Source: a virus
Taxonomy: Duplodnaviria; Caudoviricetes
IMG/VR virus record: IMGVR_UViG_3300030397_000595
Location: 1-46,088 of that record
DNA: 46,088 bases
Direction: 5' to 3' (one strand)
The number at the start of each line of letters is the position of its first letter. Within the stretch, counting starts at the first letter, position 1. Positions 1 to 46,088 of this stretch are shown here, piece by piece. Under the pieces are notes generated by a model. The model was not told the DNA's origin. It made no database searches and worked only from the letters and a program-made list of their open reading frames with translations. The position numbers were made by a program, and so were the translations under genes.

Positions 1-15
1 TTCCCAGTCACGATC
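1..15 (+). other. Untrimmed random-amplification primer remnant (technical artefact)
   Basis: TTCCCAGTCACGATC at the contig start matches the 3' 15 nt of the Round A/B primer GTTTCCCAGTCACGATC (M13-derived). Confidence 0.75.
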
Positions 16-53
16 GGGGAGGGGATCAAGTAAAACTGTTTAAGATGAACACG

Positions 54-87
54 AAAAAAACAGCGACCTTGAAACAAGGTCGCTGTT
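54..87 (-). terminator. Intrinsic terminator
   Basis: 13-bp perfect stem AACAGCGACCTTG-aaa-CAAGGTCGCTGTT with an A-run on the left, i.e. a U-tract on the - strand. Confidence 0.7.
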
Positions 88-438
88 GGAGAAAAAAATG
101 ATACACGTACCAGTCGCAGAATGTGAATCACTTCGTTGAATGATAGCATATTTGTTGATTTATGCTTTCAGTTGATTCGATTTGAGTATAACCTATTACG
201 TAAAATAAAAATTACAGAGGTGCTAGCGCACCTCTGCTAGTTAAAGTATATGCTCCGCAGGTTTTAGTAAGGAAGCCTGAAATGTGTTCAGGCTTTTATG
301 AGTGTCGCGTTCGATTTGCTACGCATTTTGTATTTTTATATTTGGTTTTTTACTTTTAATGGTTACTTTAATAGCTACAACAACAATAACTATAACAATA
401 ACTATTACCATAACCGCTGGAATAGTGAGAGCCTACCG

Positions 439-789
439 CTATTTTCTTATGAGATACCCAACAAAAAATCCGATGGCACATAGGGCGATAAATGTAAGAG
501 AACCAACAAGTATCCCTAATCCTATGCCTAAAAGCGAACCAGCCATTATCAATGTGCCGACATGATAACTAACATCTTTTCGAGTTTTCTTTCTACAATA
601 AGGGCATATGGTTGCGCGGCTGTCTATTTCTTTGTAACAGTAAGGGCAATTAGCGACACTAATTTTTTCGGTTATTTTTTCTGGTTGAGTCGGTTTGATC
701 CCCTTTTTACATATAGTACAAAATAATGCGTCTTTTGGATTTATTCCTTCACAGTGGGGACATAGAGCAATTTCGTTTGTATTTTTCAT
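439..789 (-). CDS. Double zinc-ribbon membrane protein
   Basis: CPHC..CTIC and CPYC..CPYC pairs followed by two C-terminal hydrophobic helices. Confidence 0.7.
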   Translation of the reverse strand: MKNTNEIALCPHCEGINPKDALFCTICKKGIKPTQPEKITEKISVANCPYCYKEIDSRATICPYCRKKTRKDVSYHVGTLIMAGSLLGIGLGILVGSLTFIALCAIGFFVGYLIRK

Positions 790-830
790 GGTAGTTCACA
801 ATTTGAAAAATTTTATTTTTGCCGATTTCC

Positions 831-859
831 TTGACGTACCGTGCGGCACGTGGTAGCCT
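831..859 (+). promoter_or_regulatory. Sigma70-type promoter with a palindromic spacer (candidate operator)
   Basis: TTGACG-17 bp-TAGCCT with a TGn extended -10. The spacer holds CGTGC-G-GCACG. AGGAGG RBS at 878-883 precedes the ATG at 892. Confidence 0.55.
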
Positions 860-891
860 TCGTCCTAATCTGAATTTAGGAGGCTAATAAT

Positions 892-1086
892 ATGGCAAGG
901 CAACCACGAATAAGTGTAACTGTCTCACTTGAAGTGCATGATTCTTTGCAGGAATACGCGGATAGTGCCAATCGGACATTATCTAATTATTGTTCGCTTG
1001 TTTTGGCTGAGCATTGCAAGACTATGTCTCTTCGTGATGTTGATGTTGATACAGTTGAGCTTGTTCATTCAGTTGTTGATAACTAA
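892..1086 (+). CDS. Ribbon-helix-helix (Arc/CopG-like) regulator
   Basis: Beta strand RISVTVS, then helix-helix pattern LQEYADSANRTLSNYCSLVL; strong RBS. Confidence 0.7.
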   Translation: MARQPRISVTVSLEVHDSLQEYADSANRTLSNYCSLVLAEHCKTMSLRDVDVDTVELVHSVVDN

Positions 1087-1130
1087 AAGCCTCGGCGGGC
1101 TGTCAACCTTACGCCGAGGCTTCTTTGTTT
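1087..1130 (+). terminator. Intrinsic terminator after the RHH gene
   Basis: AAGCCTCGGCG / CGCCGAGGCTT stem followed by CTTTGTTT. Confidence 0.65.
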
Positions 1131-1167
1131 CTTACCTTAATAATCGAATAATTATTAAAGTAATTAG

Positions 1168-1216
1168 TGGGCGATACAAGACTTGAACTTGTGACCTCTA
1201 CGATGTCAACGTAGCG
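1168..1216 (-). other. 3' portion of tRNA-Val(GAC), probable att core
   Basis: The - strand reads CTACG-TTGACAT-CGTAG (anticodon arm, GAC), AGGTC, ACAAG-TTCAAGT-CTTGT (T arm), ATCGCCC-A. The D arm and 5' acceptor strand are missing. It lies about 20 bp past the integrase stop. Confidence 0.85.
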
Positions 1217-1234
1217 GTCATAACGCCATAATTG

Positions 1235-2260
1235 CTACCATGGGTCGAATTGAAGTCCTGTGTTGCGGGCCGCCTTCTCGATTTCTTCCCAATTGATTTC
1301 GTCATAGTTTTGGGTGGATTCAAGCTTATCGTGATCTAGTAAAGCTTGTGTCATTTCAATACCTACTAGCTGGCGGCTTCGGTGAACCTTCGCGCCTCGT
1401 ATTGCATATGATCGATGGTTAGGTAGATTGTATTGATCGCACTTACGGGCGATCATGTCACTGATTGTTTGTGTTTTGGCCGGGAGTGGTGTTTGCCCCC
1501 TTCTCCAACTGATTATGGCAAATTCTTCAGTTACTTTTCCTTTGTCTGGTCGCGCACTGTTCCATATGCGCCATATGTCTGCTGTTGGCTGTGTGAAGAA
1601 ACGATCTCTATCTTCCGTCTTTCCAAACATAGTGAGCAGGTAAACTTGTTGCTGAGCATTAATTGCGTCGTTGATGGTTTTTGTACCTAATTTACAGAGT
1701 TCTCCTACACGGGCCCCGGTTTCATATAGAAACATCAGAATGAACAAGTCACGAATCATTAGTATTTGTGTGGCGTTGGGCGTTTTATTTATTTCTGGCT
1801 GACCGAATATGTTTTTGAAGATGATATTGTTCTTCTTTAGTTGTTTGGCTAGCACATTAATGAGTATTAGTGTGTTTTTGTCCACTTGGTCTAGCTTTTT
1901 TTTCTTATGTTGTCGGCGAGGCCGCTTTTTGATTCGCTTTATGTTGATTGCCAGATCGGTGTGAGTGAGTTCGTTTTCTTTAAGCCACGCACAGAATTGG
2001 CGAATGTCGCCGATTTTGGTACGCATTGTTTCAGCTGAGTATCGTCGCCAACAGGCTTCTATATAATCTTTGATTATGCTGGGGGTAGCTGAAAAAAAGT
2101 CTTCTGGCAAAGGTAAGTTACGCAAGTTGTACAACATGCGTGTAACGGTGTGGGGAGATAAGCCCATAATGTAGAGCTTGAATTCTAAGTATTTTTTTAC
2201 AGTGATTAAATGGGGAGTTTTTTGAGGGTTAGCCAAAAACACCCGTAATTGTCGATCCAT
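1235..2260 (-). CDS. int: Tyrosine recombinase/integrase
   Basis: Core-binding N-terminal domain; ETGARVGEL (catalytic R), FGKTE (K), YAIR (HxxR variant), LLDH and TQNY (catalytic Y). Confidence 0.9.
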   Translation of the reverse strand: MDRQLRVFLANPQKTPHLITVKKYLEFKLYIMGLSPHTVTRMLYNLRNLPLPEDFFSATPSIIKDYIEACWRRYSAETMRTKIGDIRQFCAWLKENELTHTDLAINIKRIKKRPRRQHKKKKLDQVDKNTLILINVLAKQLKKNNIIFKNIFGQPEINKTPNATQILMIRDLFILMFLYETGARVGELCKLGTKTINDAINAQQQVYLLTMFGKTEDRDRFFTQPTADIWRIWNSARPDKGKVTEEFAIISWRRGQTPLPAKTQTISDMIARKCDQYNLPNHRSYAIRGAKVHRSRQLVGIEMTQALLDHDKLESTQNYDEINWEEIEKAARNTGLQFDPW

Positions 2261-2431
2261 TTGTTTAGAGCATTGTTGGTTTTTGATGCCCTGCCATTAA
2301 CACCCTCAAAAGTTAATGGTGGTTTTCATCAAGGGAGTGTGCCACGAACACACTCTCTTTTATTCTAAAAGTTTTTCGAGTTGGTTTCAATTAGAGTTTT
2401 GTTTGAGTGTTTCATATGGAGGAAATGTTTT

Positions 2432-2719
2432 ATGCAGAAACCTATGTATTACGTCAGCTTGTTAGATGTAGCACAATTGTTTGAAGACCTGCCTTATCCA
2501 GAGTTGTTTTGCATGTTGGTGAAACGGGAACTACCTCATGTTGTGTTCAGCGTTGGCGAAGTTTCTTTGCGTTACTTGCTTTATGAGGATTTGCTTACGA
2601 TAGTCAAGACGATTCAGGCGAAGGGTTACAGATTAAGGACTTCAGTGCAAGTTGCTAGGGGAAGACGCGATAAGATGTTTCTCCCTACCCCGATAAGGTA
2701 TTCTTGTGCTGTCGCTTGA
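2432..2719 (+). CDS. Hypothetical protein, possibly excisionase-like
   Basis: ATG at 2432 with GGAGG RBS, divergent from int; pattern SLLDVAQLF...VKRELP. Confidence 0.45.
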   Translation: MQKPMYYVSLLDVAQLFEDLPYPELFCMLVKRELPHVVFSVGEVSLRYLLYEDLLTIVKTIQAKGYRLRTSVQVARGRRDKMFLPTPIRYSCAVA

Positions 2720-3488
2720 GAACATTGAATTTGTCCGATCATTGAAAGGCCCGGCCGCTAGCGTTTTTTTGGCCTTAATGTTGAGTGGTAGTTCAATGAC
2801 AAAAAAAGAGTTGTGCTTAGCTACGAACTACACAGACAAGCCGGTAGCTGGTGCATTGGAGTTGCTGGCTTTGCGGGGGGTAGTTCAGAATCGGGGCGGG
2901 TATCAAGGTTGGGTGCTTAGTGATGGGGCTGTACAGCTACCGATGTTTACCAGCAGTCAGTTGACAAGTCCTTCTGTGGATAACTTTGTGGAAAAAGATC
3001 GGAAACTTTCCGACAAACCTAGTCTTACTACTACTACAAGTAATGATCTTTTAAAAGATAATGATAGTAGTAGTAGTAAAGTACAGTCACTGGATAAAGG
3101 TCGGAAACTTTCCGACAAATCTGATGAGTCTGACGAATTTGTGGATAAGTCTGTGGATAAGGACACAGTTCCAACGGGTTTGAGGGATTTACTTGTTTGG
3201 ATGGGCGTGGGTGTCATGTCTCCCGCACTACAGCGATTATTGACCATTGATCATGTGACCTACAGTTATGTGTTGCCGTTTGCCTTGGATCGTGTGGCTC
3301 GGCTTTCGATGGTTAAGGGGAATCCATCTGCCCGTGATTTGTACGAAATGCGCTTGTCTGTTGGTTTGTATTTACGTCAGATTGAAGATTATGACGATCC
3401 CCCTCCCCTTCGATGTTCTAAGGGTGGCGATCATATTTACTACTTGGTAGACGAATGTGTGCCATGTATGTATAGGATTCAAAGGTGA
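2706..3488 (+). CDS. Phage replication initiator (N-terminal wHTH, internal origin)
   Basis: wHTH-like MTKKELCLATNYTDKPVAGALELL, then a low-complexity linker encoded by repeats and DnaA boxes, as in lambda O-type initiators. Confidence 0.65.
   Translation: MLSLENIEFVRSLKGPAASVFLALMLSGSSMTKKELCLATNYTDKPVAGALELLALRGVVQNRGGYQGWVLSDGAVQLPMFTSSQLTSPSVDNFVEKDRKLSDKPSLTTTTSNDLLKDNDSSSSKVQSLDKGRKLSDKSDESDEFVDKSVDKDTVPTGLRDLLVWMGVGVMSPALQRLLTIDHVTYSYVLPFALDRVARLSMVKGNPSARDLYEMRLSVGLYLRQIEDYDDPPPLRCSKGGDHIYYLVDECVPCMYRIQR
2975..3160. repeat. Putative replication origin: DnaA boxes plus iterons
   Basis: TGTGGATAA at 2975, 3140 and 3152, and TGTGGAAAA at 2987. 19-bp direct repeat TCGGAAACTTTCCGACAAA at 2999 and 3101. 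TTACTACTACTA / TAGTAGTAGTAA inverted repeat around an AT-rich spacer. Confidence 0.75.
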
Positions 3489-3491
3489 TTT

Positions 3492-3890
3492 ATGTCCGTT
3501 CCTATGATTGATCAATTACGTGTTCAACGACAGGCTTTGTTGGAGGAGTTAATACCACTGTTAGGTCTTCGCTCACAGGGAGGTCAAGTGACACCGCCCG
3601 GTACAGTTGTACGAATATACGAGATTCAAGAAGCTATGAGAGAGTTGGACATGAAACTCCGCTTTGTGTCAGTGGCGTCACCTGTGGTGGTTTGTGTGGG
3701 TTGCCCTCAATGTACGCTCGGCTTCAAGCTAGTTTCTAATACCGATAATGTTTTGCTGAGCGAGGACGGTATCAGGTTGGTTTATGACGTTCGTTGTGCT
3801 TGGTGCAACAGGCATTTGTTGGCCGGGTTGGCATTGGAAATTGTAGAAGATTGTCGGGATATGCGTGTTTCTACAGAAAAACTTCAGTAG
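3492..3890 (+). CDS. Hypothetical protein with C-terminal CxxC pairs
   Basis: Coiled N-terminus, CPQC..CAWC; starts 3 bp after the initiator gene. Confidence 0.6.
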   Translation: MSVPMIDQLRVQRQALLEELIPLLGLRSQGGQVTPPGTVVRIYEIQEAMRELDMKLRFVSVASPVVVCVGCPQCTLGFKLVSNTDNVLLSEDGIRLVYDVRCAWCNRHLLAGLALEIVEDCRDMRVSTEKLQ

Positions 3891-4104
3891 GAGGTATTTG
3901 CTTATGGTTACTTGTGGGGGCCTTAGTAGTTTGCTGTTCGTTTCAGTTGAACATTCAGCTGAAGAATGTAGCAGAGGCCAATCTTGATTTGATTGGCCTC
4001 TAGGGAAGTGATGAGTTCAGTCTTTGTGGCAAAAGGCTGAACACTGTGGCAGGGAGGATTATAACATAAATCCCCCTGCCCTATAGGTATATAGGTAAAG
4101 AGTT

Positions 4105-4881
4105 ATGTCTACAGTTCTTAGTGTTATTAATAGTCCCGGCCGGGTAATTGCGGCTGTGCTGGCATTTGGTGTTTTCGTTTTTATAACGGGATTGAATGCT
4201 GTTTTTACATTTACATATGGTATGGATGTTGTTGGGGCTTTTTTGCTGACTTCGGCGTTGAGTGAATCAGCTAGCATGATAGTTTCCGGCGTGGTGTCTT
4301 TATTCTTTTTTGATGTTGCCTACCTAGTTGGCTTTATCGTCATCTTGATGGCGTGTGACTCGGTTTGGCAATATGGCATTGTGATGTTGCAAGTAACTAA
4401 CTGCTTAATATTGAGCATTGTGGCTAGCGTTGTGAGCATCATCATTTTGTCCCCATTAGGTGATGTTTTGCCTTCGCTAGCAATTGAGGTTGCACGTTAT
4501 TTGGGTTATGCGGGTTTGATTTGGGGGTTCATTGTTAATGTGTTTTCAGGCATGGGTTATATTGCGACTTCGCCGAAAGTGTTTGCCGCCATTCGTAAGT
4601 CAATGTTTGAGGCTACTCGTGCGGCGAATGAGATCGCACTTGATTGGAAGATTGAATATGAGACTAACCGATTAACTTTTCAACAAGTTTCATTGGAAAC
4701 TCCAACTATGGCACGTTCTCTTTCTGCTGATGCTGTAGCACAATGGAAAGCACGTCACGGTCAGACTTATCAATTAGCTGAATCGACAGGGCCAACCGCC
4801 CCTATCCCTTCCTCCTCAACTTCTTCATCAACAGTTAGCAATGGTATTACAGCTAGTTCGCCAGCATTGGGAAACGCCTAA
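4105..4881 (+). CDS. Four-TM membrane protein with Ser/Thr-rich tail
   Basis: Four long hydrophobic segments, then a soluble helix. Ends at a G GGA AAC slippery site. Confidence 0.75.
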   Translation: MSTVLSVINSPGRVIAAVLAFGVFVFITGLNAVFTFTYGMDVVGAFLLTSALSESASMIVSGVVSLFFFDVAYLVGFIVILMACDSVWQYGIVMLQVTNCLILSIVASVVSIIILSPLGDVLPSLAIEVARYLGYAGLIWGFIVNVFSGMGYIATSPKVFAAIRKSMFEATRAANEIALDWKIEYETNRLTFQQVSLETPTMARSLSADAVAQWKARHGQTYQLAESTGPTAPIPSSSTSSSTVSNGITASSPALGNA

Positions 4882-5195
4882 GTGACTACACCTGCGTCGT
4901 TTGCCTAACTTCCATTAGTGGATTGTCAGGCAAACGACGTACTGGATCGCCCGCATGTCGTCAGGCTCTTTATCGCTTTCGTCGGAGTATTCGGAAAGAA
5001 AAGGGACTAACAGGTGTGGGCGATCCCTATGGATGTGTAACATGCGGAGGATCGCTTATGGGTCAACGCTTTGATGAACATACATGTTGCGATTGGTGTC
5101 GCAAAAGATTGAGCCGTTGGCGGCAAAAGCGCCGGAACCGTTCATTACATGTTTGCTCTGGTGTAGTCAGGCATCGTGTCACAGTTACAGCTTGA
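4869..5195 (+). CDS. Tandem zinc-finger domain, probably reached by -1 frameshift from 4105..4881
   Basis: The -1 frame is open from 4857 and encodes CVVC..GSPACR and CVTC..CCDWCR. The first CxxC lies upstream of the first start codon (TTG 4923). Confidence 0.55.
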   Translation, partial: GKRLSDYTCVVCLTSISGLSGKRRTGSPACRQALYRFRRSIRKEKGLTGVGDPYGCVTCGGSLMGQRFDEHTCCDWCRKRLSRWRQKRRNRSLHVCSGVVRHRVTVTA

Positions 5196-5224
5196 AATTG
5201 TAACGCTTTGTTAGGAGGATTTTT

Positions 5225-5542
5225 ATGCCAAAACGGTGGCTCGTTCTTATCGTTTTATGGATTCTTTGTATTCTGAGTTGGTTTTTAACTTTGTGGTTAG
5301 GTGCTCCATTGTTCCGTGAGATAGCTGTCGCGGTTGTGAACCAGACAGTTATTGTTAAAGACCCGTCTGCGGCATTTCAGTACGCATTGGGGCTTTCAGT
5401 GATATTTAGTGTTTTGCTACTGATCGGAATTGTTGCGTCTGTTGTTGGTGGTGGCTTGGTTTGGTTGTCGTTGCCTGTTCCAGAAGGTAGAGAGGGTGGG
5501 GTAACGATACTAACGCTCGATGATGGGGGTAGTAATGGTTGA
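5225..5542 (+). CDS. Two-TM membrane protein
   Basis: AGGAGG RBS and two hydrophobic helices. Confidence 0.7.
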   Translation: MPKRWLVLIVLWILCILSWFLTLWLGAPLFREIAVAVVNQTVIVKDPSAAFQYALGLSVIFSVLLLIGIVASVVGGGLVWLSLPVPEGREGGVTILTLDDGGSNG

Positions 5543-5651
5543 TCCACGTTGGTCAGGGTTGTATTCAGGCTTTGTGTACTTACTTCATTTTTCCCGTCCT
5601 ATTAGCCCTAATCATATGAACTGGAAAAACTACTGGAGGTTTGAATGTTGA
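5535..5651 (+). pseudogene. Truncated GIY-YIG-like endonuclease N-terminus (38 aa)
   Basis: MVDPRWSGLYSGFVYLLHFSRPISPNH..., coupled to both neighbours. GFVYLLHF resembles the first GIY-YIG strand; the YIG motif is absent. Confidence 0.4.
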
Positions 5652-5980
5652 TTGTGAATTGTTACTCAGTTAAACGGGTTGGGCCATATGCACTAACGCT
5701 TGAATGTGATGGGTTTGATGTTGCGCTTGATGATGTTCCCGACACAGAACAAGGATGGTTTGAGGCGCATGTGATGTTGGGCAAAATGGCCCCTTATGCA
5801 GTGTATTTAGAATTTTGGATGACGCAGATTATGGATAGCCCTATCTGGTTTCCAGAAAACAGGCCAGCTAAGTATGCGGAGATCAAACGGAAAGCGGCTG
5901 AGTTTTGGGAGTTGCTTGAACAGGCGCGTAAGAACTACAAAGTCATGTTTAATCGTTCATTATTGTGGTTCCCCGCTTAA
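5645..5980 (+). CDS. Hypothetical protein
   Basis: GGAGG RBS; fits the operon. Confidence 0.6.
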   Translation: MLIVNCYSVKRVGPYALTLECDGFDVALDDVPDTEQGWFEAHVMLGKMAPYAVYLEFWMTQIMDSPIWFPENRPAKYAEIKRKAAEFWELLEQARKNYKVMFNRSLLWFPA

Positions 5981-5989
5981 GGAGTACAT

Positions 5990-6844
5990 ATGTCTTTACC
6001 TAGATACACGAAGTGGGATGACGTTCCTGAACACTTGAAAACTAAAACGAAGATAAACAAGATGGGCTTACGCTTGGCGCGTAATCAATCCCCGGCCGGG
6101 ATAAAAGCGGGGGGGTATGGCCCATTTTACTTATACGATGTTAGGCTGGCAGTTCCCAAACGTCAGCCGACTCAAAAGCAATTAGCGGCACTTGAAAAAG
6201 GTAGAGTTACGATGCGGCGCAATAGAGGTTGTCGTGAATGCTTTCGCTCATGGCGCGAGGCACGAATTGTAGATGGTGTATGTGTTATTTGTATACGCAA
6301 GCGGAATCATAGAATCGAGGCCATACGGCAAGCTCGTCAATGGTTAGCTGACCCTAAAGTGGTTTTGATCGATGTAGAGACGACAGGGTGGGATGGTGTT
6401 GTCATAGAGGCTTGTGTAGCCAATTGCCAGGGTGACATATTACTAGAACAGCGTTGGTATCCGTTACTGCCCATTGAGGATGGTGCATTTCGTGTGCATG
6501 GAATATCACTAACAGACTTAATGAAAGAACCTCATTTTCGAGATAGTTATATACCTTTGCGTGATTTACTTATCGGCCATACGGTTGTGGCTTATAACAA
6601 AAAATTCGAGTTAGAGCGATTAGCGATGACTTGTCTTTATGCCGAGATTGATGATTTCACACCGGGAATATCAGCTGAATGTCTTATGGAAGTGTATGCT
6701 GATTTTGTAGGAGATGACCCACCTAGACATGGGACATATCGTTATCGTTGGCAACGATTGCCCCATGGGGATCACTCAGCAAAAGGGGATGTGAACGCGA
6801 TGATTCAGTTACTAGAGCGATTAGCTAACATGGAGGAAGAATGA
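5990..6844 (+). CDS. DEDDh 3'-5' exonuclease (DnaQ-like) with basic/Zn N-terminal extension
   Basis: ExoI IDVETTG, VHGIS, ExoII AYNKKFE, ExoIII HSAKGD. Confidence 0.85.
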   Translation: MSLPRYTKWDDVPEHLKTKTKINKMGLRLARNQSPAGIKAGGYGPFYLYDVRLAVPKRQPTQKQLAALEKGRVTMRRNRGCRECFRSWREARIVDGVCVICIRKRNHRIEAIRQARQWLADPKVVLIDVETTGWDGVVIEACVANCQGDILLEQRWYPLLPIEDGAFRVHGISLTDLMKEPHFRDSYIPLRDLLIGHTVVAYNKKFELERLAMTCLYAEIDDFTPGISAECLMEVYADFVGDDPPRHGTYRYRWQRLPHGDHSAKGDVNAMIQLLERLANMEEE

Positions 6845-7350
6845 GCGGCCTTGATCTTGGTGTTTGTTGCGCCTGCGATGATAACGATGCAGTGAATGTT
6901 ATTTGTTTAGATTACCGTGCTCCAATAGCGGGTACAGGGTGGGGGTGTTTTCAATGTGATTTACCGATGGACGGGGCAATAGCCGTGTTGTGTGAACCAT
7001 GCCGGATTGAAGGCAACGCCATACGTTGGGTCGTTGTGGGCAACGTCGAAGATGGCGTTCGTCTTCTCGTTGATAGGCTAACCAAAATCCCCCTCGTACA
7101 TGACCTATCCCAACACCCTGAACTATTCCCCAAAAATAACCCGGCCGCGTTGCTAATGGTGTGGGATACCAGCCCGGATGCGGGTGAACATTGTCTGTGT
7201 TCATACTGTGGTGAAGCTATTATGGATTTACCCATCAGGATGTTTGTCGAGGGTGCGGGTGAGACCAAAGAGGTCAGGCTCCATGATTCGTGTTTGGGCG
7301 AGTATGGCGATTTGCACTGGAGTGATTTTCATGTTGACGGCGATGATTAA
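6841..7350 (+). CDS. Cys-rich (zinc-binding) hypothetical protein
   Basis: CCAC, CFQC, CEPC, CSYC..HDSC; ATGA overlap with the upstream gene. Confidence 0.65.
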   Translation: MSGLDLGVCCACDDNDAVNVICLDYRAPIAGTGWGCFQCDLPMDGAIAVLCEPCRIEGNAIRWVVVGNVEDGVRLLVDRLTKIPLVHDLSQHPELFPKNNPAALLMVWDTSPDAGEHCLCSYCGEAIMDLPIRMFVEGAGETKEVRLHDSCLGEYGDLHWSDFHVDGDD

Positions 7351-7444
7351 ACAGTTGATTGAAGGTTAGGACAAAAGATGTTTGTTTTCCCGGTTGGCAT
7401 CGTCAGTTTTGGCGCACCGGCCGGGCAACTCATTGGAGTAACCA

Positions 7445-7630
7445 ATGGTCAAATTGAGATTAGCAGGGCTACCTGCCGACGTAGAAAAAGTCACTGAGCA
7501 ACTCTACGACCTAGATTCACTTATGGTCGTTGATGTTTCAGCAGACTACCCCAATCGCGGAACCACAATGATGGTGCGTCGCTATGTCACCGTCAAATTA
7601 CTAAATTCAAAGGATACCAAACATGACTAA
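7445..7630 (+). CDS. Small hypothetical protein (DUF3970-like)
   Basis: VKLRLAGLPADVEK...SADYPNRG...RRYV pattern; GGAG RBS. Confidence 0.55.
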   Translation: MVKLRLAGLPADVEKVTEQLYDLDSLMVVDVSADYPNRGTTMMVRRYVTVKLLNSKDTKHD

Positions 7631-7817
7631 ACCACACTTCTTTTTAGGCATTTACTTTGGGGGTCGTATTCATGTACGTTTTGCGAAATCCCTTGTTGTA
7701 CACTCAGTTTCCCCAAGCCAACCTGAAAAAACGACCTGTGGAAAATCAACTGTAAAAGCAGACGGGACATTAAGCAATCGTGTTAATTGCAAAACTTGTT
7801 TAAGGGCAGGAGGTTAA
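7623..7817 (+). CDS. Small zinc-binding hypothetical protein
   Basis: H..TCG..VNCKTC motif; overlaps the upstream gene. Confidence 0.55.
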   Translation: MTKPHFFLGIYFGGRIHVRFAKSLVVHSVSPSQPEKTTCGKSTVKADGTLSNRVNCKTCLRAGG

Positions 7818-7820
7818 ATC

Positions 7821-8297
7821 ATGCCAACCTACGCCAACAAAACTAAAGTTAGTTCAGCTAGTTCGCGTGAGGAAATAGAACGCACCCTCTCCCGCTATGG
7901 AGCTAAATCCTTCATGTACGGATGGGAAGAAGATCGCGCCGTCGTCGGATTCAAATATAATGATCGCCTGATTCGTTTCGAGTTGCCTTTACCTAGCCTT
8001 ACTGAGTTTGAACGTACCCCAACGGGACGCCGACGCACAAGTAGAGAAGCTATAGAGAACGCTTATGAACAGGCTATTCGCCAGCGTTGGCGTTCACTTG
8101 CTTTAGCAATCAAAGCAAAATTAGAGATAGTTGAGTCCGATATTTCTACCTTTGAGGAAGAATTCTTATCCAAGACCGTCTTGCCCTCCGGCCAGACAGT
8201 TAGTGAATGGATGGAGCCACAAATCCAGACGGCCATTACAACAGGCGCAATGCCCACCTTGTTACTACCCGCCCCGGCCGGGAGCAAGCCCACATGA
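7821..8297 (+). CDS. Conserved phage hypothetical protein
   Basis: YANKTKVS..SREEIERTLSRYGA...RQRWRSLALAIKAKLE...TFEEEFL pattern, recognised from prophage early regions; GGAGG RBS. Confidence 0.7.
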   Translation: MPTYANKTKVSSASSREEIERTLSRYGAKSFMYGWEEDRAVVGFKYNDRLIRFELPLPSLTEFERTPTGRRRTSREAIENAYEQAIRQRWRSLALAIKAKLEIVESDISTFEEEFLSKTVLPSGQTVSEWMEPQIQTAITTGAMPTLLLPAPAGSKPT

Positions 8298-9133
8298 AAA
8301 TAGATGCCTACGACCTACTCAAAGCCAGCGCCAACGACTTCGCTGGTCACAACATCGCCGTCTTAGGTGTGCGTGGCTACGGCAAAAGCAATACCGCCGC
8401 CGTCCTCATAGAAGAATGGCTAACCGCAGGTATGCCCGTCACAGTGGTAGACCCACATGGCGAGTATCACGGCTTGTGTGTCGAGCATGACATTCATTGG
8501 GTTGGTCGCCATGTTCACAAACAAGTAGATACTGCCCTGAATCCATCCAGCGGCAACAAACTAGGTGCGCGTGTTGCTTCAGTGGGTAATCAATCCGTCA
8601 TTTTAGATGTGTCTGGCTATTATCCTGATGAGAGAGAGGAGTTTCTTACAGGCTACTTCGCTGGTCTGTTGCGTGTTGCTCGTTCCCGTAGCCAAGGCAT
8701 TCCCCACATGATAATCTTAGAAGAATCCCGCCATTTTGTTCCCCAACGAGGCAAACTAACGCCCCTCCAAAAAGATATGAAAACTTATGCCTTCGATGGG
8801 CGTAAGTGGGGCTTTGGCTTAGTCTACGTGTCCCAAAGAGCCTCAACCATCAACAAAGACATGCTGACCCAATGCAGTTGGTACTTCCTGCATAAAGTCA
8901 AGCATAAGCTTGACTTGTCTGTTTATACTGACCTAATTCCGCGCCCCCCGGCCAAAGTCAAGTTACTAGTCAGCAAACTCACCCCCGGTGACTGCTTGGT
9001 ACTCGATCCCCAAGACCGCGTAATTCAACACAGAATACGCAAAAGAACCACACCTCACTACGGTCACACTCCCACACTAGAAGCCGTTCCGGCTGACGGC
9101 CAGTTATCATTCGACGGCTTATTACAGGAATAG
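8294..9133 (+). CDS. HerA/DUF87-family P-loop ATPase
   Basis: Walker A GVRGYGKS, VVDPHGEY, Walker B IILEESRH, GRKWG, SQR. Start placed at the ATGA overlap (8294). Confidence 0.85.
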   Translation: MKIDAYDLLKASANDFAGHNIAVLGVRGYGKSNTAAVLIEEWLTAGMPVTVVDPHGEYHGLCVEHDIHWVGRHVHKQVDTALNPSSGNKLGARVASVGNQSVILDVSGYYPDEREEFLTGYFAGLLRVARSRSQGIPHMIILEESRHFVPQRGKLTPLQKDMKTYAFDGRKWGFGLVYVSQRASTINKDMLTQCSWYFLHKVKHKLDLSVYTDLIPRPPAKVKLLVSKLTPGDCLVLDPQDRVIQHRIRKRTTPHYGHTPTLEAVPADGQLSFDGLLQE

Positions 9134-9138
9134 ATTTT

Positions 9139-9513
9139 TTGATGGATAAAATAAAAGAGTTACGCAGTTTAGCAACAGGGCTAATATCCACACTCCGCAA
9201 TGAAACAGTTCCCATAGCTACGCATACCGACCCGCAAGCGATAGAAGACTGCTTTGACGAATTGCGAGAATTGTTCATTAAGCTTCACTGGATGGCAGTA
9301 ATCCAGAACTCCACATTAAGAGAAATTGCCGCTTATGTTATGACCATCGAAGCTGATACCGCTGAAACGGAAGAAGCCTTTGGTTTAGATGTCTCTGAAG
9401 TTGTTGAAATGGCACACAACTCCATGATCCTAATGGCTCGACGAACATTGACTAATCTATTCCCTGATGGAGACCAATCATTACCAATCCCCGTTGAAGA
9501 TTTAGCAGAGTAG
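9139..9513 (+). CDS. Hypothetical protein
   Basis: Helical ORF that fits the operon. Confidence 0.5.
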   Translation: MMDKIKELRSLATGLISTLRNETVPIATHTDPQAIEDCFDELRELFIKLHWMAVIQNSTLREIAAYVMTIEADTAETEEAFGLDVSEVVEMAHNSMILMARRTLTNLFPDGDQSLPIPVEDLAE

Positions 9514-9515
9514 GA

Positions 9516-9869
9516 GTGAAAATGACAAAGAAAAGTTGGCAACAGGCGGCAGACGAGGCTCTCATACCAAGTTTGCCCTACTCACGTGTTGGAACACAGG
9601 CTGAAGTTTTGCAACGCGCACAGGAAAAATTTCAGCATAACTATAAAATGTTACGTAGGCTCAATCCATTTTACATGCGTAAATGCCAGCTATGTCAAGC
9701 TGATGAGCGCGTGACTACGGCAGGAACTGTCTGCTTTCATTGCCAGTTGTATACTGACTATCCCGCTTTAGTTATAGCCGATCCATGTGCATCATGTGGA
9801 AACATTTATTTCATTGAAGCACCATTAAGTCCTACATTTTGTGCTACCTGTAAACGACAGGCTAAGTAA
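9516..9869 (+). CDS. Cys-rich zinc-ribbon protein
   Basis: Four CxxC pairs; AGGAG RBS. Confidence 0.6.
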   Translation: MKMTKKSWQQAADEALIPSLPYSRVGTQAEVLQRAQEKFQHNYKMLRRLNPFYMRKCQLCQADERVTTAGTVCFHCQLYTDYPALVIADPCASCGNIYFIEAPLSPTFCATCKRQAK

Positions 9870-9916
9870 AGGTGACTTCTTCAGATCGCTAAATCACAAT
9901 GATCTGTGTGTAAATT

Positions 9917-11557
9917 ATGATTGGTAACTATCCAGGGGGCAAAGGTCTTATTTACCATCATTTAGTCAATCAGACCACGCCCCACATGGTCTTAATTGTC
10001 GGTTGTGCGGGTGGGGGGTCATTCTTCAACAACATAAAGAGAGCACCATATTCATTACTGTTTGACCTTGATGAGCGTGTCATTCGGGCGTGGTCAGAAC
10101 ATTTGCGTAGAGAGGGTTACTATTCTTTACCCTCCCATTTGACCGTACCCATTTCGCCGAAGTTGCTGGCCGAAACGGTCAATATTGACGGGGGTGCAGA
10201 GTTCCAAACTCCTTTACCATTTCCGGCCGGGACGGTCACAAATGACCGCCCTTCAGTCAAACAAACATTTGTAAATGATTGTGGTCAACGAGTGGATTTG
10301 TACCATATGTCAATCCTAGATTGGCTCGATGGTGCCGAGTTGTCCCCCTATTGCTTTGTTTATCTTGATCCACCCTATCTAATTGAGACACGGCGCAACA
10401 AGCGACGCCGCTATCGCAACGAGTTTACAGTCGAGGATCATGAAAGGCTTTTGAAGCAGGTACAGAAGCTAAATTGTAATGTTATGCTCAGCGGCTATCA
10501 CTCCCGCATGTATGACGATGCACTCCCTGAGTGGCAGGTGATGACAATAGACACTTATATACGTGGAGGAATACCCGCCACTGAGTATGTTTGGATGAAC
10601 TATGCTGAGCCAAATCAGTTGCATGATTATCAGCACGTAGGTCATCATGGCGACTATCGAGCTAACATCAAGCGCCGTAACGCACGATGGTTGCGACGCA
10701 TCGGCAAGATGCGTGTGTTTGAACGTTTGAGCTACTTTGAACAGCTGTCTCACTATTTTGAGGTAAAGCTCCGGGGGCAGATTTATGACGGCGGTTTACG
10801 GAATGAGATTGTTCTCAGTTTGTTCCCCGGTTTGGACTTATTAGGGCGGGGCTTTGAAAGTGAGGGTTACATAATCCTTCGTGGCCCCGATCCTTTGTGG
10901 GGGGGGGATATTCGCCAGTTCACTATGCCCCCCGGCCGGGTAGAAGGAATCATAGCGGGGTCGCCTTGTCAGGATTTCAGCGGCGCACGACGCGATGCGC
11001 CTACAGGCTTGGGCTTAGAAATGCTAGGTGAATTTGTACGCTTGGTCTTAGAGGCTCAGCCTGATTGGTGGCTGTTAGAGAATGTCCCGGCCGTGCCAGA
11101 CGTTCGCATACCCGGTTACAATCACCAACGTCTTGACGTTAGAGCCACCGATTTCGGCTTGTCTCAGCGGCGGTTGAGACATTTTCAATGGGGTAGTCGG
11201 AGCAACGAGGAGCTAGTCCTGCCACGTTTAGATTTGACAGGGGGCGAGGCAACTGTTACGTCTCGCTTGGGGGGGCGTTCATGGTCTGCTGTTCTTCAAG
11301 CACAAGGCTTACCACCCGATTTAGATTTGCCATTTCGTCTTGCTGACCGCAATCAGTTGATAGCTAATGGAGTTCCTCTGCCTATGGCAAAAGCATTTGC
11401 CCAAGCTGTCAGAAATCGCGTCCCGGCCGGGACTGTTCCCCTTTGCCAATGTTCTTGTGGTCGCCCACTACCAGAAAAGCGACGTAGAGATAAACAATTC
11501 GCCTCCGCTCGTTGTCGCATGAAAGACAAAAAAGATCGTGAACTCAGACAAATGTAA
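9917..11557 (+). CDS. Fused DNA methyltransferase: N6-adenine (Dam/D12) domain + C5-cytosine domain
   Basis: N-terminal YPGGKG, AGGGS, YLDPPY, SGY, EYVWMNY. C-terminal SLFPG, GSPCQDFS, ENV, QRRLR, ANGV. Confidence 0.85.
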   Translation: MIGNYPGGKGLIYHHLVNQTTPHMVLIVGCAGGGSFFNNIKRAPYSLLFDLDERVIRAWSEHLRREGYYSLPSHLTVPISPKLLAETVNIDGGAEFQTPLPFPAGTVTNDRPSVKQTFVNDCGQRVDLYHMSILDWLDGAELSPYCFVYLDPPYLIETRRNKRRRYRNEFTVEDHERLLKQVQKLNCNVMLSGYHSRMYDDALPEWQVMTIDTYIRGGIPATEYVWMNYAEPNQLHDYQHVGHHGDYRANIKRRNARWLRRIGKMRVFERLSYFEQLSHYFEVKLRGQIYDGGLRNEIVLSLFPGLDLLGRGFESEGYIILRGPDPLWGGDIRQFTMPPGRVEGIIAGSPCQDFSGARRDAPTGLGLEMLGEFVRLVLEAQPDWWLLENVPAVPDVRIPGYNHQRLDVRATDFGLSQRRLRHFQWGSRSNEELVLPRLDLTGGEATVTSRLGGRSWSAVLQAQGLPPDLDLPFRLADRNQLIANGVPLPMAKAFAQAVRNRVPAGTVPLCQCSCGRPLPEKRRRDKQFASARCRMKDKKDRELRQM

Positions 11558-11671
11558 AATGGCCGGCAGAAGTTGGCCGGTTGTTTTTACGGTTACAAAG
11601 GTCAACCCACGTCGTTTTGCAATAGATATTCGCTTACGGCTCTAATCGTAACTCAGCTCAGGAACATACAG

Positions 11672-11947
11672 CTATTGCTTTGACGACTCCGCAATAGCTC
11701 TTATCTCCGCTTCCCAATCGTCCGCTACTCGCCCTTGCTCCAATATGAAGGTGATCATCGTTTCAAGGTAATGGGGGTACATCTTAGGGATATGGCCTTT
11801 TGTGTAATATTGAACTCCCCAATCTGACAAGCACAGTAGATTTCCAATTCGTGCGCGAATCTCTGCAACAGTAACTCGTTGACGCTTTGCCGCACTATGT
11901 ATCCCCTCCTTTAGTAACTTTCTGAATTCGAGATTAACGCTAGCCAT
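11672..11947 (-). CDS. Putative HTH DNA-binding protein
   Basis: IGNLLCLSDWGVQYYTKGHIP resembles an HTH recognition helix. Confidence 0.5.
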   Translation of the reverse strand: MASVNLEFRKLLKEGIHSAAKRQRVTVAEIRARIGNLLCLSDWGVQYYTKGHIPKMYPHYLETMITFILEQGRVADDWEAEIRAIAESSKQ

Positions 11948-12284
11948 GTTCTTGTAGCAAATCGTTTAGAGAGGCTTTTGCAGCACTTACAACTGTTCTG
12001 GTATCTCCATTGATTTCTGGATTGTTGGCAAGTATTGCCTCGGTGACAGCAATTATCTGCATAGTAATAGGTGCTAGACGCCAGTAACGTGATCGGAGTT
12101 CCTCAAGTTTAGCCTCATTAGACGTTAGCTTTTCCGAAGTTTCCTTATTAGCCTCGCGCAACTCCGAGCGCAATTTATCTCTAAAGTCTGTGACTTTATC
12201 CTTAGACATAAAGAAGCGGTCTAGTATTCTTGGTATAGCATGAGTTAAGAAGGCAGTGGCAACCACTAAGATGAATTCTTCCAT
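11940..12284 (-). CDS. N-terminal TM plus coiled-coil protein (holin/spanin-like)
   Basis: Single N-terminal TM and a heptad coil; end of the late operon. Confidence 0.55.
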   Translation of the reverse strand: MEEFILVVATAFLTHAIPRILDRFFMSKDKVTDFRDKLRSELREANKETSEKLTSNEAKLEELRSRYWRLAPITMQIIAVTEAILANNPEINGDTRTVVSAAKASLNDLLQEHG

Positions 12285-12694
12285 TGCGTTACGAACTCCG
12301 GTAAGAAAATTTTGTATAAATAAAGTTCTTTGATTAGCACTGATAACGAAATCAATACTGGGAATGCCAGCGTGTCCAAGAACACAAGGGCTTCGTTGTC
12401 ACCAAAAACAGTGATTCGGAATAATCGCATGAGTCCAGTAATCCGCCTAAAGTCCATTAAGGCAAATCCAAATGTACCAATACCCCATATTTGGGCTGTT
12501 CGTTTGTGTCCTAATTGCCAGAAGCGATGAGTAGATTGCGCGTTAATATACACCACTATGCTCTGCATGATGAGCATGATGATAGAGGCTTGAACTCGCA
12601 GAAAGCCATGTTCTGCGATTAGACCATCCCCTTGTAAAAGGGCTAGCCCAAATGGGAGAAATGTCACAATTAGTGTTGATGAAAGGCGTAACAC
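12266..12694 (-). CDS. Multi-TM membrane protein
   Basis: Three to four hydrophobic helices; overlaps both neighbours. Confidence 0.6.
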   Translation of the reverse strand: MLRLSSTLIVTFLPFGLALLQGDGLIAEHGFLRVQASIIMLIMQSIVVYINAQSTHRFWQLGHKRTAQIWGIGTFGFALMDFRRITGLMRLFRITVFGDNEALVFLDTLAFPVLISLSVLIKELYLYKIFLPEFVTQWKNSS

Positions 12695-13200
12695 GATGAT
12701 TCTCCATATAGATTGTTGAATAATTGCCAGATTGTTATTTGGTGATGTACATGTGTAGGTGTTGTGGTTATGTGATAGTGATTAGGTGTGGCGGTTTGCG
12801 TGGGGAATGTAGTCTTGCTAGGTAGAGGTGTCTTTGTGGTTGGGGGTGTATCTGTATTTTTGGGTGTTGGGCTTGGCATGTTTGTGGCTGTGTTGCTAGG
12901 TGTTATGGTTGGTGGGTTGGTGGTGGTAGGCGTGGTTGTCGTTGTGTTTGTTGCGCTGGGGGTATTTGTTGGGGTATTGCTAGGTTTTGCAGTGGTCGGC
13001 TTCAATGCGGTTGGGGTGTATGTGGGTTCAACAGTGCTATTGTCTGGCGTGTCTTCAGGGAGTGGTCGTTGTTCTGTAGGTGTCGCGGTCACTGTTATGG
13101 TAATCGAGTTTTCCGGCTTAGAAACTAACCAGAGTGTTAGACATATTGCTGTCAACCCCAGCGTTATTAGAGCAATTGGGAGTAAGTGCTTTTTATTCAT
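12670..13200 (-). CDS. Membrane-anchored Pro/Thr-rich protein
   Basis: N-terminal signal/TM followed by a long TPT/TAT low-complexity stalk; TAATG coupling to the upstream gene. Confidence 0.65.
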   Translation of the reverse strand: MNKKHLLPIALITLGLTAICLTLWLVSKPENSITITVTATPTEQRPLPEDTPDNSTVEPTYTPTALKPTTAKPSNTPTNTPSATNTTTTTPTTTNPPTITPSNTATNMPSPTPKNTDTPPTTKTPLPSKTTFPTQTATPNHYHITTTPTHVHHQITIWQLFNNLYGESSCYAFHQH

Positions 13201-15428
13201 TACCAGTTTTCTTCTCCTACATCGGCTGGATCATCAATAATCCTTCCCGCATTTAGATTTCCATTCAAGACCCTATCTTCTACTTGGCTAAGAATTCGTC
13301 TGTCGTGGTAGTCTCTTTCGGGCAGGGTGGCACCAACTCCTGTTACATCGTCTAACAGTGCGTAGATGATCCCGGCCGGGTCGTCAATACTGACCGGGGG
13401 ATCTGCCATAGGAAAGCCAACCGCCTGATTAACTGCAATAGAGTTAGCAACGTATGCCTCACTCCCCGCTAGAGCACGTCGCCCCGTTGTATCGCCCATG
13501 CAACCACTAAAGTAGAGTAGCGCACTGTCCGTATACGTATCGTCACTAAGCAACTCTACGCCTGAGTTTCCTTGCCCATCTGCACCTTCATAAGTGTGAA
13601 TGTTCACTAGGTTCAGCTCCAACTTCTCTATCGCTCGTAAATCCATGTGTGCAGCACTATTGAACGAAATGACATTGTATAGGCTACCAGTGCCTCCACG
13701 GATGAGTGGGCTACGATCAAAACAATTAGCTACAACAATATTATGTAGTGTGAATAGAGAGTTGCTTTCATAGAAAAAGAACCCCTTACTATGTGGCCCC
13801 TCTGGATGGTTAGCATCGAATAACGCCTCTGCGATTAGAGCATTACTTATCGTGAATCGACTAGATGCTCTTACCGTAAAGCATTCATCAGTAGACCACT
13901 CCAAGGAGGGATGATCGACTAAAAAATTATCGCAATTATCAATAAACAAGCAGTCCCCACTGCCGGGGTTAGATACATTTGGCCCCGGCCGGATTCGTGC
14001 ATGACGAATAGCAAAATGACTAGAGTTATCAATAGTCAGCTTACCCCGCTTGATAATGACCGGGCTGGGAGCTGAACCAAAGTCGATATCGAAGTCCGAT
14101 TGACCATCCACAGAAAGATTGTCTTCATTCAGATTTATCACGCCACCTACATCAAACTGGATAAGTTTCGGGTTCGTTTGCTCTAATGCCCAACGTAACG
14201 AGCCGTCCCCTGAAGCATTCAAATTAGTAACGGATACAGTCGTTTTGCTCAGCCCATTGTCATAGTCCTTTCCAAACCCAATTGTTGCGGCTGGAGCCGT
14301 CGCTTCTGGCGTTAGGTAGCTCAACCAACAGAGAGCATTCCCGGCCGGGTCACAGACAACAATCTCTCCGTTTCCATCCCCGGTTACATCGACGTAGTGA
14401 GCTTTAGACGCAAATACATCACCACTACCCGCATTCGCCATCTTACGCATTCGGTATGCGCCTCGATGCCATGTAAAGTTGTAGACACCCAGATTCTCAT
14501 AAACAACCGCAAAATCATCCTCAACTGATCGGGCGAACCTCAGTATGTTTGTCACGTTAAAATTGGCGGCGGGTACTGGCACGTAATAAAGAGCATGGGT
14601 GTCCGAACCATCAAACCAAGCCACATTATTGTCAGTTGCCGCAATCAAGTCGTCAGAACTAACTATTTCAGCTGGCACTATCGTGTACCAGTTTGATTTG
14701 TTTTTCAGCGCATAATCATTGAGCCATGGGTCTAACGGGTTTGTGTCTGAGCGATAGCGAAACAACCCTCCCGGAGCAGACGTGTTTACAGAGTCATTGG
14801 CCGAGACATATAAGGCATTATTTACAATGCACAGGTCATGAGCACCCTGCAAATCTACAATGTCATAATGTGACCAGCTGGCCGCACTCATCACGTCGCC
14901 ACTGTCCCAATCCAAGCCTCTTACCCCACCATCACTTCCATTATCAGCATAGGTGTAAAAACATTCCGGCCGGCCGTCAGAATCAACATCATTGGTCACC
15001 ATGTTTTGTACGCCTTGCCCTGTAGTAAATAGAGTGGCCGTTGTCCATGTGCCTGTTGGTGTTGCGGGTATGTCCGGCTTTGCAATTGAAACCCGATTGT
15101 TGTTACTTAACACCAATACCTCAACGTTTCCATCTCCGTCGAAGTCGTCAGCAATGACTCCTTTGATAGCACTTAGAGAGCTAGTTATGGCATGTTTATT
15201 CCATTCATATTCATCGACCTGCTCAAACCACCATAGGCTACCGCCCTCGGCCGCGACAATATCGGGTTTGCCATTCCCTGTTAGATCAACCGCGAACGAC
15301 GCCACCCACGTGGCCGAAGCATCAAGCCTATGTAAACCTGTAACCTTTGTGGTTTCAGGGGCCGTGTTTCGTTGATGACGTGCTTTTACATGCCGTTGTT
15401 GCATAGCGAAATGAGATACAGAGGACAT
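13200..15428 (-). CDS. Tail spike: FG-GAP/VCBS beta-propeller + PL1-like pectate lyase beta-helix
   Basis: DLTGNGKPDIV, DFDGDGNVEV, DVDSDGRPE, DVTGDGNGEI repeats; VTNLNASGDGSLRWAL, QFDVGGVI, DHPSLEWSTDE, HSKG, DRSP. Start placed at the TAATG overlap (15428). Confidence 0.8.
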   Translation of the reverse strand: MSSVSHFAMQQRHVKARHQRNTAPETTKVTGLHRLDASATWVASFAVDLTGNGKPDIVAAEGGSLWWFEQVDEYEWNKHAITSSLSAIKGVIADDFDGDGNVEVLVLSNNNRVSIAKPDIPATPTGTWTTATLFTTGQGVQNMVTNDVDSDGRPECFYTYADNGSDGGVRGLDWDSGDVMSAASWSHYDIVDLQGAHDLCIVNNALYVSANDSVNTSAPGGLFRYRSDTNPLDPWLNDYALKNKSNWYTIVPAEIVSSDDLIAATDNNVAWFDGSDTHALYYVPVPAANFNVTNILRFARSVEDDFAVVYENLGVYNFTWHRGAYRMRKMANAGSGDVFASKAHYVDVTGDGNGEIVVCDPAGNALCWLSYLTPEATAPAATIGFGKDYDNGLSKTTVSVTNLNASGDGSLRWALEQTNPKLIQFDVGGVINLNEDNLSVDGQSDFDIDFGSAPSPVIIKRGKLTIDNSSHFAIRHARIRPGPNVSNPGSGDCLFIDNCDNFLVDHPSLEWSTDECFTVRASSRFTISNALIAEALFDANHPEGPHSKGFFFYESNSLFTLHNIVVANCFDRSPLIRGGTGSLYNVISFNSAAHMDLRAIEKLELNLVNIHTYEGADGQGNSGVELLSDDTYTDSALLYFSGCMGDTTGRRALAGSEAYVANSIAVNQAVGFPMADPPVSIDDPAGIIYALLDDVTGVGATLPERDYHDRRILSQVEDRVLNGNLNAGRIIDDPADVGEENW

Positions 15429-16141
15429 TAGGTAGCTATCCCCCATTTAATGCAGTGCTTGTAGAAATAATCTACATGATCATCGTGAAGCGGCGCCGCA
15501 CACATGACATAGAAGGCCATCCACCCATCCATGTGGTTACTGTTTCCTCCATCAGTTGCTACTCCCAACCCTAAGTCTACTGGCGAATCAAAGATTGTTG
15601 TGATAGTTGTGGTGATGTCTTGTGTTGTGTCGTTTGCCCAACACTTGACTTCATCGTTTGGCTTAAATCGTAAGGCGCAGAAGGTGGGTGTGTCCAATGG
15701 GACACTGCCATCGCCTGTATTGTTAGCCGACTCAGTAGTACCATCACCCGAAATACCAAACAGAAACCGTGTATTTCCATCTTGATAAGTCACTCGATAG
15801 GCACGTTCATTGTTCCCGCCTCTTTTGTCAAAGACTGCCCCGGAAGAAAGCGACACCGCTGTCATAATGGTGAACCCGGCCGGGAAGTTCTGCCACAACG
15901 CATCAGTTGCGATGATAGCTCCATCAACCCCATCAAATTGCGCCAATGGTACACCTCGATTGTTACACTCGATATGCACACCTCCAGACATAACAAACTC
16001 TCTTTGCTGAGCATTAGACGTGTAGAGCACATTACCTGTTTGCTCCAAAAAGAGGAGCGTTGCTACTTGTGCAGGTAAAGCTAAAAAGGGTAATTCAAAA
16101 GACTCTTGTAAAAATGTGGGTCTTGAATAAGGATAGCTCAT
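15428..16141 (-). CDS. LamG/concanavalin-like lectin tail protein
   Basis: QFDGVDG, FTIMTAV, IFDSPVDLGLG, MDGWMA jelly-roll pattern. Confidence 0.7.
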   Translation of the reverse strand: MSYPYSRPTFLQESFELPFLALPAQVATLLFLEQTGNVLYTSNAQQREFVMSGGVHIECNNRGVPLAQFDGVDGAIIATDALWQNFPAGFTIMTAVSLSSGAVFDKRGGNNERAYRVTYQDGNTRFLFGISGDGTTESANNTGDGSVPLDTPTFCALRFKPNDEVKCWANDTTQDITTTITTIFDSPVDLGLGVATDGGNSNHMDGWMAFYVMCAAPLHDDHVDYFYKHCIKWGIAT

Positions 16142-16153
16142 GGTAGTCTCCTG

Positions 16154-16828
16154 TTATGAAATAGTTGGGATAGGCGCATTTGTTGGATTTCCCCTTGTGT
16201 CATATGTCATTGTTGATTGCGTAACGGTTTTTCCCCGTACGCTGTGTGTTATTGTCCAAGCTTCAGCCGCGTGATGAAGCTCGTTGACACTAGTTGTTGT
16301 GTAAGTTCCGGCCGATAAGTCAGGCCATATGCCTGTACCTGACTCAACTAAGTTAGGGTACGCTTCGTAATAGGTTGGGTTTGTGATACGGAATGAGCCA
16401 GCAATAGCCCATGCAATTAGCTGAGAATCATACAAGGATGCCATCCCCCCGCCGCCAGCATCGTTTGATATGTTGGGGGTCATTTCAAACCTACCGAATT
16501 GACACGTATACGCAGTATCATTATCTGTATGTATGAGACGGATATCGTAAACCAATGTTCCAGTGATTAAGCCGTCTGTGTCATCAGGGTATATTGTGAC
16601 TGTGCCATTGTCAGATGTGGGGAATGTCCATTGGTCTGATTGTGCTGTTTTAGTCAGCATGAAAACAATGTTCCCATCCGGTCTATCTCGAACGGTGAAT
16701 TGAGCTTCTGCGATATTTCCCACTACACCATAACTGTGTACAAAGTTGATAGTTGCACGGCTTCCTCGCATGTACTTGATAAACTGGTTTTGTGCTATTG
16801 TCTCGCCAATAAAGTCTTGGGCGCTCAT
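16154..16828 (-). CDS. BppU-like baseplate/adaptor protein
   Basis: AQFTVR...GTVTIYPDDT...LVYDIRL...FGRFEM N-terminal pattern; position after the hub gene. Confidence 0.55.
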   Translation of the reverse strand: MSAQDFIGETIAQNQFIKYMRGSRATINFVHSYGVVGNIAEAQFTVRDRPDGNIVFMLTKTAQSDQWTFPTSDNGTVTIYPDDTDGLITGTLVYDIRLIHTDNDTAYTCQFGRFEMTPNISNDAGGGGMASLYDSQLIAWAIAGSFRITNPTYYEAYPNLVESGTGIWPDLSAGTYTTTSVNELHHAAEAWTITHSVRGKTVTQSTMTYDTRGNPTNAPIPTIS

Positions 16829-18189
16829 TAGTTTCCTCCTCGCACTCGGTTAGCTAAATGCTCTAGTTGAGCTATATCTGATATTGGATTGTGGACTTCG
16901 TTGGTTAGCCGCCATAACTCATTTAGCCACTCCGGTGAGTTCGATCCTCTTGGCCTGGAATAACTGTCAATTCGTTCGCTGGTTAATCTACTGCTGGTTA
17001 GACGTAAATCAGCGTCTTTTAATGTAGCACTGGTGAAGCCGGGTAAATGATCCCCCATTCGTGCGATTACAGCTTCTACGTATGTGTCTCGGCTGTCTTC
17101 GTAAGGCGTGTCAGGTCGGGGTTCTACAGTTAAGAGAGTCGTGTCGCGTACCACTCCAGGTACAACTGTGTGAGCTGGCACACTCACAGACCCACTTGCA
17201 TCTTTGTGTAAACCATCTCGGGTTAGGAAATATCTAGGAGACCAATCACGCTTTTCATAATTGACACGGTTCCACTGGTCAATCCATAAATAATAGGTTG
17301 GTCGAATGCCATTACTGTCTACTGGCCCACCTAACTCTGCTAGAGCTAGTAATACTTCCAGTCCATTACCGCTAGGCAGGGCTGTTATCGTTTCTGTGTT
17401 GCTAGCAATGTAGCCGACGGTTAAGAAGGGAAGATCATTTGTAATTACATTTGTAATTGCTTCACTAATCGTATCGCTTCCTCCGCTGATAGTGGTCGTT
17501 ATTTCGCTTTCTGCTACCCACGCCGCTGTATGAAGGTAGCCGAGGCAAACGATTTCTAGTTTCCCATAAGGTTCATAATTGTTGGTGATTGCATTTCCTC
17601 CTATTGGAAAGGCGCGGCGTTGTAGGATAACTTCTGCCAGATTTTGCGCGGCTGTTGCATCATTTAGGGAGCTATTAAAAACAAAAGTTCGTTGTCCATA
17701 TTGATCGGCTGACTGCGTGTTGTGTGTTGTAGTATGACTACCACTGCCTCCTGAATGAGTTACTTCAACCTTGTTGGCGAGATCATGCAAACTCTTTTGT
17801 CTAATTGTGTAACCTTGGGTGTAGGTTAGTTCCCATGTTTTCCCCTGATAAACAATACGGCCATACTGTTCAGCTTGTACGTCATAACCGAGCCAAGATT
17901 CATAGCGATTCGCTAGTATGTAAGCTTCTTCGATAGATTGAGCTTGCCAGCTAAAAGTTGCTGGACCAAACCAAACTTCATCATTTACTTCTTGCTCGTA
18001 GTCGGTTGGGGCAGACTCTACTGCTATTGGTGTTGATGCGTTGTGTGGGAATCCAGCAATATGCGTTCTTTCACCACTGCTTGCCATTGTTGCAAAGATG
18101 GCAAGGTTTATGTAACTACCAGGGGGATTAATTAGACGTGGGTTGAGCATTTTTAGGCTTTGTGTGCTTGTCGTTGATAGGTGCGCCAA
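16828..18189 (-). CDS. Tail hub/Tal-like protein
   Basis: Synteny; SADQYGQR..AQNLAEVILQRR hub-like motif. Confidence 0.55.
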   Translation of the reverse strand: MAHLSTTSTQSLKMLNPRLINPPGSYINLAIFATMASSGERTHIAGFPHNASTPIAVESAPTDYEQEVNDEVWFGPATFSWQAQSIEEAYILANRYESWLGYDVQAEQYGRIVYQGKTWELTYTQGYTIRQKSLHDLANKVEVTHSGGSGSHTTTHNTQSADQYGQRTFVFNSSLNDATAAQNLAEVILQRRAFPIGGNAITNNYEPYGKLEIVCLGYLHTAAWVAESEITTTISGGSDTISEAITNVITNDLPFLTVGYIASNTETITALPSGNGLEVLLALAELGGPVDSNGIRPTYYLWIDQWNRVNYEKRDWSPRYFLTRDGLHKDASGSVSVPAHTVVPGVVRDTTLLTVEPRPDTPYEDSRDTYVEAVIARMGDHLPGFTSATLKDADLRLTSSRLTSERIDSYSRPRGSNSPEWLNELWRLTNEVHNPISDIAQLEHLANRVRGGN

Positions 18190-19472
18190 CGGTTATGTAC
18201 TGTCATGGAATAAGCTAAATCGTTGTCTGGATCATGCACGTTATTGGCGCCAGCCGCTCGTACAACTAGAATGCCCCCGCTTCGAGGGTTCACCCAATTA
18301 TTGGGCGTTGGGCGGGTGTCGAAATCATTGCTGAGGGCAATCATTGAATCATTGTGGTAAACAATCACTTGGGTGCTGTGTGTAGCATTTATCTTTGCCT
18401 TTTCAATCAAGATGCTGTGATAGGATGGGATAAGGTAAAGCGTTCTCAGGTACAGGTCGTCGCTTCCGGCCAGCCGTTTACCGCGTAACCATATGAGTTG
18501 ATCAGCAATTGATTCAGTGGTTATGTTGTGGCGATCAGCCACGATAGGGAACGACACCTTACCCAATGCTACGATTTTGTGATCAGTATCTGTACTATCA
18601 ACACGTACCGGGGGTGGCTGATGCTTGGCTTTAATCTCGGTGTCCCAATATCCGGCCGCGAATTGAATTAGCGCGGCACTGGTTGTTCCTGCTAGCCGAT
18701 ACTCAAGCAAGATCATGTATTCGCCTCTATATTCTTGGACGGATGTCCCACTAACATCGCGTGGTTTCACTGCGGTAATGGAGTGTAGTTCAGGGTTGTC
18801 GGTTAGGTCAGCTTGTACCCCATGTGTGAAATCTACGGTGTAGGCGGTATTGACTGCGCCAAAAATACGCAAATCCCATGTTGGTTGAAACCCAGCTAGA
18901 TCATCTGTGTAGATTGGCTTGATTCCTGCCCATACCGTTTCTATTTCTGAGCTAAAACCGCCAGTAGCAAAACTAATAGTAAAGTTAGCAATCCGGCCGG
19001 GTAAAGTTCCTCCTGCGGGTGTTTGCAGGGTCGTTAATTCTGTACTTGCCGTTTTGGGTGTAGCTTCTTCCCATGCCGGATGCAAGTTGATAGTTAAGTC
19101 ACCAGTTACTGCCCCTCGTTGTGGCTCAAATGGGGTCATTAAATTGCTAGTCCCATAGTTTGCTCTTGCCCACCCTGTAATGAACCTTCTTAGAATCGCT
19201 TCCCCGGTGTTTTGCCGATACAGGAAGAAGGCATTTTCTCTTAACCAATCGTCACGATAATCGTCACTATCAGCAAGGAAATGTTCTAGTTGTACAATTT
19301 CGTGAACAAGGGCATCATGATCACCTACACCAGATCCAGACAGCTTAAAGGTAAGTTCATTTTGTGGCCAGAATAAACCAAGTGTGTATAGAACATTTTG
19401 CAAATTGCCCGAATTAAAATCAAAGAAACGTGTTCGATTCTCGTTTCCAATGCCTAGTAGTTGATTACTCAT
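18153..19472 (-). CDS. Distal tail (Dit)-like protein
   Basis: Directly after the tape measure gene; beta-rich. Confidence 0.5.
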   Translation of the reverse strand: MSNQLLGIGNENRTRFFDFNSGNLQNVLYTLGLFWPQNELTFKLSGSGVGDHDALVHEIVQLEHFLADSDDYRDDWLRENAFFLYRQNTGEAILRRFITGWARANYGTSNLMTPFEPQRGAVTGDLTINLHPAWEEATPKTASTELTTLQTPAGGTLPGRIANFTISFATGGFSSEIETVWAGIKPIYTDDLAGFQPTWDLRIFGAVNTAYTVDFTHGVQADLTDNPELHSITAVKPRDVSGTSVQEYRGEYMILLEYRLAGTTSAALIQFAAGYWDTEIKAKHQPPPVRVDSTDTDHKIVALGKVSFPIVADRHNITTESIADQLIWLRGKRLAGSDDLYLRTLYLIPSYHSILIEKAKINATHSTQVIVYHNDSMIALSNDFDTRPTPNNWVNPRSGGILVVRAAGANNVHDPDNDLAYSMTVHNRWRTYQRQAHKA

Positions 19473-22400
19473 TGATACCTCATGCTTGCCGCTCTATCTC
19501 GTTGACGACTACGTATCATTTGGTTTACAAGTTCAATCGGATCAAGCTGTGCTTGGACATTGTAGATAGGCATAAAATATTTGTCGGCGAATATGTTTGC
19601 CAAGCTAGTTGTTGTGTTCGTCTGTGAACTGGTGGCAGGTAGTGGGGTGTTACTCACATTCCCAAAGGGGCTGGCCCCGCCTTCGTTTAGCCATGAACTT
19701 AGACCGTATGGGCCACCGGGAAATGCGGCGGCGGCTGGCTCAGAAATCACAACCTCTCCCGGAGCAAGTCGCGTATCTACGCTATCTTGGCCGGGTACTC
19801 CTCCAGTTACAACACCGCCAGAAGACAAAGCGACAGGGTCACTATCATCGCCGGGGTAAGTTCCCGTTGCAGGTGGGGGATCACCTTGATAGGTAGTTGT
19901 AACAATTACCTCTGTGTTAGCTGTCACACCATCGAGCGCGAGCATTTGCTCTTTTAGAGAGCCAATTTTTAGGATGCCACTCTCTGCTGTTTCAATTAGC
20001 TTACCAAGTGAACCATCAGAGAATGCGTCAAGCGCATCATCAGCCGTGAACGCGCCAGTAGCTACTCCCTCTATGGCACCTGCTAATAACTCAGCTTCTT
20101 CACGTGTTAATTGTCCATCAACCAAGAAGGCATTAGTCAGGGCCGCGCCAACATCTTTCAGCGCTTCACTGGTAGCTAGGCTTGTGCGAAGCATTTCCGC
20201 TTCGGCCGCTGTTATTTCTCCCATAGCTTCGAGCGCATTTATCATGCTGTTGCTCATCGCCTCGCCTAATTTTTCTTCGAGAATCGTGAGCACCAATGCC
20301 CGATATTCTGATTGTACTGCCGCCAGAGCTTCAACCATTCGGGTTGACATGTCTTCCACACGTTCAGCCGCTTCTTCGCTCTGGGGACTTTCAGCCAAGT
20401 CGTTTTCAGCTTCTTCAAGCGCTTGCATCGCTTCAATAACATCGGCAATGTTATCGCGCTGATTGCCCATTGAGTCCTGAATAACACCGTTTAGGAATTC
20501 TGTTCGTTCTGAAACACGCTCCGCTCGTTGCTCCCATAGGGCTAGTGTTTCTTCACTCAATTCAGTTGCTACTGTTATTGCCTCGTAGCTGTCAGCTAAT
20601 CCATAGTTGGTTCCGGCTAGTTCGCGTTCTGATAGCTCTGCGGTAGTTACCCCTTCTTCTAATTCAAAGAGTTGTCTTACAAATCTTTCTGCGGATAGCT
20701 CAGCCCCATTGAAGAAGGCTTCTAACTCAAATGACGTACCATTGAATTCCACCATACGCCGGTTAGCTCGATCAACCGTTACGACAAAGCTATCTCCAAA
20801 TGCCTCTTGCATGGCTATACGGAAGTCTGTGATATTGTCGGTTCCGACAGCAATCGCTCTTGTTATTTCCCAAATTCTCGGTTTTAGGTTTTCCATGGAT
20901 TGAATACTTTGATTTTGAATAAGGCCGTGCAAGGGTGAACCTAAACCTATTTGTGACTGTTCTGCAAGTAGTTCTCGGACACTTACGAGTTGCTGACCTA
21001 ATGCGATTAGGTCTTCCATGCTTTCAGCCGCTTCTGCGTTTTCTGCAATCATTGTTTCCATAGCGCGTGCGTTGGCGCCACTAAAGAAATTCATGAGATT
21101 GGCCGCATTACCAAACAAATCGGATGGTGCAACGTATTCCAGGCTTTCTAGAAACTCTATAAATGCGATCTTGGCTTCTGCCCATGCTTGTTGCATTCGT
21201 AGGCTACCCATCTCACTGATTTGAGACATTTCCGTCATGGCTCGATCTAATGCGCCTGCTCCTTCTGTTTCCATGAGACGAGTCATGTCTATGAATTCTT
21301 CCATGTGTACGCCAGTTAGCTCCAGCGCACCACGGGCCGCTTGTTGGTCACGGTAAAAAGGACTGTCACCGGCAATGAGATCGGCCATAGATTGTCTGGT
21401 TTCTTGCGCGTGTTCTTCCAGAATCTGCAACGCATCAGCCATACTACCGCCCTGCGCTATAAATTCACGGAACGTTCCACCCCAAGCGGCTTGGAATGCT
21501 TCGGAGGCGTTTGTGCCAGCCAAGCCTAATTGCACAATTAAGAGGCTACTTAAACTTATCGCCTCGTTGAAGCTATCGCCTTGGTTAGTCATGACGACTA
21601 GCATCGCAATGACATCCTCTAGCGGGACACCTATTTCCCCGGCCGCACTGGTGACCTCAGACACGCCACCAGCGAGATCGCGCATGGTGATAGCCCCTTC
21701 CTTTATCCCGGTGAAGAACAGATCATAGACCCGCTCCAGATTGATTACATCATCCCCATACGCTTTTACTACGCTTTGACCAGCAACTAAGGTTTCTTCG
21801 AGAGAGGATACCCCTGCACGTGCGGCATTGCTCGATAGTTCAATCGCATCTAGTATGTTGTCTTCAGGAATCCCACGAGACAACCCTTGATAGACGGCCG
21901 GGACAACTTCGTCGGGTAATCTTGCTAACTCTAGCGAAGCATTCCGAACATCTTGCTTCATGTTTTTGAAGGTGACACCGCTTTCTCGATCTACGAGTGT
22001 CATCACTTCTCTTAGACCTGTATCGAAATCGTAAAAGTCCTGTAGAGCTTCTTTGGTAAAGTCGGCGATTTGTCTGCCAAGATCAAACAATATGTCTACA
22101 ACAATAGCTTTCATGCCTAAGCTGATCTTGGTGAGTTCCTCATTGGAAATGCCTAGCTTTTTGTTCGCTTTTGTTAGTTCGTCCCCTACCCCTGTCACAC
22201 CTCTACCTAGCTTTCTGAGTTCAGCGGCAGTGAGTTTTGCCCCGGCCGATACGCCCGTTAAGAAAGATTCGGCGCGGTTGAGCTTTTGATTAAGCGTTGT
22301 AAGTCCTTGTTCAAACTCAGCTGTAGCTTCGTCTGACTGCCGGAACTCAGTCATAAGCTGGCGTGTGCGTTGGATAAGTTCATATTCAGCTTGCTCAGCT

Positions 22401-22900
22401 TTTTGTATCCGGCCGCTCAGCTCAACCATCTCATCCTCGATAGGCAACATGCCCTGTCGGATGAGAGACTTCGCCTCGCTTTTCATAGCAATGAGTTGCT
22501 TGTTATGTTCTTGCCACTCTTTCGAGGTACGTACTAACTGCTCCCGCAGTGATTCTTCAGCTTGTTCGAGGTCTTTGGTTTCTTCGGTGACTTCAGCTAA
22601 TTCGTTGGCGGCTTTGCCTAGTTCTTGCCTAAGTTCAGCTGTCTCCGCTGATGTTCTTGCTAGCTCACTACTCGTACCTTCAAGATCGCGCTCAAAAGCT
22701 TCAAAGCTCCCAGACTGTAATGTGGTTTCTAGCTGTGCGAGTTCGGCATCTGCTTTACTAGCAGATTGCCCCATTTCAGCCAAGTTCCTATCAAGTCGCT
22801 CGGCTGTTTGTACAACCTGATCAACTTCTTGGTCTAACTTTTCTATACCTTTGGTGTCGGCCGTTGTTTCAACACGTAGCCGAAGTTCTCGCTCACTCAT
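19469..22900 (-). CDS. Tape measure protein (TP901-like core)
   Basis: 1143 aa, coiled coil, DFDTGLREV...AVYQGLSRG...GEIGVPLEDV core, C-terminal SSGGVVTGGVPGQDSV..LAPGEVVI. Confidence 0.92.
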   Translation of the reverse strand: MSERELRLRVETTADTKGIEKLDQEVDQVVQTAERLDRNLAEMGQSASKADAELAQLETTLQSGSFEAFERDLEGTSSELARTSAETAELRQELGKAANELAEVTEETKDLEQAEESLREQLVRTSKEWQEHNKQLIAMKSEAKSLIRQGMLPIEDEMVELSGRIQKAEQAEYELIQRTRQLMTEFRQSDEATAEFEQGLTTLNQKLNRAESFLTGVSAGAKLTAAELRKLGRGVTGVGDELTKANKKLGISNEELTKISLGMKAIVVDILFDLGRQIADFTKEALQDFYDFDTGLREVMTLVDRESGVTFKNMKQDVRNASLELARLPDEVVPAVYQGLSRGIPEDNILDAIELSSNAARAGVSSLEETLVAGQSVVKAYGDDVINLERVYDLFFTGIKEGAITMRDLAGGVSEVTSAAGEIGVPLEDVIAMLVVMTNQGDSFNEAISLSSLLIVQLGLAGTNASEAFQAAWGGTFREFIAQGGSMADALQILEEHAQETRQSMADLIAGDSPFYRDQQAARGALELTGVHMEEFIDMTRLMETEGAGALDRAMTEMSQISEMGSLRMQQAWAEAKIAFIEFLESLEYVAPSDLFGNAANLMNFFSGANARAMETMIAENAEAAESMEDLIALGQQLVSVRELLAEQSQIGLGSPLHGLIQNQSIQSMENLKPRIWEITRAIAVGTDNITDFRIAMQEAFGDSFVVTVDRANRRMVEFNGTSFELEAFFNGAELSAERFVRQLFELEEGVTTAELSERELAGTNYGLADSYEAITVATELSEETLALWEQRAERVSERTEFLNGVIQDSMGNQRDNIADVIEAMQALEEAENDLAESPQSEEAAERVEDMSTRMVEALAAVQSEYRALVLTILEEKLGEAMSNSMINALEAMGEITAAEAEMLRTSLATSEALKDVGAALTNAFLVDGQLTREEAELLAGAIEGVATGAFTADDALDAFSDGSLGKLIETAESGILKIGSLKEQMLALDGVTANTEVIVTTTYQGDPPPATGTYPGDDSDPVALSSGGVVTGGVPGQDSVDTRLAPGEVVISEPAAAAFPGGPYGLSSWLNEGGASPFGNVSNTPLPATSSQTNTTTSLANIFADKYFMPIYNVQAQLDPIELVNQMIRSRQRDRAASMRYQ

Positions 22901-23186
22901 AAATGTTGAAGGCTAGAAAATCTTGATCATGTGGTGATAGTGCCTCGATACCCTTGTCGCGCTCAGTTAGGGCGATACGGGCCGCTTGCCACGCTGTTCG
23001 CATGGCAGTTAAGAAGGCTTCATTAAAAAACGCATCTCGATTAGGAAACGGCCACCTAAATGATGGTCGCCTGCCGAGTTGCGTTTCTAGGGGTTGGTAG
23101 CAAGTTGTTGCGAGTCTCAGTTGCCACGGGATCAGCGTATCGTGTTCCTCTATGATCCAGAAGTAGACTCGCTTGGCAATTTTTTT
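22893..23186 (-). CDS. Tail assembly chaperone -1 frameshift extension (gpGT-like)
   Basis: A AAA AAA at 23186-23180. The -1 frame (IAKRVYFWIIEE...FNIYE) is open to TGA at 22893, overlapping the TMP ATG. Confidence 0.75.
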   Translation of the reverse strand, partial: KKIAKRVYFWIIEEHDTLIPWQLRLATTCYQPLETQLGRRPSFRWPFPNRDAFFNEAFLTAMRTAWQAARIALTERDKGIEALSPHDQDFLAFNIYE

Positions 23187-23542
23187 GAGTCAAAGGCGGC
23201 GGCGACGATCTCATTAGTTGCGGCTACAACTTCGCGCATGATGGCAAACGGCAGATCGGGATCGTCTATCGGCCAATCAAACTTCCAGTCAATTATCAGG
23301 TGCTCGCGTCGCTTGAAGGCTTTTGACGTGCGCGTTTGGGTTTCTTGAATGTCCCTTAATGTGTCGTCGGTAGCATTATTTAATTCAGCTAAATCTCTCG
23401 TAGACATGTTTTGCAAAAAAGCAACTTCAGGGCCATTCAACCATTTGGGAATCGTGCAATAACCGCTAACCAAATCGGGGATAGGCGACTCGATTTTGGT
23501 AAATGGGCGTTTTTTCTTTCTTGGTTGTTTTGTTCTAGCCAT
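23150..23542 (-). CDS. Tail assembly chaperone (gpG-like)
   Basis: Between the tail tube and TMP genes; LIIDWKF motif; slippery site near its end. Confidence 0.75.
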   Translation of the reverse strand: MARTKQPRKKKRPFTKIESPIPDLVSGYCTIPKWLNGPEVAFLQNMSTRDLAELNNATDDTLRDIQETQTRTSKAFKRREHLIIDWKFDWPIDDPDLPFAIMREVVAATNEIVAAAFDSKKLPSESTSGS

Positions 23543-24058
23543 TTACGCCTCGACTGCATAGTTACGGGTGTTGCAAACAACGACGACATTGACCTTACCC
23601 TGTGTCGTTTTGTTGTTGGCATCCATCATCACGTCAGTGACGTTGGTTACCCGGATGTTGCCAGATAGCACTGTTCCGATACGCCCCGTCGCTTTCCCGG
23701 CCGGGTATAGTTTTATACCATCCACAACTAGATTGTTCTCTTTGATGTGGCGCATAGCACCCACAAAGGTCAGGTTGTCCGTGCCGAACTCCCCGCTTTG
23801 ACCAAGTGAATAATCATCAACTGCGGTGATTCGGTAAACGGGTACAACATCGTCTTGCTGACCGACAACATTTATTTGACCGTCGGCTACGTGTTGGGTG
23901 GCATAGGGGATAGCGGGATTAGTTACGGGTTCTATTTTCTCAATTACACCGTCAAAAGTGATTGTCTCAGCTGTCGTAAAGTACGCATCAGCTGTCAGGT
24001 TGCTTCCGACGTCTAAATCCATATGTGCATTGGGGACATAGCCATTTGCTGTTGGCAT
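23543..24058 (-). CDS. Major tail (tube) protein
   Basis: Synteny; beta-rich 171 aa. Confidence 0.6.
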   Translation of the reverse strand: MPTANGYVPNAHMDLDVGSNLTADAYFTTAETITFDGVIEKIEPVTNPAIPYATQHVADGQINVVGQQDDVVPVYRITAVDDYSLGQSGEFGTDNLTFVGAMRHIKENNLVVDGIKLYPAGKATGRIGTVLSGNIRVTNVTDVMMDANNKTTQGKVNVVVVCNTRNYAVEA

Positions 24059-24098
24059 GGTTCATACCTCTCTGTTAGGGTTTTTAGGTTGAGTTGTT

Positions 24099-24308
24099 TT
24101 ACGATAAGGCGATAACGTTTCGTTTCCGCAATAGGATGTACTGACCGTCTGAAACATGATCAAAGGGTAATTTCACGCCATCTTGTGGGTTCACAATCTG
24201 GTTTGCGTGTGGGCCACTACCGCGATATGTAATAGTTTGCATTACGACGTGTGGCTTACTCTTGTCTTTTGGATCAATCGGGACTGGTTTTGATGGTTTT
24301 TTGCTCAT
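24099..24308 (-). CDS. Small hypothetical virion-region protein
   Basis: GGAGG RBS; fits the operon. Confidence 0.55.
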   Translation of the reverse strand: MSKKPSKPVPIDPKDKSKPHVVMQTITYRGSGPHANQIVNPQDGVKLPFDHVSDGQYILLRKRNVIALS

Positions 24309-24325
24309 TTTGGGTTTACCTCCAT

Positions 24326-24799
24326 TTATCTGAGCGAGAAAGTTGCATAGGCTTCAGCGCGTCGGGTGTATTGCAACTTCTCATGTTGTGCAGGGCGCGG
24401 CCACGGACGTGTGTAGGAAATGGCATACCAGCTATAACCAACGCCGCTCCTGACGCTTTCTAATGTTGTGAACAGGATAGCCGCCATATGCCCAAGTGTG
24501 CGATCGGCGACTCTCATTGATTCTTGAACGTTGTCTCCCTCTTTGTCGAACTTGGCGCCCATCGCCCAGCCCACTTCTATCCATGGGCCAATGACACCGT
24601 TAGCCGTTTTTTGTCCAGCGTCAGGGAAGACTTGGATGGTACTCATACTCATGGCGTTAGGGAATATGCCCTGCCATGTTCTGAAATCGTCCAAAACCCG
24701 TGATGGCCGTCCCGATGCACTATCACCCACTAATACAGGTGTCAGCAGATCGCTTAGCTCTTGGAATAGGGTTTCTTCGCTATTTACTGTGTAAGCCAT
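24326..24799 (-). CDS. Putative tail terminator
   Basis: Synteny and size. Confidence 0.45.
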   Translation of the reverse strand: MAYTVNSEETLFQELSDLLTPVLVGDSASGRPSRVLDDFRTWQGIFPNAMSMSTIQVFPDAGQKTANGVIGPWIEVGWAMGAKFDKEGDNVQESMRVADRTLGHMAAILFTTLESVRSGVGYSWYAISYTRPWPRPAQHEKLQYTRRAEAYATFSLR

Positions 24800-25206
24800 T
24801 AGCTAGACCATTCTCCTACCACCAAAAAAAGCAACTCTGACTCTAAACCGGGGAAGACTTCTTCTACTAAGAATTGCTGTGTCCAATCGAACCAGGGCTG
24901 ATTAACATGAACGTCTGGCCCGTAATCAACTGGATAGCCACCAAAGACCGGGTTTTGCACCGTTGAGTCAATGAATATCTCAGCAACAGTTTTATCTCCT
25001 TCGGCGAAAGCAATTCCTCGATGCGCTGACGATAACGTGCCAGTTAGCCATGGCGCATGTTCACTGGCGAAGTTACGAGTGTTTCGGGCGAGGTTGGCAC
25101 TCACAGCAATCATCTGTGTTGAATCAGCCTCTAATGCCTCTAAAACACGCGCATTAGCCGCAAAGAGTTCCCATAACCCAAGCAATTCACTGCTACCAGA
25201 AATCAT
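24799..25206 (-). CDS. HK97 gp10-like tail completion protein
   Basis: APWLTGTLSSA motif and YGPDVH..QPWF. Confidence 0.6.
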   Translation of the reverse strand: MISGSSELLGLWELFAANARVLEALEADSTQMIAVSANLARNTRNFASEHAPWLTGTLSSAHRGIAFAEGDKTVAEIFIDSTVQNPVFGGYPVDYGPDVHVNQPWFDWTQQFLVEEVFPGLESELLFLVVGEWSS

Positions 25207-25559
25207 TAGTTGTCAATCTCCAAATGCAATTCATAGAACGCGGCGTGGGTGCTATTAGCTGACCATGGCAATATCCGACGTATGACGTATTCATCACCAT
25301 CGCTAGTAAAAAAGAACATATCTGCTTTTAGAAGGGGGTTGACTTCACAATGAACTTGCCTTTGTTTAGCAATGGTTGCCCAATTCCCAAGACGTTCAAC
25401 CTCGTGGGCTGAATGAGGGTAGTAGGGCGCAACCGGCCCATGTCTGATTGCTTCAATAACCGTTGTGCGGGCATCGGGGTCCGTACCCTCGGCTATTTCG
25501 GTGATGCTGGCCGTTTCCGTAAACCACGCACGGAACGCCTTTACATTGAAGGTTCTCAC
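25206..25559 (-). CDS. Putative head closure protein
   Basis: Synteny; DGDEYVIRRI pattern. Confidence 0.5.
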   Translation of the reverse strand: MRTFNVKAFRAWFTETASITEIAEGTDPDARTTVIEAIRHGPVAPYYPHSAHEVERLGNWATIAKQRQVHCEVNPLLKADMFFFTSDGDEYVIRRILPWSANSTHAAFYELHLEIDN

Positions 25560-25561
25560 GG

Positions 25562-25945
25562 CTAGTTAAGATGTGTTGTCGGTGGTATTGCTACAGGTGC
25601 GCTTTTCACTTCGACAAGTGGGGGCATATTGTTGATTTGGAAGACGGCGGCTTCTATCATCGCGGATGCTTCGTTGTGATCAAGTTTGATACCTCGTCGT
25701 TGTGCATACGCATAGAGTGCGTTTACAACAAACTGCTTACGCTTCTTTCCACTGGCAACACCCTTGATTGTTTGCTCTGCGTTTTGCACCAACAGACTTG
25801 CATAGTGTCGTAAGTCGTCATTTTGAATGGCACTTAACTGCGTGTTGATGTATCGCCGGAAGATGGGAGCTAGTGCTAAAAAGAGCGCAGGTATAACAAG
25901 ATTTACTAGGAACTCTACAAATGGGGTGGGGTCTATGGTTTCCAT
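25562..25945 (-). CDS. Holin, LL-H-like family
   Basis: N-terminal TM, LVQNAEQ...GKKRKQFV...MIEAAV motif. Confidence 0.7.
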   Translation of the reverse strand: METIDPTPFVEFLVNLVIPALFLALAPIFRRYINTQLSAIQNDDLRHYASLLVQNAEQTIKGVASGKKRKQFVVNALYAYAQRRGIKLDHNEASAMIEAAVFQINNMPPLVEVKSAPVAIPPTTHLN

Positions 25946-25950
25946 AAGAT

Positions 25951-26331
25951 TTAGGTTAATGCTCCTACAGGATAGTATTCGGTTCGGGTTGCGCCTCTCG
26001 GAGTGCCTAACTGTGTGTCGGTAGGTGTGTATCCATGGAGGCGGCGCAATTTGTTCGATTCGCTTTTGTAGTGTTGATAGGCTTCGTTTGCGCTACTGTA
26101 TGGCCCCATCTTGTTTCTAGTTGGGTGAGGGGCATATTGTCGCGCAAGGGTTTCACATAGCGCGGCCAGCGTTCGCCCGATAGTTCCCTCTTGGCTGTGC
26201 TTTGCGAGAAGAAATTCGTCAGTGAAGTTGCCACCATCTGGTTTAATCCCATTTGGGGCGAGTACATCATCGCCGATTTCGGTGCGAAGTGTTATTAGGG
26301 GTTCCTCGACTGCGGGTATTGTTACGGGCAT
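25951..26331 (-). CDS. Head-tail adaptor
   Basis: LRTEIGD...FTDE...AALCETLARQYA pattern. Confidence 0.6.
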   Translation of the reverse strand: MPVTIPAVEEPLITLRTEIGDDVLAPNGIKPDGGNFTDEFLLAKHSQEGTIGRTLAALCETLARQYAPHPTRNKMGPYSSANEAYQHYKSESNKLRRLHGYTPTDTQLGTPRGATRTEYYPVGALT

Positions 26332-26393
26332 AAGCTGTCCTTTTGCCTCTTATTTGTAAGAGGCCGGCATGATAAGCCTTGTTTTATTTACAC

Positions 26394-26864
26394 TTATGAG
26401 GACTCAGCCAAATTAGCTAAATAGTCTATGATGTGAGATGCGGTCATGGGGCCAATGCCGGGTACAGTGACAAGTTCTTCATGTGTCATCTTTGCTACTT
26501 CTTGGACAAAGGGGATGTTCGCCTCTACCAAGTGTGTCCGGCCGGGAAAGTCATCGGGCAATGAGGTTTGTTTGACGGGCGGTTCTGACCCTCCGGCCGG
26601 GTCGTCAGAATTACCCGTGTCTTCGAGGTTATTTTCGCCTTCAGCACGGTTAGTTGTGACAGTATTGGTCAATTCATCACCGTCGCCATTGTCAGAACTG
26701 ACTACGGGATCCGGTTCTGCTTTGGTTACTAACACATTCAGCTTGGCGCGTTGCTCGTGCATCTCGCGGTTGTTCAACACACTTGCCCTACCTTCTGGTG
26801 GTAAGAGATCGAAGTCTGTATAAATTCGTCCCTTCCATGTAAAACTGCCTTGTGGTTTACGCAT
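26394..26864 (-). CDS. Helix-hairpin-helix domain protein with acidic linker
   Basis: EELVTVPGIGPMTASHI HhH motif; follows the capsid gene. Confidence 0.7.
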   Translation of the reverse strand: MRKPQGSFTWKGRIYTDFDLLPPEGRASVLNNREMHEQRAKLNVLVTKAEPDPVVSSDNGDGDELTNTVTTNRAEGENNLEDTGNSDDPAGGSEPPVKQTSLPDDFPGRTHLVEANIPFVQEVAKMTHEELVTVPGIGPMTASHIIDYLANLAESS

Positions 26865-27093
26865 ATGGTTTTACCTGTAAATGCTCGATGATAATTTGGC
26901 TGAGCCAAATTACATCTAAGCGCAAAATAGTTGTAAATCCTCGACCGACGTTTGACCGGGCGTTCTTACAGCAAAACATCTGTAAAATGGGCGGGCGTAA
27001 AACGTTGGTTTGCTTGACAGAAAAGTATGCGTAAACGTCCCCGGTACAAACCCTTGAACTGGCTTACGCATACCCCGTCTTTTTAGATAGCGA

Positions 27094-28182
27094 TTATGAG
27101 ATACCCTTGAGCGCGGCCATCGCTTCAGGATCAGTAATAACGGGCAATGTGGTTTGCCAGCCTTCTGCCACAAGGCGGGGCGGCTTATTCATCTTGTGTT
27201 CCATGTGAATGACACGCCCTTGACTACCTTGCCCTGCGGCAAAACCAATAGCGGCATAACCGAGTGTGTCTGGTAGATGCAGGTTTTCGTCATCGCCGAG
27301 ATCAATCGTAGCATCACGTCCAGTTGTACAAGCTAATAGCATACTGCCAGCAGGCATAAAGGGGGCTGTACCCGTCTCCGTGCGATATTGAAGATCGTAT
27401 ATCTCAATAGGAGGTAGCCCGTCCTTGCTCAACGCCATATTGATTGCTTCGAGACTGGCATGACCAGACGCTCCCATTATCTGACCAGTTGGGGAGACAA
27501 CAGATACACCCGTTCGTGCTTTCACATTGTCGTTACCCGCCATGATTGAAACAACATTTCGGCTTGTGACAATGCGGTTGACTGTGTAGCCCTTATCCGC
27601 TAATAGAATGGCAGAAGTGTGAATATCCTCGAAAGGATCGTTGGCATCGTTTGACCATGGCCCAGCTACCGTTACCCGGTGTCCGGCTGGATCAGTGTAG
27701 TTAATGTTTTCACTAACACCATCACCTACTCGTACAACTTGAGCGTTGATAAGAGCTTGCCATCGTTGCTTTTCAACCAGCTCAACCAAGCCCAAATTCA
27801 CAGTGGTATCAACCCAATTGGTCAGGGTTGCCATCGCTTCCATGTCGCTGTTGCTTTGTAGGTATCGTTGTAAGGCTTCGTAATCTTGGCTAGTCATGTC
27901 TCGCAAAAGATCACTATCAGCTAGATCAACCTTCATTTCACCCACCAAGTCACCGCCACGACGTTGGGCTGGCGAGAAGCGCGTACCATCTCCTGCAATG
28001 ATTGTGCGATAACGGATGTACTCCTCTACATAGCGGTTGCTGGGTGCATTCTGTTCCGGCAAGAGGGTTGCACCTACATAGTAGCGTGACCGTGTGCCGA
28101 ATTGAGCCAATGGGTTACGCATGATGCGATCAAAATACCCATCGCTGTGGAACTGTTCTAAGAGTGTTGCGATATTTGGCAT
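27094..28182 (-). CDS. Major capsid protein (lambda gpE-like family)
   Basis: GATLLPE, EKQRWQAL, WSNDANDPFEDI, GLPPIEIYD, GWQTTLPVI. Start placed at the TAATG overlap (28182). Confidence 0.85.
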   Translation of the reverse strand: MPNIATLLEQFHSDGYFDRIMRNPLAQFGTRSRYYVGATLLPEQNAPSNRYVEEYIRYRTIIAGDGTRFSPAQRRGGDLVGEMKVDLADSDLLRDMTSQDYEALQRYLQSNSDMEAMATLTNWVDTTVNLGLVELVEKQRWQALINAQVVRVGDGVSENINYTDPAGHRVTVAGPWSNDANDPFEDIHTSAILLADKGYTVNRIVTSRNVVSIMAGNDNVKARTGVSVVSPTGQIMGASGHASLEAINMALSKDGLPPIEIYDLQYRTETGTAPFMPAGSMLLACTTGRDATIDLGDDENLHLPDTLGYAAIGFAAGQGSQGRVIHMEHKMNKPPRLVAEGWQTTLPVITDPEAMAALKGIS

Positions 28183-28790
28183 TAGCTTACCTTTACTGTG
28201 GCGTAATCCGCACGAATTTGGGCTTGTAGGGTCGCACCCAAAGTTGACCAATCTGGCAAGTGGTCTTCACGGATGATTGTGTTATGTCGGATGAGTTCTA
28301 CGCCGCTATTCTTTTCTGCATCAAGTACATCAAAGGCAGTCAGATAGAGTTCATCATCGCTTGCTTCGGCTGGCCCAAAGCCACTACCTGCGGTTCGCTC
28401 AGCGAAAGTGCGCCCAATATAGGTTCCGGCCGGGACGCGGATAACACCAGCGTCATAGACAGCTTCATCGTCATCGTCAACTTGTGCTGTCAGTGCTTCA
28501 ACGGATAAGCTGGTTGCTCCGGCTACTGCCGCCGCCGTCAGCCTAGCAAACTTGCCAGTTCCAAAATAGAGGACGGTTCCGTTCGGTATGGGGCCGCTGA
28601 GCGCGTCAACACTAATACTGGTCGCAGTTACCATTGCATTCCCATCAGCAACAACGGTTACGCTCTCATCTCCCGTAAATTGGCTTACGTCAAGTTGGCC
28701 GCCCCCGGCAATGAGTTGGTGTGGCCCAAGCGGTTCACCTGCAAAAGCAGGTGATGAAACTTGGTTGTTAGAGTGTGTCATTTGAGGCAT
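28182..28790 (-). CDS. Head decoration protein
   Basis: Upstream of the capsid gene; GGQLD...VPAGTYIGR; internal repeat ATSISVDAL/ATSLSVEAL. Confidence 0.65.
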   Translation of the reverse strand: MPQMTHSNNQVSSPAFAGEPLGPHQLIAGGGQLDVSQFTGDESVTVVADGNAMVTATSISVDALSGPIPNGTVLYFGTGKFARLTAAAVAGATSLSVEALTAQVDDDDEAVYDAGVIRVPAGTYIGRTFAERTAGSGFGPAEASDDELYLTAFDVLDAEKNSGVELIRHNTIIREDHLPDWSTLGATLQAQIRADYATVKVS

Positions 28791-28794
28791 GTGA

Positions 28795-29559
28795 TTATTG
28801 TCCTTGTAGCTTGTCTTTTACATGACCATACCGACCATTGATGTGGTTATCTACAGCATCGGCTGTCCGAGGTGGGGAACCACTTATGGTTTGTCTTACA
28901 ACCCGTCGAGTGGGTTGGCTTGTGTTTACAACAAGAGACGGTAGGAACGCTTGCCAGTGCTGGCTGGCATACTCGGTTAATCGTATGGCTTCTTCTTGTC
29001 CGGCCGGGGTAATGTAAGGAACAGCTTCCGAAGTACCTTGTTCGTTTTGTTCTTGCCTTACCTCAACCGTATCGGATTCCCTAATAAGAGTAGTTAGCAC
29101 TTCTGGTTGATAATTGAGATCAGTAGCAATGTTTGAGAGCACTTGTTGCCGTTGTAGGTTTGCGTGTTCGTTTTGCAATGTTTCCCAATCACCCGGCGTT
29201 CCTAATTGCTGATAAGAGTCGAACAGGGTCTGCTCGGCGGTGGTAAGAACTCTAGCACCATCTTGGGGCAACTGCCTTTCTAGTTCAGCGATACGCCTAT
29301 CCGCTTGCCGTATTCGTTCACGATAGCCATGATTTTCAGTAAACAGAAGTAGGGCGGCTGACTGTGTGTTGTCGTGGCGTTGCAAAAACCGTTCAAAGCT
29401 AGCGTGTGTGTCTGAGCCTTGATTGTTATTTCCTGCACCGCCGTCAGAGTTACCAGTCCCGGCCCCGGCCGGTGGCTGATCTTCATCAAACCATAGACTG
29501 ATGAATGGAGAGTAAGGCCATAAACGATTAACAGAGAGTTGGTCATGCTTGAATGTCAT
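28795..29559 (-). CDS. Capsid scaffolding protein
   Basis: Gly/Asn-rich N-terminus, ENHGYRERIR coil; between portal and decoration genes. Confidence 0.6.
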   Translation of the reverse strand: MTFKHDQLSVNRLWPYSPFISLWFDEDQPPAGAGTGNSDGGAGNNNQGSDTHASFERFLQRHDNTQSAALLLFTENHGYRERIRQADRRIAELERQLPQDGARVLTTAEQTLFDSYQQLGTPGDWETLQNEHANLQRQQVLSNIATDLNYQPEVLTTLIRESDTVEVRQEQNEQGTSEAVPYITPAGQEEAIRLTEYASQHWQAFLPSLVVNTSQPTRRVVRQTISGSPPRTADAVDNHINGRYGHVKDKLQGQ

Positions 29560-29605
29560 ATGTAATTGAGTCTCCTTGAGATTTTGAGCGTCCCTTGTTC
29601 GCTAC

Positions 29606-29664
29606 AAAAAAAAACACGCCTTAAAGATGAGCTAACCTTGTTCGCTCATCCTCAAGCCGTGTTT
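29606..29664 (-). terminator. Intrinsic terminator in the head-gene leader
   Basis: The - strand reads CACG.CTTGAGGATGAGC...GCTCATCTTTAAG.CGTG followed by 9 U. The G-U pairs form on the - strand. Confidence 0.7.
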
Positions 29665-29866
29665 CTTCGTTCCGGGCGGTAGTGTTTGGTTGGTAAAATC
29701 GCCCTGCGGGGCAGTAGGGGTTGCCTTGCGTTTCCCTACTGCCCTTGCTGACGGGGTGCTGGGCCGTGTAACCCGTCAGCTTTCAACTTATCTTGGGGGC
29801 GATTCGCTCCGGATCAAATCGCCCCATTCTATGGGTTGTATGTTAAAGGCTACCCACTACCCTATC

Positions 29867-29896
29867 ATATTAGCACATGTGTTTTAGTGTGGTCAA
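29867..29896 (-). promoter_or_regulatory. Putative promoter for head genes
   Basis: TTGACC-18 bp-TAATAT with TGn before the -10. Confidence 0.5.
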
Positions 29897-29897
29897 A

Positions 29898-30083
29898 TCA
29901 ACCGCCCTCTTTTTGATGTTCATGTAGCTTCATAACTTTCCATGTAATGCGATCTTGGTGCCGGGTCACAACGAACACGTACTGCCCCGGTTGCAACCCC
30001 ATTACTCTACGCTTGAGTTGTTCACCGTTGTGTCTAACTGTCGTTCTCGGTTTCGCCGTTGGCTTCGCTCGTAGTGTTGCCAT
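29898..30083 (-). CDS. Small basic hypothetical protein
   Basis: Overlaps the portal gene end; LQPGQYVFVV...TWKV. Confidence 0.45.
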   Translation of the reverse strand: MATLRAKPTAKPRTTVRHNGEQLKRRVMGLQPGQYVFVVTRHQDRITWKVMKLHEHQKEGG

Positions 30084-31689
30084 CTTCTTGTTCCTCGCTT
30101 GCTTCTTCTACTCTACGTTGACGCTCATCCTCAATCAACCGCAACTCAGTGTCCGGGTTTTGTATCCCGTGTCGTTGGACGGTAGTGGGTGTGCTTAGAA
30201 GATTGAGTCTCCACGCTTCTCTAGCGTCTTTCGCTTCTTCAATCAGTGGTGGCCCTAAATCAATTCTCATGTTTACATCAATGTCAATATTAGCGTACCG
30301 GCCGGGTTCACCACTCAACTCAGCAGTCAAGGCCAATACGGTTTTTAACAACCACTCCAACGAGTTACTTACCTTACTTTGAATTGGTTCTAGGCGTTTC
30401 AAGAAAACGGTTCGTGCTTCACGACGGCTTTGCGCTGAAGGTGCTCCTTCTCCGGCCAGAAGTATGTATAACAATCCCGCGCCCATGAACAGGCTGGTGA
30501 CTGCGCTTTCCTCAGAATCAATGAACACGTCGCCCGGAGTGGGTTCTTTGTAAACAACACGAGGGGTAGCAAAGCGCGTGTGTCCTTGCTCTGACTCCAT
30601 TTCTAGGCCAGCTATGAAGTTCGTCACGCCCGGCCCAGCCAGAAATGGTTCAGGGCGAAACTCCTCTTTACCTGTATCTGGATTGACTTCAATCTTACCT
30701 GGCATTTGACCGTTAAGTATCGTTCGCTCAAGCATTGATGCCCAATCAAGATTGAGACTGCCGCCCGACTTGGCTTTGTTGACCATCATTTGTGTTCGTT
30801 GCCCTGCACTGTCAATCAACATTGGTAGGCTCAACTCGTGCATAGCCAACTGCCCCCCTAAGTCGAAGTAGCTACTCGTTGTAGTGTCCTCTGTCACTAT
30901 AGCTACCTCACTTAGCGGCTGATCTGCCTCGTCACGTGTAGTTGTCCCATCTTCGCTGGTTGCCTCATCACTCTCTGCTAACCGATGTAGTTCAACTTCC
31001 TCTGTTCGCTCACCTCTTTCATTTACGACTGTGTAGCTATACACGCCTACGGGCTTCATGCTGTTATCAATAAACACCGTTGCCTGTGCTGGTTGTGGCT
31101 TTGATAACCGTACCATGTGTATCGCTTGCCTCGGTTCCCTAATCACAACTTCCCCGTCCTTCTCGGCTGAATCTGACAGAACGGCCGGGTTAATGAATAA
31201 GCGGAAGACACCGCGCGACGTGTTGAGCGCGTCGGCTACAGCCAGTTTCACTACATCTTGTGGCGTTGTCTGCATCAGCTTCCCCGTCGTACTGCTAGGC
31301 TTTTCAGTGATGGCACTCAACTGTTTCCACCACGCATTTAACAGTTCGGTGGCCTCGGCAACCAACTCGCTGGCTTCTTCGCTTGTGTTTTGCGCCATAT
31401 CGTCATTGTGCATAGCACTGTCAACCTCTGTAATTTGCCACTGTACTCGTTGACCCAACAACGCACTGATGTAGTGGTCTACGATCTCCCTAATCACATT
31501 GCGTGATGTAAATGCCCTTTCGAGATTTCGCAATGCACTCTCATAGGATTCATGCGATTCGGGTAACATCGCTCCTGACCAACCATTACCATCTTGCCAA
31601 TGATCTCCGGCGTAGTAGAGAAGGTTTCTCTGTGCTGTTTCTGTTAATTCTTCAATCAGTTTCTTGAGTTCCTCAATAGTGATTTCCAT
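30034..31689 (-). CDS. Portal protein
   Basis: YYAGDHWQ, NVIREIVDH..ALLG, acidic C-terminus; follows terminase. Confidence 0.85.
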   Translation of the reverse strand: MEITIEELKKLIEELTETAQRNLLYYAGDHWQDGNGWSGAMLPESHESYESALRNLERAFTSRNVIREIVDHYISALLGQRVQWQITEVDSAMHNDDMAQNTSEEASELVAEATELLNAWWKQLSAITEKPSSTTGKLMQTTPQDVVKLAVADALNTSRGVFRLFINPAVLSDSAEKDGEVVIREPRQAIHMVRLSKPQPAQATVFIDNSMKPVGVYSYTVVNERGERTEEVELHRLAESDEATSEDGTTTRDEADQPLSEVAIVTEDTTTSSYFDLGGQLAMHELSLPMLIDSAGQRTQMMVNKAKSGGSLNLDWASMLERTILNGQMPGKIEVNPDTGKEEFRPEPFLAGPGVTNFIAGLEMESEQGHTRFATPRVVYKEPTPGDVFIDSEESAVTSLFMGAGLLYILLAGEGAPSAQSRREARTVFLKRLEPIQSKVSNSLEWLLKTVLALTAELSGEPGRYANIDIDVNMRIDLGPPLIEEAKDAREAWRLNLLSTPTTVQRHGIQNPDTELRLIEDERQRRVEEASEEQEDGNTTSEANGETENDS

Positions 31690-31705
31690 GATTACCTCGA
31701 TTACC

Positions 31706-33184
31706 TCATCCTAGTGGGGTTTGATATTGTGATTTACTTGTAACTCGCCGTCGCCCCTTACCTACTTGTCGTTTACGGGTGCTAGGCCAACGCATTCCCG
31801 CTAATCCCACAACATAGCTCATTGCTCTATCGTCTGTCATTCCTTCCGGTGCATGTAACGTCGCTGATTCAATGTTGCCAAGTTCGTCTAATGTTGGCCT
31901 ATCTCGGATGATGGGGTCACCATGCTTAAATGCTGTAGCTCCCATATCAAAGGCCATAGTCTTTTTCTGTGGTGAATTGAGCCAACCGTCTTTATTGTCG
32001 AACGGGTTTCGGTAAACGATGAAGTTGTAGAGTGAACGTAGCTGATAGAGTGCTTGATGCACTGCATGTCCATGATTGTTTCGTTCCACACATATAACTG
32101 CACCATTGAAGAAATGTGCTATTTGTGCCAAGTAGCCAGCAAACACACCCGGCTCGAACAAACCATGAAGGGTAGCTACTTCGCCCCAATCGTTTATGTC
32201 GAACACGGTTACACTACAAGGGGTTGACCCTTCATTACCCTCGCTGGTATCGGCCGCAATGAGATATTTGTGTGTGCGTCGCCTCGCCTCGTAAAGCGTC
32301 AGGCCATTTATGGCTGGTAATTGTGCATCCACTACGGGCTTTGACTCACGGAAACAGGAGGTAAGCCAGTCAGGGTCAAATCGTTTGTTACTCCCCCTAC
32401 CCGCTAATGCTTGCTCTGGCGTTTCGGGATACTCTTGCCATAAGTCATCTTTGGTGTAATCCCGCTTTTGTTTGTTGTACCATGCCTTCGTCCTACCCGG
32501 CCGGGCTGACCACGGAAGAAACACCGGCTTGTAGTCGTTGTCGTTTTTAATCGCGTCTCGCCATATTCTCTTGAACTCGCTCATTGGCTTGTCTTTGTTG
32601 GAAGTAGAAATAAGAATCAACTGACCACCCGCGTCAACCGTAGGCTTAACACCACGTAAGAGCGCGGCTAAGTCGGGCGTGAAATCGGCCTCGTCCACAA
32701 TAGCTAGTGTGGCTGTCTCTGACCGGCCGGAGCCGGGTGTCGTTGGAAACGCTTCAGCTTTGCTCCCTATGCTAAGTTCAAACTCGTGGTCGTTATCTGT
32801 TACAACCGTGCTTTGTAAGAATGGGGGTAAGCGTTCGTGCATTTGTGAGATGCGTTCTAATAACTTGATAGCCTCTTTGTCGCGCTTCGAGAACAAGAGA
32901 ATGATTGAACCCGGCCAGAAAAGAAGCATCCATAGCGCATAACCCACTGCCACCCACGTCAACCCCAACTGCCTAGCCTTTAGTACAATAACGAGGTCGT
33001 TAGCTGTAAAAACATCTAACACCTCGAATTGTGCATCCCACAACTTAAATGGCAACCAATCCAAAACCCCCGGCCGGGGGTCTTGGATTGAGCAGTACGT
33101 ATCAATAAAGTAAGCAGACGAAAGAGCGCACTTAGCGTGTTCCACTTTCATCTGCTGTTCATTCATCATTGTTGTGGTCGTCAT
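31706..33184 (-). CDS. terL: Terminase large subunit
   Basis: Walker A KARQLGLT, Walker B LAIVDEA, ISTS, QEYP, AADTSEG, VERNNHG, DDRAMS. Start uncertain (33184, or slightly downstream). Confidence 0.92.
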   Translation of the reverse strand: MTTTTMMNEQQMKVEHAKCALSSAYFIDTYCSIQDPRPGVLDWLPFKLWDAQFEVLDVFTANDLVIVLKARQLGLTWVAVGYALWMLLFWPGSIILLFSKRDKEAIKLLERISQMHERLPPFLQSTVVTDNDHEFELSIGSKAEAFPTTPGSGRSETATLAIVDEADFTPDLAALLRGVKPTVDAGGQLILISTSNKDKPMSEFKRIWRDAIKNDNDYKPVFLPWSARPGRTKAWYNKQKRDYTKDDLWQEYPETPEQALAGRGSNKRFDPDWLTSCFRESKPVVDAQLPAINGLTLYEARRRTHKYLIAADTSEGNEGSTPCSVTVFDINDWGEVATLHGLFEPGVFAGYLAQIAHFFNGAVICVERNNHGHAVHQALYQLRSLYNFIVYRNPFDNKDGWLNSPQKKTMAFDMGATAFKHGDPIIRDRPTLDELGNIESATLHAPEGMTDDRAMSYVVGLAGMRWPSTRKRQVGKGRRRVTSKSQYQTPLG

Positions 33185-33800
33185 CTCCGGCCGGGAGTTG
33201 TCGGCGCCGCGCCCTCCACTCCTCAAGCTCATCGGCGGCAACTTCAAAATCATCATGAGTAACCACAACAGCATTTGGTGTTTTAGACGCTGTTGTGGTC
33301 GCGGCTCGGTCTAAAATTTCCCTCGCCGCTCGTAGTGCAACATGGTCGTTGGGGCTGTTCATCATCAATTCCACTAGACGATGCGCCGCTTCCTCCGCGC
33401 TGTATTGCAAAATTGTTACTGCCTCAGCTACACGACTGGTTGTCTGTTTGTTGCGCCATGTCCTAGCTAGCTCATATGCGTCATTCAACACCTGAACAAA
33501 TGCAGGATCATCTTGTCGCCACTTCTGGTAAGTCGAGCGGGCGCACGTTGCTTCCATTGCCCAAAATTCCTTTGTATCAAATCCCTGCCCCACTATTCTC
33601 CGCGATACAATAAGCAATGCAGTGTCCTGCTTTTTCGGCGTGTCTAATTTGTTTATCTCGCTGGCGATTGCCTCAGCCAACGTTCGCTTTGGCGGTGGTG
33701 ATGAGTCCAGCGTCGGGTCTAAGCCCCCCTCCTCTACCTTTGGTTCTACCAACTTTGGTTGCACGACTGGCTGTTTAACTACTTCCATGATGGTCTGCAT
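33159..33800 (-). CDS. terS: Terminase small subunit
   Basis: CARSTYQKWRQDDPAF HTH-like, VALRAAREILDR; overlaps terL. Confidence 0.7.
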   Translation of the reverse strand: MQTIMEVVKQPVVQPKLVEPKVEEGGLDPTLDSSPPPKRTLAEAIASEINKLDTPKKQDTALLIVSRRIVGQGFDTKEFWAMEATCARSTYQKWRQDDPAFVQVLNDAYELARTWRNKQTTSRVAEAVTILQYSAEEAAHRLVELMMNSPNDHVALRAAREILDRAATTTASKTPNAVVVTHDDFEVAADELEEWRARRRQLPAGDDDHNNDE

Positions 33801-33871
33801 ATGTACCGTTTTTATTCCGCTTAGTGAAAAAACAAATCACTAACAACGTATAAGTCACTATACGAACTTCC

Positions 33872-34108
33872 TTAGATGACTAAGGGTTCGTACTTATCCA
33901 TATCTTCTAGCTTATACCAAAAACTTCCGCATAGTAGCAGACCTAGTTCCCTACCCGTTAGTTGATTATCCCACCCCATTTGCCTCATGTCATAGGGCGT
34001 TAGCCCTAGTCGTCGCCTGACCTCCGCTTTTGATTTAGCTTTGGCTATCACTCTCGCGTATTGCTTTCCCATTCGGTAAGTATTTGTAGCGTAACCTGTC
34101 AAATTCAT
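33872..34108 (-). CDS. Small basic hypothetical protein
   Basis: ORF with an AGGA RBS. Confidence 0.5.
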   Translation of the reverse strand: MNLTGYATNTYRMGKQYARVIAKAKSKAEVRRRLGLTPYDMRQMGWDNQLTGRELGLLLCGSFWYKLEDMDKYEPLVI

Positions 34109-34127
34109 AGAACACCTGTCCTGTTCA

Positions 34128-34694
34128 TTGTATCATAAGGCCATGTCAAAAATCTATCACCGCTCCAACCGCATGGATTGGGGGACACCCCAATGGGTAA
34201 TCAACTGGCTCAGCCAAGACTATAACCTTCTCCTCGATGTGTGCGCGTGGCCGCATAATCGGAAAGCTCCCTATCATCTATCACCCAATGACGATGGGCT
34301 TTGCGTAAGCTGGCGTGGCTGGCTCGATGGTTGGGGTGCAGATTTAGCACAACACGCTTGTTGGATGAACCCGCCATATGGACGACAAATTGGCCGCTGG
34401 ACGGCCAAAGCCCGCCGCGAAGCGGCGGCTGGTGTTCGCACTGTTGCCCTCCTACCCTCCCGGCCGGACACACGTTGGTGGCGTGACTCCATCCTACAAC
34501 CAATAGAAACCCGCGATGATGACACACTTCGCTGGCGATTGCGTTATCCAGTACGCAATCTCATTGGCCGGGTTTGGTTCGAGGGCGCCGACAATGGAGC
34601 AACGTTCCCCTCGTGCGTGGTTGTGTTCGACAATCGCACCATTGGGGGCGAGACATGGTATTCAACAAAACAACTAAAAGCCATGTACAGCTAG
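34128..34694 (+). CDS. Phage DNA N6-adenine methyltransferase (T1 Dam-like)
   Basis: WGTPQW, LDVCA, WMNPPYG, LLPSRPDTRWW, FPSCVVVF. Start probably ATG 34143. Confidence 0.88.
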   Translation: MYHKAMSKIYHRSNRMDWGTPQWVINWLSQDYNLLLDVCAWPHNRKAPYHLSPNDDGLCVSWRGWLDGWGADLAQHACWMNPPYGRQIGRWTAKARREAAAGVRTVALLPSRPDTRWWRDSILQPIETRDDDTLRWRLRYPVRNLIGRVWFEGADNGATFPSCVVVFDNRTIGGETWYSTKQLKAMYS

Positions 34695-34742
34695 CTGTAC
34701 ATGGCTTCCAACGACTAAAAAAGGGTAGCTCCCCACCCCACC

Positions 34743-35222
34743 CTATTCGTTCATATGAGCAAGCTCTTTGTTGCGTAACCACAACGCCGCACGGTAGATT
34801 ACGTGTGCGTGGCAGTGCTGGTCACTGCGGTCACAGTGGCATAAGAACACTGTGTATTCGTCAATGTGCCGTAGATTTCCTAGCACTGCTTGATTCTCTC
34901 TTTTAATTTGTTCCCAAAGCCATCTACGGTAGCTTTGGGCTTCTTCATCTTTCGATTCCACATGAATCGCATTAGACTTATTGTTTACACTGTATGGGTT
35001 AGCCAATGGGGACTTGCTGAATGCCCAACCCTCTTTCCTCTTGACACCACGCCCCACATAGTTGAGGTGTGCGTGTGGGAAGTTGTGGCGGATTCGACGA
35101 ATGTCGAATTTGTATTTAGCCACGTTCACTATACGTGCTTTAGACGCTAGTGACGTTACAGATACTTGATAAGTCTTTGTCTTTTTTCCATTCTGAACTG
35201 TTCTAACTACTGTGTTTGTCAT
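34743..35222 (-). CDS. DUF4326-family protein
   Basis: YVGRG, SPLANPY, YRRWL, LCHC...CHAHVI; ATG 35222 with GGAGG RBS. Confidence 0.8.
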   Translation of the reverse strand: MTNTVVRTVQNGKKTKTYQVSVTSLASKARIVNVAKYKFDIRRIRHNFPHAHLNYVGRGVKRKEGWAFSKSPLANPYSVNNKSNAIHVESKDEEAQSYRRWLWEQIKRENQAVLGNLRHIDEYTVFLCHCDRSDQHCHAHVIYRAALWLRNKELAHMNE

Positions 35223-35294
35223 TGTGAACCTCCATAGTTCTAAAAATGATTGAATGATGTTGGTGGCTTCCGCCTCCATTCACGACGAAGGGGG

Positions 35295-35810
35295 CCATGA
35301 GGGGGTTCCCTGCTGTCAAGGGGACTGTCTACGGCGAAATGAATTGCGGACGGTCACAGTCAAGAACATATCCTTGACAGTAGGGTACTCATGGTACACT
35401 GGCTTAACTGAGGAGGAGGAAGAAAGCCGCCCTTGTTTGTGCATTTTTCCAATCCCGATAGGGTTGGGAAAATGCACAAACAACTGCCTAGCGTCCCGAT
35501 AGCGAGCGTGGCAGCCCATCTCGGCGCCTTGTCGTTCCATAGAACGACGGTGGGCGATAGCCCACTCCGAACGGTGTTTGCTAACCTAGTTGGTATTGCT
35601 CATCGAAACTGTCAGGTTTGACAGCTCCCACCGGTAAGCACGGTCAGGGCTGACCGTGCGAGCTGTGGCTTAGTTGCCCTGCCCCGCCGCCTAATCAGGG
35701 AAGGGAGCCGAGGCAAGGGGCAGGATTGGACGCGCTTAGGCTCCAAAGCCGTTGCAGTAGCGAACTATTACATCTACAGTGGCATGAAGCCAACGGCTTT
35801 AGGGCGCGGC
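35295..35810 (+). promoter_or_regulatory. Large multi-hairpin element (candidate ssDNA promoter/sso, or ncRNA)
   Basis: At least 8 inverted repeats in an intergenic GC-rich stretch. One long hairpin carries TTGACA in its stem. Confidence 0.6.
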
Positions 35811-35815
35811 CAGAA

Positions 35816-36187
35816 TTAAAACGGACGACGGTACTGGCCCGGCCGTGAGTCGATTTTGCCTAATGGGGGATTAGGATCAGGCTCATCAATGCGTGAAACA
35901 AAAACAGCATTATGCTCGGCATCAGCGGAGACCAGCAAACCGAACAGGTTGGGCGTTAGTGCATAACTATTGAAACGCAACTCGACGCAATCAAAGCGTC
36001 TAGCAAGCCTTAGAATCTGCGTGACAATTTCATGCGGGTAATGTTTTGATCCGCCACCAATACGAAAACGTAAAGCATACATTTCTTTGTTTTGATTATA
36101 TGACAGGGAGGCTATGTCATAAGGGCTTGCACTACGATCAAGAGAGGGCATAGTTTTCACTATAGCAGACTTCCCCCTTGTTACCAA
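35816..36187 (-). CDS. Hypothetical protein
   Basis: ORF between a terminator and the structured element; start uncertain. Confidence 0.45.
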   Translation of the reverse strand: MVTRGKSAIVKTMPSLDRSASPYDIASLSYNQNKEMYALRFRIGGGSKHYPHEIVTQILRLARRFDCVELRFNSYALTPNLFGLLVSADAEHNAVFVSRIDEPDPNPPLGKIDSRPGQYRRPF

Positions 36188-36192
36188 TTAAG

Positions 36193-36220
36193 AAAAAAAG
36201 AGGCTAAATAGCCTCTTTTT
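36193..36220. terminator. Bidirectional intrinsic terminator
   Basis: A-run-GAGGCTA-aa-TAGCCTC-T-run. Confidence 0.7.
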
Positions 36221-36225
36221 ATTGA

Positions 36226-36807
36226 TTACGATGTGAGTTCACGCCGAATGTAGCAGAACGCAGGGGCTGTAATACAAACAAATTGGCGCAATACTTTGTA
36301 GAAGTAAATAAATCTTTGAGTCGGATAATCCTCAAATAAGAGATGATGATGGTACTGCTCAAAGTCTGCGATTGCTTCGCTTAGTTCCTCATAGGTAAAA
36401 GGTGCTTGTTTGTGGACATACTTGTCAGGGACTCCTATCGAAATCATGTCTTGTGAAATTAGATGTTGAGCGAGTTTTATTGGAAATTTCAGATGTAAGG
36501 CTAGCTGAAAAATAAGGAGTTCTAAATCACTATTGTCAATCTTATTAGTTGGTGGGTGTTGCGCTAATGTGTCTTTATATGCGTAATGGATGTTTATACA
36601 TAGTTCACCATATGAACTCCAAAATTTCGCTGAGCGTTTGATTTGTGCGTCACGTTGCCGATAGCCTCTTTGCTGTGCTGTTGCACATTCGGCTATTTGG
36701 GCTATTAGATGATTGGCTGTTATTTCTCCGATTTGGTATCTAGCATAAAACTCAAAGATGTTTTTAAGAGTGATTCGATTGGTTTCGCTTACGTCTGTGG
36801 GTTGCAT
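36226..36807 (-). CDS. Hypothetical helical protein
   Basis: AAGGA RBS; member of the small-gene array. Confidence 0.6.
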   Translation of the reverse strand: MQPTDVSETNRITLKNIFEFYARYQIGEITANHLIAQIAECATAQQRGYRQRDAQIKRSAKFWSSYGELCINIHYAYKDTLAQHPPTNKIDNSDLELLIFQLALHLKFPIKLAQHLISQDMISIGVPDKYVHKQAPFTYEELSEAIADFEQYHHHLLFEDYPTQRFIYFYKVLRQFVCITAPAFCYIRRELTS

Positions 36808-36870
36808 AATGTTTTCCTTATAAGTTACCCGGCCGGGCGGTCAGTTATGATCCTCCGGCCGGGTCGTTAG

Positions 36871-37197
36871 CTATTCGCTTGTGTATTCGAGCCGCCCATG
36901 TATGACTTTTGAAAGAATGGGCGGGGTACTGGTCGGGTTGGCAATCGTATGGCTATGCACTTCATCTACATCTTCCCAGATAGCCGGAATAGGGCTACCT
37001 TGTTGAAGCAAATATTTGGGCTTTACTGCTTCGGCATGTAACAAAGTGGCATACTGGTTACTAAAGTCTTTGAACGGTCTTTGCAAAGTAAGGATGACAA
37101 GAGCCGGGTTCTTTCTTAGTGTGTAAAGATAGTAAACGTTGGGGATAGAGTGCATTAGGAGCAAGTCATCTAGTGTCAAATCAATGTGAGTAATCAT
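36871..37197 (-). CDS. Hypothetical protein, paralog family B
   Basis: LVILTLQRPFKDFSNQYA aligns with the 38633 ORF. Confidence 0.6.
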   Translation of the reverse strand: MITHIDLTLDDLLLMHSIPNVYYLYTLRKNPALVILTLQRPFKDFSNQYATLLHAEAVKPKYLLQQGSPIPAIWEDVDEVHSHTIANPTSTPPILSKVIHGRLEYTSE

Positions 37198-37541
37198 TTT
37201 GTTTTATCCTTCTTCGAGATAATGTTTAATAGCTCAGTCATGTTTTGAATAGGAGTAGTACGATCCTCTATGATAATAAGGTTTACCAAAAGACCTTTTC
37301 TCCAAGAATCATGCACGTCGCTATTCTCGGTTATTATGTGCCTTGAATCAGCATCACTTTTATGGAAGCTACACGTATGGCCGACATAGTAACTCAGCGG
37401 CTGACCTCGTGTCACGATGCCTACAGTATTGTCACGTTTAAGGCAGTAGAACCATTGATGCTTGAACAATTGATGGGGTTGTCTTTTCACTAAAGTGACT
37501 TCCTCAAGAATATTAACTTCGACTTTTATAGTGGGGGACAT
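37194..37541 (-). CDS. Hypothetical protein, paralog family B
   Basis: GIVTRGQPLSYYVGHTCSFH aligns with the 38633 ORF. Confidence 0.6.
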   Translation of the reverse strand: MSPTIKVEVNILEEVTLVKRQPHQLFKHQWFYCLKRDNTVGIVTRGQPLSYYVGHTCSFHKSDADSRHIITENSDVHDSWRKGLLVNLIIIEDRTTPIQNMTELLNIISKKDKTK

Positions 37542-37632
37542 TATTTTTCCTTTGTTGGTTTGTTAGGAGGCGGTCATTTCTGACCGTACTGAAGGGAAGT
37601 AAGCGGCTCTTTAATGATTGGCTTAAAAAGCG

Positions 37633-38097
37633 TCAGCTTTCTCGCTCTACGGGTAGATAATCTGGAAGGTAAACAGGTTCAAGAGGGCTATCCAAAAGGC
37701 TTTGTAGATGAACATACGTAACTAGAGGTCGGTATTCAATCAAGTAATCTATAAACGTACTGAAGAATTCTTCGTGTGCGGCGTGGTAATCTTCATCATC
37801 ATTGAAGTTGGTAGAGTAGTAAAAGGCAGTTACGTAAAGACCTGTTGTGATGTAGGCGATCTGTTCAGGTGTTAAAGTGCTAACGGCTTTAGGGTTGCTT
37901 TGGAATTGAGCGTTATCAAGATCGTCTGTTAGTGCCATGATGTTGTTGGGTGCGAGTCCTAAAGCCGTGCCTGTTTTGATGACTAGCCTGTTTATGTAAA
38001 TCATGTCGTGAGTCTGATCACGCAAACAACAACCAGCTTTGCGTACTGCTTCAAATAGGTTAATGAGTAAATCGTGTTTTGTGTTGTCGTTGGACAT
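37633..38097 (-). CDS. Hypothetical helical protein
   Basis: AGGAG RBS; acidic. Confidence 0.6.
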   Translation of the reverse strand: MSNDNTKHDLLINLFEAVRKAGCCLRDQTHDMIYINRLVIKTGTALGLAPNNIMALTDDLDNAQFQSNPKAVSTLTPEQIAYITTGLYVTAFYYSTNFNDDEDYHAAHEEFFSTFIDYLIEYRPLVTYVHLQSLLDSPLEPVYLPDYLPVERES

Positions 38098-38109
38098 GGG
38101 ATTCTCCTT

Positions 38110-38544
38110 CTATTCTACTCTTACTGAGTGAATGGGAATTCGTTTCAAACTGGCTTGTATTTCCTTTAGGGGATTGAGTAAATCGTCAAGTTGGCCCGGT
38201 GCTTGAACAGCAAGCGCCTCAATGACGCCAAAGATGAAACCTTCTTTAGCCTCATCTTCGCTCGTGCGGCCGGGGCCAGTTGACTGGAAGAAGGAAGTGT
38301 ATAAGGTTTGTTCGAGGTTGGAAATAATGCGAATGTGGTGTTCGCCTTTGAACTCTGCAAACCCCCCTGCCCTTGAGATTGTGCTTGTGAAAGGTTCAGG
38401 TATCCCTACCTGCCACGCAAAATTAGCTATCATGGCTTGTATAAAATTGGCCTTGTCAGGATACCTTTCAAGTAGGTTGTCACGTGTTTGTGTGATAGCC
38501 CGTATCATGGTGTTTGGATTGGAAAGTTCATTTTGGGGTGTCAT
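38110..38544 (-). CDS. Hypothetical helical protein
   Basis: AAGGA RBS. Confidence 0.6.
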   Translation of the reverse strand: MTPQNELSNPNTMIRAITQTRDNLLERYPDKANFIQAMIANFAWQVGIPEPFTSTISRAGGFAEFKGEHHIRIISNLEQTLYTSFFQSTGPGRTSEDEAKEGFIFGVIEALAVQAPGQLDDLLNPLKEIQASLKRIPIHSVRVE

Positions 38545-38632
38545 TTTAATTTGTCCTTATTAAATGAATGACTGAAACAAGATTCTACCCCGCCGTGCGG
38601 CACGGTGCAACCGCATCGCACGGCGGTCTTAT

Positions 38633-38956
38633 CTAATTGTCTACAGTGACGATGCCATTTAACACGTCATACAGCGTACCGATCTGCGCTTTTGGCATAG
38701 AGATGATGTACATATCCAGAATGTCCGTCATGAGCCAGCTAATTGGAAACTCTTTTGCTTTTTCATTAGCATAGTTGGCAGACGGTACGTATTCAAGATG
38801 GACTTGAGCATATTGCCCTATGTAATCCTTTAGCGGTTTACCGATAGTGGCTACAATAACTCTTTGGTTGGGCGCATATGAATAATGGTAAGTGGTTTCT
38901 GTTTGTCCTACTAAGACAAAGTTCTTTAATGCAACATCTTCAATTTTTATTAACAT
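38633..38956 (-). CDS. Hypothetical protein, paralog family B
   Basis: Start placed at MLIKIE (38956); VIVATIGKPLKDYIGQYAQVH. Confidence 0.6.
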   Translation of the reverse strand: MLIKIEDVALKNFVLVGQTETTYHYSYAPNQRVIVATIGKPLKDYIGQYAQVHLEYVPSANYANEKAKEFPISWLMTDILDMYIISMPKAQIGTLYDVLNGIVTVDN

Positions 38957-39111
38957 GGTGATTGTTATCCTTTTATTAGATTTTTGATTAGTGGATGAAT
39001 TTAGATTGCAAGTGTCCTCCATGTAGTTGTCACTACTGACCGTCTGAGCTGACATAACAAAAACGATCAGTAATGACAGTGCTGACAGTCCCGAAATAAG
39101 GTTGTTCGCTC

Positions 39112-42100
39112 TTAGAAAGAAAAAGCTAACTGTTTGTCACTAACAGGCTTTTTATTTCTGCGTCTTTTCGTCCTTAACAGGTTTGTTGCCTTGCCAAATA
39201 TCAAGGGTTCAAAGGGTTGTACGGCGGGTGGTGGGTCAAAGAGCGGTAAATCGGCGACCGAAGAAGGCTCCCGGCGATTGACGTTTTCACTATCGTCCTC
39301 AAGCTCCATATGAAAACCTATATGCTCACTAGACTTTGTGGTTTGGTTGTTGAGTTCTCGCTTAAAAATACCAGCAATATCAACAACATCTTTAGACCCT
39401 GTCTGGATGCGCTTTAGAAGCTCTCTCTGCACAGAGTCCCCGGCCAGATCCGCGATGTCGGTAGTGGCTATAGCATCTCCCGATACACGCTTTGCGGCGG
39501 CGGCTTTCTTAGCTATTAAGCCAAGAGCCATTGCTTGCATACTTTGCTCATAGTAAAAGAAATACACTTTTACAGCCTTCTTTTGACCGATGCGATATCC
39601 ACGTCGTGAGGCTTGCATGACTGTGTAAACGCTGTACTCCGTTCCCATCCACATGATTGTTGGGTAGTGGTAGATATCTAAACCAGTCTCGACACTACGA
39701 GGATGGGCAATGATGACATTGATACCTTTCTTTGACTGTTGGTTAATCCACGCCTCTCTTTCACTTGCGGGGCATTTCAGTACAGCCGGTCGCAATCCGG
39801 CGTCAGTTAGAATCTTGTGCCAATGCCCGGTTATGTCGCGTGTGTTGGTTTGCTGACATAGCAGAAGGACGTTGCGATTGCGTCCAATTTCTTGCTTGGC
39901 TAACCCAATGATCTCAGCCTCTTTGGGCCATAATCTGTTTACCTTTAGACCGGGTATTTTGACTAGCAACTTGGGTTCCAAATCATGCTTTGTGTGTGGA
40001 TCAATTACAGTCTCATCACGCCATGGGGCATCTGGCATTGAGATCATGCCCCATAGGTACGCACCAAGCAGGCTTTTATCGCCTCGTTGCAACCGTGAAC
40101 GCATTATCCTGCCTAACTTGTCCTCAAACGCCTTTAGCTGAATTTGCTGTAGGGGATGTAGCTGTACAGGTCGTGGTATTTCTTCATAATCAGGCAGTGC
40201 AAAACCAAGATTGTTAAGATTTAAGAAGGCACACCTATCTAACAAGTATGGGATCATGTGAGGACTCATGCCGGGAGCTTCTCGGACATTACGTCTACTT
40301 TTGAGTTCACCAGATTGCTTCCCATATTTGTCATGATGTGTTGTAATCACTTCCTGCAACAGCCCATATTTGTCAACCCACTTCTTCACGTCAATACGTG
40401 CGCTACCACTAACATTGGTCTTAGTAAACGCCTTGCGAATCTCTGGTGACATGCGATACAGCATGTGGAAGATACTGCTGGCCTTCCCACCATAGATGGT
40501 TCCGGTTAGTCCTAGTACCTTTCGTGATGAATAGACGAGGCGGGCAAACGCCCTGCCCTGATCGCTATCTGCACCTTTTAACTTCTGGACTTCATCAGCA
40601 ATCAGCAGGTCTATTTCGTTTGGGAACTGTTTGTGAATGTAAGTGGCTAGAGGAAACTTAGCCCGGCCGAGTGGCGATGATGGGCGATTGTGTTTTGCAT
40701 GGAGCGTCATAGTTCGGTAAGAACCAAACGCCCGCTCTTTTTCTGCGCGGCATTGTTGCCATGCGGCAACATAACGACCTCGTTCATGGCTACCCTTGTG
40801 TTGAACAGGTTTCAGGCGTAACGCATACTTATGATTAGGTCGGTGTATTCCTCGCGTTAGGGTTCGTCCATCCTTGTCACGGATGAATTGGCCGGACGGG
40901 TACTGCAAATAGCCAGCCGTTTTAGGCTTACGTTTTTTCTCATTAAACGCATGTACCCACCCGCTCCCTGCTCGTGCAGAAGTGAACTTCATTATCCCAA
41001 AGGTGATACCATCATCTGCTAACCAACTGTTTACATCAGTCATGGTCTTCAAATGGTAGATGGTGGCTTCTGGCACAACCATCTTCGCCTGTCTTGCCCA
41101 CTTGTTTACAAGATGGGGTTCGCAGAATATCAACGTTCGTTTCGCTTCGATGGCTCTGCTGACAGCGATAGCTGTGCGAGTTTTCCCTACGCCCATTTCA
41201 CCTATCATCAGTGCATCTCTATGCGTCTCCAGACGGGTTGCCAATGCACACGCTACGTGCTTTTGGGCTACAAACAGATTCCCACGCTTTCCAATGCGCT
41301 TGCCATGTTCGCCCATGTCGAACGTGTATCTCGGCTTGTACTTTTCCTGAATTAGTTGAACTAGATTATTCATCCACTTATCGAGGAAATTCGAGAGGTC
41401 TTCCCCTTCGATGACTTTGTACTCACCTGTGCTTGTTAAAGTTACTATCTTCGTTCTAACGCGCTGTGTCCTTGTCTGGATGCGTTTCTCGTTTTCATAT
41501 TGATCTTTCTCTACGGCGATTTCGTCATGCCATTGTTTGGCTGTTAGCCCTTTGATGAGTAGCTCGTCTGAACCATCCTCAAGCAATTGATTGTTTAACC
41601 CACCTCCTGCAATCAACTCTGCTGTGTGTCCGATTTTCAGCGGCATGAGTATCGGTGTGGTCTCTGTGCAATCTGGCTTCAGGTGCAGGTCTAGCGAACC
41701 ATTAGCCTCAATCCCTAATTGTTCCAATTCGATGTAGGCATCATCGGGGCCTACAAAATTAGGCATGAATGTAATTTTGTTTTTCATCAATAAGGGGGGC
41801 AACTCCCAATAAGCATTGTGCTTAACAGGCGATACGTCTAGTGGTAGTCGTTCCATTACCCGATCTGGATCAACCAGTCTAGCCATTGTCTGAGATATTT
41901 TGTTAATCCCCAATGGCTTTTTACGCTTGTGTCCAATAAAAACGAGTTGGCGAAAACGTTCATATTCACCATAAGGGAATCGGAACAACTCAAAATCTTC
42001 ATACCATGCTTCTAAATAGGTGGCGAGTCGGGGCGATTGCAAAGCCGTGATTGGCACTACTAGCACTAATACGCCACGTGGTTGAAGCCACTTGGTAGAC

Positions 42101-42504
42101 AGCTTTACGAATGTATGTTCCAGCCGTCCGTCTTCATGGTCGGTATCATAGGGAGGGTTTGCATAAACAAGATTGAACCCGCTTGGGCTGGCTGTTACAA
42201 AACGAGCATTGTCGTGTGTGACTTTCAGCGGATTGATGTCTCGTGATACATTGTGCTGGTTTAGATAATTGTTTAACTCATCTAACTTGGTGCGTGTTTT
42301 GCTGGCGCGTAGCGCATCCAGTTCATTGGCATAGCATTCAATCTGGAGTGCTTTACCAATACCATAGATTTGATCTCCGTTGCCAGAACATGGGTCAAAG
42401 GCGCGTCCCCCATGTGGTGCTTTCAGGCGAATAGTTATGAGCGGTAGAATGTGGTCAGGCAGGGGGTAAAAACCTGCCTTTGCAGTGCTTTCTAAACGTG
42501 CCAT
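39112..42504 (-). CDS. N6-adenine methyltransferase (DUF6094-like)-SNF2 helicase fusion
   Basis: MARLES..KAGFYP, FDPCSGNG, ANPPY; Walker A GEMGVGKT, IADEVQ, LTGT, ETGLD, QASRRGYRIGQ. Confidence 0.88.
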   Translation of the reverse strand: MARLESTAKAGFYPLPDHILPLITIRLKAPHGGRAFDPCSGNGDQIYGIGKALQIECYANELDALRASKTRTKLDELNNYLNQHNVSRDINPLKVTHDNARFVTASPSGFNLVYANPPYDTDHEDGRLEHTFVKLSTKWLQPRGVLVLVVPITALQSPRLATYLEAWYEDFELFRFPYGEYERFRQLVFIGHKRKKPLGINKISQTMARLVDPDRVMERLPLDVSPVKHNAYWELPPLLMKNKITFMPNFVGPDDAYIELEQLGIEANGSLDLHLKPDCTETTPILMPLKIGHTAELIAGGGLNNQLLEDGSDELLIKGLTAKQWHDEIAVEKDQYENEKRIQTRTQRVRTKIVTLTSTGEYKVIEGEDLSNFLDKWMNNLVQLIQEKYKPRYTFDMGEHGKRIGKRGNLFVAQKHVACALATRLETHRDALMIGEMGVGKTRTAIAVSRAIEAKRTLIFCEPHLVNKWARQAKMVVPEATIYHLKTMTDVNSWLADDGITFGIMKFTSARAGSGWVHAFNEKKRKPKTAGYLQYPSGQFIRDKDGRTLTRGIHRPNHKYALRLKPVQHKGSHERGRYVAAWQQCRAEKERAFGSYRTMTLHAKHNRPSSPLGRAKFPLATYIHKQFPNEIDLLIADEVQKLKGADSDQGRAFARLVYSSRKVLGLTGTIYGGKASSIFHMLYRMSPEIRKAFTKTNVSGSARIDVKKWVDKYGLLQEVITTHHDKYGKQSGELKSRRNVREAPGMSPHMIPYLLDRCAFLNLNNLGFALPDYEEIPRPVQLHPLQQIQLKAFEDKLGRIMRSRLQRGDKSLLGAYLWGMISMPDAPWRDETVIDPHTKHDLEPKLLVKIPGLKVNRLWPKEAEIIGLAKQEIGRNRNVLLLCQQTNTRDITGHWHKILTDAGLRPAVLKCPASEREAWINQQSKKGINVIIAHPRSVETGLDIYHYPTIMWMGTEYSVYTVMQASRRGYRIGQKKAVKVYFFYYEQSMQAMALGLIAKKAAAAKRVSGDAIATTDIADLAGDSVQRELLKRIQTGSKDVVDIAGIFKRELNNQTTKSSEHIGFHMELEDDSENVNRREPSSVADLPLFDPPPAVQPFEPLIFGKATNLLRTKRRRNKKPVSDKQLAFSF

Positions 42505-42536
42505 TTTATACCTCCATAGGTGTGCTGTTTTAGGCT

Positions 42537-42701
42537 TTATGATGATTGGAATAGTTGTTGGATTTGTACGTAGTCAGGTGATTGGCTCAACCCAAGCATA
42601 TCGGCAATGAGCAAGAATGTGTGTATATCAGCTTTCGTAGCTAGGTCATACTGAATCGCTTGCGCTAGCTCATTGATGGCAATTGATAATTCTTTTGTCA
42701 T
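42537..42701 (-). CDS. Small hypothetical protein (54 aa), not in the ORF track
   Basis: MTKELSIAINELAQAIQYDL...; fills the gap between neighbours, with an AAGG RBS. Confidence 0.5.
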   Translation of the reverse strand: MTKELSIAINELAQAIQYDLATKADIHTFLLIADMLGLSQSPDYVQIQQLFQSS

Positions 42702-42705
42702 GTGA

Positions 42706-43275
42706 TTAACCTTTTATTGCTATATCGTTATTGGCTAATCCTTCAGTGATTAAAGTTAGCCAATTGTCGGAATTGAGTTGGATACTAGCCATTGTGGTGT
42801 TGAAGCACTCCCGATCACTAATGTCAATTAACCCCGCATTCTTACCTGTTTGCCAGAGATATTCTGCCCATGTAGGGCGCATAGGTATGGCAACAGCGCG
42901 GTTTAGTAATTCATAAAAATTAAGGGGGGCTGTACCGCCTCGCACAACATCGAACAGATACATCCAGTCATTGAAAGGGCTTATAGCTTGTAAGCTGGCT
43001 TGCTTGTGAAGCATGACCCAGTTGTAATATCCACACGGAAGACGTGAGGACTTAATGACAATATGTTCGTCGCGTTTAATATAAACGTGTGAATGGTTAA
43101 TGTTCTTTCCATGGGCGGTTCTTCTTTTTAACTGAGCAAGACTGGCACGTAGACTGTCAAATGTGCCAAACATGTTTAGGTACACCAACACACTGTCTTC
43201 GGCTTCGATGGCTAGTTTCTTTATGTAGACAGGTATTTGTTCAGTGATGTATGTTTTCACGAAGGGTGTAATCAT
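42706..43275 (-). CDS. Conserved hypothetical protein typically adjacent to methylase-helicase genes
   Basis: AIPMRPTWAEYLWQTG..AGLI...WLTLITEGL pattern, recalled from ICE-like regions. Confidence 0.6.
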   Translation of the reverse strand: MITPFVKTYITEQIPVYIKKLAIEAEDSVLVYLNMFGTFDSLRASLAQLKRRTAHGKNINHSHVYIKRDEHIVIKSSRLPCGYYNWVMLHKQASLQAISPFNDWMYLFDVVRGGTAPLNFYELLNRAVAIPMRPTWAEYLWQTGKNAGLIDISDRECFNTTMASIQLNSDNWLTLITEGLANNDIAIKG

Positions 43276-43292
43276 GATCTATCCTCTTAAAA

Positions 43293-43325
43293 GCAAAACG
43301 GACTAGCTGAGCTAGTCCGTTTTGC
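43293..43325. terminator. Perfect inverted repeat / terminator
   Basis: GCAAAACGGACTAGCT-G-AGCTAGTCCGTTTTGC. Confidence 0.65.
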
Positions 43326-43350
43326 AACTATAGATTTCGTATTGAGTTGG

Positions 43351-44148
43351 TTAGTGTGGCTCGGCACCATTAGTGACAGGTTGGGCAGGTTTGGCGAACC
43401 AAATATCTAGATCAATTTTCTGCTCCATAGACAAACCACCGAACCATCGTTCTAGGGCGGCTTTGTCGGCTGGCGTTGCATTCAGCACGTCTCGCATAGC
43501 ATCAAATATCTGTCTAACGCGAGAATCCTGACTGACCGTCTCACCATCGTCATAGATATAAGGGTGATCTTCGGGGGGTGTATCTGTCCCGGCCGGGTCG
43601 TCATCGAACAAAACCGACTGAGGTTGTGGGCTTTCGTTCGGAGCTTCTTCTTCATCCAGTTTCTGCAACATCACGTTCGCAACAGCTAATGCTTGCAGAT
43701 ATTCCAAGACAGCATAAGCCATAGCTTTCGCTTGCTCTTGAGTGAACATTACCTTGATAACATGAAGTGCCTGACCCTTTGGCTTCACGGCGCCAGTCTT
43801 CGTTGGCGTTCCCTCACCCCGTCTGAACTCGAAATAATAGTTGAGCCGTCCGTCCTGCTGGTTGCGACTCGAATTAACCAACATAACACGGCTTTCAAAC
43901 TTACCGCCGTCTACGGCATTACCCTTGTAATCAGCAAACTTTAGATCATCTCCGTTTATGATGTCGTGCAAGAGAACTCGCGCTTTAGGGGAATCAACAA
44001 AATGCGAAAGCGTTAAAGATGCTCCTTGCCCCGATTTGAACTTTCCAGCAAAGAAGTGGAGTTTACCAATACCACTAGCGTCCTCAACATGGGCCCAAGC
44101 ACTCTTGGTCATGTGTTCAAAAATGCGAATATATTTTGGTTTACTCAT
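43351..44148 (-). CDS. Hypothetical protein (beta-rich N-terminus, acidic linker)
   Basis: GEGTPTKTGAVKP motif; start at 44148 or 44166. Confidence 0.6.
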   Translation of the reverse strand: MSKPKYIRIFEHMTKSAWAHVEDASGIGKLHFFAGKFKSGQGASLTLSHFVDSPKARVLLHDIINGDDLKFADYKGNAVDGGKFESRVMLVNSSRNQQDGRLNYYFEFRRGEGTPTKTGAVKPKGQALHVIKVMFTQEQAKAMAYAVLEYLQALAVANVMLQKLDEEEAPNESPQPQSVLFDDDPAGTDTPPEDHPYIYDDGETVSQDSRVRQIFDAMRDVLNATPADKAALERWFGGLSMEQKIDLDIWFAKPAQPVTNGAEPH

Positions 44149-44150
44149 GA

Positions 44151-44849
44151 TTATCTGTTCCTCCATGGACCTAACGTGTCTGCTCGTAGACTTCGATAGT
44201 TTCCATGACCAATTACTAAATGATCTAACAAAGTGATTTGTAACAACTGACCCGCCTCGTGTACTTGATTTGTAACAGCTATATCGTGAGAGCTTGGGCT
44301 AGGGTCGCCGCTGGGGTGATTGTGAGCCATCACAATTGACACGGCATTACTATGCACGGCTAGTCTCATTATCTCTGCAATACGGATGACACTGGTGTTT
44401 ACATTTCCAATATAGAGACGGTGTTCCTTTATGATCTGGTTGCGCTGGTTCAAGCACAAGATGATTAAATGTTCTTGTTCTAGGCTGACCATTTCAGGCA
44501 TAAGATAATCGGCAAACTCGCTGGGACACGAGAACTTTTGCGCTCGGTTTTGCGTCGCATACTTAACGAGTCTTCGGCCTAGTTCAAGACTAGCTTTTAT
44601 CCGCTTGGCGGTTGCGACGCCAATGCCCTCAATTGATACCAGTTGTGTAATTGAGGCATTATACATTTCCCGCAACGTAGGAAATGCTTTGGTTAATTCA
44701 TCCGCAATTTGCGGAGATCCGTTTAAGATAGTGGTTATTAAATCGAGCGTTTGGGCATACGGCAATTGCTCATCATACGTGATTGTGGCTTCGTTTAATT
44801 GCATTGATACTTCTGCCAAATCTGGGAAATTAAGCTGTAGCTGAGACAT
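44151..44849 (-). CDS. radC: RadC family protein (HhH + JAB/MPN)
   Basis: IEGIGVATAKRIKASLELGRR, EQEH, AHNHPSGDPSPSSHD, LLDHLVIG. Confidence 0.92.
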   Translation of the reverse strand: MSQLQLNFPDLAEVSMQLNEATITYDEQLPYAQTLDLITTILNGSPQIADELTKAFPTLREMYNASITQLVSIEGIGVATAKRIKASLELGRRLVKYATQNRAQKFSCPSEFADYLMPEMVSLEQEHLIILCLNQRNQIIKEHRLYIGNVNTSVIRIAEIMRLAVHSNAVSIVMAHNHPSGDPSPSSHDIAVTNQVHEAGQLLQITLLDHLVIGHGNYRSLRADTLGPWRNR

Positions 44850-45348
44850 GTTGATCCTCCACGAAACGATTGAAATAGATGGCTAGGTTGTAGGCGATAA
44901 TGTGCTTGCAAATCTTCACGTACCCGTGCTGAAGGTGAACCATCGGAGCTTTGCCAAACTTGTGGTAATCATCACATTGGCAAGATGGTTTCCTTGCGTC
45001 TCCCTGCAAGCTATAGAGCTTGTCCGGGTCTTTTTGGGACTGCACTTGAGCCACTTCATTGAAGAAACGCGCCATACGTGGCCGGGGTTGGTATACACCA
45101 TTGCTCAAGTAAATCTGTGCCGCCTTCAAAGCTCTGGACTTTGTCTCTGGATAGCGCTCAATGAACTGCTCGATCTGTGTGCCTAGTGCGCTGTTTTGCT
45201 GAATGATGGCAGTTAGCCATGCCCGATCCTTCTCGGCCGGGCCGGGGCCGAAATGGGCAGTAATCCGTTCGCTTTTATCTAGCACACGCCATCCGCGATC
45301 TGACCCACTACCCTTGTAAAATAGCGTTGAGGTTCCTATAATTGTCAT
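44830..45348 (-). CDS. SWIM zinc-finger protein
   Basis: CQCDD...CKHIIA; ATG 45348 with GGAGG RBS. Confidence 0.8.
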   Translation of the reverse strand: MTIIGTSTLFYKGSGSDRGWRVLDKSERITAHFGPGPAEKDRAWLTAIIQQNSALGTQIEQFIERYPETKSRALKAAQIYLSNGVYQPRPRMARFFNEVAQVQSQKDPDKLYSLQGDARKPSCQCDDYHKFGKAPMVHLQHGYVKICKHIIAYNLAIYFNRFVEDQHVSATA

Positions 45349-45610
45349 GACTAAATCCTCCATAGGTTTGGTTGAATGATGTTCTGCAAACAGCCTCCTC
45401 GCACGGGGCTGTTTGTGTGTTTTGGCAATAATCACATACGTCGTCCAACAGACTTTGATCTTTGGCATAGGTGATGAATAGCGGCCCCCATTCGGCCGCA
45501 CAGCGACGACACAGCGTAAACGGCCCGACCCCTAGCTCAGACGATAGAATACGAATGAAAGGCGTTCCATCCGGCCGGACACCATACACATTATCAAATA
45601 CAGCGAACAT
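45308..45610 (-). CDS. Small CxxC hypothetical protein
   Basis: ATG 45610 with GGAGG RBS; CRRC and CDYC. Confidence 0.5.
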   Translation of the reverse strand: MFAVFDNVYGVRPDGTPFIRILSSELGVGPFTLCRRCAAEWGPLFITYAKDQSLLDDVCDYCQNTQTAPCEEAVCRTSFNQTYGGFSHDNYRNLNAILQG

Positions 45611-45669
45611 AAAGACCTCCATAGATTTTTTGATTGATTTGTGATTGCTCCCCCCCCACCCCACTAGAG

Positions 45670-46017
45670 TTAGACTGGAATTTCATCAGCGTCAGTTGAT
45701 GCACCCATCGCACTCCCTGCATAGCGGAATGTGCTTGCATTCAGCTTTAACGAGGCACGTGCTTTACCTGTGTTGTTATCAACCCATGCGTTTACTGACA
45801 CTTCCCCTACACAAAAGACAGACTTACCCGTTGTTAGATTCTTGGCGAGACTTTCAGCCAAGCCATTCCACACAGTCACCTCGAACCATGTGGGGTTATC
45901 ATTGCTAGTTTTGTTTACCGCAACACTGAAGTTAAGAACAGCTTTACCTGATGGGGTGTAGCGAAGCTCGTTAATGCGGCCGACGTTTCCAAAGATAGTT
46001 GTTAATTGGTATGACAT
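45670..46017 (-). CDS. ssb: Single-stranded DNA-binding protein
   Basis: IFGNVGR..ELRYTPSGKAV.NFSVAVN, WFEVTVW..LAE; short acidic tail DEIPV. Confidence 0.93.
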   Translation of the reverse strand: MSYQLTTIFGNVGRINELRYTPSGKAVLNFSVAVNKTSNDNPTWFEVTVWNGLAESLAKNLTTGKSVFCVGEVSVNAWVDNNTGKARASLKLNASTFRYAGSAMGASTDADEIPV

Positions 46018-46088
46018 GATTTTGTTCTCCTTTGAACTGATTAAATTGATTGAAATTGACTAAAAGATCGAAAATACACGATCTTGAA

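Follow-up and report, generated by a model that had tools for sequence, protein, structure and literature searches.

Single-strand origins, such as the sso of rolling-circle elements and the minus-strand origin of M13, are folded single-stranded DNA with -35 and -10 boxes that are read by host RNA polymerase, and they accompany a rolling-circle Rep. Among conjugative plasmids, pESBL is reported to have six single-strand promoters, and the hairpins ahead of ardA and klcA, whose starts were mapped by 5' RACE in pESBL and which are conserved in F, are assigned to class 2 (Wen et al., PMC12672017). The class 2 copy of F has been named Frpo3 (10.1101/2025.04.03.647016), and this F element is described as a roadblock that stalls second-strand synthesis, which the ssp1/Frpo transcripts prime in vivo (10.64898/2026.01.09.698686). 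Class 1 includes Frpo1 and Frpo2, for which background is given in PMC9849209 and PMC11541004, and ssi1-3 of F and ColIb-P9. The EGeRS1 regions of pLS20 are described as multi-repeat regions of 400–600 bp that lie before establishment genes and stop read-through (PMC8708921). As far as the literature surveyed goes, single-strand promoters have so far been proven experimentally in enterobacterial plasmids only, and no paper on such a promoter in a tailed phage was found in the open-access literature.

Here we compare these systems with a multi-hairpin element at positions 35295–35810 of the IMG/VR record IMGVR_UViG_3300030397_000595, a linear stretch of 46,088 bases that is called the window below. 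An earlier note on this DNA had proposed that the element is a single-strand promoter or origin, and that the phage either has a single-stranded or cruciform phase or has captured a module of this kind, with a large non-coding RNA as the alternative. Judged from the sequence and its predicted folds, the first hairpin (hairpin 1, 35295–35394, + strand) is probably, at a likelihood of roughly 60%, a class 2-type single-strand promoter cassette that was captured from a conjugative element and serves the neighbouring DUF4326 gene.

The contig and the genes around the element

The window, with a CheckV completeness of 36%, is a genome fragment of a tailed temperate phage. Protein-family searches, with 50 of its 192 ORFs scanned against Pfam, found an integrase, the small and large terminase, the major head protein, a tape measure protein and a holin, together with a weak portal match and two methyltransferase genes. 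A module that conjugative or mobilisable elements also carry occupies 39112–46017 on the minus strand and holds a DUF6094 methyltransferase-SNF2 helicase, a 189-aa ORF, RadC and SSB. In this incomplete contig no relaxase was found (PF13814, 0/1 in the contig; none among the 50 scanned ORFs), nor was a rolling-circle initiator present among the same 50 ORFs. The + strand is the template for almost all genes from 11.7 to 46 kb, so agreement in strand alone is cheap evidence. ARAGORN reported no tRNA or tmRNA in the window; directly past the integrase stop there is a tRNA-like piece without a D arm (1168–1228, minus strand; Rfam tRNA, 27.7 bits, E 0.097), a candidate attachment site.

The element is present in three DNA runs (X1, X2 and X3), all of one study. 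Single contigs cover 33000–38500 in X1 and 33000–37330 in X2, and the element is joined to the terminase gene on one contig in two of the three runs, both of which are possibly the source of the record. At 36693–36722 and 37301–37759, runs X3 and X2 show branch points and a spike in depth, which suggest variant neighbours that share short pieces of that arm. The first 15 letters of the window, which we take to be a random-amplification primer, match loose tails in run X3, so that the record ends and the depth would be library artefacts.

The gap that the element fills lies between an orphan ORF of 111 aa upstream (35816–36151, minus strand) and the DUF4326 gene (34743–35222, minus strand), the predicted target. 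DUF4326 is 159 aa long (PF14216, E 7e-10), and its ATG stands behind GGAGG at 35233–35229. Two terminator-like hairpins directly past the gene (34673–34739, minus strand) would make its message monocistronic; they are not strong evidence alone, with six such sites in 33500–38000 against 4.6 in shuffles. A lone Dam-type methyltransferase gene (34128–34694, + strand) lies tail to tail with DUF4326 across a perfect palindrome (34678–34707). DUF4326 has been proposed to process ADP-ribose phosphates (PMC9503650), and amoeba viruses have it in fusions with homologues of an anti-Avs protein (10.1101/2025.06.06.658234). These links would suit an early protective role, and the promoter reading of hairpin 1 would point to DUF4326 as a candidate early anti-defence protein. 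The search for relatives of DUF4326 returned 196 distant ones, without gene context.

The 111-aa ORF has no Pfam match. Its single-sequence structure model is poor (pLDDT 61) with no Foldseek match at E 0.001, and the VIA matches listed for this low-confidence model were RPB5-like (RPB5-jaw), nuclease-like and STAS-like, with Z ≤ 8.2 and no Y1 chain among the 50 matches listed. A promoter-like site in the duplex lies at 36187–36159, and no terminator was found between it and DUF4326; read-through is possible, and the site offers an ordinary expression route for DUF4326. A dead RAYT gene with a REP array (a REPtron) was considered and rejected, as neither the missing Pfam match of the 111-aa ORF nor the search for a Y1 HUH gene (PF01797, 0/1 at E up to 10) pointed to it. 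As a check for REP repeats in host genomes, one of the hairpins was searched for in GTDB by exact match, with no match.

Fold of the element and promoter-like geometry of hairpin 1

When both strands of the whole element were folded with DNA and with RNA parameters, as the earlier note had suggested, all four folds were structured beyond chance, with none of 100 shuffles as stable in each case. The z-scores (-6.0 and -6.9 for RNA and -8.2 and -7.4 for DNA, + and minus strand respectively) show by themselves no strand preference. Among 307 tiles of the window, with 12 shuffles per tile, 35401–35550 ranks first and 35251–35400 third, and the distal tiles of the element are weaker (z -2.9 and -2.0). 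Ranks two and four go to tiles 3901–4050 and 34801–34950. More hairpin-rich stretches of the phage are found at 50–290, 3890–4105, 29560–29900 and 34801–34950, the last inside DUF4326.

The stems that had been listed from the letters alone are all in place in the predicted fold, although the one at 35484–35514 is weak. Pair probabilities are given here as means in the + strand DNA fold, and all features named are on the + strand. Hairpin 1 has an outer helix (35294–35301/35388–35395, 0.89) and a main stem (35308–35322/35371–35385, 0.96). It is followed by a 23-bp hairpin at 35433–35483 with a cGATAg loop and two G-T pairs (35433–35452/35464–35483, 0.97), and then by the weak hairpin at 35484–35514 with a second cGATAg, which occurs in the minimum-energy fold although none of its helices exceeds p 0.5; a long-range pairing, roughly 35486–35496 with 35728–35741, is its competitor. 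Beyond these lie two adjoining short hairpins at 35531–35565 with the loops cCATAg and cGATAg (35531–35548, 0.99; 35550–35565, 0.95), two more short hairpins at 35609–35659 (35609–35624, 0.63; 35638–35659, 0.98) and two distal stems at 35678–35813 (35678–35724, 0.70; 35745–35800, 0.95). A second TTGACA at 35618, inside the hairpin at 35609–35624, has no -10 behind it. A conserved coding ORF across the region, which the earlier note had named as counter-evidence to its own proposal, was not seen: none of at least 50 aa spans the element. Of three overlapping ORFs (82, 74 and 62 aa), the first two were scanned and gave no Pfam or PHROG match.

The wobble pairs in the two longest stems are indeed G-T on the + strand, one in the 14-bp stem and two in the 23-bp stem, and A-C mismatches are absent from both. 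One G-T and one A-C make the distal stem strand-neutral. The loop class d(cGNNAg) is a recognised one in DNA. The motif cGATAg does occur three times on the + strand (35456, 35497 and 35555), a number that none of 3000 shuffles reached, but it closes a firm hairpin at only two of the three places. Each strand has 11 loops, of which two on the + strand and none on the minus strand are of the type cGNYAg, against 1.2% of shuffle loops, and a + strand bias of the same loops is also seen in five of seven comparison regions (two of ColIb-P9, one of F, and the loci L172 and L182 described below), the other two F regions having none. The minus strand has one gUUCGc loop, which is opposite to the + strand DNA leaning. 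Taken together, loops and wobbles lean to + strand DNA, and d(GNA) loops are described as very stable in DNA (PMC3201870).

Hairpin 1 is a candidate single-strand promoter built of a 7-bp outer helix, an asymmetric loop (35302–35307 opposite 2 nt), a stem of 14–15 bp with the -35 box, and an inner hairpin. The -35 box, TTGACA at 35374–35379 in the 3' (non-template) arm, is paired with 35314–35319 at a probability of 0.99–1.0. An extended -10 at 35392–35400, made of TG at 35392–35393 and TACACT at 35395–35400, lies 15 nt past the -35, and both A of TACACT are unpaired (pair probabilities 0.86/0.01/0.86/0.01/0.84/0.80). The spacer in the template arm (35295–35313) is 19 nt long, 4 nt longer than that of the opposite arm, which leaves a 4-nt bulge; we call this layout 15/19. 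The 7-bp helix adjoins the -10, whose second base, the -11 A, is open (p 0.01). Hairpin 1 is non-coding, its folding strand is the template of DUF4326, and the Shine-Dalgarno sequence and ATG follow 55 nt beyond the -10 position.

The -35 and -10 boxes are rebuilt in the fold and face DUF4326 only when folded; in the duplex, the left-facing TTGACA has no -10 better than 2/6 behind it. The spacing between boxes and start that is usual for sigma-70 places the predicted transcription start at 35281–35283 (minus strand), read from the 5' flank of the folded + strand. There is no helix beyond the -10, unlike in F and L182. Only one such 15/19 site exists in the 46 kb of the window. The flanks of the TGTCAA...TTGACA motif differ, with no target duplication, and the contig holds no second copy, and on these two counts an IS30-type miniature element was rejected.

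The distal part has a relative of its own, since a second contig of run X1 (record 2, 9,513 nt) matches 35711–35770 at 52 of 60 letters, with flanks that are still arm-like, and the distal part thus belongs to a family; that contig has no further match within 33000–38500. A resemblance of the distal stem to HEARO or IS605 ends was considered and set aside, Rfam giving no support for it. On the minus strand, just past a distal stem arm, 35727–35738 bears what we take to be a likeness to a MOBQ-type nick core; it is in the part common to the X1 contig and on the strand opposite the promoter. The suggested Rfam check (release 15) came out negative for the element, with four matches up to E 5 in the window and none at 35295–35810. 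An integron attC site was likewise rejected, with one RYYYAAC and no GTTRRRY in 35270–35830.

Controls, look-alikes and relaxase-bearing relatives

The leading regions of F (13 kb) and ColIb-P9 (20 kb) were fetched as controls. The antirestriction gene of F and two such genes of ColIb-P9 are preceded by hairpins that likewise read 15/19 and leave the A open. The boxes in these hairpins were assigned in this analysis, and 15/19 is not a published criterion; the word 'bulge' does not occur in the main text of PMC12672017, and 'spacer' occurs neither there nor in the Frpo3 preprint (10.1101/2025.04.03.647016). At least three of the 13 candidates in Supplementary Table 2 of PMC11541004 (Frpo' 4, Frpo* 1 and Frpo* 3), which are predictions, read 15/19 by eye. 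A paired -35, 15 nt in the non-template arm, 19 nt in the template arm and a 7-bp helix near the -10 are alike in the window, F ardB/klcA, ColIb-P9 ardA, L182 and L172, and the open second A has a pair probability of 0.01 in the window, F and ColIb-P9, 0.06 in L182 and 0.25 in L172.

The detector for this layout was loosened at its -35 rule after an initial version had missed all controls because that rule was too strict. It finds one site in F and two in ColIb-P9, all 15/19 and all on the strand that serves the leading genes as template, and no site on the opposite strands of the two plasmids. In the window it reports 35374 (+, 15/19) and 7777 (minus, 17/19). The null model, 40,000 structure-preserving shuffles of the + strand, was designed after the pattern was seen: any such geometry arose in 466 shuffles, 15/19 in 33 and a perfect -35 in four, and none combined a perfect -35 with 15/19. 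With the stem given, a -10 appears at 14–19 nt in 3.1% of cases, at exactly 15 nt in 0.5% and with TG in 0.2%.

Like the class 2 elements (ssp2/Frpo3 of F and the IncI1 ardA/klcA promoters), hairpin 1 is a non-coding template-strand hairpin ahead of a gene, with a paired -35, 15/19, a 7-bp helix and an open -11 A. It differs from them in having no sequence similarity, an inner part of about 50 nt against about 140, no helix beyond the -10 and a TG extension, and in its place on a tailed-phage contig without known oriT or relaxase. Class 1 resembles the element in that the template strand is folded over several hundred bases, with small hairpins forming a tail and with cGNYAg loops, but there is again no sequence similarity and the A/T-rich inner hairpin is missing in the window; the detector misses class 1, whose box layout therefore differs. 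Judged by sequence, the element is a member of neither class, both being defined by homology. Structured cGNYAg tails also occur in class 1 elements and in L172, so that a folded DNA tail is the simplest reading of the approximately 400 nt past hairpin 1. The EGeRS1 regions, with 400–600 bp of inverted repeats before genes, fit the element in size, but as described they have no promoter in the fold and their transferred strand is the non-template one (PMC8708921), whereas the window has boxes in the fold. Single-strand origins, to which the element was likened by description, differ in that no rolling-circle Rep was found here among the 50 scanned ORFs.

No sequence homologue of the whole element was recovered, and hence there is no covariation for the window's own hairpin. 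Comparison by blastn with phages gave two records over 29 nt, nothing usable, and with 72,556 plasmids no match at E up to 5, the ardA/klcA, Frpo1/2 and ssi1-3 hairpins being unlike it by sequence. Exact and degenerate patterns in viral contigs gave 0, 6 (chance), 0 and 7 loci, none of the last like the element, and patterns in metagenome contigs and in GTDB gave none. In 401 genomes of the class of an Anaerolineales MAG there were eight short matches, of which the one examined was inside a coding region; in 401 genomes of the phylum there were three, with the pattern in G001 only. Loci reached with DUF4326 as bait gave one chance locus, and those reached with the terminase gave none.

A pattern of stem arms, 15 nt and -10 returned 10 viral and 105 GTDB loci. 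In 45 of 120 pattern matches, the window included, at least 10 of the 15 spacer bases pair with the upstream arm; among these 45, three have the 15/19 layout and 22 a symmetric 15/15 one, and blastn found no resemblance to the element. Their contexts are mixed (30 loci viewed, 23 Pfam-scanned) and include IS30 and IS110 genes, integrases with toxin-antitoxin genes, a coupling protein, an SNF2 helicase and housekeeping genes. When the spacer length was left open in a scan of 9 of 64 metagenome parts, the commonest spacing was 17 nt for unpaired matches (55/105) and 15 nt for hairpin-type ones (9/21), these nine coming from few families and none being 15/19. Two hairpin families, mostly of Verrucomicrobiota and Acidobacteriota (L031, L037, L048, L057, L073, L094, L102 and others), have TTGACA-15-TACAAT/TAAAAT, symmetric arms and an open -10, and lie near integrases, toxin-antitoxin genes, a coupling protein or a helicase. 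A Caulobacterales hairpin (L096, L033 and L119) has three small inner stems and reads 15/18-19, and two of its copies, L096 and L033, adjoin pntB.

One GTDB locus in the Anaerolineales MAG (L093, the same site as L182) is 15/19. Relatives of the window helicase occur in 20 of 251 genomes of that class, with a best score of 537 bits against a best of 344 in plasmids, which tentatively suggests a Chloroflexota host, the genome search with the protein having covered this one class. Over 326 kb around helicase genes the detector gave eight rows, two of them 15/19 (L182 and L172), and a second setting over 375 kb returned the window, L182, L172 and one 14/20 site. L172 was reached via its helicase and not via the pattern. 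The integrative elements L182/L183 and L172 carry a Replic_Relax relaxase, VirD4-type proteins (two in L182/L183, one in L172) and SSB. Both the helicase and the 189-aa ORF of the window recur in them, with the same strand as template. Their 15/19 hairpins (L182:17310–17420, with L183, and L172:3063–3172) are on the template strand of the helicase module, and between L182 and L172 there are four compensatory pairs and two one-sided changes, with 0 of 38 pairs broken. This family was found in 2 of 401 genomes, and a structured tail of about 550 nt is 70% alike between the two. The pair are candidate Chloroflexota single-strand promoters.

As in the window, the layout in these elements is 15/19 and comes with a structured tail, and the DUF6094-helicase module is present; their boxes are TTGACA or TTGCCA for the -35 and TATAAT or TACAAT for the -10. 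They differ from it in their Replic_Relax and coupling proteins, in having no match to the window head and tail proteins, and in a hairpin sequence that is unrelated beyond the boxes. Other helicase-bearing genomes had no 15/19 site in the stretches read, and among eight viral loci with the helicase none had one within the fetched flanks.

Proposed mechanism and competing readings

The idea of a single-strand promoter gains from the extended TG -10 at the stem base, the unpaired -11 A and a 15/19 layout as in F and ColIb-P9, features that the earlier note had not named, and that of a captured module from the helicase-module relatives in relaxase-bearing elements with the same hairpin layout. 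If hairpin 1 works in this way, host sigma-70 RNA polymerase would bind the stem, take the open -11 A and transcribe the 5' flank, starting near 35282, into a message for a single gene. The 4-nt bulge may make the folded spacer act like 17 bp, the 15-bp spacer of the duplex would weaken the same boxes, and DUF4326 would be on only while the + strand is unpaired. The hairpins that follow may form a DNA tail whose fold slows or primes synthesis of the second strand. The least certain step is how the + strand becomes single; the likeliest occasion is a transfer of the prophage or its circle by conjugation machinery, supplied in trans or encoded in the part of the genome that the contig lacks. Alternatively, the cassette may be a recent relic. 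Against this reading, layout and not sequence is what the element has in common with the controls, and exact 15/19 is rare among look-alikes (3/45 and 0/9). The TGTCAA...TTGACA arrangement is also the usual layout of back-to-back promoters and of an IS30-type end (L086), and rightward firing from the duplex could be enabled by the TG extension.

Even where no well-spaced -35 is present, TG-n-TACACT could be active, and a non-coding RNA of about 400 nt might then run rightward from the extended -10 of the duplex, starting near 35407 and antisense to the neighbours. This is quite unlikely. The + strand RNA fold is strong (z -6.0), G-U pairs number 12 of 134 against 7 of 138 on the other strand, a long-range helix is possible and the distal part has its relative on another contig of X1; but the promoter would sit in a 100-nt hairpin outside the RNA, whose class 2 geometry is then left unexplained, and Rfam gives nothing for the element up to E 5, GNRA and UNCG loops are absent from the + strand and the 3' end lacks a terminator-like site.

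About as improbable is a single-strand origin, at which RNA polymerase would make a primer on the displaced + strand during rolling-circle replication, expression of DUF4326 being incidental, though size and many hairpins do resemble such origins. One look-alike (L089) adjoins a rolling-circle Rep gene by a weak Pfam match, and the same geometry can serve priming, as ssp1/Frpo transcripts are described as priming the second strand (10.64898/2026.01.09.698686). However, that source presents class 2 of F as a roadblock and assigns priming to ssp1, no rolling-circle initiator is among the 50 scanned ORFs, and a Shine-Dalgarno sequence, an ATG 55 nt on and terminators past one gene fit a message.

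It is very unlikely that the element is a minus-strand spacer or leader, transcribed from the 36187–36159 promoter, that blocks or tunes read-through into DUF4326. The minus-strand RNA fold (z -6.9) and the one gUUCGc loop agree with such a role, for which EGeRS1 is a precedent (PMC8708921), but the G-T pairs of the long stems become A-C mismatches on the minus strand, no terminator-like site lies inside, and EGeRS1 folds without the promoter boxes that the element has. Least probable of all is a chance pile of unrelated hairpins, in which decayed back-to-back promoters or an IS30-type miniature element meet short palindromes: TTGACA promoters often stand back to back (27 matches in one genome), the motif also arises from IS30 ends (L086), the phage has other hairpin-rich gaps and the window was chosen out of a very large scan, but a -10 at 15 nt, given the stem, has a frequency of 0.5% and of 0.2% with TG, and neither a target duplication nor a second copy in the contig is seen.

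A wider form of the promoter reading, which we hold only tentatively and regard as rather unlikely, is that a tailed temperate phage has a working single-strand promoter as its genome also travels as single-stranded DNA, in a phage-ICE hybrid or a mobilisable Chloroflexota prophage, and fires an anti-defence DUF4326 on entry; 15/19 would then be a convergent rule from E. coli plasmids to Chloroflexota, on when folded and off in the duplex. If the promoter reading is true, tailed phages either have an unrecognised single-stranded entry route or take up whole leading-region cassettes, the switch included. Why single-strand promoters are silent in duplex DNA may have a simple and testable explanation in the shared 15/19 spacer. 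As a search handle the layout is independent of sequence, and it has already yielded a pair in Chloroflexota elements. A 15/22 hairpin with a weak -10 was also observed on a viral contig (L020:2501–2593), where the folding strand is the template of a gene that starts 81 nt off.
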